Shown here: one piece after another, positions 1 through 64,000 of the stretch
Layout: each line of letters starts with the position of its first letter
Position numbering within the stretch: the stretch's first letter is position 1
Assembly: GCA_010093745.1 (NCBI GenBank)
Contig: MU005958.1
Span: 558,001-622,000, forward strand
Source: Piedraia hortae CBS 480.64
Taxonomy: Eukaryota
DNA length: 64,000 nt
Direction: 5' to 3'
The notes under the pieces: generated by a model
Told to the model about the DNA's origin: nothing
The model's database searches: none
The model's input: only the letters and a program-made list of their open reading frames with translations
Translations under genes and position numbers: made by a program

Positions 1-658
1 CATCAGGATCAAGGCTATGCGTTGGTTTGTCTGTTTTCTGACGGAACTGCGCGTGCTTATAGCATTCCATCCTTACGAGAGCTGGCTTCTCTAAGGCTGG
101 GTCAAGTGCTTGATGCTAAAAGGTTCCACGAAGCTACGGTTGCGCCTACTGGGCACATTGTAGGGTTTGCTGGACCTTCGGAGCTGGCTGTGGTTTCTGT
201 CTGGGGAGATGTTGAACGTCCAAAGAATCCTGACAAGCTGTTCAATGTTGAAGCAACTATACCACCTCGACCCACAATATCTGCTGTGCAATGGGTCACG
301 GGAACGCAATACCTCACTCCTTTGGATCTTGATGTGCTAATTGGTGGTCCTGAACGTCCGCCTTCTAAGCGAATGCTGGCAGAGGCTGAAGCAAACCGCC
401 CTGCTCCAGTACAAGGCACTGCAAACCAAGAAGGATACTGGGCTTATATGCAACGACAAGTGACCGAACGCACTCAGAACCTCAACCTAATGGGTGATAC
501 GATGAGCGACATGGAAGAAGCCAGTGCCACATGGGCAAAGGATGTGAACAAATTTGTTAACCAGCAAAAGAAAAAGGCTGTGACGGGGAGTGAGTCTTTC
601 ATACATCACAAGACGCAGGCTGACAACTCCAGTGATCAAGTCGAAATTCGGATTTTAG
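1..658 (+). CDS. SRO7: Lgl/tomosyn-family exocytosis regulator, 3' part (5' end lies outside the window)
   Basis: Translation has [38 protein letters not shown] and an R-SNARE-like tail ([30 protein letters not shown]). Intron 590-632 (GTGAGT..GCTGAC..CAG) gives the terminal MIKSKFGF* ending at 658. Confidence 0.85.
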
Positions 659-743
659 ATTGGCGGCGGGTAAACCCCGGGACGGGCACGGGCGGGGGAG
701 AATTTCGCCCACACGGCATTTCACCAAACACCACTCCAGCACA

Positions 744-1640
744 ATGCGCTTCTCCTTTGACTACTGCCCCGACCGGCCCGAAAATATTGACCATATCCTG
801 AACGGCCTTGATCGGTATAACCCAGAGACGACTATCATCTTCCAAGACTACGTAGAGCTGCAGTGTGAGAACCAGACCTATGACTGCTATGCGAACCTCG
901 CCCTGCTAAAGCTGTAAGTACTGCAAAAACCCCTAGCCCTCCAATGATGACCAAAAAACGTTTCCTATTACCTGAACCTATGGTGATGTTCAACGAATAT
1001 TAGCTCTATCTGACCCTTATTTGCGTCCACTTGTAACCTCTAGCCGCGAGCAGCTGCTAACCGGACTAGATACCAATTCAACCCGCAGCTTACGCGGGAT
1101 GAAACCATCACAAACATCCTAGTTAAAGCGTTGACGGTTTTTCCATCTCCCGATTTCAGCCTCTGTCTCTCGCTACTTCCTCCCCATGTTGCCGGAACGA
1201 CAAAACAGCAGGGCGCCTCGTCTGCCTCAGCGGGAAGCATTACCGAGGCCGTACAGCAGCTCAGCGTGCTGCACGCACAGCTAAAAAACGCCCAGTACGC
1301 GCAGTTCTGGACCACGCTCGAGAGCGACGATCTCTACGCCGACCTGGTGGCCGACGTGCAGGGGTTTGACGAGCTGATGCGCGTTAGAATCGCCGTCGTC
1401 GTGTCGCAGTGCATGCAGGAGGTCGACCGCGACGTGCTGGAGCGCTGGCTGAACCTGTCCGGGTCCAAGTTTGATAAGTTCGTCAAGGACATTTGCGGAT
1501 GGGATGTCGACAACAGTGGGAAGTCCATCAAGATCCCGCTGAACAAGGACAACGAGGCGCGCAGCACAACAGTCAGGGAGGATGTCAAGTTTGAGCAGTT
1601 TGGACGCATGATTAAAAGGGCTTACGAGGTCGGCGCATGA
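744..1640 (+). CDS. eIF3k: Eukaryotic translation initiation factor 3 subunit K
   Basis: Exon 1 744-913 ([25 protein letters not shown]); intron 914-1069 (GTAAGT..GCTAAC..TAG); exon 2 [26 protein letters not shown], typical of the eIF3k PCI domain. Confidence 0.95.
941..1016 (+). ncRNA. Intronic box C/D snoRNA, SNORD44(U44)/snoR18-like, with two guides
   Basis: Inside the eIF3k intron: box C ATGATGA 944-950, D' CTGA 972-975, C' GTGATGT 983-989, box D CTGA 1010-1013. Guide TATTAGCTCTA complements conserved 18S UAGAGCUAAUA. Guide CGTTTCCTATTA complements conserved LSU UAAUAGGGAACG with one G:U pair. Confidence 0.85.
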
Positions 1641-1733
1641 GCGGTGTATCGTGTATTACATTTGTTGTTTTTTTTTCCAAGCGAGGCGTATAACAAAGGA
1701 TTCTGGGGGCATCAAAACGGTGGTTTCATTACT

Positions 1734-2622
1734 CTACTGGGTCATAACGGTGTCCTTGCTGGTTTCCGTGGTGTGGGCGGCAGTGGATGGCTCGACTTCC
1801 ATCTGGTCGTCTTCCTCCTCCTCACCTTCCACCTCCACCTCGTCCTCTGAGCTTTCGGCTTCCAGATCCTCAGACGCGTTTTCATCATCGTCCTTGTCCT
1901 CAGCAGTGGCTGTGGCGGCGGCAGACGGCTCGGTGCCTTCCATGTGATGATCCTCTTCACCTTCAGCACCCTCAGCTGCACCTGTCTTAGCCTCTTCCTC
2001 CTCTAGCTCCAGCTCTTCAGCGCCGTACTCCTCCTCGTCATTCTCAGCCGCGTCGGCCTCGGGCTGGTCGGGCGGGAACTCAGCAGGGGCCGACTCCTCG
2101 CTGTCCCACTTGATAGCGAAGCGGGTGACCCTGGGCTTCTCGGCGAGGATATTACGCTTTATCTTCTCTAGAATGGGTTTCGCGGGGGGCTCGTTCTGCA
2201 GGGCTTCATCCGCATACTCATTGTTCACGTAGTATCCGACGCGGACAAACTCGCGACCATCATAGGCACAGCTCAGCAAGATGACCGTCACTCCCAAGAT
2301 CTCGCTGGCGGGGATGCGCGACGTGTCCGGCGCCCCGGCCTCAAAAGTGAACTTGTTCACGCCCACGGGGATGGGGCCGACCAAAAGAGAATCCAGATCC
2401 TGATCCAATTCGGAGCTTTGAGCCCGTTAGCTGCAGAAAGGGAGAAACCGGGGGGAAACAATCCTGAACTCACCTGGTTGCGGATCCGACGTAGGTCAAC
2501 TTCCATTCAAGATCCTTTTGCAGGGGTTCCAAGCATTCAAATGTGATTTCAAACTCGTACGGCGCGTTGAAAGCGGCTGGATTGTTGCGAACGGCGACGT
2601 TGAGCAGGGAGACGGACGCCAT
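1734..2622 (-). CDS. ASF1: Histone H3/H4 chaperone Asf1
   Basis: [48 protein letters not shown]; intron 2473-2416; [37 protein letters not shown]; acidic tail. Confidence 0.97.
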
Positions 2623-2726
2623 GGTTGTAGAGACCTATCAGTGTGTTGTGAGGCAGGGTGGAAGAGAGTCAACGCAAGCCCAGGCAAGCGCGCGTTGGCC
2701 AGACACGTTCCCTGCGCTAATTTAAG

Positions 2727-2766
2727 ACGCGTGACGTGACGCGACGCGACGCGCTTTGACTCGCGT
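2727..2766. promoter_or_regulatory. Cluster of MCB-like (ACGCG[T/A]) cell-cycle boxes upstream of ASF1
   Basis: ACGCGT 2727-2732, ACGCGA twice, ACGCGC, and TCGCGT 2761-2766, about 110-140 bp upstream of the ASF1 ATG. Confidence 0.6.
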
Positions 2767-2862
2767 CTGGCAAATGGCAGATGATTGCTGCCGCTTGATT
2801 GGAGAGGCCCACAAAGAACTTTTGGTTGACTCTCGTAATCTTACAGCTATGTTACCTGCTAC

Positions 2863-4170
2863 CTACGGCCCTTCCTGAAGTCTAGGGTCCAGATGCGGGA
2901 CGCCTTCTGCCGCTGGTTCATGCAATGGGTCAAATCCATACTCGGGAAACGTCCTCTGCTGAACTGGTCCAGCCTGGCCGCCCGTAGGGTTGCGCGGAGA
3001 GGGAAGCGTTAGGGGCGCACTTGTAACATGCCCCGGGGCCTGCGGAAGAGCAATGGAGGATATTTCCGGATTTAAATTTCCATGCAAGGCGTGCCGCTCG
3101 TGCTCGAAGTTTGCGTGCTGAGCAAGAGCTGCCAGCGTCTGCTGGTCCATCGTATCCCCACCGTGTGCAGACGCAAGCGTTGGCGCCGTCGGAGCTGTAG
3201 CAGGCGACGTATTGGCATTAGCAGTATGAGCCAGTGTCCCAGCCCCAAGATCCTGTTGGTCCTGAGCCTGCGCGGGCGGCGGCAGATCCCATTCGTCGGG
3301 CAATTCTTCAGGGTTCTGAACGCTTATAAAGGTGAGGTTCTTTGGGATCTTTACCCAAACTGCGTTGTCGGCGAACGTTTCCGTGCAGCTATAGAACTTC
3401 TTCGCCGGTTTCTTGTCGCTCGGGCCTGCTTCCTGAGCGACAGCCGGCCCTGAAGAGGGTCCGGCAGCCATCGTCGTCCCAACAGGGGAACTACCGGTTT
3501 TGAAACCAGCGGCACCCTGCGCGAACTCCGCTGCCTGGGGCTGTATGCGTGATGCAGCGGCTTGCTCTCTCGATGCGACCTCTGCGGCAATCACCCTCGC
3601 TCTGCGGTCCTGGATGGCCTTTGGGCCGTTCAAAGACGGATTTTGCTGATGGCGAAAGGCAACCGCATCAGAAGGCACGCAGTCGCGGCTCGACTTGCGG
3701 CATTGGCCGCACAAAGGACGTACTTCATCGCACTTGAGCTGTTCATCATGTGGTCAGCCTGAGATAGGGGAGCTTTTCTTCGCGGTTGGTAGGGAGGTAG
3801 AAAAAGTAGGAATGCTGCACATCTCATCAAAACTCGACGGGATCCTCCGTATAATCTTGTGAGAGTGAAGTGGCCAAGAGTAGGGCCCCTCTGCGCCAAG
3901 AGATTGAGGTGGTTCATACCTTGCGCTGCCGACAAGTCAAGCTGGGAAAGTTAGCCGATGCCCTGAAAATTTTCCTATTCAACTTCTTTGTGCGCTCACG
4001 AGTCTATTTCTCCGCACTTCTATCTCGTCCTCGCTAGATTTTCCCAGGGGTTCAATTGCCACTTACCATCCGGTCCGGGAGCGTGTACATCTGGCTTTCT
4101 TGCGCGCGGAGGATTTATCACCGCCTCCTACACCGCCGCCGCCGCTGTTACTAGCAATAGGGGATTCCAT
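2863..4170 (-). CDS. Short Zn(II)2Cys6 binuclear-cluster transcription factor
   Basis: The spliced N-terminus reads MESPIAS..RSRTGC / LTCRQRK / LKCDEVRPLCGQCRKSSRDC, with exons about 4170-4067, 3941-3920 and 3737-2863, donors GTAAGT and GTATGA and CAG acceptors. The remainder is low-complexity. Confidence 0.85.
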
Positions 4171-4649
4171 GTTTGTGCTGGCGTTGGCGATGCGGGAAGA
4201 GAAAAATTAGGAGGGAGGTGTCACCAAGCACTTGTCGGCGCGCTGCGCGTTGCGCACATGTGTTCGGGTTCTCTATATCGCTTTGCGGCCTTGGAACGTT
4301 TCGTGCTGAGGATGGGTAGGTAAACTAATGGGTGTTCTGAGAGTCGAGGGGTGCGGTGGTCTGTTGAAATGGAGACTTTAGACTGAGCGTTCGATTGGAT
4401 GTTTCGCCAAGAGAGAACGGCTTCTTGGCATTATTTACACATGGTGCACCTTCTGGACTTATTCACCATAGAACCTCGCCAGCTTTTTATCTGATGGATT
4501 CATCAGCAAACATACTACGCACCGCCGTTTGCTACATACGATAGTTTGGGAATCCCATATCGAGCCCCAAGCTCTAGCGAAGCAATTCGCGCTATGAAAC
4601 TCATCCTTTTCTTGCATCGACTAAACTGTTTGAACTTAAGAGACGAGAG

Positions 4650-6050
4650 ATGCGAGTAACAGAGCCCCGGCTGAGACTGTTATCTTGGGAGACAACACTT
4701 CCCTACCAGCAGGCTGCATTCCAAATGCATATCCCGTTCGCACAGGGATTGCAAACAGTCCTTGTTCGGTTTGCAGTTGAGCGCCAAAAATTAATTAACC
4801 TCATGAGGCTCAGCACATGCGTGGAAAATCGCATCCACAAGTCTGTACGAGTTATATGAGCAGGCATCAACCCCTCCTGGGTTTGCAACACAAGTGAATA
4901 TTTACTTGACCATGGCCTCCTGATGAATCGCACAACCCTGAGTAGAGCCTTGCGAGCGTACTGTAAGTTTCAATCCTGTCCTCGAAGTCCAGGAAGAGCT
5001 TTGGCATGTGCTGGAGTTGTCCGACTTCCGGTCACGACGGTGCTTTGCCTGCCGCGACAGCCCCATACAATGAACATTACCGATCTCTACCAAGAGGCAC
5101 ACTGAAGCACTTGACTTCTACGGATCACAATCAAGAAACATCATTGGCAACTACCAAATGATCAATTCATCAATCTAACGTTCTCCATTGGAGGAACACA
5201 TCCTTTAACAGCTATGAGTTCGGCTGCCAAAGCTGAGCCGAACAACGTAAAACACTCCGATTTATGATCTTACAGCGTAACCGCTTCGCTGCAGTTACAC
5301 ATGTACAACATGACATCAGGGCCCAAGACGCGCCAACGCTACCTCGGAGTACCGCAAGGCTTATCGCACCTTGCACTGGCTGAGCACTATTCGAGAAGCT
5401 TATCATGTTCCAATCCTCAGCGCGAGTGTGCACTCCGGCAAAGGCGACGTCGTAAACTCTATCGGCTCCGTTGACATTGATACACCACTTGGCAACATCC
5501 AGTTCCACATACTGATACGCCAACGCCGTTCATCCAGCGTTTAGCCGACATGGATAGGCTTGGGATATGCTTCAACAATACCCTCGACCGACTCAACTCT
5601 AAATTCCAGTATTCCGAGTAACATGATCGGAATATTAGTCGGAATTCCACATGGATTTCACAACCACATTTTCATCAGCTCAAGATGCCAAAGGGAATTG
5701 TTTGGGGTTCGGCAGAGACTGAGCCCTTTGTTTTCGAACACCCTTCTGAATCTCTCCTCACAGCGGAGTATAATGAACTCGAGCCCAACTCCTCAGCAAA
5801 CGCCATGCCAACACAGACGTCTGACGACATAGCAGAAGTAGAGGCTCCTTCCGTACCGCAGCCCATTGACGACTATGCCTATGCTGAGCTTGCGCCCCAA
5901 TGAACGTGTTCCTGGCGCTTCGAGGTTTCAAGCAGCGCTGGCTTGCTTGTGTTGGGATATCCAGCTGTCACAGGAGCAATACAAGCAGTTGAAAGAGGTT
6001 TTCAGCATATGGAGAAGTCAAATTGCTTCCCAGTCTCCCAGACAAGGTTG
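4650..6050 (+). mobile_element. Possible highly decayed DNA-transposon-like or orphan gene relic
   Basis: Fragmented, stop-interrupted, protein-like stretches (AEQRKTLRFMIL; AALACLCWDIQLSQEQYKQLKEVF) in a gene-poor pocket. The resemblance to fungal transposon-associated ORFs is from memory only; no terminal repeats seen. Confidence 0.2.
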
Positions 6051-6391
6051 ATGGCTGACTGCCGCTTTTGCCAATGAACAAAACGACAACTCCGTGGATT
6101 GCAGCAAAAGCAAAGGAGCAATAAACAAGCAAAAGAGAACCTCTTCTTCGTTGATGCGCTTTGGTTTTCCCTTGCGTTTGCTAGCGGCTGCGAAAGCTTT
6201 TAACGATTCAGTAACGCCAAAAGCGTAAACCAACCACCGACAACATTGCGAAAACGGTATGTCTTTTGAAACGCGAATGAGTAACATTTCCGCGGCCTGT
6301 TCGGGTCTTGCACCGTTTGTGGCTCTGATTATGCTTTCTTGGCCCGTGGTCGTTCGAGGACTGGCAAATACTTTTTGGAGATGACATTTCG

Positions 6392-6700
6392 GTGAATGCA
6401 CTCTTCGCCAACGTTAAAATGACATCCTCGGATCTGGAGAGATTGAAACTGAAGTTGCCGTCAGATCAATTTTTAAAAGAGGGGGGTAATTGGAAACCAT
6501 GGCTCAATCAGATTGTCGGGGCAATGAAAGCGACCGGATGGGCAATCGGACAGTCGTTGACAATTGATGGAGAACTTGTTTCCTCCGTTATAGATGCCAG
6601 TGGTTGCTAGGACACTGACACTCGGTTTTACACCTGTATGTTGTTTTGAATGCCAGGAAACATATTGCTAGCATGATAGCTTGAAAGGTTGGTCAGGATG
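6392..6700 (+). mobile_element. Possible Copia-type gag N-terminal relic
   Basis: LKLKLPSDQFLKEGGNWKPWLNQIVGAMKATGW resembles the L..G.NW..W motif at retrotransposon gag N-termini; it is truncated by TAG at 6610. Confidence 0.25.
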
Positions 6701-6761
6701 GCACATACATCTAGGAGGGTCCCGATAATTAGATTTTGCTTTTGTCTGACTGCACACATGG

Positions 6762-8696
6762 CTACCTCCTCTTTTGCCCAGTTGTCCTCTCCTCGAGCGA
6801 GACCACATCGCCAATACCTGCTGCCTCTTGTTCCCTTTCGAGCTCCTGAATTTCTTCTCGACAATCCCACCACCTCCTTTCTGCTCGTTCAAAGCCCATC
6901 TTCCTAATTTCCTTAACGGAGAACTCCGGATCTCGCTGATATTTGATCCAGTCCAGCACCTCCTCCTGCCATGGATTCGATGTTCGAGAGAAGAATTCCC
7001 TCAAGGACTCGAATGGCTTGGGGTAAGGTTTCCCGTCGTCTTTCAACGGCGAAGAGGATTCTTCTTCCGCTTCCTCTACGTCCTGTACTTGCGGTTTCTT
7101 TTTCTCGACGATGTCCGCCGCACCCTCTCCTTCTTCTTCTTCTTCTTCTTCTTCTTTCTCCTCCTCCTCCTCCTCATCTTCATCGTCTTCTTCATCACTC
7201 TCACTATCTTCACTCTCCACATCCCAATCAGGAATATCTCTCTTGAAGATCTCTTTCCATCCATCCAATCTCCCCAAATGAATAGCCCACATCTCATCAA
7301 ACGTGAATTCTTTGTCGCCCCTCTCGAACGTCCCACCATACACGTAAAGCACATCATCCAGCACCGCAAGCTGGGCATTGAACCTCGGATGAGGCATTTC
7401 CCAAACAACCTTTTCTTCCTCTTTTACCTCCTCCTCTTTTTCCTCTTTCTCCATATCCAAATCCTCAGCATCCCTCCCCTCAATAATCGCCAAGTTGCGA
7501 AGCAGCTCCTCCTCATTAGCCTTCACCCTCCCCACCTTCTTCGCCTCCACCTTCCTAACCACCTTCCCCCTCCTCAACTGAAGCGGAAAAAACCGGTTCC
7601 TCTCCACGTGATACGCGTATAGCTTATCAAAAAACTCACTCTCAATCCCCTCCTCCGACTTCTCAACATCGCACACCCCTCCAAACATGATCCCTCGCCC
7701 CGCATGCGCCGCCATCGTCGCCCCCGCCCGCGGCGGTACCGGCGCATTAGCCGGCTTCTTCCTCCTCTCCCATTTAACCGTCAGCGGAGCTTGCGAAGCC
7801 TGCACACCCTGCAGCGAAGCATCCCTACCCCCAGCCCTAAGCAGCCACGAATCAACATGAACCAACGGCCTGGTCGTCGTCCTGCCCCCACGCAACGTCT
7901 CCTTGACCCTCGAATACCCCCCCACCAGAACCGCGCCCTCTGGGTGCGGCAGGAACGAAAACGAAGACCTAGCCGCAGGCTTCAGTCCCTGTGTAGCCAC
8001 ACTCCACCACTTCTCCGTACTCGTGTCAAAAACCCACGTATCATCGAGATACTTTGTCTCGTTCGCCGTATCCTGAAAGCCCCCAAACAAAAATACAAAC
8101 TGCTTGTACGCGACCATCCTATGCCCACTGCGGGCCGAAGGTCCCGCACCACCCTTGGCAGTGGAATTCCCAATTCTCTCCCACGCCCACCCCCCCCTCG
8201 CCGTCAACCTCCACAAATCCCCATAATGATAAAACGCCTTCTGGCGGGATGACGAAAACTCCCCCCCGAAGAGGTAATACTCCCCCTTTGAGGGAAGCAG
8301 AGCCACCGCATGCCCTGATCGGGGGAGGGGTCCATCGCCCTCGACCCTCCTCCACTGTCGCGAAGCGACCTTATAGATGAACAGCTCGTTTGAGAAACTC
8401 GCGCGCTCGCCCGAGAAGAATTCTCCGCCGAAGAGGATTAGTTCTTTTGAGGTGGGGGAGGGGAGGAGGGTTGTTGCGCTTCGGGCGCGGGGTGGGGGGC
8501 ATTTTACCTCGCGGGGGGTCGGGGTTGTGGTTGTTGTGGTCTGGAAGGAGGCGAGGATTGTGTCAATGTCTTCTGATTCGGTGGAGGAGATTGATGCGCG
8601 GCGCTGTTTTTTGGTTTTTTGGTGAGCTTTTTTCGCGGTTTTGAGCGCTGTGCGGGCTTTTTTTTCGGCTTTTTTCTTTTTGGTGTCTTTTGCCAT
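6762..8696 (-). CDS. KEL3: Kelch-repeat protein, Kel3/KLHDC4 family, with C-terminal DUF4110-like region
   Basis: Repeated kelch GG motifs (LILFGGEFF, YLFGGEFSS, FLFGGFQD, YVYGGTFE), basic N-terminus, acidic tract, and PKPFESLREFFSRT C-terminal motif. Single 644-aa ORF. Confidence 0.9.
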   Translation of the reverse strand: MAKDTKKKKAEKKARTALKTAKKAHQKTKKQRRASISSTESEDIDTILASFQTTTTTTPTPREVKCPPPRARSATTLLPSPTSKELILFGGEFFSGERASFSNELFIYKVASRQWRRVEGDGPLPRSGHAVALLPSKGEYYLFGGEFSSSRQKAFYHYGDLWRLTARGGWAWERIGNSTAKGGAGPSARSGHRMVAYKQFVFLFGGFQDTANETKYLDDTWVFDTSTEKWWSVATQGLKPAARSSFSFLPHPEGAVLVGGYSRVKETLRGGRTTTRPLVHVDSWLLRAGGRDASLQGVQASQAPLTVKWERRKKPANAPVPPRAGATMAAHAGRGIMFGGVCDVEKSEEGIESEFFDKLYAYHVERNRFFPLQLRRGKVVRKVEAKKVGRVKANEEELLRNLAIIEGRDAEDLDMEKEEKEEEVKEEEKVVWEMPHPRFNAQLAVLDDVLYVYGGTFERGDKEFTFDEMWAIHLGRLDGWKEIFKRDIPDWDVESEDSESDEEDDEDEEEEEEKEEEEEEEEGEGAADIVEKKKPQVQDVEEAEEESSSPLKDDGKPYPKPFESLREFFSRTSNPWQEEVLDWIKYQRDPEFSVKEIRKMGFERAERRWWDCREEIQELEREQEAAGIGDVVSLEERTTGQKRR

Positions 8697-9359
8697 TTTC
8701 GTTTCGGTTGGGGGGGTTAGGGGTTTTGTAGAAGTCTGGTGAATTGAATAGGACAGTTATGATTTTGATGGGATCACGGGTTGATAGTTGATGTAGTGGG
8801 TTGCAAGTTACGTGTTTTCCGTTGCGTTCGGTTGGGCCGGGAGGGGAAATCTTGGCGCAGCAACATCTCAGAAGCTCGTTTAGACACAACGCTTTTTCCG
8901 ACTCAAAAACGCTTGTATTGTTCCAAAACAAGCTAACTTTGCGGACACTGGAACGGAAATTGGTATCTTATCACGCTTTATTTTTTTTTTTTCACATGAA
9001 ATTGTTTGGCCCGGACACGGCTTTTTTGACCCTGTCACGCTTAGTTTTTGTCTTTCGGACTTTTCTTGCTTCGTCACACCTAGTTTCTGCCTTTCAATTT
9101 CCAAACTTGAAATCACACAAGGTGACAATCACAGTGATTGAATGACTGCAGTAATGACATGAACAGCATCTCGTATCTTACCTACTGGATGAATAGACGA
9201 TCAGCGTTACATTGGCAAAGCAAAACGCTCTTCAAAACTCCATACGCCACATCACACAACAAACAGAACCCCCCCCCCTTCCTTCATCTCATGCATAGCT
9301 TTCCATAAGGATATTAGTCGAGGTAACTTTCATTTCCAACCTGCCTCTATCGTCTTTCG

Positions 9360-11460
9360 TTACTTTTCTTTGCGAGCTTTGATTGCAAACGTAGCCCACA
9401 GCGCCAGGTGGTCGCTCGGGAAATGCCAGTTGGGGAAACCAGGCACTCGGCTGAGATATTCGGGGTCGACCTCGCCCAAGAGTCCCGTCACCTGGATCGT
9501 GTTGCTACTGTACCAGATGTAGTCGATGACATCGTGGAATCCAGGCGTGTAGTTTGTGTATGGCCAATCGGATATGTGGCTGTAGGCCGACTTGAGGGTG
9601 AAAGGGTGCGAGGCTCCGTGTTTAGTGAGATCACCATAGCTTTTACCCTCCAACTCCGAATGTGAAGGGGCAATGTGGCCTTTGGTTATCAGTTCAAGAA
9701 CACCCGAGTTCGCAGTGGAGTTGAAATCGCCGCAAATGAGAAGCGGAATCTGCGTTGGCTTGTCGTAACGCTGCGACGGCGCAGGCGTCTCCTCGCCCAC
9801 GGCCTCCTTGTCCTTGTACGCCGGCCACGACACATATGTCTTGGTGAGCTTGTTCAAATACTCCACAAGGACAGCCGCCTGCACGATCTTGACGTCGGCC
9901 AAGTCGCCCTCCCAGGCAAAGTGTGTGTTGGCAACCACTAGCCTGGAACCCGTCTGGCGGTTCTCCAGAAACATGACGACCGCAATGTGATCCTTTGGCA
10001 TCACACGGTTGTACACGTCATGCTCGCCCTTCATGTCTGGTCGGTTAATTGCCTCGTGGGAGAAGACCAAGGCCTGCTTGTCCAGTAACACAAACTTGCT
10101 GGCCTTGTAGAAAGTTGCACAGCCGTCCACCGTCTTGGCTTCCTTGGCCGCCATGGTTTGGGCGCGGGCCTTTGCGACAAAATATCCCTTGTATCCCTCG
10201 CGCTCCAGACTCGGCTTGAACCACTCGTAGCTCTCCTGGTCCATTTCCTGCAGCGTCAGGATGTCAGCGTCTCGTTCGCGCAGCTCGTCCGAGATTAGTT
10301 TCCGCCTGTGCTCCCACTCCAGCGCTCCTGATGGCGTGTAAGCGTAAGCTTGGCTGCTTGCAGCCCGCTCGCACAGCGTGTTCCAGCTCAGCACCGAAAA
10401 CTTTTCAGCCTCATCGTCTTCGTCTGTGGCGAGATCTATCCACTGACGATCCAACGGCGGCGGGGGCGCTGCAAACTGTCAGCAAAAGGTCACATAGCAT
10501 ATATAAGATCAACTTACGCGGAGCGGTCTCTCGGAGATGGCGAATTAATCCCTGCGTGCCCCCGTCCATGAAGCGTTCCACAAGGTCTTTGCGCATCGGA
10601 TTACCTAGGATGCCCAGAAACTCCAACTGATACAGCGAGCCCAACTCATACGGCAGATCCCGCAGCTGGTTGCTAAACAGTTGCAGTTGCCGAAGGTTGG
10701 TCAGCATGCCGATCTCTGGAGGAATGGTTTGCAGATGATTACACGACAAGTCGAGCTCCACCAGATTGCGCATCAGGCCAATCGTATGCGGAATGCTGTC
10801 CAGTAGATTGTGGTAGAGAAATAGCTTTGGAAGCCCCGGGTAGAACGTGAACAGTTCATGACCGAGGTTCCTGAGGCCAACGCCGCCCATATCCAGCCCC
10901 TCCCAATCATCCTCCGCGGCACTAGTCTCCTCATCGCGGCTCGTACCCGTGTTATGCCCCTTACTGTGACGCAGCCGGAAATGTGCCTTGTTCTCTCCGT
11001 ACTTGTATTTCCTCCACTCGAGCTGCTGGAATCCCCAGAAATCGTTTGGCGCAATGGACGCCGCATCGGTGGGGAGATCCATAACGCCATTTTGCATGTG
11101 GGAGGCGGAGAAGCCCGGCGCGGAGGCAGCCAGGATGCCGCCGGAGCTGCTGTGTTGATGCGAGCCGTACGGTCCCAGGGCAGTATCCGTGTGTTGGCCG
11201 TTGATGTGCGGGGCGCCAAAGGTCTGGCCCATCTTGTGCAGCCCCATCTGGCTCCCGTGCTGCCCGTTCAGCAGGCCATGGCCCGTCCTCTGGTTGTACA
11301 TGAAATGCGACGAGTGTGTATTGGGCGAGCGACTGGGTGAAGACGCGTCCTGGAGCAGCGCACGGTTGGTCGAGTTCGGAGAGCTTCCGCGGATCCTGGT
11401 CGGGGGCTGCTGGTAGTGATGGCTGTAGAGACTGTGGAGACGGTTCGAACTGTCTGCCAT
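9360..11460 (-). CDS. CCR4: CCR4-NOT deadenylase subunit Ccr4 (LRR plus EEP nuclease)
   Basis: Exon 1 LRRs (LVELDLSCNHLQTIPPEIGMLTNLRQLQL); intron 10517-10469; EEP motifs LSWNTLC, LTLQE, CGDFNS, IDYIWYS, FPSDH. Confidence 0.96.
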
Positions 11461-12151
11461 TGCCAACCGTGGACCTAGCGCTAGAGCTGTTGCGGCGGAT
11501 GCTAGGGGGTGAACGGCGCGGTTTTTTCCTCTTGGACATGGAAGCGCCCTGCCCTTCCGATAACAATATGCACGAGCAAGGCCACAGAATAATGTGTCTT
11601 AAGCTCGTGCTGCTGTGCTGCTGCAATATCGTCCGTGTTGCTGTCCGTGTGTTGTTCAAGACACGCGGCGAACGTCGGCCTTCGGTCGATCCCGATCACG
11701 TGGAGATCACATGATCTCAGGTGATCTTATCGGACCCATGAACCACGGGGCGACCCGAGCCTTCCCCGCGCCAAGGAGTGACCCCATCTATAAAACTGCC
11801 GAGTCTGCATCGCAAGTTCGCAACAGACTGGATCAAGTCAAAAGCTAAACCCATCTCTCCCACCTCCCGCCCGACTCGCTTTGTTTCACGATAAAGACCC
11901 CTGGCCATGATCGTCTGCGGGGCCTTGGCTTGCATTCGTCTGCTGCACTAGGCGCTTATACATTCCATCTTTAGGGCACTTGGCACGGCTGTGCCGGCCG
12001 CTGAGCACCGAGATGGACCGTTGCATGCCATGTCCCGCGCCGTGCGTCTAGTTTCCCAATCTATGTAATCGACCTCCGCCGCTCTCGTGTCCCAATCTGT
12101 GCACTGGCTGCCCGACGGAGGTTTCTGTAGATTTGTTGTTATCCCTGGAGG

Positions 12152-13318
12152 ATGCAGACCTCGATACGCCACAACTTCACGTCTCGCTTCAGATCGCCCG
12201 CTAGGCCTGAGAGTTCGCGCCGCGAGTCGGTCGAGGAGCTCTATGAGTTGCGATATGGCCGCCGATACCTACGTGATGTTCCTTATCCTTTGCCCTGCGA
12301 CCTGGCCGAGATTCAGAGGCAGAATCTGCGGACTCTGATATCGTGCACCATCTTTGGCCGTCCCGTCTGCTCGCCCAAGGTCGTTGATAACCCACCGCGC
12401 AAAGTGCTGGAAGTGGGATGCGGCAGCGGATACTGGTCATCCATGTGCCACGAGTTCTTCCGTTCCCGCGGGCATGCGAATATATCTTTCACCGGACTGG
12501 ACATAGCACCGCTGGCGCCCAACTTGCGCCAACTTGGCGTCAACTGGACCTTTGTGCGGCATGATCTCCGCCGTACGCCGCTTCCTTTCCGCGACGGCGA
12601 CTTCGATTTGATCGTCTTGAAGGATCTGAGCCTTACTTTGCCCATCGGTTCTTATCAAAAGCTTTTTGACGACATTATGAGACTGTTGAAACACGGTGGC
12701 ACGCTCGAGATATGGGAGTCGGATCACGTTCTCAGATCCTTGCTGCCGCATGCGGCTCCAGCGCCGGTGAAAAAGGCCGAGCCAAAAGATGATGCAAAAG
12801 TGGCCCGGAAGACTGCCACGTACACCATTACTCCGAGCACTTGCTTTGCACCGGTGCAGAACAGCTACCTGCGGCAGGCGAACGATTGGATCTCAAAGGC
12901 CCTGGATCAGAGGAACCTGCCGCCGCTGCCTTGTTCCCGCATTGCACCGCTGCTGTTGCAAGAGCCCGAACATCTGGGCCACATTGGTATGAGGCGTGTT
13001 GCAATCCCGCTGGGCCATCGCAAGGATAGAAAGCCTTCGTCTCCATTAAGCGACACAGGATACTCCAACATACATGCAAAACCCAGGCGCAAGACTCTCA
13101 ATGCTGATCAGATTGCGCTGAGGCAGACAGCCCTTACGACAGTGTTGCAAATGATCGAAAGCCTGGAGCCCTTACTCAAGGAGGTCAGTGGGAAGAACGC
13201 AGATGAATGGAGCCACTGGTGGGCTGCCATGATGGCCAATCTTTTGGGGCCTGATGCCCGAGACTTGAACGGTGAATGCCTCGAGGTAGGCGCCTGGTGG
13301 GCCACGAGGTTGAATTGA
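12152..13318 (+). CDS. Class I SAM-dependent methyltransferase domain protein; a further 5' exon is possible
   Basis: YPLPCDLAEIQRQ, motif I VLEVGCGSGYW, FTGLDIAP, LPFRDGDFDLI, LKHGGTLEIWE. An in-frame CTGTAG at 12125-12130 could be a splice acceptor. Confidence 0.85.
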   Translation: MQTSIRHNFTSRFRSPARPESSRRESVEELYELRYGRRYLRDVPYPLPCDLAEIQRQNLRTLISCTIFGRPVCSPKVVDNPPRKVLEVGCGSGYWSSMCHEFFRSRGHANISFTGLDIAPLAPNLRQLGVNWTFVRHDLRRTPLPFRDGDFDLIVLKDLSLTLPIGSYQKLFDDIMRLLKHGGTLEIWESDHVLRSLLPHAAPAPVKKAEPKDDAKVARKTATYTITPSTCFAPVQNSYLRQANDWISKALDQRNLPPLPCSRIAPLLLQEPEHLGHIGMRRVAIPLGHRKDRKPSSPLSDTGYSNIHAKPRRKTLNADQIALRQTALTTVLQMIESLEPLLKEVSGKNADEWSHWWAAMMANLLGPDARDLNGECLEVGAWWATRLN

Positions 13319-13325
13319 TGTTTTA

Positions 13326-13712
13326 CTACCCGTAACGCTGCTTCAGCGTGCGATATCGCTTCAAGTAATACCTGAGTAGTGTGTTAGTTGGTTGTCATTG
13401 CGTGTACGAAGACCGACAATGCTTCGATTTCTGTATATTAATGATATCAGCTAGACTCCATAGATGGGGATGAAAACTGTACCCTTCTTCACATATTGAG
13501 CCTGTTCGAGGCCTTTGCGGATTTGGTCTTCATCATGGAGATGCGATTTTGCCATGAAAGCCTTGTGTAGCCGTGGCCGAAAGTAGTTGTAGCCCAAAGG
13601 GTATTCTCTTCCAAGATAGAGCAGTTCTGCCACGTCAGAGCGGCGTTTAATATTGCTGGATCCTACCTTTATAGATCTTAATGACGTCCAGTCGTAATTG
13701 GGATGATGGCAT
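13326..13712 (-). CDS. Small mitochondrial LYR-motif protein (LYRM5/ETFRF1-like)
   Basis: Four exons (13712-13667, 13626-13483, 13430-13418, 13371-13326) give [62 protein letters not shown]. Confidence 0.9.
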
Positions 13713-13793
13713 TGCGAATGTCTGGACACTGATGGTGGCGACACAACAAGTGCGATGCAGTTATACACTTTACATTTGGCATGACCCACAACA

Positions 13794-14586
13794 ATGAATG
13801 CACGGTGGCTCACAGATGTCAAGACGCGCATTGGAAAATGCATAACATTTGGCATGAGTCCAGTGCAGATCGAGCAGGCCGGTGTTTTATTGCACCGCGT
13901 TGCCCGTGACTGGCGACAGTTGGTTGCCGGCAGAGAAGGGTTTCTGGTGCCATTTCGACAAAAGGTGACATGGGGAGATATGGATAGCATGGTATGGATA
14001 GCAATCATCGAGGAAAGCGTCTAAAAAGCATAGGGTCATGTTAACAATGTCGTGTACAATAAATACGCAGAGGCAGGACGCGCGGTATGGATCCGCAAAC
14101 TCGGTGAACTCGACCCTGGAAACGCAAAGGCGTGGAGGGAGACTCTGCAGCCGAAGGGCGACGGTCTCATTCTACGGTCAATAACCACCGAATACAAATT
14201 TGTGCGTCTATCATAAAAAGGGGAACACTATCATATCAAAAGCTAACGCTTGACAGCCAATGACTTGGCCAGATCGTGTTTTGGTCTATCATAAGCTACG
14301 AAACAGACCAGACACCGATACCGAGTCCTTCATACTGGACGTGTTGATTGTCTCTGAACGGCATCAACGGGCAGCGGCGAGATGTATAGAGGATCTGGTT
14401 GCATACGACTACCGAACCGGAGCAAAGAGACGGCTGCCACTGTACATGAGAAGAGTATTTGAGCAAACTTGGAAAATGCAGGAGAGCTCGCGGGTGGAGG
14501 CGGAAAGACAAATCGGGGAATTGCTCGACGGGGTAAGGCAATTGGAGAAAAGCACATGGGATCGTAAAGGAGCTGTCGAGGCATAG
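13794..14586 (+). CDS. Hotdog-fold thioesterase-like protein
   Basis: WLTDVKTRIGKCITFG..VTWGDMDSM / GHVNNVVYNKYAEAGR..GLILRSITTEYKF / PMTWPDRVLVYHKL; two introns at about 13992-14033 and 14202-14256. Confidence 0.88.
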
Positions 14587-15005
14587 AGGCAAAGCACTTG
14601 TGAAACGTCTAGATGCAGATGAAGAAAAGCTCATCCTGGCGATGAGGAAAGTGCCCCACAATCCGATTACCGCCCCCGCCGCCGTTGCCATGTTTGCTTG
14701 TCTGTTCTTTGAAGCAAACCGCGGCTGGCGCTGGAGATGCAGTTTTCGCTTGTTTGGGTGCCTGTTGGTTTGCTCTATACAGCTCAAAAAAAAAAGACTA
14801 AATCCCCAACCAGACAGACGTCACACACAGGCTCCCGTTGACGGCTCCGAAACCGGGTAAAAAATCGTGGCATCCCCGCTAGGAAACGGTGCGCCGGGCC
14901 GGACCGAACCCGAAACATGTCTGCGGTAAGAGCCGAACGTTTTGACGGCCACTTCACCTCTTCTTCTTCAGTTGCAGCATATCTTCCGGGGAGGGAGGCC
15001 GTCGA

Positions 15006-17732
15006 ATGCCTCACAAGGACAAGCGCAACCCCCACAATCGAGGCCATGATAGTGGACTGGCTGCGCCGGGGAAGAAGGTGTCCAAAGCTGCGTCGCACCA
15101 AGCTCTTCGCGGGAAGGCAGCTTCACCGGCAGCCTCAGTCGCTCCGTCTTCGCCCTCGGCCCTAGCACCAACGAACGCAGAGCCAGCGCCTCACTGCTCG
15201 CGCCCAGGAAGCGGTCCTTCGGCCAATGTATCACCCGGCTTTTGGGCCCACAAGGACAATGTGTGCTCGACCGATGTGCGGGCTGGCCGCGCGTCTTCCG
15301 AAGCTTCGCTCGACACGCTCGAACTTGGTGGCATGACGAACAACCTGGGCAACAGCGGCGGCATGGACAATCTCGGCCGTCCCGGTACTTCTCTGCCTCA
15401 ACAAGCTTCTATCTTGGCTCTCTATCCATTACGTGACGCGATTGCATTTCTCATCATATTGCTCTCCCTTCCATCTTTAATCGTGTTGCTTATCCAGAGC
15501 CTTTTCGCAGCTATCCAACTGATACCTCCCTCGGCCGGCTTATGCCATATCAAGAAAGTACTCTCATTCGGCAGGCCCGGTGCACCCGGGTTCATGGTGA
15601 TGATTGCCATTGACCTGGTGCTTTGGGTGTTTTGGCTTCCTTTGTGGAAGCCAGTAAAGAACATGGGACTGGACATTGCTCAAGCCGTCTTGGCTATCGC
15701 AATGAGCGGACTTTCAGCTACTCCTGGCGGTGCTGGCTTTAACATGGCATGCTGCGTTCTCGCTGTCTGCATTGTTCACGTCTTTCGTCATCGACTTATT
15801 CCCGTGAGTGCTCTCAGTCACATCAATCCGTTTGGCTACACGCTACATGTCACCTCTGCCTTCGACTTTTCTCCGCTTGCTGCGCCTTTTCCGCGGCCGC
15901 CCGCTGAGCGCGGCAGGGCGTTTGAATTCCTCCGAATTGCGCTTGGGATCCACCTTGTTTCGCAAGGGCTTACCACCTACGTGCGCCGGTCGCTCGTAAA
16001 GGAGAAGGAAAAAGATCAACGCGTGCCATGCCTTACCAAAGCGGACACGGAATCTGGCAGATGCCTCGAGGCTGGGACGCTGGATGGGTCAGCGCCGATT
16101 TCCGCAACCGGACCGGACGGACGCTCGGCCAGTCTATCTGCCGTCACGTCTCGAGAAGGCAAGCCCCGAGAGTCCAATACTAAGCGAAAGAAAAAGCAGT
16201 TGGCACACCAAGCCCGTAGTCAGCAGCCCGTATGGGCCGTCATAGCTAGCACAAAGGTCAACTGTGTCAAGGAATATGAGCGGCGTAATGCAGGACATGA
16301 CGCGTACGAGGCATCTGAAATGGACTCTGGAAATTCATCAGCAAAATCTAGTTTCATGTGGGTTCTGAATGTGCGGGATACGCAAATCGACTTTGGTGTG
16401 GAACTGGCTCCTTCTGCGAAGGTGAAAGGCGGCGGTGCCGAGCCAGGCCTGGCTCTCAGCGCGGCCATTGACAAGTCAAAACCGTTTTATGTTCGTATCA
16501 ACAGTGCAGCCTGGAGCTCGACTCGCATCAAAGAAAGCAAAAGCCACAACCGCTACGAAGGGGAAGTCTACGGTCTTGCACCCCGAAGCGGTTACCACTG
16601 CGAGGTGATTGACATGGCCACGGGCTCGGTTCATTGTTCCGTTCGCATAATCACATCTGCCACCCCTTCTGAAGAATCTGCGGCAACGACAGTAACGACT
16701 CCCCCGAAGCAGGCACAGCATAGCGAGCTGCGCCCGTTGTCTCCAATCACTACTCTTCGGCAGTCTATTCAATCCACCGAGGCTAAGCTTGGTGAAACTC
16801 GAAGCCGTGCGCGTAAGGCCAAGCGGGATCAGCGAGGCCTGCACTCTGACATACGCAAAGAGATCAACGTGTTCAAGGGGAAGCTGGAGTCTTCTGGCGG
16901 CATGGATGACAAGCAGGAACGACGTCTTTTGCAAATCAGCCAGCACAAGGGCCAGGCGGAGGAGGCGACGGCGGAGCTTCGGAGTCAACTGGATGCGCTT
17001 GGCGAAATCCCAGCCGACGAGGTCACGAAGTCGGAAGCTAAACGCGACCGTTGGCAGGCTGCTCGTGATGCCAAGCAAGCTGCTGAGGCCGAACGCGACC
17101 AAGCCCAAGCTCACGCCGAGCGTGAGCTCAACACATTGCGATCTGAGCTGGCAGCCGCGAGGGCGAAGCAGGAGAAACTAGAGGCACGCCGGGCCCAGCG
17201 AACCAAAGAGCTCGAGGCACTCATAAGCCGTTATCAGCTCGATATGACTGCGCGACAAAAGCGCGAGGTTGAGCACGCGCAGGCAGTGGAGTTTCGCGAG
17301 AAGGAGGAAATGAACCTACAGGGTTACATCGCGAGCTTGCAGCAGGAAACGCAAGAGCTCTACCAGCAACTGGCGGCGCTGAACGGCTGGCCGACGACTG
17401 ATACGGGCATGAACGGCTCAAATGGGTATTCTGCCTATCGCCCTGTGATTCCCAACGCGCGCGACCGCAGCGGCTCGGTACTGAGCCAATACTCGACCGC
17501 AGGCGAAGATGAACCATCGAGCAAAGGAGCGCCGCGAAACTCGCGCAGCTGGGTCCTCAGGCAGTCCAACTTTGCATCGTCTTTGCACGATCGTAAAGCT
17601 AGCGACGGCGGCAATTCGGGCTCGCAAACAGGTAGTACTGGCTCCAATTCGCCGCGTCCAGAAGCAAAGCCTTTTGTCCCCTCTGCGCTAGCTAAGAATC
17701 CCATAGTCAATAGGCGAGGAAACAAGTCTTAA
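15006..17732 (+). CDS. acrB: AcrB-like ubiquitination-network signalling protein (transmembrane segments plus coiled coil)
   Basis: 908-aa ORF with a hydrophobic N-terminal block (DAIAFLIILLSLPS), RSQQPVWAVIASTK, PFYVRINSAAWSSTRI, GEVYGLAP and a long C-terminal coiled coil. Confidence 0.8.
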   Translation: MPHKDKRNPHNRGHDSGLAAPGKKVSKAASHQALRGKAASPAASVAPSSPSALAPTNAEPAPHCSRPGSGPSANVSPGFWAHKDNVCSTDVRAGRASSEASLDTLELGGMTNNLGNSGGMDNLGRPGTSLPQQASILALYPLRDAIAFLIILLSLPSLIVLLIQSLFAAIQLIPPSAGLCHIKKVLSFGRPGAPGFMVMIAIDLVLWVFWLPLWKPVKNMGLDIAQAVLAIAMSGLSATPGGAGFNMACCVLAVCIVHVFRHRLIPVSALSHINPFGYTLHVTSAFDFSPLAAPFPRPPAERGRAFEFLRIALGIHLVSQGLTTYVRRSLVKEKEKDQRVPCLTKADTESGRCLEAGTLDGSAPISATGPDGRSASLSAVTSREGKPRESNTKRKKKQLAHQARSQQPVWAVIASTKVNCVKEYERRNAGHDAYEASEMDSGNSSAKSSFMWVLNVRDTQIDFGVELAPSAKVKGGGAEPGLALSAAIDKSKPFYVRINSAAWSSTRIKESKSHNRYEGEVYGLAPRSGYHCEVIDMATGSVHCSVRIITSATPSEESAATTVTTPPKQAQHSELRPLSPITTLRQSIQSTEAKLGETRSRARKAKRDQRGLHSDIRKEINVFKGKLESSGGMDDKQERRLLQISQHKGQAEEATAELRSQLDALGEIPADEVTKSEAKRDRWQAARDAKQAAEAERDQAQAHAERELNTLRSELAAARAKQEKLEARRAQRTKELEALISRYQLDMTARQKREVEHAQAVEFREKEEMNLQGYIASLQQETQELYQQLAALNGWPTTDTGMNGSNGYSAYRPVIPNARDRSGSVLSQYSTAGEDEPSSKGAPRNSRSWVLRQSNFASSLHDRKASDGGNSGSQTGSTGSNSPRPEAKPFVPSALAKNPIVNRRGNKS

Positions 17733-18670
17733 CCTTTTTATATACTTCGCCTTTGCAATGCACACTTCTTGAAGTAGGCCTACTTTCTACTTCGGCTCGA
17801 GTCGATCTAGTTTATCATGCAAGACAGATTCTGGCACGGGGCCGAATGAATGACATTTGACATGTTCGTGATCGGTTCATTTCCCTCTTCGTTGGGAAGT
17901 CCACATTACTTGCTATTTTCCAATCACACAACAGGGTTCTGTGTGCCGCAAACGATGATTATCTGATTGCCCACGTTCATTCGAACATAGTTGAACTTGA
18001 ATATAGCAGATCGATCTGGCATAAGACTCCTGTCCGCCATGACAATGTTTCGCTATATCCGGGTGTCGACAGGTGCGTGGTGACCAATTGGGAGTGTTTA
18101 TTGTCCGCTATAACCGATGTCTGCTAAGATAGTTCCAGGGTTGACTGCAAGATATGCTGAATGGTCGTTCTTGTTACTTGCACAGATCACATACATTTGC
18201 CGAATAGTCTAGATGCTTGCTAGGTGGTCCACTCTGGAGAGAGGCGATGTGCAAGATCTACCCGAGATCTGATCGACCGATTGCGCGAGACCATCATCGA
18301 GATGGCTGCACGTACACCTCATTCCTGAACCTTAAGGTTTGATGCAATCAATCATGCCTATAACGCCTCATCTACTGGTGTTGGAAGGCAGCATACCTGT
18401 CCTGGTACCTACAACAACTAAACAGCTGACATGTCTAACCTCGGCAATACGCAAAGGGGTGGGGGGAGGGGATGTTTGATTTTTACCTCGTGGTAGGCTT
18501 TCTTTTTTCTTTTTTTTCATTCTTGTTCGGTCTGGGGAAGTTCCGACATACCGAGAGATCGAGGGTGGCGACAGTTGACTTGCGCAGGAACCAGAGCCAA
18601 GCCCATCACGATCTGACTACGATACGGGTAAGGGCTGTGGGGTATAATTGCACCAGACGGTGAGCATGTT

Positions 18671-21371
18671 ATGAGCGGCTTTTACGGTCCTCAAGTCCCC
18701 CACGGTTTTCCGGTTCCCCACGTCGACGAGGCTGCGCAAGCTCCACCTCAAGCTTCGCACCCTCCGCACCCTCCTCACGCTCCGCCTTTGCAGTTTCACG
18801 CTGGCCAGGCTTCGCAGCCGCAGTTTCAACAACTGCAGCAACCTCTATCTTTTCATCCCAATCATCTCCAGACTTTCCAAGACGCTCACCATGCCGGTCA
18901 GGCTTCGCTTCATCAGCCTCACCACAGCGAATCCAAATCGCTCGATGAAATCGTCCAGCAGAATGCCAATGAGTTGAACGAGAGACGATTTCTTACTCAG
19001 CAGCGGCCTGAGGAGGACTTGGTTCCCACTTCTGGCTATTCCGCTGGCGTTAGTGGGCCGTATGCTTTTGATCCGGGTGGGGGGAACGGTGCAAGTTTTG
19101 CAGGCCTTGATACTTCATATATGGATTTTTCGCCTTTGGACGTGGATCTTTATAACGAATATGTTGGACAGCAGCAGCAGCAGCAGCCTTTGCCGGCGAT
19201 GCAGGGAGTTGGTTACCTTGGATCGATCTCTACTCCGATAATGAACGTCCCTGCTATGAGCACATTTGTTCCACCTGGTGGACCTACGTGGCAGCCGCCT
19301 GAAGGTGGTTGGCCATCTTCCATGACTGGCCGTTTGCATTCGCAGACTGTGTTCAAAAATGCTTACTCTCAGTCTGGGTTTGATATGCTTTCTATCCTGG
19401 TAAAGTTTCTCTTTTGATCTTCGATGGCGTTGGACTGACAAATCTCCAGATGCGGGTAGCTACTCGCCCGAACCCAGAGATCCAGATCGGCGCAGTGGAT
19501 ATGTCGTGTGCGTTTGTCGTCAGCGACGCCGAGCAGGAGGACTTGCCGATTGTCTACTGCTCGGAAAGCTTTGAGCGGCTGACGGGGTATACCAAAGATA
19601 TGCTGTTGGGCATTAACTGTCGCTTCCTGCAGTCGCCAGACGGAAGAGTGCAGGCCGGTGAGCAGCGACGATATGTCGACGGCAGGACGGTTTACTACTT
19701 GAAGAAAAAATTGCTCGAATTTCGAGAGACACAGGTATCACTGATAAACTACCGCCGTGGTGGCCAGCCATTTATGAACCTGCTGACAATGATTCCCATC
19801 AGCTGGGACTCTGATGACGTAAAGTACTTTGTCGGCTTCCAGGTAGATCTCGTCGAGCAGCCGGGAGCGGTGACGGAGCAAAATCCGGACGGCACTTACA
19901 ACATCAACTATCAACGCAGCGCGTTTATGCCGCCCTACATCAAGGCTGCTCCGCATATGCCGGCCAATCCCGGTCCTGCTGTGACGCCGGTCCAGGTCAG
20001 TGCCATGTTGGCCGGCACAGTTGTGCCACGACAGTTGTGGCACCGCGTCGTGCTGGAAAACGTCGATGATGTTGTGCAAGTTCTGTCGCCCAAGGGCATC
20101 TTTCAGAGGCTGTTTCCTGCCGCCGAAAGGGTGCTCGAGTACATGCCAGGCGAGCTCATCGGTACTGCCCTGAGCGCCGTCTGTCACCCAAGTGATATCG
20201 TCTCCGTCACCCGCGAGCTGCGTGAAATGAACAACGGCTCATCGATCCACGTTCTCTTCCGCATCCGCAGGAAGCACAACGGCTACATGTGGTTCGACTG
20301 TCACGGGATGCTAAAGGCCGAGCTGCAGGTCAAGGACCGTCGGTTCATAGTCCTCTTTGGCCGTGAGCGGCCGGTGTATCGGCTCCGGCGGGCGGAGATC
20401 ACGGCAAGCGGTGGTATCGGTGATAATGAGCTCTGGACGAAGCTGTCTACTTCAGGCATCTTGCTGTTTGTCTCTTCTCACGTCAAGCAGTTGCTCGATC
20501 GGCAGCCCGAGGAGCTGATTGGGACCAGAATCCAGAACATCATGCGGCCCGAATCAGAGAATTTATTTGGAAACAAGCTGAAGCAAGCACGACATGGACA
20601 ACGCACGTCGGTCAAGCACGAGATGATTAACCGACGTGGCCAAGTGCTATCAGCCCATACCGTCCTCTACCCTGGCGACGGCACCACCAAGCCTGCATTT
20701 CTAATCGCTCAGACGCGATTCCATAAGTTCAACCGCAACACTGCGACGAACCGAGACCGCATGTCAACATCCGATGCGGGATCTCACTCCTTGTCCACGC
20801 ATTCGTCTATCCGATCCTCTCTAGACGGCGGCCAGCAAACCCCCAAGTCGATCTTCAATACCAACAACAACAAGAGCACGCAAACCTTCGTGCAGTCAAC
20901 GGAAGAAGACGAAAACGGGAACCTTTTCGAGGAACTCTCAGTCACAAAACCAAGCGCGTGGCAATACGAGATTCGGCAGCTAGAGAAACGCAACCGAGCA
21001 ATGGCAGAGGAAGTACAAATGCTAATTGCAGCAAAGAAAAGACGCAAACGTCGAAAAAACAGCAGTAATATAACAAAAGACTGCGCGCACTGCCACACCA
21101 AAGTGACACCGGAGTGGAGACGCGGCCCATCAGGCCAACGCGATCTATGTAACTCATGCGGCCTACGCTGGGCCAAATCGGTCTGACGTCCTCCCAATTT
21201 TCCCATTAATGGCCTATACTAACAGTCTCACAGAACGGACGAATATCCCCGCGAAACGCAAAAACATCCGCCACAACCAGCTCGTCAAATTCCCCCGCCT
21301 GGTCAGCTGGCAAGAACACAACCGCAGAAGGCAGCACCGGCAAAATCCCCGAAACAATCAAAGAAGAGTAG
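18671..21371 (+). CDS. wc-1: Blue-light photoreceptor White Collar-1 (LOV, two PAS domains, GATA zinc finger)
   Basis: [16 protein letters not shown] / [27 protein letters not shown] signature [11 protein letters not shown] domains; [32 protein letters not shown]. Introns 19400-19450 and 21181-21233. Confidence 0.96.
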
Positions 21372-21497
21372 TACGATCCAAGAAGCAATACCGACGCCCT
21401 ACGCGGCGTCGATTGAAAAAAATATATATTCTAATCCTAGCATTGGCCTAAAAGTCCTTTTTTCTTTTTTAAAAAAAATTAATCAAACGGGATCCTT

Positions 21498-22676
21498 TCA
21501 ATCAAACGGAATCCTCCGCAACTCATTCTTCCCCTCTTCCATCTTAGCCCCAATTGCACTAGGGACTGGAATCCCACAACAATCCCCCCATCCACTCTCA
21601 TGCACGTGGTCCCCCTCTCGCGAAGCATCCCTACCCCTCCCCATCCCCTCCGGCGCAGGAATCAGCGACCCGAAAAGTAAATGCTGCGTGATGGGCAGTT
21701 TGCCTAAAATCTCTCTATCAAACATCCTCCTCATCCCTGCGTGGATCTTCCCCCACGACTTCGCGGCCGAGATATCGTCAATCATTGGGGAATGCCATCT
21801 CAGCGAGGCCGACGAAGACTTTGTCTCTTTTACGAATTTCACCTGATCGAGGTAGAGGAAGTCGTTTGCGCATTCCGCGAGGACAGCATCAGAGTGGATG
21901 CTTTTGGGTCGGAGGTATTTGTGTGTGGAGAGTTGGCTGGCGCCGAAGAGGAAGGGGAGGAATTGGTAGTCGTCTAGACCCCATACGCCGTGGGAGCCGG
22001 CGGGTTCGAGGTAATATGTTCCCTGGATTTGGCGGACGAGGGTCAGGTAGGCGGGGAAGATGACGAGGACGATCGAGGGGAAGAGGGTTTCCGGGAGGAG
22101 GGAGAGTTGACAGAGGGTTAGGAGCCAGAGGAAGAAGTTTAGTTCATGGCCGGATCCGTAGTCGATGCGGGTACGTGAGCCGAAGCTTTCGCGGAGGTAG
22201 GTGCTTAGTTCGGGGATGGAGGGTTCGGGGACGTTGAGGCGCGTGTGCCAGGCGGGGAGGTGGGTAGCCAGGGTGTCGTAATAGCCTCTGAAAGCCGCGT
22301 TGCCGAAGCGGGAGCTGGTTACTTCGGGTGGGTGAGAGGCGAGGAGTTGGGTCGCTTCGTCTAGAATGGAGAGGATGGTCGGGATGGGTTCGATGTTCCT
22401 TTCGGGTGCCGTTTGGATGGACCGGGTGGTGACACCGCAAACGCTGTCGGAGAGAGTGAAGATGAAGCCTTTGATGAGGTTGTGGGTGGGGGCTTCCTCG
22501 AAAACTTGCTGGTCTTGTGCGCTTAGGATGCGGCGTTCCGGGACAAGGAAGGTGTGGTTTGGTGCCAGAGTGGGCGGAGGCGGTAGCTGGGGAGTCACGG
22601 GATACGGCTGCTCGTTTTTGCTGCTCGCGTTTACCTTGCGCGGGACGAGTGGGGGAATGGCTGCTGTTGACGCCAT
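21498..22676 (-). CDS. RRD2: PP2A phosphatase activator (PTPA) 2
   Basis: SRFGNAAFR, FGSRTRIDYGSGHELNF, YYLEPAGSHGVWGLDDY, LRWHSPMIDDIS, WGDCCGIPVPSAI..IPFD. Confidence 0.93.
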   Translation of the reverse strand: MASTAAIPPLVPRKVNASSKNEQPYPVTPQLPPPPTLAPNHTFLVPERRILSAQDQQVFEEAPTHNLIKGFIFTLSDSVCGVTTRSIQTAPERNIEPIPTILSILDEATQLLASHPPEVTSSRFGNAAFRGYYDTLATHLPAWHTRLNVPEPSIPELSTYLRESFGSRTRIDYGSGHELNFFLWLLTLCQLSLLPETLFPSIVLVIFPAYLTLVRQIQGTYYLEPAGSHGVWGLDDYQFLPFLFGASQLSTHKYLRPKSIHSDAVLAECANDFLYLDQVKFVKETKSSSASLRWHSPMIDDISAAKSWGKIHAGMRRMFDREILGKLPITQHLLFGSLIPAPEGMGRGRDASREGDHVHESGWGDCCGIPVPSAIGAKMEEGKNELRRIPFD

Positions 22677-22993
22677 GGATGTGGTTGAGCAAACGGCTAA
22701 CGGTCAGTAGCGGTGGAAGTGGATCGGGCAAGTTTCAAAAACACGTGATGATTTGCTTCTCAATGACTTTTTATTATGGACTATGTAGAGGTCTATTCGT
22801 TGATCTAGGTGGATGGCAGGGGCTAACGAACGATAGGTAGATACAGCCAGCCTAATTATGCTCCTATTGGCACGGGATGTTCCCGCGTAATCCCTGCAAA
22901 CGCCTCGCGTGCGAAATGAGGCGTTGTAAACGTGCCGACCGTGGAACCCTGCCGCTGTTTTGACAGCCTTAACAGCCCGTGACAGCCAGCACC

Positions 22994-23778
22994 ATGTACA
23001 GCGACAAGATGGCCGGCAACGAGAGCATATCCATCACAATCTGCGGCGACGGCGGGTGTGGAAAGTCGTCGATTACGCTGCGGCTGGTGAAGAGCGAATG
23101 GAACCATGGGTAAGAGCATCTGCGACGAGCACAACATGTCTGACGCGTCAGGTACGACCCGACCATTGAAGATTCGTACGTCGTTACGCGCGCCGTCGAC
23201 GGCGTCACATATTCGCTGGCCCTGACCGATACGGCCGGCCAGGAAGAGTATCGGTCGCTCTGGTCAGGCTCCAGCCAAGACGCCGATGCCTTTTTGCTGG
23301 TGTACGACATCACGAATCCTTATTCGCTTGCTGCGCTCGAGCCCTTTGCCAACATGATCGAGGCCGAGTGTGAGGTACGCCTGCGCAACGGCGCCTTCCT
23401 GCCCATCTGCATCGTCGCAGGTAATAAGTGCGACTTGCAGTCGCAGCGTCGGGTGCCTGCGCGCGACGGCCTTGAGTGGGCCAAGCAACACGGGTACGGT
23501 TTCATGGAAACCTCTGCCCGTGAGATGGTTAATGTCGAGGAGACCTTTGCACGTACGTCTTTCGTCTCTCTTGCGCTCTGTCGCTGATGTCCTGCCTAGT
23601 CATCGTCCGCCGCGTCCGAGATTCAAGGCGAAATCCCGCCCAGGCCATGCAACCGCGGCCACCTGCCCCGGTTGGTTCGCCCTTCCTCGCGGGCCATGAG
23701 AAGCCCGCCTTGGCTGCAGATCAGGATCCGCCGCGGCAACCTAAGCGGCCCTGGTATGCACGGTTACTTTGTTGCTAA
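22994..23778 (+). CDS. Ras-family small GTPase
   Basis: G1 GDGGCGKS, effector YDPTIEDSY, DTAGQEEY, GNKCD, ETSAR and C-terminal LLCC* lipidation signal. Introns 23110-23151 and 23553-23599. The start could be the second ATG at 23009. Confidence 0.93.
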
Positions 23779-24010
23779 CTTCCAGCCTGCACTATACTGT
23801 AGATCTTATAATGTATATTTTTCACACGAAAGGGGCACATGTCTGTGCGGGATATGCTTTATCATCCTCCTTTGGGTTACGTGCCATCCGACAGAAACGT
23901 TGTGTCGACAATGGGGAAACGGTCGGCTGGCCTGAGTAGAGTCAGGTTTGTAACGTGGCTGCCATGAGATATTGTCACATACCACGCCTATTAAAAGTTG
24001 GGTAATACTT

Positions 24011-26056
24011 CTACGGCTCTGCCGTCTGCCTAAGCAAAGGAAGCAACCACTGCAGCTCAATTGCGCTCACGCAGTGGACGTACGGACGGGTTGTGAAGAC
24101 GCAAGCATTGTACATAATGGCCCCGACGTTATGTTCAAACAGGACGCTGCTGGGATGGATATGCACAACCTGATTGTTTGCAAAACTCCTGTAATTCCCA
24201 TCCGGGCCAAGTCTGGCGACGTTTACCGTGAAGCCTGCGAGGAAGCTCTTCAGAATCCGAGTAGTCAGCTCGTCTTCTGAAAGTCCCGGTTCTTCTCGGA
24301 AGAGATTTGCCCGTTGGCACTGCTCCTTGAGCTGCTTTCGCACGCGTACAACCGACTTCATGGCGCGATGAGAGACCAAATGCTCGTCTGCCCATCGACG
24401 ACGGTCTGAGTCCTCCGCCAGATATGCCTGGACTACGGCCAGCAACGTCAGATGGTCACCTTGTCGACGTGTCAGCCTCTGACGCGCTTCCCGCGCCGCT
24501 GATCTTTCCTCGTCTTCCTCGTAGTCTTCTCCATCATCGTAGCGGAAGATATTCTCCCCAGTGCTCAGACATGCCACGATATCGATGACGGACTCTGAAC
24601 ACTCTAGACGTGCCGCTTCGATAATCACCCGTGCCAGGCCCGGTGCGACGGGAAACCGAGCCATCTGCCGTCCTTCTTTTGTGATGGTCCCGTCTCTCCT
24701 ACGCAGTGCTCCCAGTCTAAGAAGGTGAATCAGACCCTTCTCAAGCGTTTCCCACACAGGGGGCGTGGGAAAGGGAAAGTCCTCGGCGTGCTCAACACCT
24801 CGTGCTTTCATAGACAACAGCGGCCCGCTGAGATCGCATCGCAAGATCTCCGGCTTCTCATTAGCATCAAGCCCATTATACCCTGCTTCAGTATACAGCC
24901 GAAAACATTGCCCCGGTGCTTCACGTCCCGCTCGACCTTTCCGTTGATCCGCCGACGACTTCGAAATAGGCTTAACAAGCAGCGAATCCAGCCCTAGCCC
25001 CTCTCGGTACTGCTTTATCTTCGCCTTTCCTGAATCGATCACATACCGCACGCCTGGTACCGTCACAGACGTTTCAGCAATGTTGGTAGAAAGTATAACC
25101 TTGCGAGTATTCGGTGGGGCTTTTTCAAATGCCTTTTGCTGTGCCCATTGTGGCAGTGCCGCGTATAAAGGTAGAACCAACATCTTGGGAAGTCCTTTAG
25201 GTAGTCCCCTTGCCTGCTTCTCTACTTGTCTCTGCAGGTTCAGAATATAATCCTGCCCCGCCATGAAAACGAGTATGTCCCCCGGCAGGGCCTCTCCGCG
25301 GTGAATCTTAAAAATCCGCTCCAGCGCAGACCCAATGATATCTCCCGTGGGCTCATTTAGATAAACCGTCGTAACCGGATGCTGACGGCCCTTGACGTTA
25401 CATATCGCGACTTTTGCTTGGCTTTTATCGTCAGAGAGGCCGTTGGAGGCCGCCTTTGGATCACTATCAGCAGTCTCCCCTCCAAAAAACCGCACCAAAG
25501 AATCCAAATCCACCGTAGCACTCATAACCACAACCTTAAGCGGTACTTTTCTATCCCCCCTCTCCGATATCTGCTTCAGAAACCCCAGTATCAAATCAGT
25601 ATTGATAGACCTCTCGTGCACCTCGTCAACAACAATACAGCTGTACTTCGACAACACCGGATCGCGCAGCATCTCCTGCAGTAGCATTCCCTCGGTAAGA
25701 TACGTGATCCTCGTCGAAGCACTAACGTTGTTATCAAATCGGATTGAATACCCCACCTTTGAGTTCGGCGAGTTTCTTCCAAGGGGGGAATGCATCTCCT
25801 CTGCAACTCGAATAGCTAGTGTAACGGCTGCGACTTGGCGTGGCTGTGTGACTGCTATCCGACCAGATTGACACCAGGGTTCGTTTAGCAGGAATTGGGG
25901 TAGTTGGGTTGATTTTCCGGAGCCGGTCGAGCCGGAGAGGAAGAGGATGTTGTGCTCGTCGAGTGCGTTGCGGATTGCGGATTGTTGGGACCAGATGGGG
26001 AGGTGTTTGCGGGATTCGGATATGTTGGGGTGAGGTTTGGATGATTTTATGAGCAT
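24011..26056 (-). CDS. DHR2: DEAH-box RNA helicase, Dhr2/Prh1/DHX33-like
   Basis: GSTGSGKST, TQPRQVAA, DEVHER, MSAT, STNIAETSVT, QRKGRAGR, then HA2 and OB regions; short N-terminus. Confidence 0.88.
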   Translation of the reverse strand: MLIKSSKPHPNISESRKHLPIWSQQSAIRNALDEHNILFLSGSTGSGKSTQLPQFLLNEPWCQSGRIAVTQPRQVAAVTLAIRVAEEMHSPLGRNSPNSKVGYSIRFDNNVSASTRITYLTEGMLLQEMLRDPVLSKYSCIVVDEVHERSINTDLILGFLKQISERGDRKVPLKVVVMSATVDLDSLVRFFGGETADSDPKAASNGLSDDKSQAKVAICNVKGRQHPVTTVYLNEPTGDIIGSALERIFKIHRGEALPGDILVFMAGQDYILNLQRQVEKQARGLPKGLPKMLVLPLYAALPQWAQQKAFEKAPPNTRKVILSTNIAETSVTVPGVRYVIDSGKAKIKQYREGLGLDSLLVKPISKSSADQRKGRAGREAPGQCFRLYTEAGYNGLDANEKPEILRCDLSGPLLSMKARGVEHAEDFPFPTPPVWETLEKGLIHLLRLGALRRRDGTITKEGRQMARFPVAPGLARVIIEAARLECSESVIDIVACLSTGENIFRYDDGEDYEEDEERSAAREARQRLTRRQGDHLTLLAVVQAYLAEDSDRRRWADEHLVSHRAMKSVVRVRKQLKEQCQRANLFREEPGLSEDELTTRILKSFLAGFTVNVARLGPDGNYRSFANNQVVHIHPSSVLFEHNVGAIMYNACVFTTRPYVHCVSAIELQWLLPLLRQTAEP

Positions 26057-26529
26057 AGTGCGGAGAGATTGTTGGACTGAGTGTAGGAGGATGGTTGTCG
26101 GTTTTGAATAGTCTTTTGCAGGTGCGATGGGTTTGGTCTAGTGTTGATTTGGTAAAATGGTGAGGGAGGCTTTTGAAGAGGCGATATATGTGTGTGTGCG
26201 AGAAGTCGAGGGTCATCCGAGTGGAACGGGACCGGCTATTCCTCGGCGTCGCATTCAACGGCCGCCAAGTGCGTGGACCCTGTTGTGGCATGTAACTGAA
26301 AATTTGCAACAAGGGGTACAAAGTTCATGAAACGCCGCAAAGGGCGTGGTTTAAGTGGGCTATGTCAGATAGGCAGATGCGCACCTCCGTAGATGTTGAC
26401 AGAGGATACCACATCCGAACTTCTAACTTCTAATCTCAATCCCAATTTCAATACATTAACGCACAATCCATCCCAACATGATATTGTACATATTCAACCA
26501 AAACACCAAACATCCACCCAAAAGGAATG

Positions 26530-29279
26530 TCATTTCATCCTCATGAACCCCTGCGTATTCATTTGTCCCGGCTCATGTCCATTTTCGTGAACGCTATTCA
26601 GTGTAGGATACCGCTGCAACATCTGCTGTTCACGCTCGATTGTCCTCTGCAAGGCCATGAAATCGTCAAAACTAAAGCTGTGGTGGCGGCCCTGAGGGTG
26701 TAGTCCTACCGGGGACTGCTGCGAGTGGACTGCTGTCCCTCCATCGGGAAACCTGCGGTCGTCGAAAGAGGGACTGTGGTTTTGCGGGGCGATCTGGTGT
26801 GGGAGGATGTTTTCGTGGAGGCTGGGTCTGTGCTGCTGCTGTTGTTGTTTTGGTTGGAATACTTGATGGTGGGGATTGGGGAGTTGGGAGAACTCGCCGA
26901 AGCTGTGTCTTTCCCTGAAGTTGTTTTGTTGCTGGGAGTGTTGAGGGAACTGATGCTGAGATGGTAGAGGATACTGATTGTATTGCTGTTCTTGCGGGGA
27001 AAAAGATTGTCGATGTGGCGAGACATTTGATGGTTGGTGGATCGGCTGCTGCTGCTGCTGCTGCTGCTGCGGTGCCAAGTCTACGCTCGCAGGCTCGATG
27101 CTGTTGAGCGGATCGCCGTCAATGCCGTTGAGCATGGCGAGTGGATTGTTGTCCTCTGGGAAATGTTTGCCCATGATAGTCTATGTCGTATGTTAGCATG
27201 AATTGCTTTCAAGGTTGATGAAATACTGACCCAATCGATCCCGTCCAGATCGACCTGCAACATGTTGACATCCTCCTGCTGCGGTGGCATCGACGGTACC
27301 GCCATTGGCATCAACATATCTTCCATCGGCCATAGAAAATCCGGCAGCGGGAGCTGTTCCACCTCAGGATTGTCCTTCGGTTCCTCTTTCATCACCCCCT
27401 CCTTTTTCTGCGGCTCATTATGGTCCCTCACATAACTCAGATTCCTCCCTCCCAGTTTCTTCTCAAGCGTAATCTCACTTCTCACACCACGAACCTGCAA
27501 GTAATACCCTACACGATCTCTCAGATCCATAATCGCCGTTGCCGCTTTCTCTCTCGGCGTCAGTTCAGGATCTACCTCTAGAATGAAATCAAGACATCGC
27601 CAAATCCTCTTTGCATCTGGTCTTTCGGGATGTGCATACACCTCGACCATGAGCAGCAACGCGGTATGGTACTGGTTGAAGGCACCCTTGTACCATTTCC
27701 ACGGCTCCAGCGCGGGATCCGTCTCCAATGCAATGGCATGTTCCATTTGCGTTAGCGACGATTCGATCAGCATCTTCCTCAGCTTTGCGGGCATCTTGGT
27801 GCTATACAGATACCGGTGAAGAACGTTGATAAAGCAACCCTGTACACCCAGAGTTAGGATATGACGGGCTAGAGCCTGGATAGGTACGCTCTGCTCTAGA
27901 ATAGGAAGATATGTTGAAGTTAATCTCTTCCATGCCTCCTGAATTTTCACAAGAACCGTGGTAAGGCTTTTTTGCTTGCGATCGAGCGACACAATGTCGA
28001 ACCACAGCTCTCGTCGAAGAGCGATGCATTCGCTGCGGATTCGGATAAGGGTTGCATCGGTCCAGACATGCTTGTCGCGGGGTGGGACAAGTGAGGTGAG
28101 ATCCTCATCGTTCATATTCAAAGGGAATTTGGTATCGTAGTCATCCGGGCGGATTTGGGGGCGAGGCCCCGTCGCCTCGCAGGTGCGCATATCCAGGAAG
28201 CAAAGCTGATGCCAGATAAGTCGGCGGACATGGGTTTCGACTGCAGGAAGGCCATACTGCGTTCCGTCTCGGTGCAGCCCCATGCATTCTGCCAGGCGGA
28301 TGGCACTGCCTACGAGGGCAGAGTGCGCGCGGGAGACTTCTGCGCGGACAAGCGGGATAAGATACATGACAAACGCCTGCATCACTTCTACACGAGTTGT
28401 GCGGAGGAAGTTGGCTTTGGAAAGGGCGAATTCCGTTGCTCCTCGAAGGCGGTGAATCAAAAGCGTGCGGGTGTCGCCCGTCATGCGCAAGACGTCGGCA
28501 TCGGTCATGCTGACCACAGCAGAGAACAAGACGGCACAGAGAGTCGCCGCTGCCCCAGTGCCAGAGTCAAGCTTCTGCCATGTCTCCTCGTACTGTGCTT
28601 CGAAACTTGGCCGGTGCAGACACCGACACATATGGTGCACAGCATGAAAATACTGAGCTACCAGTTGATCACAGACATCTTTCTCAGGCACTACATCTCG
28701 TAGTGACAGATCCGCACCGGCGAAAAAGAAGCCCGAGGAGGGGGCAATATATTCCGGGCCGGGGCCAATGTAACTCTTGGGATTATCCATCCGTGGTTTT
28801 GCAGAGCGTCGGAACCCTTCTCCAAGGATATCTCGAAGCGAATCGTTGAATTCTTCAACGAGTTTAGGCCGAATCCATCCGCCTACGCGTTCTGTGATCC
28901 TCATCTTCCCCATTTGCACCCCAAGGTCCATAATCTCATCATCTCCGCTGTTGGTATAAACATTGTCCAGCGCTGCCAGAGGCGTGGGCTCCAGATTTTC
29001 TTCTTCAGTAGAGCGTTCATCATCAGTTGCCACGACAGCGCCTACGGCTCTAGAAACGAATTCACTCTCCATTTCCCTCGCCCGTTCTTTGTAATCGGTC
29101 AGCTTTTGCTGACTCTGAACGTCTAAAGCCGGGGGAATGTACACGCATTTCCGCTTCTCATCCTTGGAGCAGTTTAGGCATGAAGGCGTTCCCTTATCGC
29201 ATCTCAGCTTGCGTCTTCGACACTCCATGCAACACCCAATGTTGCGGTTTCTTCGTCGAATTTTGCTTGGTTCTGCCAT
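26530..29279 (-). CDS. Zn(II)2Cys6 transcription factor with fungal-specific middle homology domain and Q/H-rich tail
   Basis: CMECRRRKLRCDKGTPSCLNC..C; AIRLAECMGLHRDG..RRLIWHQLCFLD. An intron at about 27229-27181 (GTCAGT..GCTAAC..TAG) joins a polyQ C-terminal exon. Confidence 0.9.
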
Positions 29280-31316
29280 ATTGCATTATTCGATTAGCTG
29301 TGCACTGCGCCCTCGGGTACCATTTATCCAGCCTGATGCTCTTGGGAGCTGTTTTGAGCTTACTCTAACTGTCTTAGCGTTGCTGCTAATGCCGAGGTAT
29401 GTGGGGGCGGGCCGCCCCGATTGGACGATATCATCTTCTGGAAGATTTACGTAGGGCTGGAAACAACCAACCTGGAAAGTTCCATTTCTTTCCCTGGGTT
29501 TGACTGACACGTCCGCTGGTGATGATGGTAATGGATGAAGGACACACTACTCATATGATGACAACAATTCACCACTCATTCAACCACGACCTGGCACATC
29601 ATGTGTACTGCATATGCCCCGAACTTTTCTGAGCCGTGGAAAAGCAATTGATTCCGAATTGCTCCACCTCCGACTGCCACAAAGCCAAACTGGATTTCGT
29701 AGGATTTCATGATTGACAATCAAAGGGTCTTATTAGTAGCGACGATCCTGATCGATCGCCTAATTTGGGCCTTTTTGCTCGTATCAGAAGGATTCCATTG
29801 GCATTGATCCGTTAAGTCATTGCAAACCCTCCTGAACCGCCTGCTTGATCCAATGAATTCACCATTCACCCAACGGTCCACAGCCGGGTTGTTATATAGT
29901 CGGCAGATCCCGACCGAGGGCTGCTGATGGATTAGAAATGTGACCGGGGTAAGGTTAATTGCTGCACCCCGAATGATTTCCGCATACGAGGCTGGATCTT
30001 TCCCATTCGTCATCAACAAGATCCTCATTTTCTTTCATTGTTCCTATTTCATCGGCTACCAATGGATGTTGGACGATATGCTTGCCTATCATCTCCCATC
30101 TAGTCGCTAGCCCTCCAAGATTCAGTTCAAGGTGGAGAGAGCATTTTCAACTTCTCACAGCTAGATGATCTGACCAACATGCCTTCACTTCCAACGGTAT
30201 GGCAAGTCCATCGAGTTTATGTCAATGTTTACGAAACCTTCAATCTCCGAAATCCAGTTATCATCGAACATTCACTAGGCACGATCGACTAGTTCATAGT
30301 GCTGCCATGCCCGCACGGGGTGGCGAGACAGACAACACTTAGATTCTAGTTCTTTGCTGCCCACTGACCGTATGCACACGTATTCTTCAGCCGTGGTTGA
30401 GGGCAAGTATGTATGGAACGTCTGTCGTTCAGGATTGGGCATCATGCATTAGGTCTCGCGCTGAGACGGATGGAGTGTCCACTGGTGAACACCTTTCATC
30501 AACCTGGAGAAATTCACAATATCGGGTTCACAGTGTGAATACGGTGGTAAAAAGCTTCCCGGTTCAGTGTGGTCTGTCTTTAATTTATCTGGTGACGAAG
30601 TCGTCCGGTCACTCGAAGCCTGCAGATACGGACAATGCATGGTGGGGTAAATCTACAGCTTGAAGCCGCGCCACGAAGTTGACCCCAATGTCCTTGTGTT
30701 GCCGAATGCCATATCATGCAGACAGCATCTTTTCCATGATCAAGACTCGGATGATGGCCTTCGTGTGAAGCTTCATCTTATCTGGCTGTTTTCTCCCTAA
30801 ATGTTGCTGAAACCTACTAGTGTTTATCACGTGCCTGTGTGGGAGGAGGTCTGCCAAGCTGCTAAGGGGGTGGGCCGCACATTGTGTGGAATTTAGGAGC
30901 GAGTCAACACATTCTCTTCATCAATCTCGCTCTAATCTTCATCTTCACCTTTCCGTTTCAATGCTCTTCATTCTTTAGGTCTTCCTGAAAACAATCAGAG
31001 TGCTGTCCTATCTTTCCTCCTGTGGCCGCCACAGAGCCGACAGTTACCAATGGATCCACCTCTGGATGGAATCGAATACAGCTAGTCAAGAATTCTCTGT
31101 TCGCGGAAATCGGGGTCACTTCCCACACCCGCTTATCTATGAGATTTGAAGGTATTGGGGTTGGGTTGTAGCTAGCCTCGTAAGCTATGAACTACCTTAT
31201 GGTATGCATGAGTGCCTCGAGGACGGCAAAAACCGGGCTGACTGTTTAGTGATAGATTTGCTGGAACAGGGCGCGTTCGATTGACCTCTTTATATCTCCG
31301 TGTCGACCTTTGTTGC

Positions 31317-31732
31317 GGAACTGGCGAGACCGGGTGTGGAAAATCCACGCAACTTCTCTAGCTCCTGTTGGATGAGACACGGTCGCAATCCATTGCTATC
31401 GTGCAATCCCGCCAAACGACGGTCACGCTGTCACTGCGCATTGGGAGACAACTACACACCCCGATGGCAAGGAAATCGCCCTCCTCAAAAAGTTGGTTAT
31501 ATCACCACTTTGATCACGATGTCAGCCCGGACACGAAAGTAACTTTGTTCATTGGAGAGATGCTCCTTCAGGAGCTGCTGCAGGACGCAACCCTCTTGGC
31601 ATACGGCTGTCTCATCATCGATGAGATGCTCGAGCAAACAGCTGGTGCCGACACTCTCTTGAGCGCAGTTGGAAAATGCGGCAGCCGGAATACGAAGAAC
31701 CTATGAAGATAGTCGTCGTGAGCGCTATGGTG
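31317..31732 (+). pseudogene. Decayed N-terminal fragment of a DEAH-box helicase (DHR2-like copy)
   Basis: GETGCGKSTQLL*LLL..IAIVQSRQ..ARKSPSSK(VGY)..EMLLQELLQDATLLAYGCLIIDEM..KIVVVSA is collinear with the DHR2 N-terminus in this window; in-frame TAG at 31359 and frameshifts. Confidence 0.8.
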
Positions 31733-32134
31733 GTAGCCCATGGACAGGGATTGATGTGTGACATCATCTGATATGGGACCTTTCCAAGAGAGAAGCCTGA
31801 GAAATGAGTTATTTCAAGCGATTTTTGTATAGTAGAAAAAAGTTGTCGTTGCCGCTATTGTACATGAAGAGTCTCAAGCTTCACGATTTGCAATGTTTAC
31901 CATCTCCTATCAGCTGCAATCCAGATCTGCATCTCATATTGTCTTGAGCATAGTGTCAGCGTGGCGAATACACGCCTAGTTGAAGGATGTGTCACGTGAT
32001 GATTTTGAACAACGTCCCCTTGTGTATGCAGTATAGATCAACTATACAAATATTTACATCTCAGTGTACTTACACTATCAGTTCGTCCCCTTTAACTCAC
32101 CACCATTCTAGCTATACACAACAAACATTATCCT

Positions 32135-34480
32135 CTAATGAACCCCCCACCTCCCAACCTCACGCATAGCTTCCTCCCCACCTCCAATTAATTCCGGCTT
32201 ATCTAACACACCCGCAACACAAGCCCACCCGTCCCTCGCACCACCAAATCTCAACACCTCATCCCTAAACCTCCTCCCTTCCTTCTCCCCAATCGGATTC
32301 CCCGCAAAAACATCCCTCCACACCTTCCCCGCAATCGCCCTATCAAAAAGATAACTATAATAACAAGCCCCATACCCATACAAATGTCCAAACATTCCCT
32401 GCCAGCTCGTCTCTTTCGGCTCTCGAAGCGACGAAAACTCGTCCCACGTATCATGATACACCGCGGAGCTGGCGAAGCGTCCCTCCTCCCATCCCCACCC
32501 CATAGCCCTCTCCGAATGTAACCTCTGATCCAACACAGCCATCAAAACCTGACTCTCCACCTCCCACACATTAACCTTATCCCCCCTAATCCTCTCCACA
32601 TCCAAAGCCTCATCCGTCTGATAATGTCTCGCAAAAAGCCCCAACACAGTCGGATCCGTGGCGAACCGTTCCATCAGAACAGAAGGCAACTCCGCGAAAT
32701 CCGTCGCGCAGCGCGTCCCACTAACATTATGAAGTGCCGTCCGCCCGCAGAAACTATGCATTGCGTGGCCCATTTCGTGGAAGAGGGTCTTCACCTCCGA
32801 AGGAGATAAAAGCGTCGGTTCGCCTGGTGTGAAATCGCAGATTAGAGAGATGGTGGGGAGTTGGTAGACATCCCCGTTGGGGAGAGTAGAGGTTGGGAGG
32901 CCGTCGTTCAGTGGTTCTGCAACACCATCCGTTAGGGTCGCTTCGTCTGATGCACCCGCTGCGTCCACTCCGCCCTCTTGGCTTGCGTTCTGTCTTGCGC
33001 TCGCTCCGCCCGCCTCCCTCACCTCCCCCCCCGAAATCCTCCTCGAACACCTAATCGTAAAATGCGACGGATTCGGCGCCTTCCCCTTTCTATCAAACAA
33101 ATCACAATACAACACGCCCACACACCCCTCCTTTGAATCAACCACATCAAGCCTCCTAACATCACCATTCCAAACCTCCCCGTGCAGCGTCTCTCTCGGA
33201 ACGAGCCTGATCCCATATAGCCTGCGAAACAATCTACTTAACCCCTGCATCACCGTCCCAAGGGAGAAGTATGCTGACAACGTCTCCGCCCCACGAGTCT
33301 TGGAGCGTTGGGTGAGTCGGTGTTGGGTTAGGTAGTAGTCCCTATCCCATGCGTTGAGCGGGCTTCCTTTTATGAATTGTAGGGTTTCGAGGTTGGATGC
33401 TACGCGGGGTTTGTTATCCGATGCTAACGCGTCGAGGAACGCGAGGACCGCTTCAGGCGTCTTGGCCATTTTATCCCCCAGCGTCATGTGCGCGAAGCTT
33501 TCGTAGCCGGAGAGGCTGGCTAGTTGGGCGCGGAGAGAGAGAAGGGATTCGAGTTGCGACAGGCTAAGTTGGGAGGAGGTGCGGTTTGCAATGTAGATTT
33601 CCTTACGGATGGATGGGTCGGAGACGGTGCTGAGGGCCATGTGTGCGGGACTGCCGGTCGTGGGGAGGTGGACGGTTCCGAGGCGTGAGGACCAGTGTTT
33701 GATGAAGCGCGGGTCCATGCCTTTTAAGCTGCTGCGGGGGAGGGAGAGGGTAGGTTTTTCGGGGGAGAGGGTGGACGTGAATGAGGTGCCGATGTTGACA
33801 ATTTCGTTGGAGAGGTCAACGAAGGATTGACGGTGAGAGGAGGGAAGGTTGATGGCGGATTTGGCAAAGTCTTTTTCCAGGATGGAGGCTACGGTTCGTT
33901 CTTCTTCGGTCCAGTTGGTATATATTTTGGGGGTGTTGATTGCTTTTTTGACTTGGATGTAAAGTCCGGGGGTTGTGTTGAGGACGTTCATGTACTCGTA
34001 GACGGAGGAGAAGGCTTCGGTGGCGGCTTTTTGGATGCGTGGATCGGGATGGACGGATCGGACAAAGTCGCAGAGGTCGATGACTCTGCACATGAGATCG
34101 CTTAGGCGATCGAGGTCCTGGGACACTTGTTTGAGTTGGTCGACTGTTTGGTATGATAGGACGGTGAACACGATCTTGTGGCATTTTTGTAAAGTTACGT
34201 CGGAGAACCGTTGAAATCCTCCGGGGGACGTGAGATAGAAGTTGCGGAAGAGACCACTGCTGCCTTTTGATCGGGAAGAGAACTCTTTCCAAAAACCGGG
34301 AGAGTCGAAGAGGAGGCGCAGGTCGCGGTCATCTTGGTGTAGACTTGAAGGGGTATGGTCGACAGGGTAATTCTTGAAAGCGACGGCGGATTCTCTGATC
34401 AGTGGAGAGGAGCTTATTGACCGTCTAGCTAGGTCCCCTAGATATATCCGCCGCCTGCCTAGACACACCCGCCGCAGCAT
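32135..34480 (-). CDS. OCT1: Mitochondrial intermediate peptidase (peptidase M3)
   Basis: Arg-rich presequence, LDRLSDLMCRVIDLCDFVR, YMNVLNTT, zinc motif TLFHEMGHAMHS, TRCATDFAELPS, FGHLYGYGACYYSY. Confidence 0.96.
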   Translation of the reverse strand: MLRRVCLGRRRIYLGDLARRSISSSPLIRESAVAFKNYPVDHTPSSLHQDDRDLRLLFDSPGFWKEFSSRSKGSSGLFRNFYLTSPGGFQRFSDVTLQKCHKIVFTVLSYQTVDQLKQVSQDLDRLSDLMCRVIDLCDFVRSVHPDPRIQKAATEAFSSVYEYMNVLNTTPGLYIQVKKAINTPKIYTNWTEEERTVASILEKDFAKSAINLPSSHRQSFVDLSNEIVNIGTSFTSTLSPEKPTLSLPRSSLKGMDPRFIKHWSSRLGTVHLPTTGSPAHMALSTVSDPSIRKEIYIANRTSSQLSLSQLESLLSLRAQLASLSGYESFAHMTLGDKMAKTPEAVLAFLDALASDNKPRVASNLETLQFIKGSPLNAWDRDYYLTQHRLTQRSKTRGAETLSAYFSLGTVMQGLSRLFRRLYGIRLVPRETLHGEVWNGDVRRLDVVDSKEGCVGVLYCDLFDRKGKAPNPSHFTIRCSRRISGGEVREAGGASARQNASQEGGVDAAGASDEATLTDGVAEPLNDGLPTSTLPNGDVYQLPTISLICDFTPGEPTLLSPSEVKTLFHEMGHAMHSFCGRTALHNVSGTRCATDFAELPSVLMERFATDPTVLGLFARHYQTDEALDVERIRGDKVNVWEVESQVLMAVLDQRLHSERAMGWGWEEGRFASSAVYHDTWDEFSSLREPKETSWQGMFGHLYGYGACYYSYLFDRAIAGKVWRDVFAGNPIGEKEGRRFRDEVLRFGGARDGWACVAGVLDKPELIGGGEEAMREVGRWGVH

Positions 34481-34628
34481 TGTGGTGTGTGTGACATGAA
34501 ATGACGCCGGAAAGATTCCGCTTCGGGGGCGCGCAAATCACCGACGGCCGCAACACGGAGTTATGGCATTTCAAGCGCTGCGACCGGTACGTCCCTCGGA
34601 AGAGTTGTATTCTCGGCTGACTCGATAG

Positions 34629-35398
34629 ATGGCGCCGTTGATGGCCGGCTTCGCGATGTTGCCGCGGGTCACACAAGCGGAGGAGCCGTACTCCGATCCG
34701 TTGCGGCGGCTGGTGAGTGTCTGCAGAGCGTCGCGGACGGGACTGACAGCTGCCAGCGCGAGCGCAAGCCCATCTACGGTCCCAAGGAGGAACCCACCGT
34801 GTCTCAAATTACGGCCACGACGCCGCCGCCGGCCTCGGGCGTTACCGAAACGCCGCAGACTGAGGAACAAAAGCTGAAGTCGAAGCCGACACCGACGGAC
34901 CGTCTTGCGGCGGAAATTCGACGCGGCCGTCTGATGCTCCACGGCGCCGCAGTCAAAGCAGAGGACGGGGTCAACAATGCCATGGACCGCTTCATGTCGG
35001 CCGAACAGTCATTTACTTCGACCATAGTCTCCCTTGCGCCGCCTAAGGAGAGCAACGAGCGCCTCATGCCGGGCGGAATCTATGTATTGGTGGCAACAAT
35101 GGCAGGCAGCATCCTGGCGCGGAACCGCAACATTCTCTTCCGCTTCGTCACGCCAATCATAACGGGAGTTACGGCCGCCCACTATGTCGTGCCGCGGACC
35201 ACACAGAACGTAGAGAACCTCATCTGGCGCTGGGAGGAGCGATACCCCGTCATCCGCGACAACCATCTGCGCGCCAGCAATGGCATACGGCATTTCATAG
35301 AAACAGGCAAGGCGCACAGCCAAATGGGGCTTGCCATGGCCGAGGAGAAGGCGGGTGACATAAAAGGAGCCATAGAGGGCTGGGCGAAGAGGAAGTAG
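34629..35398 (+). CDS. MIC26: MICOS subunit Mic26/Mic27 (apolipoprotein O family)
   Basis: Intron 34713-34756; RKPIY, PTPTDRLAAEIRRGRL, EQSFTSTIVSLAPPKESNERLMPGGIYVLVATMAGSILARNRNILFR. Confidence 0.88.
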
Positions 35399-35443
35399 TC
35401 TATATCATCCCACACGTACATTGTAACATCAACGAGCTGTTCG

Positions 35444-35829
35444 TTACCGCGCCTTTTCAAACAGACGCCGCCACGCTCGTCCCGCCGCTGCCCCGAGTCT
35501 CTCATAAACTTCGTCCCACCGCACGTTTTGCACCCTCCGCACTCCCCTTTCCACCTCCTCGTTCCACCCGTCCTTGACCGTCTCCCACAACCCTGCACGA
35601 ACAATTCGCGTCTCGGACAACGGGACAGGCGGCTGAGGATCAACAATATTTTGCATCAGCATCGTCTGCTGTCGGATCAGAGCTGCCTGGTACGCTCTGT
35701 TGTGCGTGTGTAGCGTCAAAGTCGAGTAGACGACGGCGGCTGTAAGCGTAAAGCCACCCAGCTATCTCGGTCAGTCTGTCGTCGAAGTTGAATTAAGTCC
35801 AGCCATACCAAGCCCGTAGTGAAGCCCAT
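35444..35829 (-). CDS. MIC12: MICOS subunit Mic12 (Aim5)
   Basis: MGFTTGL / LGGFTLTAAVVYSTL..HNRAYQAALIRQQ..ETVKDGWNEEVERGVRRVQNVRW; one short intron at about 35809-35760. Confidence 0.82.
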
Positions 35830-35961
35830 TGCTGTTCTGGTGTCGTCGACTGCGGTCAACGACGTTCGTTTCCCGAAATGGATTAGCGGGAGGCGTCAAA
35901 CAGCATGGTGTCTAAACAGGTTTAGTGCGGCAGACGAACAACCACATCCAACAGCAAACTA

Positions 35962-36598
35962 ATGGCCGGTGGACACGTCAAGTTCCGGCATCTCAGTCGA
36001 TCTTCAGCTCACAGGCAAGCGCTCTTAAGGAATTTGGTCACCTCCCTTATCGAACACGAATCCATCGCAACGACATGGCACAAGGCAAAAGAAGCGCAGA
36101 GGATGGCAGAAAAAGTCATCACCCTGGGCAAGAAGAACACGGTCGCGAGTAGGCAGGCAGCGGGGAAATATCTTTATGTATGTCATGGATGTTGTGTGGG
36201 AAATCGAACTGACAGCGTAGCGATATCCACAGATGATCCGGAAACTGGTTGGTCCTTTGCGCGCGAGATATGCCGAGAGGCCCGGAGGATACACTAGAGT
36301 CCTACGGATAGAGCCCACAAAAGAGGACCAGGCTGCCTCGGCCATACTGGAATTGGTAGACGGGCCCAAAGACATGCGGTTTGCCATGACTGCAAAGACC
36401 ATCGCGGCAGTTCGTGCAAAGGGCCAAGAGATCAACGATATGACGGCCGAAAACATCCGCAAGGTCACACGGTACAGAAAGAACGCCGAGCAGGAGCTGG
36501 AAGATATGGTGGCCAAGTTCGAGGCCCTGTCCAACGAAGAAGTACAGAAGGTCAAGAAGAAGAAAGTCTACCCCGCCAACGAAAGGAGTAGACAGTAA
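35962..36598 (+). CDS. MRPL8: Mitochondrial ribosomal protein bL17m
   Basis: RHLSRSSAHRQALLRNLVTSLIEHESIATTWHKAKEAQR / RYAERPGGYTRVLRIEP; intron at about 36178-36220. Confidence 0.95.
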
Positions 36599-37111
36599 TA
36601 TATCATTACAGCTCGTTAATCGTAGGAAGCTGATGCACTTCTCCAACGTGTAGACCGTACTTTATGCACCGAGTAGCAGGCTCACCTGATTTGTTAGATA
36701 GAAAGCGACTAGGCTGAGAGACATACAGCCATGGCAATGCAGCATAAACTGACGTATGGACTCAGTCGTTCTCCGATTCGCGCGGCTCGCCAAAACGTTC
36801 CCAGGGCACTTGAAGGTCAGCTTGGCTACAATCAGATCTGCAAACCTACCCAGTCTTGTTGCGGTCTAGTATTGGTGCAAATGCGCTGTGGACGTACGTG
36901 CAGGTACAGATGAAGAGCAGAACAACCAGCAGAAACGTTTGAAATTTGAGAATCCCAAGCATCTTTTGCTGGCAAAGGTCGGAAGGACTGCTGGTGTGGT
37001 CGCTATTTCGTGCTTAGTAAGCGGGCTCTTACACGGGCCGTCAGAAATCTTGGCACGTCAGACACACCAAAAAGATCGGGCCACCACCACCGCCACGGAA
37101 CGACCACCACA

Positions 37112-38077
37112 ATGGGCGTCGAGCTAAAAAATTACTTGCACTTGGCGCGGCCGCTCGCAACGGCGCCTACCGCCGTCCACGCCCCCTCCACGTCCCCCGT
37201 CAGCGTTATTGTGCATCCCCAAGCCCTATTCAGCATCATCGACCATGCTTCCCGAAGACCGGCCGACCAGCAGAGAGTCATCGGGACTCTTCTCGGTACG
37301 AGATCCGAAGACGGAACCGAAGTTACCATTACAAACTGTTATGCCGTGCCGCACACAGAAACAGCCGAGCAGGTGGAGATGGAAATGGACTCGCACAAAC
37401 ACATGCTGGAGTTGCACCTCCGGGTGGCCCCCAAGGAGATTCTAGTCGGCTGGTACGCCACGAGTTCGGAGCTCAACACGTTTTCGGCACTTATCCAAAA
37501 CTTCTACGGATTGCCTGGCGACGGTACCTGGCCGCATCCCGCCGTCCACCTCACTGTTAACACCGAACCTGGCAAAGACGTCGACATCAGTGCGTATATT
37601 TCAGCGCCCATCGGCGTCGTACCCGAGCGCACCGACGATTCCTGCTTGTTTATCCCCGTGCCATACGAGCTCCGGTATGGTGAGGCTGAGCGCAGCGGGC
37701 TTGAGGCCATTGCGGCGGCCAAGGACCGCGAAGATCGCTCGCAGCTGCTCGGTACCGACCTCGATGCGTTGGAAGGCGCTGTAGAGCATCAGCTGGACCT
37801 GTTGGAGCGCGCGAGCAACTACGTATCCAATGTGCTGGACGAGGAAGTCGAGCCTTCGGCAGCGATTGGCCAATACCTCCTCAACACGCTCTCACTGACG
37901 CCCAAAGTCGACCCTGAAGCCATTGAGCGCGACATGAACCACCACGCGCAGGATGTGCTCATGGTCGCCTATCTGGCCAACACGATCAAGACGCAGATTG
38001 ACCTTTCTAACCGACTCGCGACAGCCCCTCTCACCGTTGGTGATGGGGAGAAGCAACAGAAGAAGGCCAAAACGTAG
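37112..38077 (+). CDS. eIF3f: Eukaryotic translation initiation factor 3 subunit F (MPN domain)
   Basis: [82 protein letters not shown]. Confidence 0.94.
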
Positions 38078-38080
38078 TTA

Positions 38081-38548
38081 TCAATTCTCTCTAACCCTTT
38101 TCCCGCCGCTCTCCTCGTTGTTGTCGGCCAGCTTGCGCTTCTTGCGTCCCCTCTTGACCTTGTCATCTGGGTCCGCCTGTATTAGGTCCTCTAGACGCGA
38201 AAGGCTTTCCTTGTCCAGGTTCATATCCTGCACGATGCCCGTCGTCTGTCGTACCTCCCTGAGGCCCCTTTCCTTCCACATTTGCTCCAGAACTCGTCCG
38301 AGCAACACTTCATCGTGCCGTAACGCAAACTTGAAGTCGTCCACTTTTACTTTTTGGCGCCGCGAATACGATGCGCATAGTGCCGCTTCGTGCGCAATGT
38401 CGATGATAAAGTCCACCAGGATCTCGTCCAGCAACGCAATCGTGGTCGGCAGGCTGGGTGTGTTGTCGCCAAACGCGTACAGCAGCTCCGATAGATCGGA
38501 TGACGTGAAGAATTGGCCACGACGCTGGCGCATGCGCGGTTCGGTCAT
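38081..38548 (-). CDS. TAF13: TFIID subunit Taf13 (histone fold)
   Basis: [53 protein letters not shown]. Confidence 0.9.
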   Translation of the reverse strand: MTEPRMRQRRGQFFTSSDLSELLYAFGDNTPSLPTTIALLDEILVDFIIDIAHEAALCASYSRRQKVKVDDFKFALRHDEVLLGRVLEQMWKERGLREVRQTTGIVQDMNLDKESLSRLEDLIQADPDDKVKRGRKKRKLADNNEESGGKRVREN

Positions 38549-38748
38549 GTTATGTTTGAGATTGTGAAGATGCAATGTTTGAGCGAGACGTTGGTGTCGT
38601 TGCGACCACGGAAATATTTCCGTCTTCACGTGGGAAGATCCGCCTCCACACGACCACACGGAATGCCCCGCCGCCAATCCGGATTCGAACTAGCGGCTTC
38701 GGTAATTTTGCTACAACTTTTTGGTGCGCACTCGGTCGATTTATAAAA

Positions 38749-40784
38749 ATGCCTCGCGGAAAACCTCGACGAGGTGGCAGCTTAAAATCTAGAGGAAGTG
38801 CACGGAATTCGTTTCGTCCCGCTCGGAGTGGCATCAGAACGAAATCTGGCGCATATCGGAAATTCGACAGCCAGCGGGTCAAGAATGTACAAAGTGAGAG
38901 TGAGGCGAGTGAGCCAGAGAGTGAGGGGAAGGATGAGGAGGTAGAGGAAGCGGAAGAAGAGGAAGCGGTTCCAGTGCGAGTTTCCGCCTACAGCAAACTA
39001 TTGCAATCTCTTGGTCAAGATGATAGTGAAGAGGAGGAAAGGCCTCCTAAAAGAATGAAGCTCGATGATGAGCACGATGACATACCCGAAATGGATCCAG
39101 ATGGTGCAGATGAAGAGGACGGGGAAGAGGGGCATGCGTCCAGTGACGAAGAAGACGAGTCTGATCCGTATGAGGTTCATCTTAACCCGACAACAGACAC
39201 CCCAGTAGCCCTCGACCTTAAGACAGCGACAAAATCATACAGGAATATCCCAAAAATTGGCACATTGCAGATCTACACGCATCCAGATCTTTCCCCTCTT
39301 CATGCGATCCATAGGCTGGACGATTTGCGCCTCAAAAAAAAAATCTCCTCTGTAGATCTGACCCTCACACCTCTACAGAAATCACTTGCCCCACAGATCT
39401 TCAACTACAGCGATTTGTTGTTCACCAGGCGCACGCCAACCAACGCACCAGAACTGCGCAGCATCCTTACCCTGCACGCGCTCAACCACCTCCTCAAGGG
39501 CCGCGACAAGGTGTTGAAGCACAACTCGCAAGACGACCCTCCCGCAGACCAAGGCTTCACCCGTCCGCGCGTGCTGATCCTCACCGAAACCCGCAATCTA
39601 GCCTACCAATACGGCCTCACTCTCACACGCTACTTCTCCCCGGAGCAAATCGAAAACAGATCCCGCTTCAAAGACTCCTTCTACAGTCCTCCCCCCTCAT
39701 CCCCCTCCCAACCGGAAGACTACACCGACCTCTTCTCCGGCAACAGCGACAACACCTTCACCCTCGGCGTCAAACTAACTCGCAAAACCCTCCGCTACTT
39801 TAGTTCCTTCTACCAAGCCGATCTCATCCTCGCCTCCCCCCTAGGCCTCAAAAAAATCCTCCAAGGCAAAAAACGCGACAGCGACTTCCTCTCCTCCATC
39901 GAAATTCTAATCCTCGACCAAGCAGACGCCATGGGTCTACAATCATGGGACAACGTCACCTCTGTATTCTCCAAACTCAACAAAATCCCCGAAGAATCCC
40001 ACGACGCAGACCTCAACCGCGTCCGCAGTGTCTACCTCGACGGCCACGGCTCTACCTTACGCCAAACCATCATCCTATCCGCATACACAACCCCCGAAAT
40101 TCTCTCCGCCTTCCGCTCATGCGAGAACTGGGCCGCACGAGCGCTCGTCAGACCAATCTACCCACCAATCCAACTCCCCGAGGGAATCACGATATCCTTT
40201 GAGCGCTTCTTAGCCATCAAACCCACTGACGTACCTGACAAAAGATTCGAATATTTCACCCAAACCGCTTTGCCTGTAATTAAAAAACTTCCCTCGGGGG
40301 GGCATCATAACGAAAAAACCTCCGCGGTGGAGGAAGATGGAGTCAAAAATCCCTCCCAACAGAGTAAGGGTGTACTGATTTTTCTCGCGAGTTATTTCGA
40401 TTTCCTCCGACTTAGAAATTATTTACTCTCGTCGACGACGATCTCGTTTGGGAGTATCCATGATTATTCGTCGCCGAGTGAACAGAGGAGTACGAAGGCG
40501 CTTTTTCGCGCGGGGAGGTTCGATGTTCTGCTTTATACACAGCGGGCGCATCATTTTTGGAGGCTGAGGATAAGGGGGGTCAAGAGGGTTTTTTGCTATG
40601 GTGTTCCAGAAAATCCAAATTTTTGGGCGGAGGTTGTGGGGATGGTGGAGGGGGGGGGGGGGGGGGGGGGGGGGTGTATTATTGTGATTTTGATAAACTT
40701 GCGCTTGAGAGAATTGTGGGTACAAAGGCGGTGGAGGGGCAGGTGGGGAGGGGTAGGGGGTTTGAAATTAGCTCGGGGGAGTAG
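38749..40784 (+). CDS. UTP25: U3 snoRNA-associated protein Utp25; apparent frameshift in the G25 run at 40650-40674
   Basis: LHALNHLLKGRDKVLKHN, DQGFTRPRVLIL, FYQADLILASPLGL, DFLSSIEILILDQAD, LLYTQRAHHFWR..YGVPENPNF. The conserved DKLALERIVGT tail lies in another frame ending at 40784. Confidence 0.92.
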
Positions 40785-41596
40785 AGACATACATCCCTAT
40801 GTAGCATCTCGGGGTGAGTTTACAATAGTGTCGGAAACTCTGAATATATGACCTCGTTGCCTCTTAGACCATACGATATTCCACACCTCTGCAATTGATC
40901 ACCGTTACGATATGCTCCACCATGCGCCCAATGTCTGATTCAACTAGTGGCTACCTTAATTGCTGAATGGATGGAAAGCCCCGCTTCTGGCGTTGTGACG
41001 AGAGATAGAGATAGAGTAGCAGGACATATGTTCAGCAAAGGCTTGAAAGGGATCAATCTCGGTAACATGCCTCACAATTTTCATTCCAACTGCGCCGGTC
41101 TTGTGGAAGGCTTCATACAATTTCGTGGCACGATTCAGAGACCAGTGGCTTGGACTGGCACTCCCCTGGCTGTGAACTCTGCCCAAAGCCAGAATGTACC
41201 AAGCGGCAGTCTCATCCCAGAGCGGCATTCCATACATCCATCAACGATACATGTTAGCCAAGCCTCGAACGCAATTGAATGAGCAATTTAACCCTGTTCT
41301 TTTAGAGTTTTTTTTTTTTTTTTTTTTCAACGAAATCTACCCGACGTTTTTCTTTAACTTATCCCAAACTTTGCCGTCACACAACAGCGTTTTTAACAGA
41401 AGACCTACACGAGGAACGTAACGCGAAGACGCACAGGATGGAATTGCCTCCACAATCACTGAAATGATCTCGAAAACCTCCCGCATGAGATGGAGTTTCG
41501 GCAATGGAGGCAGATAGATTCTTTACCTGCCCTGAGACACACGCAGTGACCCATAACCTGTCGCTGACAGAGCGTTTAGAAGGCCGTAATGGCGCT

Positions 41597-41615
41597 GGGT
41601 GTGTGTGTGTGTGTG
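41597..41615. repeat. (GT)n microsatellite
   Basis: gggtgtgtgtgtgtgtgtgtc. Confidence 0.9.
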
Positions 41616-43722
41616 TCACACGTTAGGCGTCGAGAGTTGACGGCAGTTGACAGTAGAAGATTCTAGGCGTCTGTGTAACTTCAACAACTGAAGGATGCAG
41701 GGATGGCTCTCCTTCTGCTTTCTCCCCATCATAGTTCTTTCATTCATGATATAGTCTGCTATCCACGATCCGTGTGAAAACCATACCGATGTCGGAGGAG
41801 ATTCTTCTCCCTCCCGATAGTTATAAGCCCAGGAAGCTTCACCTCCGATATTTGTGCTTCAACGTTTCTTAAACTTTGATCACAAGTTGCTTAAGATCGT
41901 AAAGTACTAGCGGCCGCCCGAAAATTTACCTCATGCACATGGTATGGCGCAAAGAGCCACAGCACTGCTAGTGGCGCCCAAGTACCCAGGGCTCTTGGCC
42001 GCGGTAAGAAAACTTCATCCGGACCTGTTCTATGCAACCGTTGGTGCCACTCAGAACGAAATTTTAGAGAGTACATTCGTCTCGCAACACGTTTGTACAA
42101 CCGGACCCCGAAGCCCTCGTACACAGAGTTGTTTACAACTAAGCGATCGACCACACAGACGACATTGGTCTCTTCTGGCAGGTCAAAATCAAGATCTAGA
42201 TCCGCCAGCCGGCAACCTGGGGAGGAAGAACCCGAACAACAAGAAATGTGCAGTATATAAAATGGCCTTCAGCCAAGACGTGAAGAATGAATACTCCGAC
42301 CAATCCAGCGCATTAGTGGAGGCGAATATGATGGGGAACTTGGTGAGCTTTCTGGAACTCGTAGAGTTCACCCCGAACATCACGAACTACGTTTGCGGAA
42401 GAGGAAATGTGGACAATGTTCGACCGAGCCAACTCGATGACGTATCGCAAGAAACCGAAGAGGGTTCTGATGAGATTGAGGCTCGATCAGAAAGCAGTAA
42501 CGATGATCTTAATGATGACTGCCATGATCAAGAACGGGAATCGTATCTTAGAAGCCCTGAAGGACCATAGGGAGGAGATGGAGAGGAACTTCTAGTACTC
42601 GGAGGTCCCGTCACTCTTCCAAAACGAGACAGTCCTGTACGTGTCGGAAGCCAGGAACACCGGAAAGTTCCCATTCGTGAACATACCGATGACCAACTTT
42701 GGCCTGTACGTACTTTGTGACCTGGTGATCGACTTGTCCCAGGATTGGGGCTACCGGTTCTTGTGCAACATCCTGACATTCAGTCAGATCAAAATGAATT
42801 CAGAGCTGCAAGATAGGGCTAAGCAAGCCCACGCCAAGTTCTGGAACCAGACCGTCGTAACCTCCCACGTATACCGATGATGGCCATCCGGTTAAAGCTT
42901 GTGGTGCGCCAATAGAACAATCTTGGAGCAAGACCGCAATCGCATCGCAGATGGATTGAAACTTAATAACAGAAAGTAGACCGAGGACAAGCTATCTGAT
43001 CGTGAAGGCGAAGTTGGACCTAAGGTTCATGAATACCGTAGAGACTGGCAAACAAGGCATCCTGGGCTAAGCCTTTTTGGGATATGGGGTCCCTGGCCAC
43101 TCCAATCCGAAAATAACCCGTGGAGGCCCAGAATGACTTGTTTGCCAGTCTCTACGGTAGCCTCTTACTGTATACCATAGGTGAATAGAAACATGATAGA
43201 CAACATTCACTCTCATGGAGCCAATTCAGTCATCGAAGACCTTAATCTGGACAGTTGTTTTCCTTCGACCGAGCATTGTCCTATTCCTTCCTTTGTCGGC
43301 CAGATTTGGGAAGGTTGACGCTAAGCAGGAATTTTCAGGCGCTAAGCAGGGATTCTTGCATTAGTCTATCTTTAGCGCATGCTGTTTGAGCGCGATTTTT
43401 TGACTGACGGTCCGTCCCACTCCCTTGCGGCGCTAGAAGGGACCATGAATCGGTCGAAAATCAGTCGAAACAGACCAAGGGATGCCGAATATATCCTATA
43501 GAAAAAGGAGGCCATTCAGTTGTATTATCACACTGCCTTGTGCAAAAATTTGTAGAAGTCTAAAGCAAAGATAACATAGGCCGAAGGCATTTTCAGATGA
43601 CCTTTTGAGTTTGTGGGTTCGTCATGGCATGGTACATTGACTCGTGCGCGCGAGAGCATTGTTGACCTATGTTCTGAACTTTATATTGGCTTACACTCGG
43701 GACTCATGTAACCTTGTCAACA

Positions 43723-45200
43723 TCATGCCTCAAACTCATTCCGCTCTTTTGACGGATCAAGTGTCTCAAGCATGCTAAACATGTTCGCCGGTTTAAATTT
43801 TACCAAATTCTTTACTGGCTTCTCTTTCTTTATAAGTTTACGTTGCGGAATGCTCTGAGCCTGCGGGCGAGCATAGCCACTGCGATATGGGGTCCTAACA
43901 TCCATAACAGCTGGCCTTTTAGTAGCAGAAACAACAGTGTAGCCATCAGCCAACTTCTCAGGAACCTCCTTGATCGTCTTCAGCCCAGGTTCACTCCCAC
44001 TATGCTTACATGTGGCATTAAGCATTCCAACAAGATCATCAACCATGAACGAAGCCCTACTTCCAAGTTGTCCACTCGCCTTCGATTCTTTCAATTCTAC
44101 AACGCAACCGCTCAACGCAATCATTTCTCTTGATCAAACTTCTTTCCAATACCTTTCAAAAGCTTGCTCAAACTCTCAAGGCCCATCTCATTTCAGAGAC
44201 CAATCAACTTATCAACCCACTTCACTAAAACATCATTCAATACCAATTTCCGTTTCCACAACTCACCAGCAGGGTCAAAAACCCCAAAGCCCTTCTCTTC
44301 GTCTTCTCGACAGCATAGTACTCATCAGAGAACATCACCTGCTTATTTATCCGCTAGTGCTCACAGTTGAACTCCTCCTCGCAGCGTGAGACCACGTGTG
44401 GGGCCGCATTCTTGCCCAGTTTCACCAACAGGTCAGTATGAGTCCCCGCCCAGTTAGCCTCGTCAGATACCTTGTCAAATGTTGTTCCAACAACGATGTT
44501 CAGAGAACTCTCATCTGTCGCAAGAGCAATAATCTCGTCTGAGACTTTGGGGGAATTGTCAGGCGTCTATTCGTTTAAGACAAGTTGAGCTTGCCTTTGA
44601 TATTGTTGCCCTGTCCAGCGGATCGCTGTGGATTTTCTTCATCTTGGAAATATTGAGGGGCTGCTATGGTTTTGGTCTTATCGTCTTTGGTGATGTCAGC
44701 AGCTACAACCCTCTGGGGCTTCCATGCTGGTGCAGACTGCTTCACATCCTCTGGTGTTGTATTCGCCTTGGCATTTTGCGTCTGCTGCCTAGGCCGGGAG
44801 AGAGAGAAAACTTTGATTTCCTGACTCAGTGTATCATTGCGTGGGGTGGGCGGTGAGACAATGGAATCCTCCGCCGAAATGATGAGTTTTCCGACCGTTT
44901 GGTCCCAATTTTTACGAGGTTTTGCTGTGCACGCACGCTGCAACCTCAGCAGAAATTCACGCGTGTACACGTGTCGAGTAGGGTGGATGTTGCCAGGCAG
45001 CGGAGCCTCTTTCCTGGGACAGTCCATCTTTCCGGAACAGCTTGGATCAATTGCTACATGGTTGCTCACTTCTCTTTTCCTTGGGAGGCTGAACGACAAT
45101 ACATTCATCCTTGCGTTTCATTTCGACTTCAACGTTTTTCCCTTCTTCTTCGTTTCTGGAGACCGAACAACAACCTACTCATCCTCGGCGTATAACTAAA
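43723..45200 (-). pseudogene. Decayed eIF4G paralog (eIF4E-binding motif plus MIF4G domain)
   Basis: YTREFLL..KPRKNWD (YxxxxLphi motif); IKGKLN..TPDN..VSDEII; TFDKVSDEANWA; SRCEEEF; MFSDEYYAVEKTKRRALG; LGSRASFMVDDLV; KTIKEV; NMFSML. Interrupted by several stops and frameshifts. Confidence 0.8.
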
Positions 45201-45425
45201 CTGCTCTCTCGTTCACCCATCCCTTCGTCCTGGGGTGTCGTACAACAACATATCCGTCCTCCAAATCTATCTTCGCCCCTTCTCTTCCCTTCCCACATGG
45301 CTTACCAGCAGGGATGTGTGGTATGGTTGGGGATAAACGGGGGTGCTAGCGGGGAGAGCTGCATTTATCGTAAGAGTGGAAATGAAGAGGTTTATGTAGG
45401 GGGTTTTACACTTCGGAGGCTGAGT

Positions 45426-45525
45426 GGGAAGAGGGGATTGGGAAGAGGGGATTGGGTAGAGGGGATTGGGAAGAGGGGATTGGGAAGAGGGGATTGGGAA
45501 GAGGGGATTGGGAAGAGGGAATGGG
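45426..45525. repeat. 14-bp G-rich minisatellite (GGGAAGAGGGGATT), about 7 copies
   Basis: Tandem copies are directly visible, with one extra G and one A>T variant. Confidence 0.92.
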
Positions 45526-47225
45526 TTTTGCAGAGTCACATAGGCGGAAACTATAATGCCCTGTTTTCTAGTGGGTAGAATGGAGATGTGTCTTGTTTGT
45601 TCTTCAAGTCTCGTATGCACTGTTTTGAGGGGACGTTGTTCACTAATCTTCCACGGTATAGTTGAGTGGAATTCACTACAAGGACCACTATGGGGTGGCT
45701 TCCCCCTCCGCGAAAACATCACTGGAAAGGGGCCTCATGACCCCCATTTTTGGTCGAGGCACGAATCGTGGACCCAAACGATGAGAGTATATTCGAAACC
45801 CATCCTATTCGAGTATTACAAGTAGCACGGTTACATCTGTGGCCTGCCATGGACCCAAAACCTTTCCAGGTTTAAAAAAATTTATTTGTGCATGAAACTA
45901 TCGGAAAAATTCCATACTCGATTGCCAAGCCACTCCGGTAATACAAAATCCACAGGCTACCAAACTCTACACAGTGGTCCAAGAGTCATGCCTTAAAAGA
46001 ATATCACTCGCCATGATAGCACCCGTTGATCCCTCATAGATCAACAAACCAAATCTGGTTACAAAAGTCGTACAGCCAGATATAAGAAATGCCTCGATGA
46101 GATCACACCCTCCCAGCACCTCCAATGTCCATAAACTCCTCACAGACCAACAACCCAACTATCAAAACCCACTTACCGAGCCATGTCCCATGCATCAGGG
46201 AACCTCAGCCCCAAATATAATTACCCAGCCCCTCTAGTGTCCGCAAATCCACCACAGATATCAAAACCATACAGCAAAGAGCCATACCTCAAAAGGAAAA
46301 AAGACGAAAAGAAAAAAGAAAACAAATAACCAGAATCTAGGTGTACCACCCTCCATGAATCCATCACGAGCCCCACTCAAACATCTACCTCCCAGCTTTA
46401 CCTCCCACCGAGTGCCTTAAAGTTTAACTTCCCAAGCTCAGGTGTAGCCTCCATAAATGATTTACCAACCCCCCTCAAACTTTCAACTTAGCGAATATTG
46501 AAAGTCCAACGTCCCAGAGCCCTACCCAGCGTCAGTGAACTAACCCTAGCTCTATCAGAACGATCATAAACCAGTACTGCGATCGCCAAACAATTGCAAT
46601 GTCCGTATCTCCACCTACGATTTGTAAGTCTTGTCTTCCTCGCCAAACCAACTGGTATGCTAGGCCCAAAGTAGAGACCTTGTGTGCGAGTCTATGGCTT
46701 CATACTGCGTTGAAGAAGAATGTTAATGTTCACTCACGCGTTATTCTGAAATCCATCACGAAGACATTAAGAAGTTGCACTCATTGAAGCCATTCATATT
46801 GATAGAGTTCCGAATAAAGTTAGAGTTAAAGTTAAACTTCATGCGGAAACGCTCCATTCTAAACCTTGACGAACGAGTCACCCCGAAGTTAATTTAAATC
46901 AAAAATTTGTTTGGGGCCCTATCTTCACCCTTGCCATCCAGTAATCGAAAATTATTCTCAACAAAGAGTAGTGCGGAAAAGAAGGAATCAAAAAGTGATG
47001 GCGTGTCTGACACAAGTGATGAACAAGGCTTGTTACAACAGGACAATGAACTTTCAATGCAGCAAAACTTCCCCACATGACAATCTAAACGCTTTAGGTA
47101 AACAAATTTTTGAATGAAAACTAGGACAAAAGAATAACGCCTCCGTTGCGAAATAACTAGGTAAACTTCAAATAAACCCTCCTCAACATCGAGTTCATGC
47201 CAGCATAAACCATCCGTTATCCCAA

Positions 47226-50200
47226 TCAAATCAATACGCCAATCGCCACAAATGCAGCCAGTAAACCTCCCATTCCAAGTCCATGCGATAAGCTTGCACC
47301 CTCTCCAGTATTAACCTTGTCACCACCATAGCCACCCTCGTAGCAGAGTAGCCTGCAGGATTGTGACGGAGTCTGAGACGTGACATATTCAAAAGTTGTG
47401 ACAGTCACCATACCCGCACTCGAAGTTGATTCCAAGACATACTCAATTGAAGTGGTTGTCGAGTATGCCACATTCTGCACAGTGCTTGACGAATTGCTGA
47501 CAACAGTCTCCAGCGTTAGAGTTGGTTGTGTCCAGGTCAAAATGTCTGCCGTAGATCCAGTCTCAGTCACCACAACCGTCACCGTCTTGGGGCCCGAGGT
47601 TTCTACAATGGTGCTCACATTGGTGACCGATGCAACAGGAGTACCAGATGAAGTAGTAGGCGTTTCAGTCACCACAGTCTCCAGCGTTAGAGTTGGAAGA
47701 GTCCAGGTCAAAATGTCCGCCGTGGATTCAGTCTCAGTCGGCAGGACTGTCACCGTTACCGTCTCCGGGCCCGAGGTTTCTCCAAGGGTGCTCACTTCAG
47801 TAATGGTTACCACAACAGGTGTACCAGATGAGGTAGCAGTCGTTTCAGTCACCACCGTTTCCAGCGTCAACGTCGGAAGGAGCCAGGTAAGTATACTTGG
47901 CGTGGAATCAGGCCCAGTCAAGATGACGGTTTCCGTAGGGATATCAGAGGTTTCGCCAACAGTAGTCACTTCAGTGACCGATACCACCGGCGCAGAGCTT
48001 GTGGTGACTGAAGTTTCCAAACTCAAAGTCGGCAACGTCCAAGTCAGCATTCCAGTATCTGACGAAGAAGGACTACTGCTGACTGCAGTCTCCAGCGATA
48101 AAGTTGGCAGTGTCCAAGTCAGCATTCCAGTATCCGACGAAGCAGTATCCAGTGACAACGTGGGCAGCGTCACCGTCAAATCCTTCTGCCCTTGGCTGCT
48201 TTCAGTCACAACAGCGGTAACATTGTCCGTAACCGTCACAACGTCAGGTGGCAGGCTCTGTAACTGGCTGCTAGGTGTCGTAACCACGGTCACGCTTTGA
48301 GTAACAGTCACAGTTGATCCTTGTCCATCTGTGCCAGTTGGAGAAGTTGTTGAAACGCCAGAGGGTTGGAGCTGAGACACAATTGAGCTCTGGGTGCCAA
48401 ACACCGTGACAAGAGTGACACAGTCTGTGACCGTCACGGTAGTTGGTGTTTGACCCGGTTGTTCACCTTCAATGGTGATAGTTTTGGTGACAGGAACCTC
48501 CAATGTGGAATTGGTCACGCCCATCGACAAGTCAGATGGTGTAGGTAGGGTGTCAGAATCCGTCACAACCACTGTTTCGCTCATGGTGACTGTCACGGTT
48601 CCCGGGAGCTTGCTCGGCTCTTGGCCACTGGCAGTGAGAGTCTCAGTAACAGGAGTCTCCGATATCACAGATGGTGGAAGCTGAGAGATAATCGAGCTCT
48701 GAGTACCAGAAACCGTTACAATGGTGACACAGTCTGTGACTGTCACGGTGGCTGACTGGCCTGGCTGTTGACCGCTGATAGTGAGGGTTTCAGTAACAGG
48801 AACCTCGAGAGTTGAATTGGGCATGGTCAATGGCGAGCTGGATGGCGAAGATGAACCAGAATCCGTTACAATTGCCGTATCGCTCACCGTGACCGTCTCA
48901 GTGTCCGATTCTTTGCTCGGCTCAAGGCCACTGGGGGTAAGAGTTTCGGATACAGTCACACTCTGCGTAACTGTCAGTGTCTCTGGAGTATCGTTTGACC
49001 CTTGTACATTGGAAGTGAGGCCTTCTGTGGCAAGAGTACCCAGTGTCAATGTCAAAGTAGGCAGAGTTGTTGAGAGATCAGAAGGTTCGATCTGAGACAC
49101 AATCGAGCTCTGCGTGCCAGAAACCGTGACAATAGTGACGCAGTCTGTGACCGTCACGGTAGCCGGCGTTTGGCCCGGTTGGTCACCGCCAATAGTGAGA
49201 GTCTTGGTAACGGGAACCTCCAGTGTGGAATTGGGCATGACTATCGATGAGTCGGATGGCGACAGAGAGCCAGAATCCGTAACAACCGCAGTTTCGCTCA
49301 CGGTGACCGTCTCGGTGCCCGGAAGTTGGCCGCCAATAGTGACAGTATCAGTAGCAGAGACCTCCAGAGTTGAATCGGGCACGACCATGGACGAGCCAGA
49401 TGGCGAGGGCAGAGAACCAGAATCCGTCACGACCGCGGTATCACTCACAGTGACCGTCTGGGTGCTTGGCTCAATGCCACTGGGAGTGATTGTCTCAGCC
49501 ACAGTTATGCTCTGAGTAACAGTCACTGTCCCTGGAGTATCATTTGAGGCTGGTACACCAGAGGTGAGGCTTTCTGTGACATCAGGTGTTGAAAGGCCAG
49601 AGGGTTGAAGCTGAGACACAATCGAGCTCTGCGTACCAGAAACTGTGACAATCGTGATGCAGTCTGTAACTGTCACAGTAGCCGATGTTTGGCTTGGCTG
49701 TTGGCCGCCAACGGTGACAGTACCAATGATAGAGATATCCACTGTTGAATTTGGCATGACCATTGGCGAGCTGGATGGCGACAACAGAGAACCAGAATCC
49801 GTCACGACCGCGGTATCACTCACAGTTACCGTCTCGGTACCCGGTATCATGCTCGACTCAAGGCCACTGGAACTGAGACTCTCAGGAGAAGTCTCCAATG
49901 AATGAGTTGGCATGGTGTTTGTATCAGATAGTGCAGACGAAGATTCAGCAATTGTCTCAACCGTTGTAGCGCTGGCAGTTACTGTCACAGTGCCCGGCAC
50001 CTCATGGGACCCTTGACCACTAGACGTGCTGCTTTCGGTAACAGAAGCAGATGGAACAGAAGAGTTGCCAGAGTCCGTCGGACCAGGATATGGGCTCACA
50101 GTGACGGTCGCCAACGTAGTGGGCGACTCCTGGCTAGGTGTCGATGGAATTTCCGCACTAGGTGAGGTAGATACCGTAGCCACCTCCGTTGCGGGTACTA

Positions 50201-51332
50201 CGCTTGTGGGTGTTTGAACTGGTAGAGCCTCATCCGTAGTGACCGTGCTGGTAAACGTCAAGGTTGGGAGTGTGAATGTATACGCAAAATCAGTGGCCAT
50301 GGAGCTTGGCAAAACTGTGACGATGATAGTAGTTTCCACAGGCATGCTGCTGACAGTGGTTGTCATCATCTGCGTCTCAACGTTATTCACAGTCATGGTA
50401 GATGTCATCATCATGGTGAACGTCTTCCACAGCGTCTCCGTGATTGTGACCGTTGAACATGGCATCGAGTAGACATCGCACACCAAAGAAGCGACCGCTG
50501 TGTCAGATGGTCCAATAGTCGTGATTGTCGGCGTCATGGTCGCTGGAACCGGGCATTCAGTGATTTCGGTAATTTGTCTGATCAACCCAAAAACTTGGTC
50601 TGCAATCGGGTCCACAGCAGCCTTTGGCAGAGGCATCGCCTGTTGCAGGCTATTGTTGACCTCCGCTACGAACTGAGCCGAAGGCATTCCAGTCGAAAGC
50701 TTTTCTAACAGACTGTTGATAATGGCGATGGACTGGGCCTCCAAAGAAGCCGAGAGTCCGCGGAGCATCTGTCCAATCGCTTGTACGTCATCATTCACTT
50801 TAAGGGGTATGTCGTTCAAGCAATCTGGTCTAGCCACAAGTGATTCAATTCCATGGGTGATCACCGAAGCAAGAAGACTTGGTATGGCACTCAGGGCATC
50901 GATGGCATTTGCATACTCCTTGGCCAAAGCGTCAGGCAGACCAGAAAGCGAATCGACCGTAGAATCGCTTGAAATGTTGGTGTTGAGAGCATCGCTAATC
51001 TTCTCCTTTAGATGACAGGGAACCATAGAAAGTGAATTAACGGCTTCTGCGATCCATTCCAAGATAGATTCCTCAACGAGGGCCAGAGCTGATATAGCAT
51101 CGGTAGCATCTGCTGTCATACCAGTCGGGAGGGCCTCCAGTGATCCAATGGCACTGGTGGCTTGCGCGCGAACAGATGTCTGAATGCTCCCCAGTGAATC
51201 AACGGCGCAGGCGGCGTATGTAGGCATCAGCACTGGAGCCACCGTCGACGTATTGACTTGGTGCAGTGCATTATGGTCAGCGTTGGCAACGGCAGTGAGG
51301 GCCAGCAGCACGCCGGCCAGAACCTTCGGCAT
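47226..51332 (-). CDS. Large secreted Ser/Thr/Val-rich, probably GPI-anchored, cell-wall adhesin or mucin with internal repeats
   Basis: Signal peptide MPKVLAGVLLALTAVANA; helical N-terminal region; tandem T/V/S repeats; C-terminal NTGEGASLSHGLGMGGLLAAFVAIGVLI GPI-type signal. No introns are needed. Confidence 0.88.
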   Translation of the reverse strand: MPKVLAGVLLALTAVANADHNALHQVNTSTVAPVLMPTYAACAVDSLGSIQTSVRAQATSAIGSLEALPTGMTADATDAISALALVEESILEWIAEAVNSLSMVPCHLKEKISDALNTNISSDSTVDSLSGLPDALAKEYANAIDALSAIPSLLASVITHGIESLVARPDCLNDIPLKVNDDVQAIGQMLRGLSASLEAQSIAIINSLLEKLSTGMPSAQFVAEVNNSLQQAMPLPKAAVDPIADQVFGLIRQITEITECPVPATMTPTITTIGPSDTAVASLVCDVYSMPCSTVTITETLWKTFTMMMTSTMTVNNVETQMMTTTVSSMPVETTIIVTVLPSSMATDFAYTFTLPTLTFTSTVTTDEALPVQTPTSVVPATEVATVSTSPSAEIPSTPSQESPTTLATVTVSPYPGPTDSGNSSVPSASVTESSTSSGQGSHEVPGTVTVTASATTVETIAESSSALSDTNTMPTHSLETSPESLSSSGLESSMIPGTETVTVSDTAVVTDSGSLLSPSSSPMVMPNSTVDISIIGTVTVGGQQPSQTSATVTVTDCITIVTVSGTQSSIVSQLQPSGLSTPDVTESLTSGVPASNDTPGTVTVTQSITVAETITPSGIEPSTQTVTVSDTAVVTDSGSLPSPSGSSMVVPDSTLEVSATDTVTIGGQLPGTETVTVSETAVVTDSGSLSPSDSSIVMPNSTLEVPVTKTLTIGGDQPGQTPATVTVTDCVTIVTVSGTQSSIVSQIEPSDLSTTLPTLTLTLGTLATEGLTSNVQGSNDTPETLTVTQSVTVSETLTPSGLEPSKESDTETVTVSDTAIVTDSGSSSPSSSPLTMPNSTLEVPVTETLTISGQQPGQSATVTVTDCVTIVTVSGTQSSIISQLPPSVISETPVTETLTASGQEPSKLPGTVTVTMSETVVVTDSDTLPTPSDLSMGVTNSTLEVPVTKTITIEGEQPGQTPTTVTVTDCVTLVTVFGTQSSIVSQLQPSGVSTTSPTGTDGQGSTVTVTQSVTVVTTPSSQLQSLPPDVVTVTDNVTAVVTESSQGQKDLTVTLPTLSLDTASSDTGMLTWTLPTLSLETAVSSSPSSSDTGMLTWTLPTLSLETSVTTSSAPVVSVTEVTTVGETSDIPTETVILTGPDSTPSILTWLLPTLTLETVVTETTATSSGTPVVVTITEVSTLGETSGPETVTVTVLPTETESTADILTWTLPTLTLETVVTETPTTSSGTPVASVTNVSTIVETSGPKTVTVVVTETGSTADILTWTQPTLTLETVVSNSSSTVQNVAYSTTTSIEYVLESTSSAGMVTVTTFEYVTSQTPSQSCRLLCYEGGYGGDKVNTGEGASLSHGLGMGGLLAAFVAIGVLI

Positions 51333-52299
51333 AGCGACAGCGTCGTAATTGAGGAGAGGATGGGACGGAAATGATAGCAAAAACACAATAGTGTGAGGTA
51401 ATGATCAAGAGAAGATGCCAATCGATGTGTGATGGATGGAGAGAGTGTAGTTGGGATGAGTGGGTTAGATGAAAGAAGGATGGGAGGAAGAGAGAAAGGA
51501 AGAAGATTTTATGGCTGGATGGGCGTGGTCCGTCGCGCTATCCCGAGCTAAGATGCGATCTCACGCTTTTTTTCTGAGGAAGGAGCGACGGCAAGGGCGG
51601 GGAATCGTCATCAAATCACACACCCGAGCACCTTAAATCCTAGACACACTGTTATGGTCTGTATGTGGACTGAATGGAGATGTGTCAGATTGAAGACTGA
51701 TACCGCCTTTATTGGCGAGCTGACCTAGTCGTACCATCTAATATGCTATGAATTGCTTCGATCTATCGTTTCAGAACGATTTGCGATATCTTTAATGTTG
51801 GTGGAGTGAAGTTTATCAACCGACTGCGTTCTCTCAACCATGTTGGCTTGGAAGCTCCCCATAAGCTAAAGTAATTACCTTCACGCAGTCTGTACAAACG
51901 GTAGTGTTAACATGGAGTCGTCGCATGGTGCGGATATGAAATTGAGTTTCGAGATTAAAGTGGCATGTGGTGACATCACTTGTGGATGAGCCACGTACAA
52001 TGTGATGCAGGCCGGGATAGCCACTCGAAACAAACCATGCCGTATGTACACCATCACGTTCTTCTAATGGTTCAGAAGAACGTGATAGTAGCAATAGAGC
52101 AGATCCAATTTACACGGCCAATGGAGGCCTTGGCAACTTGACAGAGTATTGGGTATGACTCGCGGAGTCCAAGATGTCGCTTTCTACAAGTCTTGGGGAA
52201 GTCCACACAGAAGATCGAATGCACCCTGAACCTAAACATAAACCGCCGAATCTATCAATTGTACAATATGTTACAAAGCACAGCACCAGAGCTGTTTCC

Positions 52300-54003
52300 C
52301 TAACGTGCAACAAAGCCCCTCCTACTCTTCAACCACGCCTCGTATCCCCATAACTCCATCCCAACAGTCATGTACCTAGCCCACGCCAGAAAAAAGTGCC
52401 CCCAGTAACGTATATCCCACTTACTCCATGCATGACACAATTCCAAGTCCTCACCCAGAACCGTGCGCGCACAGTATTTTGCAAGGATCAAAACACTCCT
52501 CATAGGCCCCAATCTGGTCTGTAAATTCTCATCTAGACTTCTCGTGAGGTCATTTGTCTTGAGAATCAGCAGAATGACCCTCGGAACTCTTCCAAGCAGA
52601 CGAACGATTTCGGTCAGCAGGTCACCTGCATCCATGGCCTCGACGATAGGATGCGGAATTTTCTCGCTTGATGCATGCATTCCAGCTAAGCCAGCGGAGA
52701 AATCCGGCCCTGTTATTGCAGCTTTGAAGATTTCAAAGGTGCTATCGTCCACTCCAGCCACTTCATATGCGTAGCGTCTCATGGCGGGTTCGTCGGAATG
52801 TAGCACAGCTAACCAAAGATGGGCATAAGCCCTTTGCAATGCCAAAGGTATATCTCGGTACAGACCATGGTCGTAGAGGATGATTTCAAAGTTTTTGCTG
52901 CCACGTCCCGCCTTCTTGCGAATAGCAAGATTTCCGCCGTGGGGATCGCAGTGTAAAGGTGCGTCATAGCCAAAGATCATTTCATTGAAGATTTTCGCTA
53001 GCGCGGCAGATACGTCATCTCGGTCAATGTTTTGGGAGTCAAGAAAGGCTAAGTCGTCAAGACGGTGACCAGGAACGAATTCCATCACAAGGATCCTGCG
53101 GTCAGCCCACTTTACGGCGGGAATAACGAGAGGTAGGTTGGGCAGTTTGGAGAAATATTCTTTTACGCGAGTCGCATTGGCGGCTTCCTTTTTAAAATCC
53201 AGCTCTTGCGGGAGAGATATCTCCAGCTCTTCACTCAACCAAGTGAGATCGTATTCGGGGAACCAGTAGCGCAAAGTGCGAAATGACATTCGAGTGAGGG
53301 CAATGTCTAGCTTACTCCATTCATCAAGGCTGGGATGTTGAACTTTGACCGCAACTTTTTCACCAGTCTGCTTAAGACGCGCGATATGAACCTGTGCCAG
53401 GCTAGCTGCACCGATAGGCGCTTTTCCAAACTCAGAAAAGTACTCGTCTAGCTCATGACCAGTGTCGTGCTTGACCATATCCTCGATAGCTTCCAATTTG
53501 CTTACTGGACACTTATCCTGAAGAGGTATAAAGGTATCACACCACTCACTTGGAAGAAGGTAATTCAAGCTGCTCAGATGCTGGCCTAGTTTTATGAAGA
53601 TGCTGCCATTCTTTTCCATTGCGTGCAGTGTGCGCTCTGCGCAACGTTGATGGCATGCTGATACTCTACTCTGATACTCAGGATGGTCGGCTTGCCACAG
53701 AACCCAGTAGTAATCTCCCACGCAAAGAGCGAGGGTTATGACGACGCGGCCACTGCGCTGAGCAGCAACATATGTGTGTCGTGCCTCCTCGCTAAAGGCC
53801 AAAGTAGCTGCTCCAGTGATGAGAACTGCAGTAGCAGCGACGGCGGCTTTCCGATGTCGATCATCTGCACGTATGCGTTGATGCCATGTTGATGAAAGTC
53901 GTCGACTGGGTTGAAAGCGTGAGCGGGCGCATTGTCGACATATCCATGGAGCTGGCCTGCTCAGCCACAAAGTAGGCAGCCGCGCCAGGGACCAGGCAGA
54001 CAT
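52300..54003 (-). CDS. Mitochondrial ABC1/UbiB atypical kinase (ADCK1/Mcp2-like)
   Basis: FIKLGQHL (KxGQ motif), PIGAASLAQVH, VAVKVQHP, ELDFKKEA, LHCDPHGGNL, LYDHGLY; Arg-rich presequence. Confidence 0.92.
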   Translation of the reverse strand: MSAWSLARLPTLWLSRPAPWICRQCARSRFQPSRRLSSTWHQRIRADDRHRKAAVAATAVLITGAATLAFSEEARHTYVAAQRSGRVVITLALCVGDYYWVLWQADHPEYQSRVSACHQRCAERTLHAMEKNGSIFIKLGQHLSSLNYLLPSEWCDTFIPLQDKCPVSKLEAIEDMVKHDTGHELDEYFSEFGKAPIGAASLAQVHIARLKQTGEKVAVKVQHPSLDEWSKLDIALTRMSFRTLRYWFPEYDLTWLSEELEISLPQELDFKKEAANATRVKEYFSKLPNLPLVIPAVKWADRRILVMEFVPGHRLDDLAFLDSQNIDRDDVSAALAKIFNEMIFGYDAPLHCDPHGGNLAIRKKAGRGSKNFEIILYDHGLYRDIPLALQRAYAHLWLAVLHSDEPAMRRYAYEVAGVDDSTFEIFKAAITGPDFSAGLAGMHASSEKIPHPIVEAMDAGDLLTEIVRLLGRVPRVILLILKTNDLTRSLDENLQTRLGPMRSVLILAKYCARTVLGEDLELCHAWSKWDIRYWGHFFLAWARYMTVGMELWGYEAWLKSRRGFVAR

Positions 54004-54175
54004 GTCTTGGCCATCCGGGGGTGAATGGGGTGATGGTCAGAACTATCACGTGATGAAAGTTTAGGGTTGACGGACGTCGTGACAAGCGCCAAGCTATTCA
54101 TACTGTAGCCCACAGATGACATAAACCATTTAACGCCACGCTAACGATTGTTATGCCCAACCCAGTCATTTGAAC

Positions 54176-54756
54176 TCAAGTAGCTCGATGATCTTTGACC
54201 AAGCTCTTAATCTTCCTTTCATACGCTGCCCTGTCCTTTCTGTAGAGGTTATACGCATCGGCCTGGGCTGGAGAGTCGGGATTAACTTCGTCAAGCAACA
54301 TCTGAATGCCCACTAATATCTGCTTCATCGAGATTGCAGGGCGCCAGGATTCGTCTTCGTTAAGAATGGAGAGGCAGACGGTTCCCGAGGGATAGACGTT
54401 GGGGTGAAAGAGCGGCGGTACAAACTTGCACTTAGGTGGCTTCGTTGGATACTCTATTGAAAGTTAAGTTTCACATATAGACAATATAAGGAAGAGGCCT
54501 TGTTACCTTCAGGAAATGTCATCTCCAATTTAAATGCTCCTCCCTCCCAGATGGAGCCTTCGCGGCCGGGAATGACGCAGTCCCAACGTTTAAGATCAAG
54601 AGCGCCATGCGAGTTTTTTATGGGACGTGCCACGAATCCAAAGGGATGATCTTTGCGCCACGATTTACTAGGAAGACGAGTTAGAAGTGCAAACTGCTGC
54701 TTCCTCTTGTTAACTTACCGCTCCTCTTGGAGGCGTGTCATGCAAAGGGAACCCAT
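54176..54756 (-). CDS. UBC9: SUMO-conjugating enzyme E2 (absent from the ORF track)
   Basis: Three exons give [13 protein letters not shown] / [29 protein letters not shown] / [49 protein letters not shown]. Confidence 0.95.
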
Positions 54757-54922
54757 TACTTCGCTGAGTCTACTGCGATGTTGATTGACTACGAGTTAGA
54801 AATGTTGTCACACCGTCGGTGGAACAGTGCTGTGTGTCTATATTTAGCAAGTGGGTGGAATCATGTGACGTATTTTCATACCCGAACCGTGGCCTTGGAG
54901 CGGGGAAGGGAAACTAGCAATC

Positions 54923-55750
54923 ATGAGCGCAAAGGAGGTGGAAACAGCGCCAGATCCTGACGAGGACGATCTTGATGATTTGGACGATGTCTTGGACGAA
55001 TTCAAGGCAAAAACGGCCGCCCCCAAAGCAGCAGAGAAGACGTCGGGCGAGGAGGACCTGGAGAAGCAAGTCGAAGAGGGCATGTCTAGTTTGATGGCTG
55101 AGCTCGACCAGGACCCGGAGATGAAGCAGCAGTTTGAAAAGATGATGCAGGAGCTCATGGCAGCCGGCGCGGCGTCAAGCGGGGCCGAAACCAGCAAACA
55201 TTTCGACGCTGCCGTCAACGCCGCACCTACTGAAGGCGCGAAAAAAGATGAGTTTGGAGACACGATCCGGCGCACAATGGAACGCATGCAACAGTCTGGC
55301 GATGCAGCAACGCAGGCGGCGTCGTCTAATGCTGACGGAGCGGACGAGTTTTTGGTCCAGATGATGCAGAAGCTGCAAGCGGGCGCGGGAGCCGGCGAAG
55401 GCGACGTGGACGATTTGTTGGCCAACATGTTAATGCAACTGACACACAAAGAGATTCTCTATGAGCCCATGAAGAATCTGCACGACAAGTTTCCGGCCTG
55501 GCTTGATACTCATGAGGATATTGACGCCAGCGACCGCCAGCGCTACGAGGAACAGTATAAGCTGACGGGCGAGATCGTTGCGCGGTTCGAGCGGGAAGGG
55601 TACAGCAATGAAAATGACGAAGACAGCCAGTATATCGTCGAGCGCATGCAGAAGATGCACGCATCAGGCAAGCCTCCGTCCGACCTCGTAGATGACGCCG
55701 ACGCAGCCGAAGAAGCACTGGCCGGCCTGGATGAATGTCCACAGCAATAG
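54923..55750 (+). CDS. PEX19: Peroxisomal membrane protein import receptor Pex19
   Basis: PDPDEDDLDDLDDVLDEF, TIRRTMERMQQSG, LTHKEILYEPMKNL, MQKMHASGKPP and C-terminal CaaX CPQQ. Confidence 0.95.
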   Translation: MSAKEVETAPDPDEDDLDDLDDVLDEFKAKTAAPKAAEKTSGEEDLEKQVEEGMSSLMAELDQDPEMKQQFEKMMQELMAAGAASSGAETSKHFDAAVNAAPTEGAKKDEFGDTIRRTMERMQQSGDAATQAASSNADGADEFLVQMMQKLQAGAGAGEGDVDDLLANMLMQLTHKEILYEPMKNLHDKFPAWLDTHEDIDASDRQRYEEQYKLTGEIVARFEREGYSNENDEDSQYIVERMQKMHASGKPPSDLVDDADAAEEALAGLDECPQQ

Positions 55751-55756
55751 CATATG

Positions 55757-56379
55757 CTATGAAAGGTCCATGGCCTCCCCCTCTCCGTCATCAATAGTTG
55801 CAAACAGCGCAGAGTAGTCCGTGCCGCTGCTCCACCGCTTGCTGGACAACGGTGAAGGGGCGTTGGCCGCCAGCGCCGCCGTCTCGGCGTCTTCGTAGCT
55901 CATCATTTCCTCCGCCTCCTGGTCATGATCCATCATCTCCTGCTCCTCTTCATGCATCTGCCCTATCCTGTTTGCTTCTTCGTGCATTTGCTTTTCGTAA
56001 TCCTTCTTGGCCGCCACGAATTCACTTCTCAGCATCTATCCAAAAAAACATCAGTACAAGCTCTTCAACAGACCACATTGGAACTTACAGCCTCCCCTCT
56101 GGCATCCTGTCTCTTCTCATCCCTCGCCTCTCTTGTCTGCCGGAAAAACTTTCTTCTGCGTTCGTCTTGTAAAGCGGCCTGAGTCGGGCCTCTTCGGGCA
56201 GCCATTTGCGTCCGGGAGAGGGCCTCCCATTTGGATGTCTTCCGTTGCTCGCTCTGATTCGCCTTGCTTGTGGTTTGCGAAGGCTCGCTTGGCGGTGTCC
56301 AATGGTTGCCTCGGTTCTCGTCCGGGGATGCCATGGGATATGTATGCCCAAAAATGGGGAAGGATTGCGCTGAAAGCAT
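55757..56379 (-). CDS. Small hypothetical protein with a charged helical core (possibly RPA-interacting-protein-like)
   Basis: Intron at about 56088-56036 (GTAAGT..ACTGAT..TAG) joins ..DERRRKFFRQTREARDEKRQDARGEA to MLRSEFVAAKKDYEKQM..; acidic tail. The start codon is uncertain. Confidence 0.65.
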
Positions 56380-56458
56380 TTTGCAACGTGAAGATTGTGT
56401 GAATTCTCTGAAAGTGTAGAAGTGTGTGCGATTGCGGCTGATTACTTCGCTGACTCTT

Positions 56459-56492
56459 TGACGCGCGACGCGTGACGCGTTAATTGGCGCGG
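56459..56492. promoter_or_regulatory. MCB box cluster
   Basis: ACGCGCG, ACGCGT (56468-56473) and ACGCGT (56475-56480) about 90 bp upstream of the gene at 55757-56379. Confidence 0.6.
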
Positions 56493-57099
56493 GGTGGCGT
56501 GGCGCGCTAATGCAATGACGCAGGACCCCCCCCCCAATTTCATCCTCAGCCTTAAAAAATGGGCCAATTTTCACAACCATTCACGTCGCAGAATTTTGAT
56601 ACAGCAACGATGCAACTTAGCAGACAAAACAAAAATTTGGTACCGAGACTTTTCTTCAAGCTATCTGGTGAACCCTTCACCCATTCCATCTACCTTTCTT
56701 CAACACGAGCGTTGATCTCAAAACAGCAATCCTACCTTATCGAAAAACAGGCAACTGAATAATTTTGGGGTTGGCATGTTACATAATCTTTGAGGAGGCC
56801 AAGCATTTGATCGGATGACCTGCCCCCGGAACGAAGTCACCACAGAAAAGACATCGTACATACACCCAAGTAGCCTGCACTGAGCGCCCTCGGCCTCCCA
56901 CCCATGAAAAATGACCGCCTTTGTTACTGATATCATCTATTAGGGTTATATATACGCAAATTTCCTCCTGACATCAAGCCCATTCGCAGCTGCCACCTTT
57001 TTAGTTCCACGCCCAACCAAGAGCTCATGGTATCCTGCAATCTCATTATGACTTCAGATGATTTATCTTCTCGCTTTGGGAGTACAATATTCCAGCGTA

Positions 57100-58620
57100 G
57101 CACTTCAAAGCCATCGTCTTCCGAACTTACACATCACTGCTTTCAGGTATAGTTGACATGCAACAATCTTGGACTCATCGTATTTGAACGCCTCCATGCA
57201 GGAAGATCCGTCTGACATAAGCGCTTTGAGCCTAGCTTCCCAGTGAGTTGCCGGTCTAAAAAGTGAAAACGAGGGTGCATTTTACTCCGCCTGTCTTCCA
57301 ATCTGGTCCAAGGTTCCCGTACCAAAATGACACCCGCCTCCTAGGTCAAAAGAATATCGTGAGCTGCGGATGCACGTCCAAAGTTCGCTTGTATAAACCT
57401 CACTGGGGATATCGGACGGCACGAAACGCTGCGCTATCAGCTGGTCGGATCTAGCGGGTTGCTCCGGAGATAAATGGATAGTCATACCTTTGATCGTTTG
57501 AGGCCTCGCTGGGCACTGGCGATTGACAGCTTCGTGTGGGTCAAGGCAATTGACGCATTGCGTCCTACACCCTCTCCTATCCTAGCCGTGTACACGTGCT
57601 TGCGAAACCCTTGCTGTCCAGCGATACGAATTTTTCTGATTGTGGAGTGGCTCCAAGGCTTGCGCCTCGGAGGTCGCCTTGTGCAACGTGGTGTGATTTG
57701 GTCCATTATTTATGGAGTTCAGGAGCACAAAACTAGTCCGGGACTCGTAAAAGTCTGGGTCATTGTATAAAGATTCGTCCGTCGTCTACCCCAGTGTCGG
57801 TTGTGGGTCCAATCGAACAAGCAGCTAAGTTCCTTGCCCTGGTACGTGTATTTGAAAATGCCCCTGTCTTCCGCTGCAAGTATGGCTGCGGCGAAGGAAG
57901 CAGCCATGGGCTTGCCGTTCACGTACTCGTTCCTGACCGTCGCTGTCTGTTTCTCAAGCCAGTGAAAATTTATTATCATTCTTATTATTCTTACTCCACG
58001 GGGGCATGATGGCAAGCCAGTAAAGAAGCTGTGGGATTATCCACGTAAATCCCACCTTTCATATTCGATCCACGGCCAATTTTTTGCAAATTGCCCGTCG
58101 GCATTGCCGAAAACCGGAAGCACAGTATAGCTGTCCGACGTACCTTTCTGCTTGCTGAAATAGTCTTTCAATTCCCCCTGGCCGAGTGCGATAACTGGCC
58201 CAAGAAAGTGTTCAATCTCTTTCGCTAAAACCTCATTTATCTTCCCACCTCCCGAACACGCGCGTATCGCTCGTACAAATTCTTCTGATTCTACGATTCA
58301 AATGCCCTTCGACATCGACGCGGTCAAATTTTGCTTCAATGCGAGTTTGAACCAGTATCCAGATATTTTAGCGTCTATCCTGCCATTCAGATTGTCATGG
58401 TCATGGCGTTGCGCGACTGTCCTTCCCAGGGCATACAATGCAGGTGCGCATCCTCAGTCGCGAATTGATGGGAACGCGCAGCGATTTCTTGAAATCAGTA
58501 TCTACCTCGAGATGATGCTCATCGAGAAAGGTCGGGCATCCTTCGAAAGGTTGGGATGGACGGAATGGATGCTGGCGGTAAACCGAATCTGCATCGTGTC
58601 ATAGAAATATTATCAACAGG
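57100..58620 (-). mobile_element. Possible decayed PIF/Harbinger-type DDE transposase relic
   Basis: The minus strand near 58050-58260 reads *GFSERD..YRTRPGELKDYFSKQKG..VLPVFGNADGQFAKNWPWIEYERWD, whose spacing recalls the Harbinger WGFIDGT..RP..Y..HK..PDG..GP..GR.HD core. Many stops; no TIRs identified. Confidence 0.35.
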
Positions 58621-58884
58621 AGGAAGGGATCAAGTCCCATCCCTCCGGTATGGTGAAAGGTGGAATGGTCAACAGTGTTTGATTACATATCACTATGAAG
58701 CGAGAGAAAGATTTGTGTGCCAAGCCCCAAAATCCAGCACGATCCGGACCGAACGCGACGTCCTGAGGAAAAACCCACCCCAAAATCTCAACCCAAAATG
58801 AGAAAGGTGTCCAACCCCACCTAACCCCAGACCCCTTCCCACGACACTTAAAATCATCGCCCCCTCGACGCTAAACATGTAACA

Positions 58885-58957
58885 GCCTCTATAGCTCAGT
58901 TGGTAGAGCGCGGCACTAGTAATGCCGAGGTCTTCAGTTCAAATCTGAATGGAGGCA
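58885..58957 (+). tRNA. tRNA-Thr (anticodon AGT), intronless
   Basis: Acceptor stem GCCTCTA/TGGAGGC, D arm GCTCAGTTGGTAGAGC, anticodon arm CGGCA-CTAGTAA-TGCCG, T arm TTCAG-TTCAAAT-CTGAA; oligo-T Pol III terminator near 58980-58987. Confidence 0.97.
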
Positions 58958-59487
58958 TGGAATTATTCCCCACTGTTCATTTTTTTTACCTAGTGATTAG
59001 GTGGATTTTGACGAGTCCTTTTTGCATAATGCCGGGATGATTAGATGTTCACACTGGTGTACTTCGATGTCATGTGCATGGGAAGTCATGATGGAGGAAG
59101 ACGGTGCGGCTCGATGCGTGCCAAGTGCACAACGCCTTTCCGCGCTGGGTTTCGATTCTATGCTTGGGTACCTGATTCATGGGTGCTCGGTGGGTTTTAT
59201 GTTGAATGCTCCTAATTTATAAACCTTTTTTTTTTGCTAAATGCGAGTTCGTGTATGAGGCCCTGGTCACTGAAAAAGGGGAGACATGCAGACGAAGAGG
59301 CGAGGATTAAGTCATTGTTAATCAACAGTTTGAACGAACAAGAGTCTGGCCAGTCGACGGATACCGAACGAGTGGGGAGACATGATACGAGGGAGAAAAC
59401 AGTGTTGTGGACGAAATTCGATGAGTTGAAATATACTGAAAAAGAAAAAAAGAAATTTTACACGAAGCAGACAGCACTACCATCTAC

Positions 59488-61137
59488 CTAATAAGGACGC
59501 TCGAGTTTCACGTAAGGCACAAAGTCGACTTCAACATGACACTTTCTGGCCCAGTGGATGACCTTTTCGGTGATTTTCTTACAATTGTGCAATTCAAGTG
59601 TTTTAACGGGCGTCATGCAGACGACCGACCTCACGGCTTCATTGGTGATGTTTTGGGTTCCGGAGAGGTCGACGCTTTTGATGGCCCTGTTCTCGCCGAT
59701 ACGTCTAGCGATGCGGGTGATTTCGTAATCTCCGAGGCCTTGATCGATGTGCAGACCAAGGTGGTTGATGGACTGCAGATGGGTGTGGCTGAGAATACAG
59801 TCTATGTTCATGGTGGTCGTGCAGATGGAGAGCGATTTCAGACTGAAGACGCAGGTGCCATCGCCTGACTGGAGGATCTGACGAATGTGAAACCTCCCAT
59901 GGGGGTGGAAGTCGAGGGATAGATGTTGAAGATACGGAAGGCGGTACGGGATGCCCAAACCGTGGAGGTCGCGGCTGGGGTGCTCAACACGCCCCTCAAA
60001 GTTAGTGCGCATGGCGTATTTGATAGTCAAATCGGTCACAGTTACCGAAAGGGCGAGCTGGGTGTCGTCTCTGATGATGTTTCTAAGGTCGACGTGTTTC
60101 AGAGAAATGCAGGCCTCTAGGTCAATGTGCTTCCATGACCCGTGCGTGTTCGCATCGTGGTGGACAATCAATGACTCTAGCTCGAGCAGTTGGCCACTTG
60201 CAATGAACATGGGCTCAATTTCAAACATCAACTGATTGACAATGGTGAGATGAAGCGCTTTAAGTGAAGGTGAGATGGCGAACTGGCGGAGAGTAGGGTG
60301 AGGTGAGTCGTAATGAATAGCACATCTTAGCTTCTCTAGCCTGGGGACATGTACTAGCAGCGCGTCAAGATTGCAGCAGAAAAAAGGGGGCGATTCATCC
60401 AGCTCCAGTTCACGGAGGTTGGTTGCCAGCTTCAAGCTCGCCACTAGTTCTGCGCCGCTGTTCTCCCATCGTTGTAGGGAGATTGATTCGAATGTGGGAA
60501 GGGGTCCCAACATTTCGAAGACCTCTACCGGGTTTGCCAGACGGTTGACACTCACCTTTTGGACACGATTCTGGGCGCGTGCCACCACATTGGTAATGGT
60601 CTACGTTTGAATCGGCTGCTGGGCATCCGTCATATCTGCGTTGCGCCATAGGTAGCGAGAAGAATCAACATAGCTAGCCCATTGCTTCGAGACAAGCCGC
60701 AGGCGGATAAGGGCATCGAAATCGAGCATAGCGAGAATCTTATCTGCCAGTTCGAACGGCATCTTTGTCAGCGGATCGACCTTGCGAACCCCACTGAGGA
60801 GCTCGGAGATTAAGTTATATTCCTGCATCAGTTCATCAATTTTGCCACCAGCTTCGCCAAGCCCAGTCGAGCGAGCGTTTTCAGCTGCCTCGTAACTCTG
60901 TATCGCGATCAAGGACTGGACAGCAATTAGGCGGGCTCTGCCGTCCCTGCGGTTAATGCGAATAAGGCTCTTGGCATTAGCCAACGCCGCTTCGAAGCGC
61001 CCCATCGCATAGTCATATCTCGCATGTCCATGGTAGTCTTCTACCAAGGTGTCATGGTCAACTGCGGGGTCCGGCGACGCTTGATCATCCTGACTGTTGT
61101 TAGACTCTGTAGCAGGTGGCTTAGGATCGATTTTCAT
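59488..61137 (-). CDS. TPR + F-box + LRR protein (Pof3/Dia2-like architecture) interrupted by one in-frame TAG at 60603-60601
   Basis: TPR-like FEAALANAKSLIRINRRDGRARL; F-box DPLTKMPFELADKILAMLDFDALIRLRLVSKQW..LWR; after the TAG the same frame continues for about 370 codons of LRRs (IKSVDLSGTQNITNEAV..LELHNCKKIT). Confidence 0.8.
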
Positions 61138-61404
61138 GACTGGTTCCGACGTATTACTTGGTCAAACAAGGCTTGTGCTATAAATGTGAAACCAGGATAA
61201 AGGAAAAATGCGTGGAGAGAACTGACTGAACACACGCCAACAAACAAGAGCTAGTCCCTTTCAGTTATGTTGCCTAGACATTGTGGCCAAGTGAGCCAGC
61301 ACGGAATCCATGCCCTTCTCTGCTCCCGGACCAATGAGGAACACGCCAAGAAAACAAAAGCTAACTCCATCCGGATGCGTTGTGAAAGTGTAATACCAGG
61401 TATA

Positions 61405-63007
61405 TTACCACAAGAATCTCTGCACCTTTTCCGGCTCCTGTGGCCATTGAAAACCCCAGTCGATGAAGATATAACAGGTAAGAACGTTGATCGTCAGGTA
61501 CCACAACATTTCAATGAACAGTCGTAGTCTTGGCCGAGATGTTGAGATACCTCGCGGTATATGTATTCTCCAAAAAAGCCACGGGAGGATAAAGTACCTA
61601 GGCTCGACCAGAGGCGCTGTGACCAGCTGCAGAGTAGATGTTGTCAACCAAACAAGCACGAAGCTTGTTGTCGTAGCGTGCTGGCCATCAGGTAAGAGCA
61701 GACGATTATTCGTCAACGGGCCATCCCCAAACGCTCGAATAACCAGCCATGACATTAAGCAGTAGATTGGCGTAACTGCATAACGCAACCACCAAGGCCT
61801 TAGCAAACGCTTGAAGACGTAAAAAACGTAATGACGGTTGTCGGCGAGAGTAAAGGGGTGCACAATCGTGTTTCCCCATACAGCCGCACAAGCAAGACCA
61901 ATTGCTGCAAACATCACCCATATACCGGGGCGCTGGCGGTATAGTAAAGCTAGGCTATTGGCGGACAGTGGACAAAGCAACGGCCAAGAGAAGAATGCAA
62001 GCAGTGGCCATATGTAAAGCATTTGCGGCAAGTGAAGGGTTGCAACATGGTTAGACTTGTCTCCCAGCACAACACTGCCGTTCCATACGACAAATGCAGT
62101 AAAGCAGGTCAAAAGGGCGATGAAGGGTGCAAGTGCAGCCAACAAATTGGTCAAACGCCTGAAGTTAAATAGAGTCTTAAGCAGGCATGCTGCCAAGGAA
62201 GCCATAGTTTTGATGTAATCTGCATTGTTAACTTATGGCTACAAGGGTATACAGCAAACTCACCTTCAAGGCGAGCATCCGTGGCACTTTGGTCATAGAC
62301 GACATCAAACTTCCAGCTGGACTTGGCAACATTGTACAAGCTGTCACCGAAACCATCGGCTTTTCGTAGCATGGAACATCGGACTGCATCGTGGCCCCTG
62401 TCCATCTCGCGAATGATCCTAACAGCGGCGGGGAAAATGGCAATCCAAAAAATGTTTGTCTGTCTGAAGAACAGACTGGCACTTCCGAACAGAAAAGGCA
62501 GCCAGAACCGACTCAAAAAGTCCCCACTGTAGGAATGATAGACGCATAAGTGGGACAGCATGACAAAAGCCGTGGACCAGATATCTGTGTAGTAAAGCGC
62601 CGAAAAAAAGAAAAGAGGCGGAAAAAGGGAGACATTATAGGCGCTGTATGCATCGTCTGATCCACGGAGTTTGTAGTACTTGCAAACGCAGAGTAGTATG
62701 ACGATTAGGCCAACGGCATTTGTAGCTCTGAGTGCAAAAAGACTACAATCCAGCAGGCCAGATGTCAGGGCAGACAGGATATAAAGTCCTGGAGGCGTCG
62801 TGATCTTCGAGTCCCAGATATCGAAACGTCTTGCACAGTAATGCTTTGCCTGTCGTACATGAAAGACTTCATCCTGAGAAGAGATATAAGAGACTCTCTC
62901 ACTTACGCAGAACTACATACGAGATAGGGTTCATTCAACGTTTGGTTGGCGGTTTTTAACCAAGCAGCCAAAGGCGTAAGGACAGCAGCAAGAGCAGCGG
63001 CCGTCAT
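61405..63007 (-). CDS. ALG10: Dol-P-Glc alpha-1,2-glucosyltransferase Alg10/Die2
   Basis: EPYL / [86 protein letters not shown]; two introns. Confidence 0.95.
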
Positions 63008-63120
63008 GGTTCACAGTTGTAGCCGTTGCATGTTTAAGTGGGCGTGTCTTGATTGGCTGCGTCACTCCACCAATCACGTCGCGCCTTTTAAGACCTCACG
63101 GCCACCCTAAAGCAGAGAAC

Positions 63121-63933
63121 ATGGCCTTCCCATTGCCGCAAGGCCTTGTGCCGTCTGAAGTGGCTTTTCTATGTGAAATGGAGATGGTAACAGTTATACC
63201 ACTGCAAAAGCTCGACCGTCTGCAGCTGCTGGGAGGCACTACACCCGAATTAAAGCCCGACCATCCCGCAGCGATACCCCTTTGGCTGGCAATGCTTTTA
63301 AAACGTCAGCGAAGAGCAAGAATTAATCCCCCGCCGTGGCTTTCAGTAGAGTCTCTGACACAAATTATCAAATTCGAGACGGATGAACAGACAGCCGAAG
63401 TATTCTCCCCACAGCCTGCCTTACCACGACAGACGACAGATACCCCGTTAGACAGCAATCTTTACCTTGCACATGGAACTCTGGAACCTTCGCCACCGTT
63501 CCTTAAGGACTCCAACACCGCACGGGCGCAGGCAGACGCATTGCCTTACCATTGGCTCGAAATGGGCAATATGCTACTAAGTAGCGCACCAGACGACTTT
63601 GTCGATGCGGACATTGTACGGAGATTGCTACGCGACCTACGGGATATACGTATGAGCAAGCTGAGGCGGGGTTTCAAAGACCTTGATGCCGGAGCGGGCA
63701 TTCAAATGAACGGCGTGGGCGCCATGGAAATTGCTGAGGTCAGGGGGTTTGTGAGCGGGGTTATTGATGGACTTCGGTAACTGACTATCAACGAGCAGGA
63801 TGGTTCGAGGGCTAATTGCGTTTGCAGGAGGCTCAATAAGCCGCGAGAGGAGGCCCAAGCGGAAGCTGATGATTATGACGAAGACTTTGCAAGCAGTTAC
63901 CGCCCCCAGGACGAAGACGACGACTTGATGTGA
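63121..63933 (+). CDS. PSF2: GINS complex subunit Psf2
   Basis: [69 protein letters not shown]; intron at about 63777-63828; acidic tail ending at TGA 63933. Confidence 0.95.
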
Positions 63934-64000
63934 GGCTGCGGGACGTGACGGCGGGAGTGTGGCGCATATAAATAGGTTGCGTCACAGTGTCGCACCTTTC

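Follow-up and report, generated by a model that had tools for sequence, protein, structure and literature searches.

The first intron of the gene for eukaryotic translation initiation factor 3 subunit K (eIF3k) in Piedraia hortae most probably encodes a box C/D snoRNA of about 76 nt that carries two guides, one directed to an A of 18S rRNA and the other to a U of the large-subunit (LSU) rRNA. Piedraia hortae is a Dothideomycete of the order Capnodiales, and the whole 64-kb stretch of its DNA that was analysed is referred to as the window hereafter. The snoRNA is genuine and related to snoR18 of plants, CD32 of Neurospora, and U44 of humans, and as such a fairly ordinary find. It leaves the general understanding of snoRNAs unchanged; the points of modest interest are the plant-like pair of guides, the shift of the LSU site, and the retention of eIF3k as the host.

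The host gene starts at the ATG at position 744 of the forward strand. Exon 1 (744..913, +) ends on two bases of a Leu codon, intron 1 (914..1069, +; 156 nt) runs from GTAAGT through CTAAC to TAG, and exon 2 (1070..1640, +) ends with the stop codon TGA at 1638–1640. As read from the sequence, removal of the intron fuses the reading frame beginning at ATG 744 with that ending at TGA 1640, and the exon 2 product matches the Pfam family PF10075 (CSN8/PSMD8/EIF3K) with an E-value of 3.9e-31. In a protein search, exon 2 was found to be 100% identical to a public protein of 246 aa (P0001), which its source names eukaryotic translation initiation factor 3 subunit K of Piedraia hortae CBS 480.64. This protein has the N-terminus MRFSFDY, in agreement with the reading frame of exon 1, and carries LALLKLYQFNP across the 913/1070 joint. 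The same joint, with 156 nt skipped between GT..AG ends, was found in a contig from a run guessed to be RNA (X2), in which only the spliced host mRNA is seen; the DNA run X1 is collinear with the window. Because the X2 contig and the public protein both join 913 to 1070, the intron is real and spliced. The preliminary description had presented this 156-nt eIF3k intron as about three times as long as the usual 40–60 nt. The intron and its length are borne out by the splice-site ends, the X2 joint, and P0001, whereas the usual size is supported only crudely: a splice-signal regex yielded 12 introns of 40–59 nt in the window against 5.0 expected from shuffles, and these are candidates, not confirmed introns. 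In the region upstream of eIF3k, positions 1–657 (+) contain the end of a gene whose C-terminal domain is Lgl/Sro7-like (PF08596, E 2.9e-36), with a candidate 43-nt intron at 590–632. One X2 contig of 5088 nt starts upstream of position 650 and covers the spliced eIF3k gene as well. This suggests that transcripts overlap or read through, or that the contig was joined during assembly.

Within the intron, four boxes occur on the forward strand in the correct order, as had been described: the C box AUGAUGA (944..950), the D′ box CUGA (972..975), the C′ box GUGAUGU (983..989), and the D box CUGA (1010..1013). The C′ box departs from RUGAUGA at one position, the last base. The spacers are 21 nt from C to D′, seven bases from D′ to C′, and 20 nt from C′ to D. 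The C box is located 30 nt from the 5′ splice site, and the branch-site consensus CTAAC (1057..1061, +) places the branch A 47 nt, and the 3′ splice site 56 nt, past the D box. The D′ guide ACGUUUCCUAUUA (958..970, +) and the D guide UAUUAGCUCUA (998..1008, +) precede their boxes. The mature RNA is predicted at 940..1017 (+), with a length of about 75–78 nt and ends placed from the boxes and from a match to the Rfam family RF00359 at 942–1019. The features of the box C/D class are accordingly found here: C and D boxes, an internal D′/C′ pair with one C′ mismatch, and guides of at least 10 bp with the target at the fifth position.

In box C/D snoRNAs, the nucleotide opposite guide position 5, counted upstream from the D or D′ box, is the one that fibrillarin methylates. 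For the guides of the window, pairing was tested on a stand-in eukaryotic rDNA unit (L169), not on the rDNA of Piedraia hortae itself. Stand-in rRNA was sought by scanning bacterial and archaeal assemblies for a conserved LSU motif, which gave 33 eukaryotic LSU contaminant loci; all of the eight that were checked are RF02543 LSU_rRNA_eukarya. L169 comes from a eukaryotic rDNA contaminant contig with tandem repeats in the bacterial assemblies, and its boundaries, according to Rfam, are 328–2127 for the SSU, 2334–2487 for the 5.8S, and 2617–6413 for the LSU, the last containing a group I intron. One outstanding target was found on this unit for each guide. The 17 nt before the D box have their single best match, 11 Watson-Crick bp, in SSU TAGAGCTAATA, where the D guide is complementary to 18S UAGAGCUAAUA, with position 5 (U1005) opposite A162; D+5 is thus the A of 18S UAG[A]GC. 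The 17 nt before the D′ box have their single best match, 13 bp with one G-U, in LSU TAATAGGGAACGT, where the D′ guide pairs with UAAUAGGGAACGU and position 5 (A967) is opposite a U. In eukaryotic LSU fragments, the latter target starts 9 nt after the UG of the A-loop, at the junction between GGATTGTTCACCCAC and TAATAGGG. Both assignments made beforehand, that of the D guide to the A in UAG[A]GC and that of the D′ guide to LSU sequence immediately 3′ of the A-loop, therefore hold on the stand-in unit.

The chance occurrence of such matches was examined with shuffled guides, in which a duplex had to start at guide positions 1–3 with position 5 paired, at most one G-U being allowed for D′ and none for D. 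No shuffle of the D′ guide reached 13 bp (0/500), and one shuffle of the D guide reached 11 Watson-Crick bp (1/500). A control allowing unlimited G-U pairs was uninformative. A crude scan of the whole 64-kb window for a C box, a D box, and a 10-bp guide gave two candidates; when it was applied to 100 block-shuffled windows, 94 contained none and six contained one. The second candidate in the window (50290–50414, −) consists of ATGATGATGA, a CTGA 80–125 nt further on, and a 10-nt LSU complement. It lies in a Thr/Ser/Met-rich reading frame, and its Rfam near-matches do not exceed 18 bits; it was rejected as probably a chance match, one that shows the false-positive rate of the scan.

This evident false positive inside an ORF lends some weight to a reading in which the motifs in the eIF3k intron are likewise a product of chance in an unusually long intron, or the conserved block is a splicing or regulatory element of eIF3k. 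Two further observations could be read in the same way. One is that no terminal stem joining the C and D boxes is present in the MFE fold of 932–1025. Many intronic snoRNAs have no terminal stem, so this criterion is weak. Another is that, in the Rfam check proposed in the preliminary description, no snoRNA family reached its gathering score in the window search; the best match below the threshold was RF00359 snoZ102_R77 (942–1019), with 21.5 bits against a gathering score of 40 and an E-value of 0.47, and the consensus of this family carries both guides. Nevertheless, four ordered boxes with two significant guides, a D guide identical to that of a published snoRNA (Nc CD32), and the same eIF3k intron position in four further sequence types with introns of 152–224 nt make an origin other than a snoRNA extremely improbable. 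That the intron encodes a real snoRNA with a working 18S guide is the firmest part of the reading and is highly probable. The sole Rfam match at the gathering score in the 64-kb window is a tRNA gene at 58885–58957 (+), with 69.3 bits.

A published snoRNA with the same D guide is Nc CD32 of N. crassa, an 82-nt intronic snoRNA in which this guide, 5′-UAUUAGCUCUAUCUGA, is depicted as pairing with 18S 3′-AUAAUCGAGAU-5′ for 18S-Am161 (Liu 2009, PMC2780460). Positions 998–1013 of the window, comprising the D guide and its box, are identical to the sequence of Nc CD32 in Additional file 4 of that paper at 16 of 16 positions. The two RNAs therefore share the D guide and box UAUUAGCUCUAU-CUGA and the 18S-Am161 register, both are encoded in introns, and their lengths are comparable (82 nt versus about 76 nt). 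In contrast, the D′ guide of Nc CD32 (CD_32 in snoStrip), AGCAUGUAUUAU-CUGA, targets 18S-Um167 (Liu 2009, PMC2780460), whereas that of the window, ACGUUUCCUAUUAC-CUGA, targets the LSU. The window copy also differs in its taxonomic origin: the main text of Canzler 2018 reports CD_32 from Sordariales only, and its supplements may list Dothideomycetes. The present copy thus adds a Dothideomycete member to a family that the main text of this largest fungal survey confines to Sordariales. In the available text of Liu 2009 (PMC2780460) and Canzler 2018, eIF3 goes unmentioned, and the host gene of Nc CD32 is unnamed in that of the former. As homologues of CD32, Arabidopsis snoR18 and human U44 are given there, and none in S. 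pombe or S. cerevisiae (Liu 2009, PMC2780460). Table 1 of the same paper assigns vertebrate SNORD44 (U44) to the same 18S site as that of the window guide.

No SNORD44 match was found among the Rfam near-matches listed for the window. RF00359 belongs to the Rfam clan CL00060, which we take to include SNORD44. The human U44 site is presumably 18S-Am166, and the human SNORD44 gene resides in the non-coding host GAS5; we know of no LSU guide in human SNORD44. Judged by guide identity and architecture, the window snoRNA is a member of the U44/snoR18/Z102-R77/CD32 group, an assignment to be read with the limits that the RF00359 gathering score is not reached and that the D′ guide defining N. crassa CD32 is absent. 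Three other identities were considered and rejected. One is N. crassa CD3 (26S-Um2840) as the counterpart of the D′ half; CD3 pairs with CUCUUCCUAUCAUA, which is a different site (Liu 2009, PMC2780460). Another is Tetrahymena TtnuCD4, a spurious Rfam near-match whose guide was assigned to tRNA by its authors. The last is Afu-199 of A. fumigatus, an orphan snoRNA in intron 1 of Afu7g02320, which is not the same case; that gene is of unknown function and has no yeast or Cryptococcus orthologue.

A close counterpart in overall architecture is found in plants. Plant snoR18 (SnoR77.1; rice Z102; RF00359) is a double guide of the same order, with a D′ guide for the LSU segment that directly follows the A-loop (..UUCCCUAUU..) and the D guide UAUUAGCUCUAU-CUGA to the 18S A162 site. 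The plant-type pairing of an LSU guide with an SSU guide thus exists in fungi too. When the guides of the window are set against the sites of the RF00359 guides, the D guide falls on the same 18S site, and the D′ guide falls on the same LSU stretch but with its register at the neighbouring U. In Arabidopsis, both 18S-A162 and 25S-A2935 were found to be methylated by RiboMeth-seq, the latter with a score of about 0.96, and both are assigned to SnoR18 (earlier SnoR77.1, AtsnoR18) in the available text of Wu 2021 (PMC8053127). There are also several differences. The D′ box is CUGA in the window and UUGA in plants, and the window box is one base nearer to the guide core. The window sequence scores 21.5 bits against RF00359 (gathering score, 40), whereas plant-type copies from metagenomes score 57–98 bits. 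The window holds a single gene in the intron of a protein gene, whereas several of the plant-type metagenome copies are in tandem arrays. Finally, the plant and window RNAs differ in the internal loop and the terminal stem. The arrays themselves comprise six copies in L077 and five in L071, and occur also in L005, L041, and L056, with a spacing of 150–570 nt; in L005, Rfam found two further copies that the exact pattern had missed.

The shift of the D′ box bears on which LSU nucleotide would be methylated. When the landmarks given by Wu 2021 (PMC8053127), namely U2922/G2923 in the A-loop, A2947, C2949, and C2960, are laid on the LSU fragment, A2935 becomes the second A of CUA[A]UAGGG. The D′+5 site of the window is consequently the next base, U2936 in Arabidopsis numbering. 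This agrees with the preliminary description, which had placed D′+5 on the U of UAA[U]AGGG, one base from the Am of plant snoR18, and the methylation and the SnoR18 assignment of Arabidopsis 25S-A2935 confirm the plant side of that comparison (Wu 2021, PMC8053127). The predicted site is the U and not the A because of the spacing in front of the box: in the fungal copies, CCUAUU is separated from a canonical CUGA by two bases (AC), whereas in the plant copies three (GGU) precede UUGA, which gives the A in the plant register. One may suppose instead that the D′ guide of the window modifies the A equivalent to A2935, or both the A and the U. The plant site is indeed this adjoining A, and non-canonical methylation of neighbouring nucleotides by single guides has been validated at U676, G1460, and U2411 (Wu 2021, PMC8053127). 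However, the canonical D′ box and the two, not three, bases after CCUAUU in both fungal copies lead to the U by the D′+5 rule, so that modification at the A appears rather unlikely. Provided that the D′ guide works, the U is the somewhat favoured site. The prediction is then a 2′-O-methyl group on a U that neighbours the peptidyl-transferase A-loop and lies one base away from the measured plant site.

Related sequences were collected by scanning metagenomes with the pattern UGAUGA, 25–55 nt, and then AUUAGCUCUAUCUGA, which gave at least 133 loci, at least 177 matches, and at least 108 distinct C-to-D sequences. Plant and invertebrate copies predominate among the matches listed: 42 distinct sequences are of the plant type, with a D′ guide ending in ..UUCCCUAUUGGU before UUGA, 34 are of an invertebrate-like type with another D′ guide, 31 are of other types, and one, L018, has the fungal D′ guide UUUCCUAUUAC before CUGA. 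The dual-guide pattern had no match in genome_contigs and none in viral_contigs, and none of the 35 pattern matches in genome_contigs was confirmed by eIF3k alignment. In two of the metagenome loci, which come from other organisms, the 18S-A162 D guide was found coupled to other known D′ guides: in L051 (1501–1572, +) to CAGUUAUCCCUAU before CUGA, which is the N. crassa CD23/snR38 guide, and in L033 (915–983, −) to UGAUAGGAAGAG, a sequence similar to the guide of N. crassa CD3. Both loci clearly illustrate the recombination of guide halves.

Using tblastn with the exon translations of the window, eIF3k exons were found beside the snoRNA in at least five of the 133 listed loci (L018, L009, L055, L068, and L021, the last on the exon 2 side only); this is a lower bound, because only 80 of the 133 loci carry 1500-nt flanks. 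Since the snoRNA of L021 is identical to that of L068, the five loci represent four sequence types. In all of the eIF3k-hosted loci, the intron interrupts the same codon (LLKL|YQFNP), its length is 152–224 nt, and the snoRNA is located at a distance of 29–58 nt from the 5′ splice site. All five eIF3k-intron sequences have a C box, its core UGAUGA having been demanded by the pattern. That the D guide and the C-box core are conserved among the metagenome loci is not independent evidence, because the search pattern required both; it placed no such demand on the host gene, the intron position, or the D′ region, which count as independent observations. The eIF3k of L009 is Pezizomycotina-like and about 64% identical to its best named match, and for L055 and L068 the eIF3k identity is at most 50%. 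None of L018, L009, L055, and L068 reaches an Rfam gathering score.

The most informative of these loci for the D′ half is L018. Its exon 1 is 86–90% identical to eIF3k of Taxawa, of Dothideomycetes sp. NU457, and of three further matches, which indicates that L018 comes from another Dothideomycete. Between L018 and the window, exon 1 is identical at 120 of 168 positions and at 23 of 56 third codon positions, and the introns are unalignable outside the D′ guide and box. This element, AACGUUUCCUAUUACCUGA, with the same CUGA box, is identical at 19 of 19 positions. Its complete retention, despite the divergence of the third codon positions, is strong evidence, provided by one independent sequence, that the LSU guide is under selection in this lineage. 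The C′ box, on the other hand, is poorly kept in L018.

In three of the four other eIF3k-intron types (L009, L055, and L068/L021), no D′ match of at least 10 bp to the stand-in rDNA was found, so the LSU guide is not general in fungi. The conservation of boxes and guides in orthologous introns, on which the preliminary description had made its reading depend, is accordingly partial: the intron position recurs in four types and the D′ guide and box recur in L018, whereas three of the four types have no D′ match and the C′ box of L018 is weak. In these comparisons, the D guide stays constant, and turnover affects the D′ half; N. crassa has swapped its D′ half. Such turnover agrees with what is reported for fungal snoRNAs generally (Liu 2009, PMC2780460; Canzler 2018).

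With D′ halves turning over in this manner, only the D guide of the window might work on its 18S A, the LSU complementarity being a decaying relic or a coincidence. The missing D′ matches in the three types, the different D′ guide of N. crassa CD32 with its target 18S-Um167 (Liu 2009, PMC2780460), the imperfect C′ box of the window, and the rarity of true double guides, which account for just 8 of the 68 C/D families in the fungal snoRNAome (Canzler 2018), would all suit a single guide. However, the 19/19 identity with L018 against 23/56 at the third codon positions, the 13-bp match that none of 500 shuffles reached, and the use of the D′ guide of plant SnoR18 on the same LSU stretch, where methylation was measured (Wu 2021, PMC8053127), tell against a relic or a coincidence, and a single working guide is unlikely. 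A D′ guide that works alongside the D guide is the likely state.

In the intronic box C/D pathway, the boxes are bound by the core proteins while still part of the pre-mRNA, and the excised intron is debranched and trimmed. By this route, the spliced and debranched eIF3k intron would be trimmed by exonucleases to a snoRNP formed on the C/D and C′/D′ boxes with Snu13, Nop56, Nop58, and fibrillarin/Nop1. The accumulation of the RNA and both methylations are predicted from the DNA. The D guide would direct 2′-O-methylation of the A in 18S UAG[A]GC, the site corresponding to Am161 of N. crassa, Am162 of Arabidopsis, and the human U44 site, and the D′ guide would direct methylation of the U in UAA[U]AGG in LSU domain V, 3′ of the A-loop. 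The window snoRNA would then correspond, in Dothideomycetes, to plant snoR18/Z102/R77 and to N. crassa CD32, and its intron position would be one retained by fungi.

A broader history can be proposed, tentatively. An ancient double guide for the LSU A-loop flank and 18S A162 may have predated the split between plants and fungi and may have been kept in the first intron of eIF3k. A slip of D′ by one base in Dothideomycetes would have created a lineage-specific Um unknown in yeast, human, and Arabidopsis, the D′ half would have been swapped in N. crassa or lost elsewhere, and the budding and fission yeasts that lost eIF3k would have lost the guide together with the 18S methylation. As a whole, this scenario is doubtful, and one element of it, the loss of the guide with its host gene in yeasts, is plausible. 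To our knowledge, S. cerevisiae has no eIF3k. A ribosome-modifying guide tied to one intron of a translation-initiation-factor gene across divergent fungi would be a concrete example on which guide turnover, and the joint loss of a guide and its host, could be studied. In our literature search, no report linking eIF3k introns with snoRNAs and no methylation map for filamentous fungi were found, and among the papers listed on snoRNAs in Dothideomycetes, only Canzler 2018 was relevant.

Finally, the search for stand-in rRNA revealed eukaryotic LSU rRNA on at least 33 contigs filed as bacterial genomes or MAGs (L134–L169). The 24-kb contig behind L147, L149, and L169, which is labelled as a Bryobacteraceae MAG, carries fungal-like rDNA units in tandem, their LSU being interrupted by a group I intron. 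The eukaryotic rDNA in these public prokaryote assemblies is contamination.
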